A stretch of DNA of 16,796 bases, from assembly GCA_031261365.1 (NCBI GenBank), contig JAISJY010000022.1, positions 1 through 16,796 on the forward strand. The letters are read 5' to 3'. Positions within the stretch are counted from its first letter, which is position 1; every line of letters begins with the position of its first letter. Below are positions 1 through 16,796 of the stretch, one piece after another. Both the position numbers and the translations under genes were made by a program. Under the pieces are notes generated by a model. That model saw only the letters and a program-made list of their open reading frames with translations, had not been told where the DNA came from and did no database searches. The stretch is from Bacillales bacterium (GTDB lineage: Bacteria > Bacillota_I > Bacilli_A > RFN20 > JAISJY01).

Positions 1-153
1 GTCCAGCATTTATTCTCATCATTTCATAATTAGACTTTAATTATCTCTTCATTTACAACTCTATTATTATCTTCTTAAATATTCTCATTTTCTGTTGCAT
101 TTACTTTTTCAGGTAACATAATGAAGAAATAAGTAAAAAAATTATATCATTTA

Positions 154-162
154 TGATATAAT
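154..162 (+). promoter_or_regulatory. extended -10 (TGaTATAAT) upstream of yaaA
   Basis: TGATATAAT at 154-162, only 9 nt before the yaaA ATG. No SD is present, so this implies a leaderless or very short-leader transcript, or readthrough from an upstream gene. Confidence 0.25.
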
Positions 163-171
163 ATTATCTGT

Positions 172-378
172 ATGATAGGAATAGAAATAACAACAGAATA
201 TATTACTTTAGGGCAATTTCTTAAATATGCTGAAATAGTAGAAAGTGGAACTGCCGCGAAGTTTTTTTTATTAAATAATTTTGTTTTAATAAATAAGGAA
301 AAAGAACAAAGAAGAGGTCGTAAATTATATAAAGGCTATCTCATAAATGTTAAGAATAAGGAATATATTATTAAATGA
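172..378 (+). CDS. yaaA: S4-domain RNA-binding protein (YaaA/RlbA-like)
   Basis: 68 aa. Motif TLGQFLK...RRGRKL resembles the small YaaA protein of Firmicutes. It lies directly upstream of recF-gyrB-gyrA, which is the canonical dnaA-dnaN-yaaA-recF-gyrB order. Its stop overlaps the recF start (ATGA). Confidence 0.85.
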   Translation: MIGIEITTEYITLGQFLKYAEIVESGTAAKFFLLNNFVLINKEKEQRRGRKLYKGYLINVKNKEYIIK

Positions 379-1415
379 TAATATCAAGCATTAAACTTAT
401 AAACTTTAGAAATTATATCAATGAAGAAATAAGTTTATTACCCGGTATCAATTATATATACGGTGAAAATGGACAAGGAAAATCAAATCTTTTAGAAGGT
501 ATTAATTATTTAAGTTGTTTACACTCTTTTAGAATTAGAGATGATGATAAATTAATAAGAGATGGAGAAGATAATTTTTTAATTGACTGTCAAATTCAAA
601 ACTCTATAAAAAACAATTTAAGAGTTGAATATAATGAAAACAAAAAAAGATTTTACTTAAATAATAAAATACTTTATCAAAATATCCTGCATAAAAACCC
701 TTTTAAAACGATGATTTTTTATCCTAACCAAGTTACTCTATGGTCAGGAATTGCAAGTGAAAGAAGAGGGTTCTTTGATGAAGAAATAAGTAAAATAAGT
801 CCAATGTATTCTTATCATTTAAAAACTTATAACAATTTATTAAAACAAAGAAACAATATTTTAAAAGATAACTTTAATGAAAATCTCTTTGAAGTTCTCT
901 CTTATCAAATGGGATTATCAAGTGATTACTTAATTAAAAAAAGAATAGAATATTTAAAAAAAATAAACTTCTATTTACCGACAATATTTCAAAGTTTATT
1001 AGATAAAAATAAAACAATAAAAATTGAATATAATTCTTTTCTAAGTAAAGATAAGTCAGAGGAACACTTCTTAATAAATAAAGAAAAAGAAATAATACTG
1101 AAACATACTTATGAAGGACCACATAATGATGACTTTATCTGTTTATATCAAAATAAAAACATTAAAGAATATGGTTCACAAGGCGAGAATAGATTAGCTG
1201 TTATAGCCTTAAAGTTAACAGCTATTAAAGTTTTAAAAGAAGAAACAAATGAAGAGCCTGTTATATTATTAGATGATGTTTTATCAGAGTTAGATGTTGA
1301 TAAAAAAGATAAATTAATTGATTACTTAAAAAAAGAAAATCAAATAATAATAACAAGCACGAACAAACCAGAAAATGAAAATGGTATACAAATTAAGAAA
1401 GGAAAGGTAATTTAA
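375..1415 (+). CDS. recF: DNA replication/repair protein RecF
   Basis: 346 aa. N-terminal IKLINFRNY and Walker A-like GENGQGKSNLLE. C-terminal ILLDDVLSELD signature of RecF/SMC-like ATPases. Synteny with gyrB. Confidence 0.9.
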   Translation: MIISSIKLINFRNYINEEISLLPGINYIYGENGQGKSNLLEGINYLSCLHSFRIRDDDKLIRDGEDNFLIDCQIQNSIKNNLRVEYNENKKRFYLNNKILYQNILHKNPFKTMIFYPNQVTLWSGIASERRGFFDEEISKISPMYSYHLKTYNNLLKQRNNILKDNFNENLFEVLSYQMGLSSDYLIKKRIEYLKKINFYLPTIFQSLLDKNKTIKIEYNSFLSKDKSEEHFLINKEKEIILKHTYEGPHNDDFICLYQNKNIKEYGSQGENRLAVIALKLTAIKVLKEETNEEPVILLDDVLSELDVDKKDKLIDYLKKENQIIITSTNKPENENGIQIKKGKVI

Positions 1416-3626
1416 ATGAGCGAAGAAGAAAAGAAAACTATTAACCCCTATGATGTTGAGCAAATTGAAGTCTTAGAAGGATTAGAACATGTTAGATTAA
1501 GACCAGGAATGTATATTGGTTCAACAGGAGAACAAGGATTACACCATATTGTTTGGGAAATCATTGATAATGGAGTTGATGAAGCTTTGGCAGGTTATTG
1601 TGATAAAATAGATGTTACAATTAGCAAAGATTCAGAAATTATTGTTTTTGATAATGGAAGAGGAATACCAACAGGCATACATCCTAAAACAGGAGTTTCA
1701 ACCTTACAAACAGTTTTTGCTGAAACAAATGCGGGAGGTAAGTTTGGTGGCAGTGGTTATAAAGCTTCAGGAGGATTACATGGAGTTGGTGCTTCAGCAA
1801 CTAATGCTCTTTCTAAATACTTTGAAGCTTGGGTCCATAGAGATGGAGAAATAACATATATTCGTTTTGAAAATGGTAAAAAAGAACCTGTTATTAAACC
1901 TCATGTTATTGGAAAAACAACTCAAACAGGAACAGTTGTTAAGTTTTATCCTGATGAAACTATATTTGTTGGCTTTAAACCAGAAATATTTGCTCATCCT
2001 CAAACAGCAGTTATTGAAGTAAAAGAGGAAGAAGGTAATAATCTCACTCCTTCATTTACTTTTAAATATGAATTAATTAATCAAAGAATTAAACAATTAG
2101 CCTTTTTAAATAAAGGTGTTACATTTACTTTTAAAGATGAAAGATTAAATGAAAATGGTGAAAAAGTTAATCCTGATGTAGTTTATAAATACGATGGAGG
2201 ATTAAGACAATATGTTGAATATTTAAATGAAGAAAAAGGTCTTAAAGGTAAAGATAGTAAAGGAAAAGAAATATATACTTCAGTCGTTTATATTAATGAA
2301 AAAAGTGAACATACAGTTGTTAATAATGGTAAAGAAGAGAAATACGATATAGCTTTAGAATTGGCAATGCAATATAATGATGGCTATACTACAAGTTTAT
2401 ATTCTTTTTGTAATAATATAAATACTCCAGATGGTGGTACACATGTTGATGGATTTAAAGCTGCCTTAGCTAGAATTATGAATAGTTTAAGAGTAGAAAA
2501 CGAAGAAATAGGTAAGAAAATTGATAAGATAGTAAATCAATATGTTCATGATGAAGACAAAGAAAAAGAAAAGAAATTAAAAGAAGAAAGTAAAAAAATA
2601 AAACAAGAAGATGTTTTAGAAGGTTTAGCAGCGGTTATTTCTATTAGACATCCTAATCCTGAATATCAAGGACAAACTAAAGGAAGATTAGGTAATCCAG
2701 AAGTTAGAACAGCGATTAGTCAAATAGTTCAAGCCCAATTAGAAAGATATATTTTAGAAAATCCTGATGAAGTTGCTATTATTGTAGAGAAAATTATTAA
2801 TGCTTTTAAAGGAAGATTAGCAGCTAAAGCGGCTCGAGAAACAACTAGAGTTGGAGCTTTAGATACTTTCTCTTCATTACCTGGCAAACTTGCTGACTGT
2901 TCAAGTAAAGAAGCAGATAGATGTGAAATATATATCGTGGAAGGAGATTCAGCTGGTGGTTCAGCTATTGATGGTAGAAATAGAAACTTCCAAGCAGTCT
3001 TGCCTTTAAGAGGTAAAATATTAAATGTTGAAAAAGCAAGTAAAGAACAAATATTTAATAATGCTGAAATTGCTAGTATGATTAAAGCTTTTGGAGTTGG
3101 TTATTTAAAACAAAAAGATAAAGATGAAGATGGCAATGAAATAGAAGTAGAAACTCAAGAATTAGATTTAAAGAACTTAAGATATAATAAAATTATTATT
3201 ATGACTGATGCTGATGTTGATGGTTCACATATTAGAATATTAATGTTAACATTCTTCTTTAGATATTTAAAAGATTTAATCACAACAGGGCATATTTTTA
3301 TTGCTCAACCACCTTTATATCAAGTTAAGTACTCTGAAAAAGACATAACATATGTCTATTCAGACCAACAATTAGATGATTTAAGAGCTTTAAAAGGTAA
3401 AGAAAAAGATTTACAAAGATACAAAGGATTAGGAGAAATGGATGCTATTCAACTTTGGGATACTACTATGGATCCAAAACAAAGAGTAATGAAAAAAGTA
3501 GAATTAACAGATGCTATTGAAGCAGATAAATGGTTTTCTTTTTTGATGGGAAATGATAGTTCCCACCGCAAAGACTTTATTAGTGAAGAAGCCAAGTTTG
3601 TAGATAGCAAAAATATAGATTTCTAA
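1416..3626 (+). CDS. gyrB: DNA gyrase subunit B
   Basis: 736 aa. GHKL ATPase motifs (HHIVWEIIDNGVDEA, GLHGVGAS). Toprim motifs (EGDSAGGSA, PLRGKILNVEKA). C-terminal QRYKGLGEM. ATG immediately follows the recF stop. Contains lineage-specific insertions. Confidence 0.97.
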   Translation: MSEEEKKTINPYDVEQIEVLEGLEHVRLRPGMYIGSTGEQGLHHIVWEIIDNGVDEALAGYCDKIDVTISKDSEIIVFDNGRGIPTGIHPKTGVSTLQTVFAETNAGGKFGGSGYKASGGLHGVGASATNALSKYFEAWVHRDGEITYIRFENGKKEPVIKPHVIGKTTQTGTVVKFYPDETIFVGFKPEIFAHPQTAVIEVKEEEGNNLTPSFTFKYELINQRIKQLAFLNKGVTFTFKDERLNENGEKVNPDVVYKYDGGLRQYVEYLNEEKGLKGKDSKGKEIYTSVVYINEKSEHTVVNNGKEEKYDIALELAMQYNDGYTTSLYSFCNNINTPDGGTHVDGFKAALARIMNSLRVENEEIGKKIDKIVNQYVHDEDKEKEKKLKEESKKIKQEDVLEGLAAVISIRHPNPEYQGQTKGRLGNPEVRTAISQIVQAQLERYILENPDEVAIIVEKIINAFKGRLAAKAARETTRVGALDTFSSLPGKLADCSSKEADRCEIYIVEGDSAGGSAIDGRNRNFQAVLPLRGKILNVEKASKEQIFNNAEIASMIKAFGVGYLKQKDKDEDGNEIEVETQELDLKNLRYNKIIIMTDADVDGSHIRILMLTFFFRYLKDLITTGHIFIAQPPLYQVKYSEKDITYVYSDQQLDDLRALKGKEKDLQRYKGLGEMDAIQLWDTTMDPKQRVMKKVELTDAIEADKWFSFLMGNDSSHRKDFISEEAKFVDSKNIDF

Positions 3627-3635
3627 GGAGGAACC

Positions 3636-6128
3636 ATGAGTACATATAAAAAAGATGAAGGATTTGAAAGAGACTTTGTGCATAATGAAGAAATTGTAGA
3701 TGTTAATGGAGAATTAAAAAAAGACTTTTTAGAATATGCCATGTCAGTAATTGTAGCGAGAGCAATTCCTGATGTTAGAGATGGCTTAAAACCTGTTCAT
3801 AGAAGAATAATATATTCAATGAATGAAGAAGGATTTACAGCAGGTAGAAGTTATAATAAATCAGCCAAAGTAGTAGGAGCAGTTATGGGTAATTATCATC
3901 CCCACGGAGATAGTTCTATTTATGAAGCAATGGTTAGATTAGCTCAACCATTTAACACTAGATATCAATTAGTAGATGGGCATGGTAATTTTGGTAATAT
4001 TGATGGTTATGGAGCAGCTGCTCAAAGATATACAGAAGCTAGATTAGCAAGATTATCAAGTGAATTAATTAAAGATATTGATAAAAGCACTGTTGATTTT
4101 ATAGATACATATGACGGTAAAGGGAAAGAACCTGTTGTTTTACCAGCTTATTTTCCTAATCTATTAGTTAATGGAACTACAGGTATCGCGGTTGGTATGG
4201 CAACCAATATGCCTCCTCATAATTTAGGCGAAATAATTGATTGTATTTTTGCAATTATGGAAAATCCAGACATAGAAGTAATTGACTTAATGAATAGTTA
4301 TATTAAAGGTCCAGACTTTCCAACAGGGGCAATTATCATGGGTAAATCTGGTATTAGAAAAGCTTATGAAACAGGTAGAGGTAGTTTTGTTATTAGAAGT
4401 AAATTACACACTGAAGATATGGGGAATGGTAAAACTAGAATAATTGTCAGTGAGATACCTTATCAAACTAATAAGAAAACTTTAATAGAAAAGATAGCGA
4501 ATTTAGTAAAAACAAAAGTTGTTGAAGGTATTGTGGAATTAAGAGATGAATCTAATTTAGAAGGTATTAGAATAATAATTGAATTAAAGAAAGATACTTT
4601 AGTTGATGTTTTAATTAATACTCTTTATAGATTAACACCTTTGCAACAGTCTTATTCTGTAAATAATTTAGTTTTAGATAAAAATGAACCAAAAACTTTA
4701 GGAATAATAGATATAATTAAGAAATATTTAGAACACCAAAATGATGTTTTAGTTAGAAAAACTCAATTCCAATTAGATGAAGCAAATAAGAGAATGCACA
4801 TCTTGAGAGGTTTTATTAAAGTCTTAGGTGATATTGATGAAGCGATTAAAATAATTAGAACAAGTAAAACTGTTGAAGAAGAGTTTGAAAGATTTACTAA
4901 GCGTTTTGGTTTAGACGATGTTCAAATTAAAGCGGTGATTAATATGAGATTACAAGCTTTATCTAATATGGAAATAACTAAACTTGAAGAAGAATACAAA
5001 GCTTTACAATTAAGTATTGATGAATTGATGTTAATTTTAAACTCTCAAGATAAGAGATGGGCAATAATTAGAGCAAGTCTAGAAGAAATAAAAGGAAAAT
5101 ATGCCGATGAAAGAAGAACAGAAATCTCTTTAGACGAGTTTGATGTTGAAGACGAAGACTTAATACCTCAAGAAGATATATTAATCACTTTAACTAATAA
5201 AGGTTATATTAAAAGATTAAGTTTAGATACTTATAAAACCCAAAACAGAGGTGGTAAAGGTATTAAAGGTATGAATACTTATGAAGATGATGTAGTAGAA
5301 AAGTTATTAGTTGCCAACACTCATACAGATATTTTATTCTTTATGACTAATGGTAAAGTATATAAAGTAAGAGGCTTTAGAATACCTGAAGGTTCTAGAA
5401 CTAGTAAAGGAATACCAGCTGTTGTTAACTTATTAAAAGCTCCAAAAGAAGAGAAAATACAGTCAATAATTTGTATTAAAGATTATGATGATGAAAACTT
5501 CCATTTATTATTTTCAACTAAAAAAGGTATTTTAAAAAGAACCTCATTAGATGAATATAAAAACATTCATAAAAACGGTAAAATTGCTATTAATTTAAGA
5601 GATGATGATGAACTAGTAGGTGTAGCCCAAACTAGTGGAAATGCTGAAGTATATTTAGCTAATTCTAATGGTAAATTAGCTAGATTATCAGAGGAAGATA
5701 TTAGAGCCGTTGGTAGAAACTCTATTGGTGTTAAAGGTATGAATGTTGATGAAGGGCAAGTTATTTCAATGTCAACAAGCAATGAAGGAGATAAGATATT
5801 AGTTATTTCTAATAATGGTATTGGTAAAATGACACCAACAATTGATTATAGAGCCACAAATAGAGGAGCAAAAGGTGTTATTACCATTAAGATAAATGAA
5901 AAAACAGGACCATTAGCTTTAATGAAAGCTGTTAAAGGTGATGAAGATATTTTGATTATTACCAACAAAGGTATAATTATTAGAACTCCTTTAACTCAAA
6001 TAAGAGAGGCTAGTAGAAATACTTCTGGAGTTAAAATAATAAGATTAGAAGAAGACCAACATATTGCTTCAATTGCCGTTGTTGAACATATTGAAGAAGA
6101 GATTATTGAAGAGGAAGTAGAGGATTAA
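3636..6128 (+). CDS. gyrA: DNA gyrase subunit A
   Basis: 830 aa. Strong RBS AAGGAGG 6 nt upstream. Catalytic-Tyr motif AAQRYTEARL. Quinolone resistance-determining-like region HPHGDSSIYEAMVRLAQ. Acidic C-terminal tail EEEIIEEEVED typical of GyrA. Confidence 0.97.
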   Translation: MSTYKKDEGFERDFVHNEEIVDVNGELKKDFLEYAMSVIVARAIPDVRDGLKPVHRRIIYSMNEEGFTAGRSYNKSAKVVGAVMGNYHPHGDSSIYEAMVRLAQPFNTRYQLVDGHGNFGNIDGYGAAAQRYTEARLARLSSELIKDIDKSTVDFIDTYDGKGKEPVVLPAYFPNLLVNGTTGIAVGMATNMPPHNLGEIIDCIFAIMENPDIEVIDLMNSYIKGPDFPTGAIIMGKSGIRKAYETGRGSFVIRSKLHTEDMGNGKTRIIVSEIPYQTNKKTLIEKIANLVKTKVVEGIVELRDESNLEGIRIIIELKKDTLVDVLINTLYRLTPLQQSYSVNNLVLDKNEPKTLGIIDIIKKYLEHQNDVLVRKTQFQLDEANKRMHILRGFIKVLGDIDEAIKIIRTSKTVEEEFERFTKRFGLDDVQIKAVINMRLQALSNMEITKLEEEYKALQLSIDELMLILNSQDKRWAIIRASLEEIKGKYADERRTEISLDEFDVEDEDLIPQEDILITLTNKGYIKRLSLDTYKTQNRGGKGIKGMNTYEDDVVEKLLVANTHTDILFFMTNGKVYKVRGFRIPEGSRTSKGIPAVVNLLKAPKEEKIQSIICIKDYDDENFHLLFSTKKGILKRTSLDEYKNIHKNGKIAINLRDDDELVGVAQTSGNAEVYLANSNGKLARLSEEDIRAVGRNSIGVKGMNVDEGQVISMSTSNEGDKILVISNNGIGKMTPTIDYRATNRGAKGVITIKINEKTGPLALMKAVKGDEDILIITNKGIIIRTPLTQIREASRNTSGVKIIRLEEDQHIASIAVVEHIEEEIIEEEVED

Positions 6129-6663
6129 GTAAATAATAGAACTTTTCAGCAAAGGTTTTGTTTAATTGAGAACTTTGAAATGTTCCATCAGTAAAAAAGG
6201 TAAAACCTGCTTTTTCTATAACTCTTTTAGATTTATTGTTACCAATAAAATGACCACAATATAATATTTGAAGTTGGGTATTTTCAAAAAGATAATTAAT
6301 AACAGTTTTTATGGCTTCACTCATTAAGCCTTTTCCCCAATAATCTTTACTTAAAACATAACCTATTTCACTAGCTAAATAACTTTTAAACTCTGGTTTT
6401 ATTTCTTGAGTATCTTTGATGCCAATGGAACCAATAACTTTTTTATTTTCTTTATAAACAATTGCAAAAGTTGTATCTTGTTTAAGAAAGATATTTAAAA
6501 TCCTTTGACTTTCATTAATATCTTTATGATGTAACCAACCTGCTGCCTCCCCTACTCCTTCAACTTGACAGTACTCATAAAAATCATTAAGGTCATCTTC
6601 TTGATAAGCTCTTAATATTAGTCTTTCAGTTTCTATTATTATCTTATTAACTTTAAAGTCCAT
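6103..6663 (-). CDS. GNAT family N-acetyltransferase (RimJ/RimL-like)
   Basis: 186 aa. N-terminal ETERLILRAY..DDL and central GWLHHKD/acetyl-CoA fold pattern typical of RimL-type GNATs. Starts 1 nt after the upstream flavoprotein stop, so probably an operon. 3' end overlaps gyrA convergently by 26 nt. Confidence 0.8.
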   Translation of the reverse strand: MDFKVNKIIIETERLILRAYQEDDLNDFYEYCQVEGVGEAAGWLHHKDINESQRILNIFLKQDTTFAIVYKENKKVIGSIGIKDTQEIKPEFKSYLASEIGYVLSKDYWGKGLMSEAIKTVINYLFENTQLQILYCGHFIGNNKSKRVIEKAGFTFFTDGTFQSSQLNKTFAEKFYYLLNPLLPLQ

Positions 6664-6664
6664 A

Positions 6665-7279
6665 TTATTTAATAAAGTTAGTATGAACTAAAGGAAGTTC
6701 TTCTGGTAAAGGTAAATCAGCTTTCTTTTGACATTTAATTAAATAAGCCATATTGTTTGCTAAAACTTTTAAAGTTCTAATACCTTCTAAATCTTCTTGA
6801 ACCTCTTGAGGATTATTACCGTGTATTTGGTTCCAATAAGAAGAACTGACAAGAGGCATTTCGGAAATTGTAAAATATTTATTAAGTTGGTCAAAAGTAG
6901 CAGTTGCACCTCCTCGACGGCAACTCACTATACTTGCTCCGAATTTCATTTTTAGTTTTCTTCTATCAATACTATAAAATAATCTATCTAGAAAGGAGAT
7001 AATAGAACCTGAAGCACTAGAAAAATAGACAGGTGAACCAATAATTAAACCTTCAGCATTTTCTAAATCTTGAGCCACTACATTAACTAAATCATTAAAG
7101 ATACACCTTTTAATTTCTTTACATTTTCCACAACCAATACAACCTTGAATGGCTTGATTTCCTAAGTTATAAATTGTTGCTTCAATATCATTTTTCTTTA
7201 ATTGTTCTTTAATAATATTAAGTCCTGTATAAGTACAACCATTAACTCTCGGACTACCATTGATTAAAATTACTCTCAT
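6665..7279 (-). CDS. flavodoxin-like NAD(P)H-dependent FMN reductase / iron-sulfur flavoprotein
   Basis: 204 aa. N-terminal MRVILINGSPR (flavodoxin-like FMN-binding start). Compact Cys cluster CIGCGKCKEIKRC (CxxCxxCx5C), as in Isf-type iron-sulfur flavoproteins. RBS AAAGGAAG upstream. Confidence 0.7.
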   Translation of the reverse strand: MRVILINGSPRVNGCTYTGLNIIKEQLKKNDIEATIYNLGNQAIQGCIGCGKCKEIKRCIFNDLVNVVAQDLENAEGLIIGSPVYFSSASGSIISFLDRLFYSIDRRKLKMKFGASIVSCRRGGATATFDQLNKYFTISEMPLVSSSYWNQIHGNNPQEVQEDLEGIRTLKVLANNMAYLIKCQKKADLPLPEELPLVHTNFIK

Positions 7280-7302
7280 TTTTTACTTCCTTTAATAAAT
7301 AA

Positions 7303-7326
7303 ATTATAACAAAAAAAGGGAACTAA
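7303..7326. repeat. left copy of ~24-nt direct repeat (attataaCaaaaaaagggaactaa) carrying a T-tract plus -10 TATAAT on the minus strand
   Basis: Near-identical (one indel/mismatch) to 9605..9628. Both copies sit 3' of a minus-strand gene and 5' of the next minus-strand gene. On the minus strand they read ttagttccctttttt(g)ttataat. Confidence 0.5.
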
Positions 7327-7389
7327 TTCTTTTCTTTATTATTTAAAAAAGCTAATGTAATAAGAAAAATAGTTTAACCTATCAAAAAA

Positions 7390-8379
7390 CTATGAAGACA
7401 AAGATGGATTTTTACGAACGGCTTGAACAACATTAAATGACATAATATCATAAATATTTTTTGCAATTCTCTCAAGTACTGTTACGCAAACAGAGTTTCC
7501 TGCTTGTTTATATAATTGAGCAGTGGAAATATTAGGTAATATAAAATCTTTTGGAAAACCTTGCAAATTAAAACATTCCTTTGGTGTGAGTTTTCTAACT
7601 CCGAATTGCGTTTTTATTAAAGGTACATTGTGTCCGCCTGTTCCCATATTCGCTGTAAGTGTCGGTGACATATTACTTTTATTTTGTCTAACATATTGCC
7701 TACGCCATTGATATAAAGTATTTGTATCGTTAAATTTATTCATTTCTTTAATAATACGCGGAAATTTACTTTCAGGATAGTAAAATTTTTCGTCAACTTT
7801 ATTTTCAAAATCAATAACATCACTTAACTTCTTTGTTAATCGTATAGGTTGTGGAAAATAAAATCTATTTGCTTTTTCTTCATCAAGGAAACCGACAATA
7901 TATATTCTTTCGCGGTTTTGTGGGATATTGCCGTATTCACAAGCATTTAAAACCATATAGCGAGTATAATATCCAAGTTCCTTTAAGGTATTTAATATAA
8001 CTTCAAATGTTTTACCATTATCGTGAGATACAAGATTTTTTACATTTTCAAGAAGTATAACTTGTGGTTGTTTTGCCTTTAATATTCTTGCCACTTCAAA
8101 GAACAAAGTTCCACGAATATCGTCAAAACCCTTTTGATAACCAGCAATAGAAAATGCTTGACAAGGGAAACCACCAATAAGACAATCAAAATCTGGTAAT
8201 TCCGTTTCTGTAATTTTTTTTATATCTCCGCATAATACTTTAGTAGTAGGAAAATTCATTTGATAAGTTTGACAAGCGAAACTATCAATATCATTAGCCA
8301 AGATTATTTTGAACCCTACATTTTCAAAAGCAAGATCAATGCCACCTACTCCACTAAATAAACTTAAAATTTCATTCAT
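7390..8379 (-). CDS. DNA (cytosine-5)-methyltransferase
   Basis: Motif I LFSGVGG. Motif IV GGFPCQAFS (catalytic PCQ). Motif VI LLENVKNL. Motif IX/X region RKLTPKECFNLQGFP and GNSV. Start moved to the ATG at 8379, preceded by AAAGGAG. The ORF-track start at 8406 is a TTG with no SD. 329 aa, small monospecific Dcm/M.HaeIII-like architecture. Confidence 0.93.
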   Translation of the reverse strand: MNEILSLFSGVGGIDLAFENVGFKIILANDIDSFACQTYQMNFPTTKVLCGDIKKITETELPDFDCLIGGFPCQAFSIAGYQKGFDDIRGTLFFEVARILKAKQPQVILLENVKNLVSHDNGKTFEVILNTLKELGYYTRYMVLNACEYGNIPQNRERIYIVGFLDEEKANRFYFPQPIRLTKKLSDVIDFENKVDEKFYYPESKFPRIIKEMNKFNDTNTLYQWRRQYVRQNKSNMSPTLTANMGTGGHNVPLIKTQFGVRKLTPKECFNLQGFPKDFILPNISTAQLYKQAGNSVCVTVLERIAKNIYDIMSFNVVQAVRKNPSLSS

Positions 8380-8390
8380 ACTTTCTCCTT

Positions 8391-8406
8391 TTGCGGCATG
8401 CTGCAA
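8391..8406. promoter_or_regulatory. GC-rich near-palindrome TTGCGGCATGCTGCAA just upstream of the MTase RBS (possible operator)
   Basis: 16-bp inverted repeat with one imperfect position. About 60% GC in a ~28% GC genome. Lies ~12 nt upstream of the MTase start codon (8379), adjoining its SD. Confidence 0.3.
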
Positions 8407-8453
8407 TTTATATATTATTATTATAATCTATATATTCTTTTTTGTAAACATTT

Positions 8454-9116
8454 TTATTTGATTTTTTTTATAAAATTTTCCATCTCATTAAGCATTTCTT
8501 GCTCTTTATTTGGTATCTTTTCAATAATTGATTTGTGCATAAAATACTCTTGCCCGTTATTACTCTCTCTATCTAAATATTGAAAATACATAATATATGT
8601 TTTATTGCTTTCCAATTTAAAATTATTTATTCTAGCTTCACCATTTGTTGTGATGGTTATTGAACTTGCACTATTTTTGATAAATTGTAATTTTTCAATG
8701 TTCTCAATATCTAAATCAAGTATTATTTTATGATTATTGTTTTTGTCTAAAATATTTTCAACAGCAAACAAGCCGTTTTCTTTTATAGTTGTATATTTAT
8801 TAAATGGGACAGTTAATGGTATAACTTGTGAGTTTCTTGTTTCTCTAATATCTTTTAAATACATTGGACCGACAGTTGCTGGGCATAAGTTTGAGTAAGC
8901 CATAAAATCATTTGCACTTACAATAGTTATTAAACTTAAATATCCTAAATCATCTGTTGGCTGTTTGATTTCCCTTATAAGTGTAACTAAATTTTGTGTA
9001 TTTGAAACGATAAATGAATTATCATCCATGCTCATTTTTTTATAAATGTCGTTACTCAAAAGTGCCTTTTCAAAAAACGGTAATAGATAATCAGTATTTA
9101 AGTTTGTTTCTACCAT
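8454..9116 (-). CDS. hypothetical protein (candidate C-terminal part of a frameshifted restriction endonuclease/defence gene)
   Basis: 220-aa ORF directly upstream of and co-oriented with the C5-MTase. No recognisable motif. No convincing SD before the ATG at 9116. The reading frame stays open a further 37 codons upstream (to 9227) and overlaps the open frame of the preceding ORF. Confidence 0.5.
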   Translation of the reverse strand: MVETNLNTDYLLPFFEKALLSNDIYKKMSMDDNSFIVSNTQNLVTLIREIKQPTDDLGYLSLITIVSANDFMAYSNLCPATVGPMYLKDIRETRNSQVIPLTVPFNKYTTIKENGLFAVENILDKNNNHKIILDLDIENIEKLQFIKNSASSITITTNGEARINNFKLESNKTYIMYFQYLDRESNNGQEYFMHKSIIEKIPNKEQEMLNEMENFIKKIK

Positions 9117-9184
9117 AACTAAAAATTTATTCTCATATCCTTGATTTCTTAAACTAACTAAATATTGTTGTTCCTTAAATGATT

Positions 9185-9571
9185 TTACCTCAATTTGTGG
9201 TGCTTCAGCAACTGCTTGCCATTTTCGTTATTGTCTTTATCTTTATTAAAACGAACAAATGGTATTGCTTCGTCCAACATTTTAATACCTAAAACATCTG
9301 GTGCAATGCCTGTTTTTTTGGGGTCATATTGGTAATAGTCACTTATAACCTTTAATTCAGCTCCAACATTCTTAGCAATTTTTGGAAGTAAAAGTTTATT
9401 AAAAATAATGCTCTCGGGAATAATGTTTATCCACCTGTCAAATATACCACCAATATAATCGCTTTTGCCACTTAATCCGCCATACATTTTGCCACGCTGT
9501 GACATTGAACAAACAAAATAAATATAAGGTTCTACATCCTGTTTTTTAATTTCAATTTTATCTTTTGCCAT
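9185..9571 (-). CDS. hypothetical protein (candidate N-terminal part of the same disrupted gene)
   Basis: 128 aa from the ATG at 9571. AAAGGAG lies 11 nt upstream, and the track's GTG start at 9583 overlaps that SD. No recognisable family. First gene of a co-oriented 3-gene unit ending in the MTase. Confidence 0.5.
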   Translation of the reverse strand: MAKDKIEIKKQDVEPYIYFVCSMSQRGKMYGGLSGKSDYIGGIFDRWINIIPESIIFNKLLLPKIAKNVGAELKVISDYYQYDPKKTGIAPDVLGIKMLDEAIPFVRFNKDKDNNENGKQLLKHHKLR

Positions 9572-9604
9572 AATAAAAATCACTCCTTTATATAAAATAT
9601 ACTA

Positions 9605-9628
9605 CCATTATAAAAAAAAGGGAACTAA
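9605..9628. repeat. right copy of ~24-nt direct repeat (attataaaaaaaaagggaactaa)
   Basis: Includes the 3' half of the flotillin terminator hairpin, the U-tract, and the TATAAT used as -10 for the 128-aa ORF. Confidence 0.5.
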
Positions 9629-9637
9629 ATAATTCCC
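9612..9637 (-). terminator. intrinsic terminator downstream of the flotillin gene
   Basis: Minus strand reads GGGAAUUAUUUAGUUCCC followed by UUUUUUUU. This is 15 nt after the flotillin stop. Confidence 0.6.
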
Positions 9638-9651
9638 TTCTTAAACATTAA

Positions 9652-11067
9652 CTATTTTTTTGTTTTCTTTTCTTCTTTAACTTCCACTTCAACAACAGGT
9701 TCAATAGGTTTTTCTTCTTTACCTACTAAGAAAGGGGGAAGATTTAAACCAGCAGATTTATAAAGGTCTTGCAAAGGTGGTAATGATTTTAATAAACTTT
9801 GAGCAAAATTAGCAGTAGATGAACTACCATCTTTATTACCAGAATCCCAAACAGTAACTTTATCAATTTTTAAGTTCTTAATTGCTTCAACTTGGATTTC
9901 AACAAGTTTCTCTAGCTTATCAGTGATTAATAATTGAACTGCACTTTGAGGGTCTCCTGCACTTTTAATTAATCTAGCAAAACCTTCAGCTTGTTTAGAT
10001 AGTATTTCAAAACTACCTTTTGCTTCAGCTTCTAATTTAGCATAAATAGCATCAGCATGACCTTTTGCTTCTCTTCTAGCCGTTTCAGCAACAGCATCTG
10101 CTTCAATAATTCTTTTTTGTTTTTCAATTTCTGCAGAAACAATATCATTAGCTTCAAGAGTTGCTTTTTCTCTATCAAATCTTGCTCTTTCAGCTATCTC
10201 TTCAGCTCTGTATGAGTCTTCTAAAACTTTAGCAGTTGCAATTTTTTCAGCAGTTTCTGCTTTTCTTTTAGCTTCAGCTTGTTCTTCTCTTCTAGCGGCA
10301 TCTGACTGAGCAACTTTTCCTAAAGAAACATTTTCTCCACTAATAGCAACTTGGTTAGCTTCTGCCACTTTAATTCTTTGGTCCATATAAGCATTAGCTT
10401 CACCAATAGCACCATCTCTATTTTTTTCAGCAACTGATTTTTTAGCTTCGTTTATAGCTTTAGCTGCAGCTTCTTTTCCCAAAGCATCAATATAACCAGA
10501 TTCATCTTTAATATCTACAACATTCACATTTATTAATCTTAAACCGATTTTCTTTAATTCTAATTCCACATTTCTAGCAACAGCTTCTAAGAATTTATCT
10601 CTGTCAGTGTTAATTTCTTCAATTTCCATAGTTGCAATAACTAATCTTAATTGACCAAAAATAATATCTTTAGCTAGAGTTTCAATTTCATTCATTCTTA
10701 AACCTAGTAATCTTTCAGCCGCGTTTTGCATAACTCCATTTTCAGTTGAAATACCAACAGTAAAAACTGAAGGAACATCAATACGGATGTTTTGTTTAGA
10801 TAAAGCACTCTTTAAGTCAACAGATATTGACATTGGAGTTAAATCCATAAACTGATAAGCTTGAATAAAAGGTATAATGAACTTAACACCTCCATGAACA
10901 CAGTCTGCACTTCTTTTTGAACCATCTTGGTTAGCGGTAACTCTACCATAAACTACTAATATTTTATCTGAAGGACATTTTTTAGTACGAGATACAATAA
11001 ATCCTAAAACAGATAAAACTAAAACAACAACGATTACAACAATTCCAATAATTGGCCAAGGTCCCAT
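9652..11067 (-). CDS. floT: flotillin-like SPFH/band-7 domain protein (FloT/YuaG-like)
   Basis: 471 aa. N-terminal TM helix. SPFH domain. Long Ala/Glu/Lys-rich coiled coil with EA-repeat character (AEAKRKAETAEKIA...). Sits immediately downstream of an NfeD-like gene, as in B. subtilis yuaF-floT. Confidence 0.88.
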   Translation of the reverse strand: MGPWPIIGIVVIVVVLVLSVLGFIVSRTKKCPSDKILVVYGRVTANQDGSKRSADCVHGGVKFIIPFIQAYQFMDLTPMSISVDLKSALSKQNIRIDVPSVFTVGISTENGVMQNAAERLLGLRMNEIETLAKDIIFGQLRLVIATMEIEEINTDRDKFLEAVARNVELELKKIGLRLINVNVVDIKDESGYIDALGKEAAAKAINEAKKSVAEKNRDGAIGEANAYMDQRIKVAEANQVAISGENVSLGKVAQSDAARREEQAEAKRKAETAEKIATAKVLEDSYRAEEIAERARFDREKATLEANDIVSAEIEKQKRIIEADAVAETARREAKGHADAIYAKLEAEAKGSFEILSKQAEGFARLIKSAGDPQSAVQLLITDKLEKLVEIQVEAIKNLKIDKVTVWDSGNKDGSSSTANFAQSLLKSLPPLQDLYKSAGLNLPPFLVGKEEKPIEPVVEVEVKEEKKTKK

Positions 11068-11082
11068 TTTTCTTTTTCCTTT

Positions 11083-11676
11083 CTATACTTTTTTAACTTC
11101 TAATAAAGCAGATTCTCTTAATCCGACAATTTCTACAAATGAATTAGGTAATAAGTCTTCTCCTTCACTTGTTACAGCATCAACTTCTAAAAATCTATCA
11201 TTATATTGAACAATAACTTTTCCTCTTCCTTCTTCTCTAGCTGGTATCTTAATATACACTTGAGCTTTTTTACCAATAGCATATTTATAATCTACATTAC
11301 CAACTTGCTCTAATTTGTTTAATTGTTTAAAGGCTAAAGCAAGAAGGAAACCAGCTAAAGCACCAGCTGCTATTCCTAAAAGTAAACTAAATACCCAAAA
11401 AATACCTGTCTCATCAAAAGCAAAAGCTGTCCAACCTCCGATAGCAAAGAAGGCTAAAACTGTTCTCAAGGTTACTAACCTTAAACCTGCAACTAAGCCA
11501 AAGCCACCATCATTAATATCATCAGTTCCATCAACTTCACCAGCTGTAACATCATCAAAATCTGAGTTGTCTCCCATACCCACAAACATCAAGATTAAGA
11601 AGACCACAAGTAAGACACTTGCAGCGGTTGCAAATACGAAGACTACTTGTTGAAAATTGCTTAAGTTTTCCCACAT
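11083..11676 (-). CDS. NfeD-like membrane protein (YuaF-like)
   Basis: 197 aa from the ATG at 11676. AAGGAGG lies 8 nt upstream, and the track's GTG at 11682 was rejected. Hydrophobic N-terminal half. C-terminal beta-rich OB-like domain (KVIVQYNDRFLEVDAV...VEIVGL) typical of NfeD partners of flotillins. Confidence 0.75.
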   Translation of the reverse strand: MWENLSNFQQVVFVFATAASVLLVVFLILMFVGMGDNSDFDDVTAGEVDGTDDINDGGFGLVAGLRLVTLRTVLAFFAIGGWTAFAFDETGIFWVFSLLLGIAAGALAGFLLALAFKQLNKLEQVGNVDYKYAIGKKAQVYIKIPAREEGRGKVIVQYNDRFLEVDAVTSEGEDLLPNSFVEIVGLRESALLEVKKV

Positions 11677-11715
11677 AATCACTACCTCCTTTTTCCTTTA
11701 TTATTATATAATAAA

Positions 11716-11773
11716 TTACAAATATTATGACATAAATCGTATAATGTGGTATAACATATTAGAAAAAAGGGAG
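11716..11773 (+). promoter_or_regulatory. sigma-A-type promoter and RBS for the M18 aminopeptidase gene
   Basis: -35 TTACAA (11716-11721), 18-nt spacer, -10 TATAAT (11740-11745). SD AGGGAG (11768-11773) lies 6 nt before the ATG at 11780. Sits in the divergent intergenic region shared with the nfeD-like gene. Confidence 0.45.
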
Positions 11774-11779
11774 AAATAT

Positions 11780-13012
11780 ATGAAACAACAACAAACATTA
11801 GGGCATTTTATTAAGATAAGTCCAACAATTTATCAAACCATTAGTAACATCAAAGAGGCAGGAATTGAAAAAGGATTAGAAGAATTAAAAACTTTTGAAA
11901 AAGGTAAATCTTATTATACAGTTCAACAAGATAATACTATTGCTTTAATTAGAATACCTCAAGAAATAAATGAATTAACTAAAATATCTTTAGTCGCTAC
12001 TCATGGAGACAGCCCAACTTTTAAATTAAAACCGCAACACCAAATAAACGATACTAATTTTGTTAGATTAGGAGTTGAACCTTATGGAGGTTTATTATTA
12101 TCGTCTTGGTTAGATAGACCTTTAGGAATTGCAGGGATAGTTTATTATCAAAAAGACAATAATAAATTAGAAAGAAAGATAGTTGACTTAGCAGAGACAA
12201 CAGTTGTTATTCCAAATGTCGCAATGCATATTAGAAAAGAAGATAATCATAATTATAAACAAGATGTTGATTTTGTTCCAATTTTAGCAAGTAAAGATTT
12301 AAAGGTTTTAGATTTAATAAGAGAAAAATATAAACTACCTGAAATCTTGTCTTTTGATTTAATGCTTTATAATCAAGAAGACGCAATTAATTGGGGAAAT
12401 AAAAAAGAATATATATCATCAGCTAGATTAGATGATATGCAAAATGTTTATGCTGGAGCTAAAGCTTTTTTAGAAAGTGAAGTTTCCCATAATATTCAAA
12501 TATTTGTTTGTTTTGACAAAGAAGAAATAGGTTCTCGGGGTATTGAAGGAGCAGATTCTCAATTTTTAACAAACATAATAAAACAAATAAAGAGAGATTT
12601 AAAAATAACAGACTTTAATAAATTATTAAATAAATCTTTAGCTATTTCAGCTGATAATGCCCACGCGTTTCATCCCGCTCATGCTGAACTATATGATAAT
12701 GAAAATAGAACTTTTATGAATAAGGGTATTGTTATTAAAACACATGCTGGATTAGCTTATCAAACTAATGCTTATTCCTCTGCTACTATTAAGATGTTAG
12801 CCAAGAATAATAAGATACCATATCAAGAGTTTAGCAATAAGCCAGGTGTTTCAGGTGGGGGTACGCTTGGAGTTTATTTAACAGGTCATATAAATATGCC
12901 AACAATTGATATTGGTTTAGCTCAGTTAGCAATGCACTCTACTTATGAAACGGCAGGTAACCTTGATACTGAATATATGTATCAACTTTTAAAGGCTTTT
13001 TATAAAGATTAA
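11780..13012 (+). CDS. M18 family aminopeptidase (aspartyl aminopeptidase-like)
   Basis: 410 aa from the ATG at 11780; the track's upstream extension reads through the promoter region. Motif VATHGDSPTFKLKP resembles the M18 HxDSP region. Downstream D/E and His-containing metal-ligand regions (FDKEEIGSRG, AHAFHP) are consistent with the M18 fold. Confidence 0.85.
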   Translation: MKQQQTLGHFIKISPTIYQTISNIKEAGIEKGLEELKTFEKGKSYYTVQQDNTIALIRIPQEINELTKISLVATHGDSPTFKLKPQHQINDTNFVRLGVEPYGGLLLSSWLDRPLGIAGIVYYQKDNNKLERKIVDLAETTVVIPNVAMHIRKEDNHNYKQDVDFVPILASKDLKVLDLIREKYKLPEILSFDLMLYNQEDAINWGNKKEYISSARLDDMQNVYAGAKAFLESEVSHNIQIFVCFDKEEIGSRGIEGADSQFLTNIIKQIKRDLKITDFNKLLNKSLAISADNAHAFHPAHAELYDNENRTFMNKGIVIKTHAGLAYQTNAYSSATIKMLAKNNKIPYQEFSNKPGVSGGGTLGVYLTGHINMPTIDIGLAQLAMHSTYETAGNLDTEYMYQLLKAFYKD

Positions 13013-13527
13013 TCAATTACTTCAACATCGTTTATTTCTAATAATTTAGATATTTTAGGTTGTTTTCTTAATAATAAAAACAAAGGAACACCGATTAAAG
13101 TAATAATGATAAACTCACTTAAAGCAATAGTCCAGGCAATAGAAAGAAAACCAAGGAAAGACCATTCTAATTCTTTACTACTTAAAATAATAGCAATGGT
13201 TACAAAAAGAGCATTAGTAATGGTTGGCATTAAAGAAGATAACCAGATATTCTTTTTAAAGATAAACATTAATAAAACAGCAAAAATAGTTCCTAAAGTT
13301 CCAAAGAGAATATCTAAAGGAAAAGGTGAAAATATATTTGTAAATAAACAAGCCATAATTAAAGGTATGGCATATTTTCTATTATAAAAAACTAATAAAA
13401 TTAATAATTCTCCTATTCTAAATTGTAAAGGACCATAAGAGAAAGCAGGAATAATTAAAGTTAAGACAACATATAAAGCAATAACAATCGCGGATTTACA
13501 AAGAAAGACTACATTATTTTTTTTCAT
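13009..13527 (-). CDS. queT: QueT-like queuosine-precursor transporter (ECF S-component-like membrane protein)
   Basis: 172 aa from the ATG at 13527. AGGAG lies 5 nt upstream, and the track's N-terminal extension is translated riboswitch/terminator sequence. Polytopic membrane protein of the size of QueT (COG4708). Immediately preceded by a preQ1-I riboswitch-like leader. Confidence 0.6.
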   Translation of the reverse strand: MKKNNVVFLCKSAIVIALYVVLTLIIPAFSYGPLQFRIGELLILLVFYNRKYAIPLIMACLFTNIFSPFPLDILFGTLGTIFAVLLMFIFKKNIWLSSLMPTITNALFVTIAIILSSKELEWSFLGFLSIAWTIALSEFIIITLIGVPLFLLLRKQPKISKLLEINDVEVID

Positions 13528-13537
13528 AGAAACTCCT

Positions 13538-13563
13538 AAAAAAAATAGAGGAAACCCTCTATA
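13538..13563 (-). terminator. riboswitch expression-platform terminator hairpin plus U-tract
   Basis: Minus strand reads AUAGAGG-GUUU-CCUCUAU followed by UUUUUUUU, between the aptamer and the queT SD. The U-tract can alternatively pair with the aptamer's A-rich tail (antiterminator logic). Confidence 0.5.
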
Positions 13564-13571
13564 AAAAAACA

Positions 13572-13611
13572 CTAGTTTTGTTTAATGACAGGAGTGGGTT
13601 GCGAACTGTCC
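13572..13611 (-). promoter_or_regulatory. preQ1-I riboswitch aptamer
   Basis: Minus strand reads GACAG-UUCGCAACCCACUC-CUGUC-AUUAAACAAAACUAG. This is a 5-bp P1 stem with a 14-nt loop containing UUCGCA..ACCC, then an A-rich tail ending AAAACUAG. Compare the B. subtilis queC aptamer (AGAGGUUCUAGCUACACCCUCUAUAAAAAACUAA) and the T. tengcongensis aptamer. A -10 TATAAT at 13617-13622 (minus) places the TSS at the aptamer 5' end. Confidence 0.55.
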
Positions 13612-13629
13612 TATATATTATACTCTTTT

Positions 13630-16104
13630 TTAATTATTTTTTTCTCTAATAGCATCAACAGGTTGCATTCTAACTAAACGAATAATCGGAATTATTAAAG
13701 CAATAGATAAAACAATTAAAACAACACCTATCATTTTAAGAATAGTTAAAAATGAGAAAGTAGAATAATAGATATAAGAACCAAACAAATTATCAACATT
13801 GGCTGACTGATTTATAATTGCTCCAACAATACCATAACCTGCTATACCAAAGGCTAAAGCAATAATTCCAATAGTTGCCGCCTCTAATAAAAATATCTTA
13901 ATAATATCAAATTGATTAGCTCCAATGGCTCTTAATATACCTGCTTGACGAGTGTGTTCTTTAATAGAAAATGACATAAAAGAATACAACAATATCACTA
14001 CTAAAGCAAAGATAAAAGTTGATAAATTAGTTAATAAAGGTCCTAAAATAGTAAAGACTAAACCAATAGCCGAATAAGAATCAACAATTGTTGAACTAAC
14101 TTTATAACCATTTTGATATATCTTTTTATAAAGAGAGGCTAGAGAAAAAGCATTATTCTTTTTAACAGAAAAAGTTAAACTTGTCGGAACTGTTACATTT
14201 TTAATTATTTCATTAAAGACTTCTGAATCAGTAATTATAATGTTATTATCTAAACCATGATAACCTTTCACTTTTAAATCTTTATATAAGACAACCGTGG
14301 CATTTAAAGAGAAATCAACTAAAACTGTTGGAGAAAGAGGTTCAGAAAGATAAATACCAGGAGTATTATCATTAGCATCAATTTCTGTTAAAATAGTAGG
14401 CAGAGTATTAAATAAATTGCCACCTTTATTAACTAAAATATAATTATCTGAAACATTTTCAACCTTGCCATTTAAAGGAACAACCCCGATAGAGTTTAAA
14501 GCTTTTTGAATAAAATTAGATTTTACAATGAGAGGAGTAGTTAGTAAATCATTAATATCATTACTAACTTTTGGACCATCTATAATTCCTTTAATAGTCA
14601 CATTATAAGGAAAAGAATCATATATTTCTAAATTAAGTTCTTTATCTATTAAATCTTGAATTTTATATTGAGGGAACTTTCTAGCAATGATAAGGTCAGC
14701 TACAGAATAAGTAATAATACCATCAGTGTCTGAAGCTATTTTATTAGATTTATAAATGTATTTAAAACCATAATTTTCAATATTATCAATTTCCCAAATA
14801 TTATTAAAAACTCCTGAAAAAATATCATTATTACCAGCAACATAGCCATCTATTTTTAAAGGAATAGTATAAACATTTTGACTTTCTTTTTTAAGAAGAG
14901 TTTCAACTTTATTAATACTTTCTTCATAAAAAGAAGCTTCTGAAGTCATTTGTAAATAAGATAACTTACTATTTTTAGTTGATAAAGCCATAGCATAATA
15001 AATATCATAATTAGAAAAATTATCACCTATTGCAAACATAATAACACCTGCTATTGCTAAAACAAGAGTTACAACTAATCTAACTATTTTAGTCTTTAAA
15101 TAACTAACTCCTAACTTTAATCCTTTAGCAAAAGGGAGGTTGGATTTCTTTAATTTAATTTCTTTGCTAATACTTTCTTGAGGAACATATTGGGAAAAAG
15201 TATTTGGTTCATTAGTAGAGACATCACTACTACCAATAGCTTCTCTTAAATAAGGATAATAAGCTTTAACTTTATTGATATCTTGTTCAGCTGAAATATA
15301 ATAATCTCTTCTTTCATCTAATAAAATATTATTAAGTTTCTTTAAACTGTCTTCATCTAATTGTTCATTCTTTTGTAATTTAATAATTCTATCCCCAATA
15401 ACACGGACAGTTTTCTTCGCTTCTTGAGGTGATCCAAGAGTTGTTAAATCTTTGATAACTCTCCCATCTTCTAATTCAATAATTCTATCAGCATATTTAG
15501 AAGCGTCTTCTCTATTATGAGAAACAACAATTACTAAAAAATATTGACTGAGAGCTTTAAAGATATCTATTATTTCTTTAGCAGTTACTTGGTCTAAAGA
15601 ACCTGTTGGCTCATCAGCAAAAATAATGGAAGGATTTTTAATTAAGGCTCTCGCGATAGCCACTCTTTGTATTTGACCTCCAGAAAGAGCAAAGGCTTTT
15701 TCTTTAGCTTTATCTAAAAGACCAACCTTTTCTAAAATATCATTAACTTTATTATTATCTTTATTGGACTGTAAGTTTAAGGCTAATTCAACATTCTCAT
15801 AAACGGTTAAATTAGGTATTAAATTAAAATCTTGAAAGACAAAACCAACAAAAGTATTTCTATAACTATCATATTCTCTCTTTTTGAAGTTCTTAATAGA
15901 ATTACCATAAATTAATAAATCACCTTTATCAAAAGTATCTAAACCACTCATAACATTTAGTAAAGTAGATTTACCAGAACCGCTTCTACCTAAAATATAA
16001 ACCAACCCTTTTTCTTCAAAAGATAAATTAATATTGATTAAAGCTCTAGTGGTAACATTAGCTTTAGTAACATAAGTTTTACTTAAATTTTTAATTTCTA
16101 ACAT
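13630..16104 (-). CDS. MacB-type ABC transporter, fused ATP-binding and FtsX-family permease
   Basis: 824 aa. N-terminal ABC ATPase: Walker A GRSGSGKST, signature LSGGQIQR, Walker B IIFADEPTGSLD. Large extracytoplasmic domain. C-terminal FtsX permease with GILRAIGA motif. RBS AAGGAGG 5 nt upstream. Confidence 0.9.
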   Translation of the reverse strand: MLEIKNLSKTYVTKANVTTRALININLSFEEKGLVYILGRSGSGKSTLLNVMSGLDTFDKGDLLIYGNSIKNFKKREYDSYRNTFVGFVFQDFNLIPNLTVYENVELALNLQSNKDNNKVNDILEKVGLLDKAKEKAFALSGGQIQRVAIARALIKNPSIIFADEPTGSLDQVTAKEIIDIFKALSQYFLVIVVSHNREDASKYADRIIELEDGRVIKDLTTLGSPQEAKKTVRVIGDRIIKLQKNEQLDEDSLKKLNNILLDERRDYYISAEQDINKVKAYYPYLREAIGSSDVSTNEPNTFSQYVPQESISKEIKLKKSNLPFAKGLKLGVSYLKTKIVRLVVTLVLAIAGVIMFAIGDNFSNYDIYYAMALSTKNSKLSYLQMTSEASFYEESINKVETLLKKESQNVYTIPLKIDGYVAGNNDIFSGVFNNIWEIDNIENYGFKYIYKSNKIASDTDGIITYSVADLIIARKFPQYKIQDLIDKELNLEIYDSFPYNVTIKGIIDGPKVSNDINDLLTTPLIVKSNFIQKALNSIGVVPLNGKVENVSDNYILVNKGGNLFNTLPTILTEIDANDNTPGIYLSEPLSPTVLVDFSLNATVVLYKDLKVKGYHGLDNNIIITDSEVFNEIIKNVTVPTSLTFSVKKNNAFSLASLYKKIYQNGYKVSSTIVDSYSAIGLVFTILGPLLTNLSTFIFALVVILLYSFMSFSIKEHTRQAGILRAIGANQFDIIKIFLLEAATIGIIALAFGIAGYGIVGAIINQSANVDNLFGSYIYYSTFSFLTILKMIGVVLIVLSIALIIPIIRLVRMQPVDAIREKNN

Positions 16105-16113
16105 AATTCCTCC

Positions 16114-16796
16114 TTATTCAGTCCTTCTAATAGAATCAACAGGGTTCTTTCTTAAAACAGAAATAATTGGTAATATGGTGGAAATGAATAAATATAAATA
16201 AGTAAAGAAAACAATAATTAAAATTGTTATTAAATCAAAACTTAATAATTGAATCTCACTTGAACCGAAGTTGCCAGCCATAAAAGCATTATTAACCAAA
16301 GAGAAAGTTCCATAAACTCCTAACCCAGCTAAGATAACAATAGGAATACCGATTAAGATAACTTCAGTTGAAAATAGATTAAATAAATCTGAATTTCTAG
16401 CACCTGTCGCTCTTAAAACACCTATTTCTTTTTTTCTAGCTTTGATACTAGAAGCGATAAAGTTTAAAGTAATTAAGAAACCAAAGATACCAAAGAAGAT
16501 AGCAATTCCTGTTAAAGCAGTTGATAAAATACTTAAAGTTTCAAAGATGGAAGCAGTATTAGAATAAAGAGAATTAATAGATACATCAATTTTAGCACTA
16601 TTGTTAGATATTCTTTGGAATAAATTATAGTTGCTTCTAACATTATTACCGATAGAAAAAGATAGATATTCAGGTTTAACTTTGAAGTTTTCTAATATGT
16701 CTGGTAATAAAAGAGGAGAAAAATAAAGACCTATATTTAGTTGAAACCATTTTCCTTTAACTACATCTTTGTTTCTGACAAACCCTTTTATTTTTA
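16114..16796 (-). CDS. FtsX-family ABC transporter permease (5'-truncated by window edge)
   Basis: Frame open from the window edge to the stop at 16114. Contains GVLRATGA FtsX motif and C-terminal TM helices ending RKNPVDSIRRTE, paralogous to the C-terminus of the downstream MacB-type protein. The ORF-track entry 16114..16299 is only a TTG-initiated fragment of this frame. Confidence 0.8.
   Translation of the reverse strand, partial: KIKGFVRNKDVVKGKWFQLNIGLYFSPLLLPDILENFKVKPEYLSFSIGNNVRSNYNLFQRISNNSAKIDVSINSLYSNTASIFETLSILSTALTGIAIFFGIFGFLITLNFIASSIKARKKEIGVLRATGARNSDLFNLFSTEVILIGIPIVILAGLGVYGTFSLVNNAFMAGNFGSSEIQLLSFDLITILIIVFFTYLYLFISTILPIISVLRKNPVDSIRRTE

Follow-up and report, generated by a model that had tools for sequence, protein, structure and literature searches.

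The closest described counterparts of the locus analyzed here are Type II restriction-modification (R-M) systems, in particular the Bsp6I system, for whose methyltransferase (MTase) M.Bsp6I the target GCNGC was reported (PMC2790894), and the two-gene Type IIP systems of the HhaI/HaeIII type. For inserted R-M units, Furuta et al. (2010) used as criteria an insert of R and M of less than 20 kb and a flanking direct repeat exceeding 30 bp and present once in the genome with the empty site (PMC2853133).

The cassette described in this study was identified in a window of 16,796 nt, i.e., the whole stretch of DNA analyzed. It is very probably a decayed two-gene Type IIP R-M unit, probably directed against GCNGC, in which the MTase gene (M) is intact and the gene (R) for a nuclease of an unannotated family is frameshifted and dead. 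The window system is a Type II system of known kind, and the novel part is the unannotated nuclease family. In the proposed organization (Table 1), R and, downstream of it, M would both be read from the minus strand between the terminator of the flotillin gene and the promoter of the flavoprotein gene, with M, encoding a C5 cytosine MTase, presumably transcribed from its own predicted promoter. Intact members of the nuclease family would cut unmethylated sites, and R here would be a pseudogene whose frameshift leaves the ExK motif without a start codon. Because R is broken, the locus would act solely as a solitary MTase with a dead nuclease remnant, i.e., as neither an active nor an exotic defense system.

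Like the HhaI/HaeIII-type systems, the cassette is a two-gene unit, and its MTase core matches M.HhaI and M.HaeIII, while its recognition domain and the one of M.HhaI do not align. With canonical Type IIP PD-(D/E)xK enzymes, the nuclease family shares an invariant E...PD...ExK pattern and, in some relatives, a controller protein; it differs from them in having neither a sequence match nor a significant structural neighbor in the PDB and, in the window, in that the nuclease gene is a pseudogene. As in solitary MTases from decayed R-M systems, an intact MTase gene with a predicted promoter of its own adjoins an inactivated nuclease gene, but decay in the window is minimal, consisting of a single frameshift.

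Table 1. Positions of the cassette features and of the adjacent genes in the window
Feature	Position	Strand	Remarks
Flotillin/Band_7 gene	9652-11067		Flanks the cassette on the upstream side
Upstream repeat copy	9613-9643	minus	Flotillin intrinsic terminator
Putative restriction endonuclease pseudogene	8454-9571	minus	Single gene of ~372 codons, net -1 frameshift
5' nuclease fragment (128-aa ORF)	9185-9571	minus	128 aa counted from ATG
Nuclease P-D	9301-9296	minus	Pro 9301-9299, Asp 9298-9296; inside the 5' fragment
Frameshift site cgAAAA	9222-9227	minus	Three-frame translation and alignment
Nuclease E-x-K	9191-9183	minus	Glu 9191-9189, Lys 9185-9183
3' nuclease fragment (220-aa ORF)	8454-9116	minus	NCBI LBM99_00750, hypothetical protein
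Predicted MTase promoter TTTACA-17-TATAAT	8420-8448	minus	Sigma-70-type, 11/12
Double GCNGC element GCGGC-AT-GCTGC	8393-8404	.	Imperfect palindrome
C5 MTase CDS, corrected	7390-8379	minus	329 aa
Downstream repeat copy	7311-7341	minus	Degenerate terminator half and T7
FMN_red flavoprotein gene	6665-7279		Followed by GNAT gene; other side of the cassette

Flanking repeat and origin of the cassette

Gene annotation by profile matches confirmed that the cassette is located between the flotillin and the flavoprotein/GNAT genes, and the initial annotation was also right in regarding it as MTase-linked and foreign to the adjacent operons. Its GC content equals that of the rest of the window, so that composition does not mark it. 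The direct repeat described at its borders was confirmed: the window contains just two perfect copies of the 16-mer AAAAAAAGGGAACTAA (7311-7326 and 9613-9628), compared to a mean of 0.21 matches in shuffled sequences, even when up to two mismatches were allowed. Gapless extension led to 31 nt with 81% identity (25/31), where about 24 nt had been claimed. The element reads TTAGTTCCCTTTTTTT...TATAAT, and, as stated before, a T-run (U-tract) and a TATAAT are present at each copy. The upstream copy forms a good terminator hairpin (9642-9615, -12.4 kcal/mol, z -2.3) with T8 at 9619-9612 and a TATAAT directly after it (9612-9607). In the downstream copy, this terminator is degenerate and has T7, and the TATAAT that follows (7308-7303) is likely the -10 box of the flavoprotein/GNAT operon.

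Based on the exact 16-nt repeat, the foreign nearest relatives, and the lack of GCNGC avoidance in the host, arrival of the cassette by insertion with target duplication is plausible but no more than that, since no close relative was found. Among 80 flotillin loci from species-representative genomes, only the NfeD-flotillin pair was conserved, and flavoprotein, GNAT, and gyrA genes were located downstream in none of them (0/80). The closest relatives found reached at most 67-70% identity in flotillin with downstream synteny absent, and exact-protein look-ups of the flanking genes matched nothing but another assembly of this sample. Compared with the insertions in PMC2853133, the cassette likewise comprises R and M alone, lacks an integrase or transposase, measures about 2.3 kb, and is bounded by host intergenic sequence (terminator and -10 box). 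Differences are that its repeat, with 16 nt exact and 25/31 overall, falls short of the more than 30 bp of that study and is diverged, and that no empty site was found among the 80 flotillin loci compared.

One putative nuclease gene interrupted by a frameshift

The 128-aa and 220-aa open reading frames (ORFs) upstream of the MTase gene are one gene. Three-frame translation revealed that the frame of the 220-aa ORF stays open up to 9227, reading ...KWQAVAEAPQIEVKSFK. The repaired product of 372 aa resulted in 432 protein matches, of which the top c. 120 were about 360 aa long and 55-60% identical over 98% of the query; with hundreds of single-ORF proteins of this length, the repaired product aligned end to end at 55-62% identity, and the alignment to the homologs ran unbroken across the frameshift. 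Related loci in which no contig end is near the gene carry it as a single ORF of 353-397 aa, except for locus L074, where a single ORF is missing; UniProt A0A0G0T7W0 is an example of an intact homolog. The initial annotation had counted three genes in the cassette and had already proposed to inspect a fused product of about 350 aa; it was this repaired protein, with its match to the ~360-aa family, that proved decisive and reduced the count to two. The two "hypothetical protein" annotations should therefore be merged into one pseudogene.

The frameshift is bounded by the last stop codon in frame 3 (TAA, 9230-9228) and the codon of an invariant Trp (9221-9219), and at this break the window gene carries a net surplus of 17 nt over its homologs, including the extra residues KDKDNN. 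The 5' fragment contains the helix Glu (IIPES) as well as P-D from the nuclease motif and ends at an out-of-frame TAA (9187-9185). The E-x-K shares its frame with the 3' fragment but precedes the first start codon of the latter (ATG 9116), and the 3' fragment as annotated covers the last part of the nuclease domain and the beta-rich C-terminal domain. Since the shift falls in the loop between PD and ExK, the catalytic residues are separated, and no annotated product has a full active site, as the D is part of the first ORF and the ExK lies in unannotated sequence. Thus, the intact nuclease reading frame that belongs to a Type II system was not found in the window, and due to the split PD...ExK the system as sequenced would have lost restriction. 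Apart from the frameshift, the gene revealed no other stop or damage, and after repair it keeps every residue invariant in a 12-sequence alignment (A1). Based on this minimal decay, a single frameshift with no further lesions, the inactivation appears to be recent.

An unlikely alternative is that the frameshift arose by an error in sequencing or assembly or is confined to a minority allele, so that the nuclease would be intact and the R-M system fully active in the organism. Consistent with an error, the contig stems from a metagenome-assembled genome, the defect is a single net base within an A-rich stretch of a gene that is otherwise free of stops and retains all A1 residues, and an intact MTase would protect the host. 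Nevertheless, an independent Logan assembly of SRR14710919 showed the same sequence at the frameshift with no gaps, so that two independent read assemblies agree. The A-run comprises just 4 nt, and the break coincides with the 17-nt net length difference from all homologs, unlike a clean homopolymer slip. Moreover, the window shows no avoidance of GCNGC (ratio 0.81), compared with a depletion of at least 8-fold for GATC, GCGC, GGCC, and CCGG. Highly improbable is a reading in which each ORF yields a protein of its own, so that the two would form a new pair of MTase-linked defense effectors, or in which a working nuclease results from two chains or from frameshift read-through. Both ORFs were called as genes by two pipelines, and neither has a library annotation, but apart from L074 the related loci away from contig ends harbor one ORF, an in-frame start codon is lacking for the ExK segment, no slippery heptamer is present at the shift site, and the split falls within the catalytic core.

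Two regulatory explanations of the frameshift were rejected as well, phase variation on account of the A-run of only 4 nt and programmed -1 frameshifting for want of a slippery heptamer at the shift site.

The methyltransferase and its predicted target

The MTase gene is intact. Its product matched Pfam PF00145 (7e-97, 325 bits, cut-off 22), TIGR00675 (dcm; 4.9e-109, 365 bits, cut-off 100.65), and PADLOC MTase_II (3e-125), and possesses all ten motifs, among which the catalytic motifs I, IV (PC), VI (ENV), VIII, IX, and X were read (FSGVGG, GFPCQ, ENV, QNRER, RKLTPKE, and GNSV in the sequence). With 329 aa and a single recognition domain, the enzyme is small and monospecific, as first described, though the M.HaeIII-like architecture ascribed to it has to be revised, since the closest solved relative is M.HhaI (2e-65 for the catalytic core, compared with 1e-47 for M.HaeIII). 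The predicted MTase promoter was the best promoter-like site in 7150-9750 and lies in the spacer that separates M from the nuclease gene.

Judging from sequence comparison, the MTase most probably methylates GCNGC. It is 73-78% identical to MTases encoded directly downstream of RE_Bsp6I genes (PF09504), and its target recognition domain showed 71-77% identity to those of four MTases with Bsp6I-family partners, which were assigned either from precomputed Pfam hits or from a match to PF09504 (1.9e-17). The window MTase and the MTases partnered to the 360-aa nuclease family have in common the recognition signature YQWRR-xYVRxNKS...PTLTANMGTGGHNVP. The only two GCNGC sites in the cassette form the double element, which follows the -10 box of the MTase gene and precedes its ribosome-binding site; related MTase genes have this element conserved in their upstream regions, too. 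Around intact family members, GCNGC was about two-fold depleted, with ratios of 0.47 (z -14.6) and 0.41 (z -9.9) compared to 0.89 in control loci, a set that is not phylogenetically matched; in the same test sets, CCWGG was as depleted as GCNGC.

The cassette thus resembles the Bsp6I system in its MTase, recognition domain included, in the co-oriented order of R followed by M with a gap of about 60-75 nt (74 nt in the window), in the double GCNGC element upstream of M, and in the predicted target. The nuclease is different: proteins of the window family are unrelated to the Bsp6I-type enzymes and comprise about 360 aa instead of 180-189 aa. No Pfam hit to PF09504 was obtained for the repaired protein or its relatives, and hhalign of the family against Bsp6I-like enzymes gave a probability of 0.1%. 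If the specificity holds, the window-family nuclease would be a non-homologous isoschizomer of Bsp6I.

The nuclease family and its MTase partners

Of 30 loci in which the nuclease gene has 2 kb or more of sequence on either side, 28 showed a C5 MTase gene nearby, 18 of them within 30 nt, and the two genes were arranged convergently, divergently, or co-oriented in both orders. Such linkage in four gene orders is what a Type II restriction enzyme would be expected to show. An HTH_3 controller-like gene was located 2 nt upstream of R in two loci (L003 and L004).

Since the closest relatives of the window MTase are partnered with Bsp6I-type enzymes, R and M could also be a secondary pairing here. 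Accordingly, we considered that they are non-cognate, M being a Bsp6I-type MTase that lost its small nuclease and the 372-aa gene a remnant of another system with another specificity, which seems improbable. In its favor, the closest MTase relatives always follow an RE_Bsp6I gene, identity to the window MTase is only 55-58% for MTases adjoining the closest R relatives, and in four-gene clusters a 376-aa family member pairs with an MTase, M1, whose recognition domain is 28-34% identical to that of the window. However, the recognition-loop signature is shared by the window MTase and those of candidate-phyla-radiation-type, X-type, and Y-type loci, the identities of R and M to these loci match (57-60% and 55-58%, respectively), and GCNGC is depleted around them. 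The tight spacing of R and M and the single pair of flanking repeats also suggest one inserted unit.

In a comparison of 58 full-length members with identities as low as 23%, invariance was confined to D75, Y79, D89, G92, W109, E119, K121, and E333, with E54 nearly invariant. The pattern (E)...(P)D...(D/E)xK is present (E54, D89, E119, and K121), so that the initial statement of no clear PD-(D/E)xK motif was wrong. An AlphaFold2 model (pLDDT 78) placed D89 where a strand begins and E119/K121 within the next core strand; a model restricted to the N-terminal 200 residues (pLDDT 35) was discarded. The family appears to combine an N-terminal Mg2+-nuclease-type E...PD...ExK center, presumably with a nuclease fold, and a beta-rich C-terminal domain.

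That the MTase partner belongs to none of the familiar restriction enzyme families has proved correct. The repaired protein and its distant relatives resulted in no match in Pfam, NCBIfam, or PADLOC, a PDB sequence search with a 40-sequence profile in none at E <= 10, Foldseek against the PDB in no significant structural neighbor, and tblastn against plasmids and phages in no match; the cluster names of family members were all "hypothetical" or "uncharacterized". As to the two options initially offered for this partner, a divergent Type II enzyme agrees with the MTase-linked family, and a different defense effector found no support.

Most of the c. 180 sequence clusters of the family come from uncultivated candidate-phyla-radiation bacteria, in whose loci the partner MTases are fusions with a complete LexA repressor. 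Tentatively, the ~360-aa proteins may constitute an uncharacterized Type IIP family of non-homologous isoschizomers of Bsp6I/Fnu4HI (GCNGC), with a nuclease core lacking a close structural neighbor, a beta-rich C-terminal recognition module, and LexA-fused MTase partners in these bacteria. A family of hypothetical proteins would thereby gain a proposed function as Type II restriction enzymes together with a testable proposed target, GCNGC, and it is a candidate addition to annotation libraries. If this interpretation is true, R-M control would be tied to LexA-type self-cleavage via the LexA-MTase fusions, which are possibly the more interesting lead. Finally, the beta-rich C-terminal module was found to be repeated in relatives of 645-722 aa.

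A probable nuclease gene and its frameshift

The window spans a whole contig (16,796 bp) of a genome assembled from a metagenome, which has the NCBI label 'Bacillales bacterium' and locus tags LBM99_. A composition scan of the window gave a G+C content of about 28% all along its length. The initial annotation had placed three genes between the flotillin gene and the flavoprotein/GNAT genes. While both small open reading frames (ORFs) and the C5 cytosine DNA methyltransferase (MTase) gene, here M, were present as described, the two ORFs of 128 and 220 aa turned out to be one frameshifted gene, R, as judged from the following sequence features.

Features of the window
Feature	Position	Strand
recF-gyrB-gyrA		plus
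GyrB coding region	1416-3626	
GNAT gene	6103-6663	minus
FMN_red flavoprotein gene	6665-7279	minus
16-mer repeat, one copy	7311-7326	
C5 MTase gene M, 329 aa	7390-8379	minus
Double GCNGC site, GCGGC-AT-GCTGC	8393-8404	
Promoter-like site, TTTACA-17-TATAAT	8448-8420	
3' ORF of R, 220 aa	8454-9116	minus
5' ORF of R, 128 aa, from ATG at 9571	9185-9571	minus
16-mer repeat, other copy	9613-9628	
Flotillin/Band_7 gene	9652-11067	minus
NfeD-like gene	after flotillin	minus
M18 aminopeptidase, QueT, ABC transporter	after NfeD-like gene	

In a three-frame translation, the 220-aa ORF could be extended without a stop for 111 nt upstream of its ATG, reading RKWQAVAEAPQIEVKSFKEQQYLVSLRNQGYENKFLV, and the 128-aa ORF was seen to end with GIAPDVLGIKMLDEAIPFVRFNKDKDNNENGKQLLKHHKLR before its stop codon. 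Fusion of the frames at cgAAAAtgg resulted in a 372-aa model of R, which matched 432 proteins; the best c. 120 of these had about 360 aa and covered 98% of the query at 55-60% identity, and the homologue alignment was unbroken across the frame junction. The initial annotation had proposed analysis of a fused product of about 350 aa, a suggestion that proved decisive. In related loci with the gene away from contig ends, the homologue is a single ORF of 353-397 aa with the sole exception of locus L074, which speaks against two separate proteins or an effector of a new type, an alternative that we regard as highly improbable.

The frameshift is confined to positions 9222-9227 by the last frame-3 stop upstream (TAA, 9230-9228) and an invariant Trp codon downstream (9221-9219). 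Compared to the homologues, the window has a net 17 additional nt in this region (extra 'KDKDNN'), so that the lesion, instead of resulting from plain homopolymer slippage, may represent an indel within a variable loop. A sequencing error or a minority allele could also account for the shift. In Logan, an independent assembly of the same reads (SRR14710919), the window was recovered in two contigs with gapless alignment and the same 128-aa and 220-aa genes called; one assembler alone can therefore not have produced the frameshift, and we consider an error or minority allele unlikely. The break between the two Logan contigs falls within the MTase gene (13-nt gap at 7723-7735), and their only difference to the window is a SNP (T against A) at 9575, 4 nt ahead of the ATG of R. 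This may point to heterogeneous strains or to poor coverage of the cassette.

Elsewhere in the window, gyrA and the GNAT gene share 26 nt at their 3' ends (6103-6128). With 736 aa, GyrB is above the length expected for a Firmicute GyrB and may contain an insertion.

A PD...ExK family linked to C5 methyltransferases

Searches of R against Pfam, NCBIfam and PADLOC and a profile sequence search of the PDB gave no match, and distant family members had no Pfam matches either; only 178 clusters were recovered when 1.84 billion cluster representatives were searched exhaustively with HMMER. Among 58 full-length members (down to 23% identity), eight residues were invariant, namely D75, Y79, D89, G92, W109, E119, K121, and E333 (numbering of homologue P0001), and E54 was nearly so. 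As D89 belongs to 'APDVLG' and E119/K121 to 'IEVK', the alignment reads as a textbook (E)...PD...ExK pattern, and the earlier statement that no clear PD-(D/E)xK motif was present does not hold. In the window, the Asp codon (9298-9296) lies inside the 128-aa ORF, while those for Glu (9191-9189) and Lys (9185-9183) fall into the unannotated stretch upstream of the 220-aa ORF ATG, without a preceding in-frame start codon, so that no product as sequenced has a complete active site.

An AlphaFold2 model of P0001 (mean pLDDT 78, pTM 0.77) placed E54 on a long helical hairpin, the beginning of a strand just past D89, and E119-x-K121 within a strand, followed by a beta-rich C-terminal domain (residues 200-360, pLDDT above 90). 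In relatives of 645-722 aa (P0314, P0330, P0336, P0339, P0350, P0358, P0359, P0371, and P0374), the family profile matched in several stretches; P0336, the only one compared in detail, showed one N-terminal PD...ExK domain and then repeated beta-rich C-terminal modules. This suggests that the beta-rich domain is a modular unit, possibly for DNA recognition.

Using the window MTase as query, a C5 MTase was detected in 70 of 84 loci (80 from the metagenome scan and four from exact-protein look-ups), those without one being mostly contigs that end beside the family gene. Where metagenome loci had at least 2 kb on both sides, a C5 MTase gene lay close by in 28 of 30 (at 30 nt or less in 18 of these), in convergent (17), M upstream co-oriented (8), M downstream co-oriented (2), or divergent (1) arrangement. 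Because conserved MTase linkage with shuffled gene order is a restriction-modification signature, we classify the family as putative restriction enzymes. In some loci, only 2 nt separate R from an upstream gene for a 73-aa HTH_3 protein that resembles a controller protein.

The two well-flanked loci without MTase (L051 and L052) harbor near-identical copies of one homologue, with a third in the shorter L053. This 46%-identical member (L051:3953-5110) has no C5 MTase within 4 kb, is surrounded by genes for a fatty-acid desaturase, a radical-SAM wyosine-formation protein and a glycosyltransferase, and is either a solitary nuclease homologue or the partner of a distant MTase.

In candidate-phyla-radiation-type loci, the paired C5 MTases have 493-574 aa (L001:7084-8634, L003:7084-8664, L004:1889-3469, and about 30 more among L005-L048). 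A complete N-terminal LexA (LexA_DNA_bind and Peptidase_S24) was seen fused to the MTase domain in L001-L004, the other loci being known by ORF length alone, and a TGTGGATAAC-like motif recurs upstream of several LexA-MTase genes. Tandem double clusters (L080:4001-7682, L084:2501-6181, L167:1298-4978, and L169:1271-4951) comprise, in this order, a 376-aa family member, an MTase 'M1' with a different recognition domain, a gene of the RE_Bsp6I family (Pfam PF09504), and an MTase 'M2'; the next gene encodes an ASCH-domain protein in L080 and a serine recombinase in L167.

Predicted methyltransferase target and promoter

The window MTase is intact and lacks none of the motifs (PF00145, 7e-97; TIGR00675, 4.9e-109). 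M.HhaI is the closest solved structure for its catalytic core, but the target recognition domains fail to align. Its nearest relatives (73-78% identical, about 316 aa) are encoded directly downstream of a 180-189-aa RE_Bsp6I-family gene in every context examined, and the recognition domains of these Bsp6I-partnered MTases are 71-77% identical to its own. M.Bsp6I methylates GCNGC (PMC2790894). The recognition-loop signature YQWRR-xYVRxNKS...PTLTANMGTGGHNVP also occurs in the family-partnered MTases of candidate-phyla-radiation-type, X-type and Y-type loci (40-49% identical in this domain) and is absent from the M1 MTases of the four-gene double clusters, which show YKIKD-NG...GTYPNR. That R and M are a non-cognate pairing seems improbable to us.

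With GCNGC predicted beforehand from this comparison, its avoidance was tested against a maximal-order Markov expectation. Observed/expected ratios were 0.47 (z -14.6) in 254 kb around the 55-60% relatives and 0.41 (z -9.9) in Y-type loci, compared to 0.89 in 973 kb of unrelated control loci. In the 254-kb set, this z was the largest among values printed or recomputed from listed counts (GCWGC 0.49, GCSGC 0.46). As the control is phylogenetically unmatched and CCWGG is depleted to a similar degree in the same test sets, the depletion is supportive but not decisive.

The only two GCNGC sites of the cassette form the double site between the -10 box and the ribosome-binding site of M, and such a site, in either orientation, is kept at the same place upstream of Bsp6I-partnered MTases and the L074 MTase. 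The element, GCNGC-AY-GCNGC, is an imperfect palindrome found at about -20 to -8 from the MTase ATG in L080, L084, L169, L171, and L172 and at -51 to -40 in L074. Its chance occurrence in an AT-rich spacer appears unlikely, and its position would fit a candidate methylation-sensitive or MTase-bound operator. Altogether, GCNGC is the probable, though not assured, specificity of the window MTase. If so, the 360-aa family and the Bsp6I-type enzymes, which show no relationship (hhalign probability 0.1%), would be non-homologous isoschizomers. The best promoter-like site within 7150-9750 lies just upstream of M, whose predicted expression is thus independent of read-through from the broken R.

Flanking repeat and proposed history

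The direct repeat reported to bound the cassette was recovered: the 16-mer AAAAAAAGGGAACTAA occurs exactly at two sites only (with as many as 2 mismatches allowed, shuffles still gave only 0.21 matches), extending without gaps to 31 nt at 81% identity. A T-run and then TATAAT follow each copy, in line with the U-tract and -10 box noted initially, the repeat being a duplicated junction of flotillin terminator and -10 box. The terminator of the flotillin gene is formed by the upstream copy, with a hairpin of 12 pairs (-12.4 kcal/mol, z -2.3). In the downstream copy, the 5' arm of the stem is mutated and no significant structure is predicted.

The closest relatives of R belong to candidate-phyla-radiation bacteria and those of M to Clostridia and Erysipelotrichales genomes, and in 80 other genomes the NfeD-flotillin pair was never followed by the flavoprotein, GNAT or gyrA genes. 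In the window, GATC (observed/expected 0.08; 6 against 72 on both strands), GCGC (0; 0 against 12), GGCC (0.13; 2 against 15) and CCGG (0.13; 2 against 16) are strongly depleted, so that the host seems to have been shaped by other restriction systems located off this contig. GCNGC is not avoided (0.81; 17 sites, 34 against 42), which suggests that a GCNGC system is recent or was never long active in this host. Based on the repeat duplication, the relatives' taxa, the NfeD-flotillin contexts, and this palindrome pattern, a foreign origin is favored. Restriction-modification units are documented to insert with long target duplications in the absence of mobility genes (PMC2853133), whereas the repeat found here is short and diverged. 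The collections contained no relative close enough to show an empty site; insertion is thus plausible and somewhat favored, but not demonstrated.

We conclude that the cassette is a Type IIP restriction-modification system that has decayed; elements of this type are known, and this form of decay is common. New are the proposed function and the candidate specificity of a nuclease family that lacked annotation, with the LexA-MTase fusions as a side observation. An R-then-M unit would have integrated between the terminator of the flotillin gene and the promoter of the flavoprotein gene, with M, from its own promoter, methylating its sites, probably GCNGC, and intact relatives of R presumably cutting unmethylated sites via an E/D/ExK metal centre. 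The frameshift in the PD-to-ExK loop would then have knocked out R, leaving a solitary MTase, and the lack of further lesions suggests that this inactivation is recent. A second family member without a single open reading frame (L074:4001-5068), though well inside its contig, adjoins an MTase gene that is intact and preceded by the double GCNGC element, and may be another decayed copy.

What the first reader, a model, noticed from the sequence alone, without database searches (positions are those of the whole stretch)
9117..9256. The 128-aa and 220-aa ORFs look like one gene split by a 1-nt frameshift in an A-run
The frame of the 220-aa ORF stays open for 37 codons upstream of its first ATG, with last in-frame stops at 9228-9230 and above. 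In random ~28% GC sequence a stop-free run this long has probability ~0.04. The extension translates into plausible protein text (RKWQAVAEAPQIEVKSFKEQQYLVSLRNQGYENKFLV-M...). The ATG at 9116 lacks a Shine-Dalgarno site, whereas every other gene here has AGGAG-type sites. The upstream ORF's frame and this frame are both open across 9188-9227. Restoring one A in the run at 9222-9225 (minus-strand cgAAAAtgg) would fuse them into a ~350-aa protein (...NKDKDNNEKWQAVAEAP...). Loss of a restriction gene by frameshift while the MTase is retained is a common fate. A homopolymer sequencing error is also possible, as is programmed frameshifting.
Basis: seen in the sequence. Interest (0 to 1): 0.6.

Follow-up and report, generated by a model that had tools for sequence, protein, structure and literature searches.

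The report
Frameshift-broken restriction endonuclease gene beside methylase
The 128-aa and 220-aa ORFs are two pieces of one roughly 360-aa nuclease gene of a restriction-modification pair, broken between its catalytic motifs while the neighbouring DNA methylase gene stays intact, which is a common and ordinary fate for such genes.

Summary
The minus-strand ORFs 9571..9185 (128 aa) and 9116..8454 (220 aa) are fragments of one gene.

- **One gene elsewhere:** a fused translation (372 aa) aligns end to end with about 240 listed homologues, all single proteins of 357-403 aa. It also matches single open frames in every locus that holds the whole gene, out of 72 genome loci.
- **Position of the break:** it lies between the invariant D92 (APD) and E128-x-K130 (QIEVK) of a PD-(D/E)XK nuclease domain. 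The invariant Trp codon just downstream pins the frame change to 9222-9227.
- **Consequence:** no start codon lets the EVK motif be translated, so the split form cannot be an active nuclease.
- **Neighbour:** the C5 cytosine methylase gene (8379..7390) is intact and has its own promoter-like site and ribosome-binding site.
- **Nuance:** the P104-W118 loop is 7 residues in 89 of 89 aligned homologues. The window carries a net 17-nt excess there, so the lesion may be a 17-nt insertion rather than loss of one A.
- **Error or recoding:** an independent Logan assembly shows the same A4 run, and no slippery heptamer is present. I favour a real inactivating mutation (about 0.8) over a sequencing error (about 0.13) or programmed frameshifting (about 0.03).

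The nuclease family has no curated model and no solved relative by sequence.

The parts
9185..9571 (-). ORF A (128 aa): N-terminal fragment of the nuclease gene. Residues 1 to about 116 are authentic and the last 12 (NGKQLLKHHKLR) are out-of-frame read-through ending at TAA 9187-9185.
   Evidence: Translation. It aligns with the N-terminus of 357-403-aa homologues, including invariant D45-R46-W47 and A90-P91-D92.
9583..9589 (-). Shine-Dalgarno-like AAAGGAG upstream of the ATG at 9571, the true start of the ancestral gene.
   Evidence: Sequence and the upstream -20..-1 listing.
9296..9298 (-). GAT codon for D92, the 'PD' aspartate of the PD-(D/E)XK motif (GIAPDVLG). It is encoded in ORF A.
   Evidence: Invariant in 90 of 90 aligned sequences.
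9222..9259 (-). Loop between P104 and W118. It is 38 nt here against 21 nt (7 codons) in every homologue, a net excess of 17 nt, so this is where the reading frame is lost.
   Evidence: The loop is 7 residues in 89 of 89 homologues and 13 in the repaired window protein. D..E spacing is 29 in 89 of 89 and 35 here.
9222..9227 (-). Interval to which the frame change is pinned (CGAAAA, containing the A4 run 9222-9225). It lies between the last stop of the downstream frame (TAA 9230-9228) and the invariant Trp codon TGG 9221-9219.
   Evidence: Translations. W118 is invariant. The sequence is identical in an independent Logan assembly.
9183..9191 (-). GAG GTA AAA, the codons for E128-V-K130 of the (D/E)XK catalytic motif. 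They are readable only in ORF B's frame, upstream of its first start codon, and they overlap ORF A's stop codon.
   Evidence: E128 and K130 are invariant in 90 of 90 sequences. The ORF B frame has no ATG, GTG or TTG between 9227 and 9116.
8454..9227 (-). C-terminal part of the nuclease gene in the second frame. The annotated ORF B is 9116..8454 (220 aa) and the 37-codon open extension is 9227..9117.
   Evidence: P0002 is the annotated 220-aa 'hypothetical protein LBM99_00750'.
8420..8448 (-). Promoter-like site TTTACA-17-TATAAT (11 of 12 matches) between the nuclease stop and the methylase start.
   Evidence: This is a consensus match only; function was not tested.
7390..8379 (-). Intact C5 cytosine DNA methyltransferase gene (329 aa from ATG 8379, preceded by AAAGGAG). 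The ORF finder's TTG at 8406 is probably not the real start.
   Evidence: Pfam DNA_methylase 7.7e-97, covering profile positions 3-323 of 324. TIGR00675 5.4e-109. M.HhaI 224 bits. 55-57% identical, target-recognition domain included, to the methylases next to intact homologues.
9615..9642 (-). Terminator-like hairpin plus T-run after the upstream Band_7 gene. It marks the upstream boundary of the nuclease-methylase unit.

Best explanation
The two ORFs are the remains of one gene of about 360 codons for a two-domain protein. Its N-terminal part is a PD-(D/E)XK nuclease domain and its C-terminal part is a beta-rich domain that I infer binds DNA. Together with the C5 cytosine methyltransferase gene immediately downstream, it formed a Type II-like restriction-modification pair.

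In this genome the nuclease gene has lost its reading frame inside the hairpin loop that separates the catalytic Asp (D92) from the catalytic Glu-x-Lys (E128, K130). The likely cause is a 17-nt insertion, or an 18-nt insertion followed by loss of one A in the A-run at 9222-9225. Translation from the only ribosome-binding site ends 12 out-of-frame codons later at 9185. The E-x-K codons cannot be translated from any start codon, so no active nuclease can be made.

The methylase has all its conserved motifs and its own promoter-like site and ribosome-binding site, so it probably persists as a solitary methylase.

**Shown:** the single-gene ancestry, the position of the break, the fold and motif, the methylase linkage and the intact methylase. 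**Inferred:** restriction activity of the intact family, the kind of mutation, and that the break is real rather than a read error.
For: - **Collinear alignment:** the fused 372-aa translation aligns at 56-62% identity over 97-99% of its length with 119 single proteins of 357-386 aa. It aligns at 35-44% identity with more distant relatives of 363-403 aa.
- **Genome loci:** 72 loci were found. Each one holding the whole gene has a single open frame, apart from L069, a TGA=Trp genome.
- **Catalytic residues:** D92, E128, K130 and W118 are invariant in 90 sequences.
- **Methylase linkage:** a C5 methylase abuts the intact gene in four independent contigs. A methylase homologue lies within about 2 kb in most of the 72 loci.
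- **No bypass:** no start codon exists between 9227 and 9116 in ORF B's frame, and ORF B has no Shine-Dalgarno site.
- **Independent assembly:** the Logan assembly of run SRR14710919 has identical sequence at the junction and the same two ORFs.
- **Homopolymers elsewhere:** genes in the window contain 420 homopolymer runs of 4 or more bases, 137 of 5 or more and 17 of 7 or more. Only this one coincides with a frame break.
- **No recoding signal:** there is no X_XXY_YYZ heptamer in the shift interval.
Against: - Read-level data could not be inspected. The two assemblies probably share the same reads, so a systematic read error at the A-run is not excluded.
- No close relative above 62% identity exists in any collection searched, so the ancestral state of the loop cannot be read directly.
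- Apart from the frameshift the gene looks well preserved. There is no second stop or frameshift and all 44 family-invariant residues are kept. The break is therefore very recent, or an error.
- Nuclease and restriction activity have never been shown for any member of this family.
- The window's methylase is closest (74%) to methylases that sit next to a Bsp6I-like nuclease elsewhere. The original pairing of this nuclease and this methylase is therefore not certain.
Confidence: 0.8

Rival explanations
1. The gene is intact in the organism, and the missing base is a sequencing or consensus error in the A-run at 9222-9225. The real product would be a 372-aa nuclease with a 6-residue longer hairpin.
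For: - Adding one A restores the frame and the invariant Trp.
- No other lesion is present, and all invariant residues are kept.
- AlphaFold models the extra residues as an extension of a beta-hairpin (strands 106-110 and 116-120) with high confidence, so an in-frame insertion might be tolerated.
Against: - An independent assembly (Logan, SRR14710919) gives the identical A4.
- A4 is a short run. The 137 runs of 5 or more bases and 17 runs of 7 or more bases in the window's genes show no frame breaks, so homopolymer accuracy in this contig is high.
- The break coincides with the only length change seen in a loop that is invariant in 89 of 89 homologues. That is better explained by a real indel than by a coincidental read error next to a unique insertion.
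Confidence: 0.13
2. The frameshift is programmed. A -1 ribosomal frameshift, or transcriptional slippage, at the A-run yields a low level of full-length nuclease and so limits expression of a toxic enzyme.
For: - A -1 shift is the direction needed.
- The sequence C GAA AAT allows partial re-pairing of the A-site tRNA (A AAT to AAA).
- Limiting nuclease expression is a known need of restriction-modification systems (established knowledge).
Against: - No canonical X_XXY_YYZ heptamer lies in the 9188-9227 interval.
- A4 is far shorter than the runs known to support transcriptional slippage (established knowledge).
- None of the roughly 240 listed homologues, and none of the 72 loci, uses a frameshift.
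- Fragments in the cluster library that seemed to break nearby are artefacts: TGA=Trp genomes called with table 11, a scaffold gap of N's, and a contig end.
Confidence: 0.03
3. The two ORFs are separate functional genes, either a naturally split two-subunit enzyme or a stand-alone C-terminal DNA-binding protein.
For: Both ORFs are annotated and called as separate genes in the deposited record and in the Logan assembly.
Against: - ORF B lacks a ribosome-binding site.
- The E-x-K motif falls in neither product.
- The break lies inside a beta-hairpin of the catalytic core.
- No homologue is split.
Confidence: 0.02

Closest known systems
Type II restriction endonucleases of the PD-(D/E)XK superfamily (for example PvuII, SwaI, NhoI, EcoRV) and small PD-(D/E)XK nucleases (D212, I-Ssp6803I, archaeal Hjc)
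   Same: - It has an invariant D ... E-x-K motif.
- The gene sits next to a C5 DNA methyltransferase gene, as in orthodox Type II systems.
   Different: - There is no detectable sequence similarity to any solved structure.
- There is no match to any Pfam, NCBIfam or PADLOC model.
- An N-terminal helical region and a C-terminal beta-rich domain of about 170 aa have no structural match.
- The D-to-E spacing is fixed at 29 residues.
- Activity and recognition sequence are unknown.
Solitary (orphan) DNA methyltransferases that arise when the restriction gene of a restriction-modification system decays
   Same: The methylase is intact, has its own expression signals, and lies next to a nuclease gene inactivated by a frameshift. 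This is the well-known decay route (established knowledge).
   Different: Only one lesion is present here, so the decay is at its earliest stage. The lesion coincides with a 17-nt length excess rather than a simple homopolymer slip.
Bsp6I-type (GCNGC) restriction-modification systems (Pfam PF09504 RE_Bsp6I with a C5 methylase)
   Same: The window's methylase is 74% identical (69% in the target-recognition region) to a methylase that lies directly after a Bsp6I-like nuclease gene in L067. Members of the 360-aa family lie in the same gene islands.
   Different: The window has no Bsp6I-like gene, and the 360-aa protein does not match PF09504. A shared recognition sequence is only a lead.

Membership tests
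PD-(D/E)XK nuclease superfamily | Conserved catalytic motif: an Asp (often PD) followed at a distance by (D/E)-x-K | tested here: met
   A90-P91-D92 and E128-V-K130 are invariant in 90 aligned sequences spanning 35-62% identity.
PD-(D/E)XK nuclease superfamily | Alpha/beta core fold with the mixed beta-sheet that carries the motif | tested here: met
   [not shown]
PD-(D/E)XK nuclease superfamily | Metal-dependent phosphodiester cleavage | not testable with these tools
   This needs biochemistry on an intact homologue.
Type II restriction-modification system (orthodox, separate R and M genes) | The nuclease gene is adjacent to a DNA methyltransferase gene, and the linkage is conserved across genomes | tested here: met
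   In the window the two genes are 74 nt apart on the same strand. Four independent contigs have an abutting convergent C5 methylase. A methylase homologue lies within about 2 kb in most of the 72 loci.
Type II restriction-modification system (orthodox, separate R and M genes) | Sequence-specific cleavage that is blocked by the cognate methylation | not testable with these tools
   No member of the family is characterised and the recognition sequence is unknown.
Any named or curated restriction-endonuclease family (Pfam RE_* families, NCBIfam, PADLOC REase models, solved REases by sequence) | Significant match to the family's profile | tested here: not met
   There were no hits at E<=0.1 in Pfam, NCBIfam or PADLOC and none at E<=10 against PDB sequences with a family profile. 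I therefore do not file it under any named enzyme family.
Programmed -1 ribosomal frameshift site | Slippery heptamer X_XXY_YYZ in the zero frame at the shift site | tested here: not met
   There is none in 9188-9235; only the partial C_GAA_AAT is present.
Programmed -1 ribosomal frameshift site | The frameshift is conserved among homologues | tested here: not met
   All homologues are single in-frame ORFs. The apparent fragments are artefacts.
Programmed -1 ribosomal frameshift site | Downstream stimulatory RNA structure or upstream internal Shine-Dalgarno sequence | not tested
   I did not fold the region, because the first two features failed.
Phase-variable (contingency) homopolymer tract | A long mononucleotide tract (typically 8 or more bases) in the coding region | tested here: not met
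   The tract is A4.
C5 cytosine DNA methyltransferase (the neighbouring gene) | Full set of conserved motifs (FxGxG, PCQ, ENV, QxRxR, GN) across the Pfam DNA_methylase profile | tested here: met
   PF00145 at 7.7e-97 covers profile positions 3-323 of 324. The alignment to M.HhaI shows FSGVGG, GFPCQAFS, LENVKN, QNRERIY and GNSV.

The most novel reading that the evidence does not exclude
The broken gene belongs to an undescribed family of restriction endonucleases. The family gave 179 cluster representatives among 1.84 billion proteins, has no curated model and has no solved relative by sequence. It combines a PD-(D/E)XK core with a new C-terminal recognition domain. In candidate-phyla-radiation bacteria the intact gene is paired with a methylase fused to a complete LexA-like repressor and self-cleaving peptidase module, which would tie control of a restriction-modification system to DNA damage. 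For the window itself, the most novel reading is that the break is a programmed -1 frameshift that throttles nuclease expression.
Probability: 0.3. Interest if true: 0.55.

Novelty: new member of a known kind. Interest (0 to 1): 0.25.

Why it matters
- **For annotation:** the two 'hypothetical protein' entries should be merged into one pseudogene (disrupted restriction endonuclease), and the methylase should be treated as functionally solitary. This genome should then carry the methylation mark without restricting incoming DNA.
- **More broadly:** the analysis defines a compact protein family that has no name. It has a nuclease fold, an invariant catalytic triad and conserved linkage to C5 methylases, which makes it a reasonable candidate for a new restriction specificity.
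- **A side observation:** an unusual LexA-methylase fusion occurs in the related loci.
- **The frameshift itself:** it is an ordinary event.

Tried and rejected
- **Family and structure searches on the fused protein:** Pfam, NCBIfam and PADLOC scans gave nothing meaningful. A PDB sequence search with the family profile gave nothing.
- **Recurrent natural split in other genomes:** I suspected this because several cluster representatives start at 'MPQIEVK' or 'MVSLR', or end at 'NKW'. I rejected it. These come from TGA=Trp genomes called with table 11 (L069), a scaffold gap of N's (L082) and a contig end (L080).
- **Local duplication as the source of the 17-nt excess:** no tandem or direct repeat was found.
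- **Sequencing run in the literature:** a search for the run accession found nothing. A search for LexA-methylase fusions found nothing relevant.
- **Plasmid and phage collections:** tblastn of the fused protein found no match.
- **Recognition sequence from M.HhaI similarity:** the target-recognition region aligns poorly, so no inference was made.

Full report
**Observation.** On the minus strand, ORF A runs from ATG 9571 to TAA 9187-9185 (128 aa) and is preceded by AAAGGAG. ORF B runs from ATG 9116 to 8454 (220 aa). ORF B's frame is open for 37 codons upstream of its ATG, back to TAA 9230-9228, and reads RKWQAVAEAPQIEVKSF.... The A4 run is at 9222-9225, and both frames are open over 9188-9227. 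At 28.4% GC the chance of 37 stop-free codons is about 0.04. The 13 other long ORFs in the window have only 0-10 open codons upstream, and ORF B has no Shine-Dalgarno-like sequence. The fused product is 372 aa rather than about 350, and the claim that every other gene has an AGGAG site is overstated: about 9 of 13 do.

**One gene or two.** I inserted one A in the run and searched with the 372-aa product.
- The search gave 432 hits. Apart from the window's own 220-aa ORF (P0002, 'MAG: hypothetical protein LBM99_00750 [Bacillales bacterium]', contig length 16796, which is the whole window), the 119 other listed hits are single proteins of 357-386 aa. They cover 97-99% of the query at 55-60% identity.
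- The alignment is collinear across the junction.
- A second search, seeded with distant members, gave 120 more proteins, all 363-403 aa.
- A scan of one genome per species found 72 loci in candidate-phyla-radiation bacteria, archaea, Clostridia, Bacilli and others. Every locus that holds the whole gene has a single open frame of 356-458 codons. The one exception is L069, whose two 'stops' are TGA codons at invariant Trp positions, which points to a TGA=Trp genome.
- Short proteins in the 50%-identity cluster library that seemed to start or end near the same place are artefacts: wrong genetic code (P0173, which matches L069), a scaffold gap of N's (P0153, L082), and a contig end (P0196, L080).

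So homologues are never two genes, and none starts at the Met equivalent to ORF B's start.

**Where and what the break is.** Across 90 aligned sequences the invariant residues include D45-R46-W47, A90-P91-D92, W118, P125-Q126, E128 and K130. W118 (TGG 9221-9219) is read in ORF B's frame, and the last stop in that frame is 9230-9228. The frame change must therefore lie in CGAAAA, 9227-9222, which contains the A-run.

There is one more fact. The loop from P104 to W118 is exactly 7 residues, and the D92-E128 spacing exactly 29, in 89 of 89 homologues. The repaired window protein has 13 and 35. At the DNA level the loop is 38 nt against 21 nt, a net excess of 17 nt. The simplest single event is therefore a 17-nt insertion. 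The alternative is an earlier in-frame 18-nt insertion followed by loss of one A. No repeat that would explain the insert was found. The window protein also has three smaller unique in-frame indels: +2 at residues 68-69, +1 at 283 and -1 near 271. Its lineage is therefore indel-prone or somewhat relaxed, and the two scenarios cannot be separated without a close relative. None exists above 62% identity.

**What the gene encodes.**
- No Pfam, NCBIfam or PADLOC model matches, and no PDB sequence matches a family profile.
- With the 90-sequence alignment, AlphaFold gives pLDDT 91.8 and pTM 0.88.
- Together with the invariant D ... E-x-K, this places the N-terminal half in the PD-(D/E)XK superfamily.
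- The C-terminal beta-rich domain of about 170 aa has no match. I infer that it is the DNA-recognition part.
- The family is small: 179 cluster representatives at E<=1e-3 among 1.84 billion. It is absent from the plasmid and phage collections.

**Context.** Immediately downstream, with a 74-nt gap, lies an intact C5 cytosine methyltransferase gene (8379..7390).
- Its scores are Pfam 7.7e-97 over the whole profile, TIGR00675 5.4e-109 and M.HhaI 224 bits.
- It has its own AAAGGAG and a TTTACA-17-TATAAT promoter-like site at 8448-8420.
- In four independent contigs the intact homologue abuts a convergent C5 methylase. That methylase domain is 55-57% identical to the window's, including the target-recognition region.
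- A methylase homologue lies within about 2 kb in most of the 72 loci.

This is the signature of a Type II-like restriction-modification pair. The window's methylase is, however, closest (74% overall, 69% in the recognition region) to a methylase that follows a Bsp6I-like nuclease gene in L067. There the 360-aa family gene sits in the same island with a second methylase. The original pairing is therefore not certain. GCNGC is the Bsp6I site by my own knowledge of that enzyme, and it is only a lead for the specificity here.

**Consequence of the break.** ORF A keeps D92 but runs into 12 wrong-frame codons and a stop that overlaps the E-V-K codons (9191-9183). ORF B's frame has no ATG, GTG or TTG between 9227 and 9116, so E128 and K130 are in neither product. 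The break lies in a beta-hairpin of the catalytic core (strands 106-110 and 116-120). The split form cannot be an active nuclease.

**Real mutation, error or recoding.**
- The Logan assembly of run SRR14710919 yields the same 128-aa and 220-aa pair and identical DNA across the junction. An assembler artefact is therefore unlikely, although the reads are probably the same.
- The window's genes hold 420 homopolymer runs of 4 or more bases, 137 of 5 or more and 17 of 7 or more. None of the others breaks a frame, and gyrA, gyrB and an 824-aa ABC protein are all intact. Homopolymer accuracy is therefore high, and an error at a mere A4 is improbable.
- The coincidence with a unique indel also favours a real lesion.
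- For programmed frameshifting a -1 shift is needed. No X_XXY_YYZ heptamer lies in the interval, A4 is too short for transcriptional slippage or phase variation, and no homologue is frameshifted.
- My estimates are: real inactivating mutation about 0.8, error about 0.13, recoding about 0.03, and genuinely separate genes about 0.02.
- The absence of any second lesion, and the retention of all invariant residues, mean the event is recent if it is real.

**Comparison and novelty.** This works like the familiar decay of a restriction gene that leaves a solitary methylase, which is an ordinary outcome. The protein is a new member of a known kind: a PD-(D/E)XK, Type II-like nuclease that belongs to no named family. 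Interest in the finding itself is low. The family and the methylase fusions seen in its relatives are moderately interesting leads.

**Seen in passing.**
- In 26 candidate-phyla-radiation-type loci the partner methylase carries a complete N-terminal LexA DNA-binding domain plus S24 peptidase module, with cleavage-site-like AG, GDSM and TLKRL motifs.
- L002 and L003 also have a 73-aa HTH gene just upstream of the nuclease gene, like a controller protein.
- The window is chromosomal and carries the recF-gyrB-gyrA cluster typical of replication-origin regions (S4-domain protein, recF, gyrB, gyrA).

Noticed in passing
L002:5084-6664 (-). The same architecture occurs in L003-L011, L013-L025, L027, L028 and L076.: In 26 candidate-phyla-radiation-type loci, the C5 methylase paired with the intact nuclease homologue is fused to a complete LexA-like module. 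In L002 this is LexA_DNA_bind at residues 1-64, Peptidase_S24 at 79-193 and the methylase at 216-522. AG, GDSM and TLKRL motifs resemble the LexA cleavage site and its Ser/Lys dyad. A quick literature search found no description of such a fusion.
   Followed up: partly
L069:3001-4113 (MAG labelled Phoenicibacter sp.): The nuclease homologue has two in-frame TGA codons, both at invariant Trp positions. That genome therefore probably reads TGA as Trp. Truncated cluster representatives such as P0173, and probably P0172 and P0175, look like products of calling such genomes with the standard table.
   Followed up: yes
L067:2731-6459 and L049:2998-6862; also L082:2593-2916: In several Clostridia and Melainabacteria-type loci the 360-aa family gene lies in an island with a Bsp6I-like nuclease gene (PF09504) and two C5 methylases. 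The window's methylase is 74% identical to the methylase that follows the Bsp6I-like gene in L067, which hints at a GCNGC-type specificity.
   Followed up: partly
L002:3778-3999 and L003:583-804: A 73-aa HTH_3/HTH_31 gene ends 2 nt before the start of the intact nuclease gene, like a controller (C) protein of restriction-modification systems. The window has no such gene.
   Followed up: no
window 8377-8406: The ORF finder starts the methylase at TTG 8406. However, ATG 8379, preceded by AAAGGAG and followed by MNEILSLFSGVGG (motif I), is the likely start. A GC-rich hairpin-like element (8391-8406, plus strand) overlaps this leader.
   Followed up: partly
window 172-6128: The window carries an S4-domain gene, recF, gyrB and gyrA in a row. 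This is the cluster typical of replication-origin regions, so the broken restriction-modification unit is chromosomal and lies only about 1.3 kb from gyrA, with two small genes (GNAT acetyltransferase and FMN reductase) in between.
   Followed up: no
window 9652-11682: A 199-aa protein without any Pfam match lies directly upstream of a 471-aa SPFH/Band_7 protein on the same strand. The same pair is present in the Logan contig L001. It may be an NfeD-like partner of a flotillin.
   Followed up: no
L082:1202-1563: A run of N's (a scaffold gap) inside the nuclease homologue changes the frame. It produced a 258-aa 'protein' (P0153) that starts at MPQIEVK. This is an example of how scaffold gaps mimic split genes.
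   Followed up: yes
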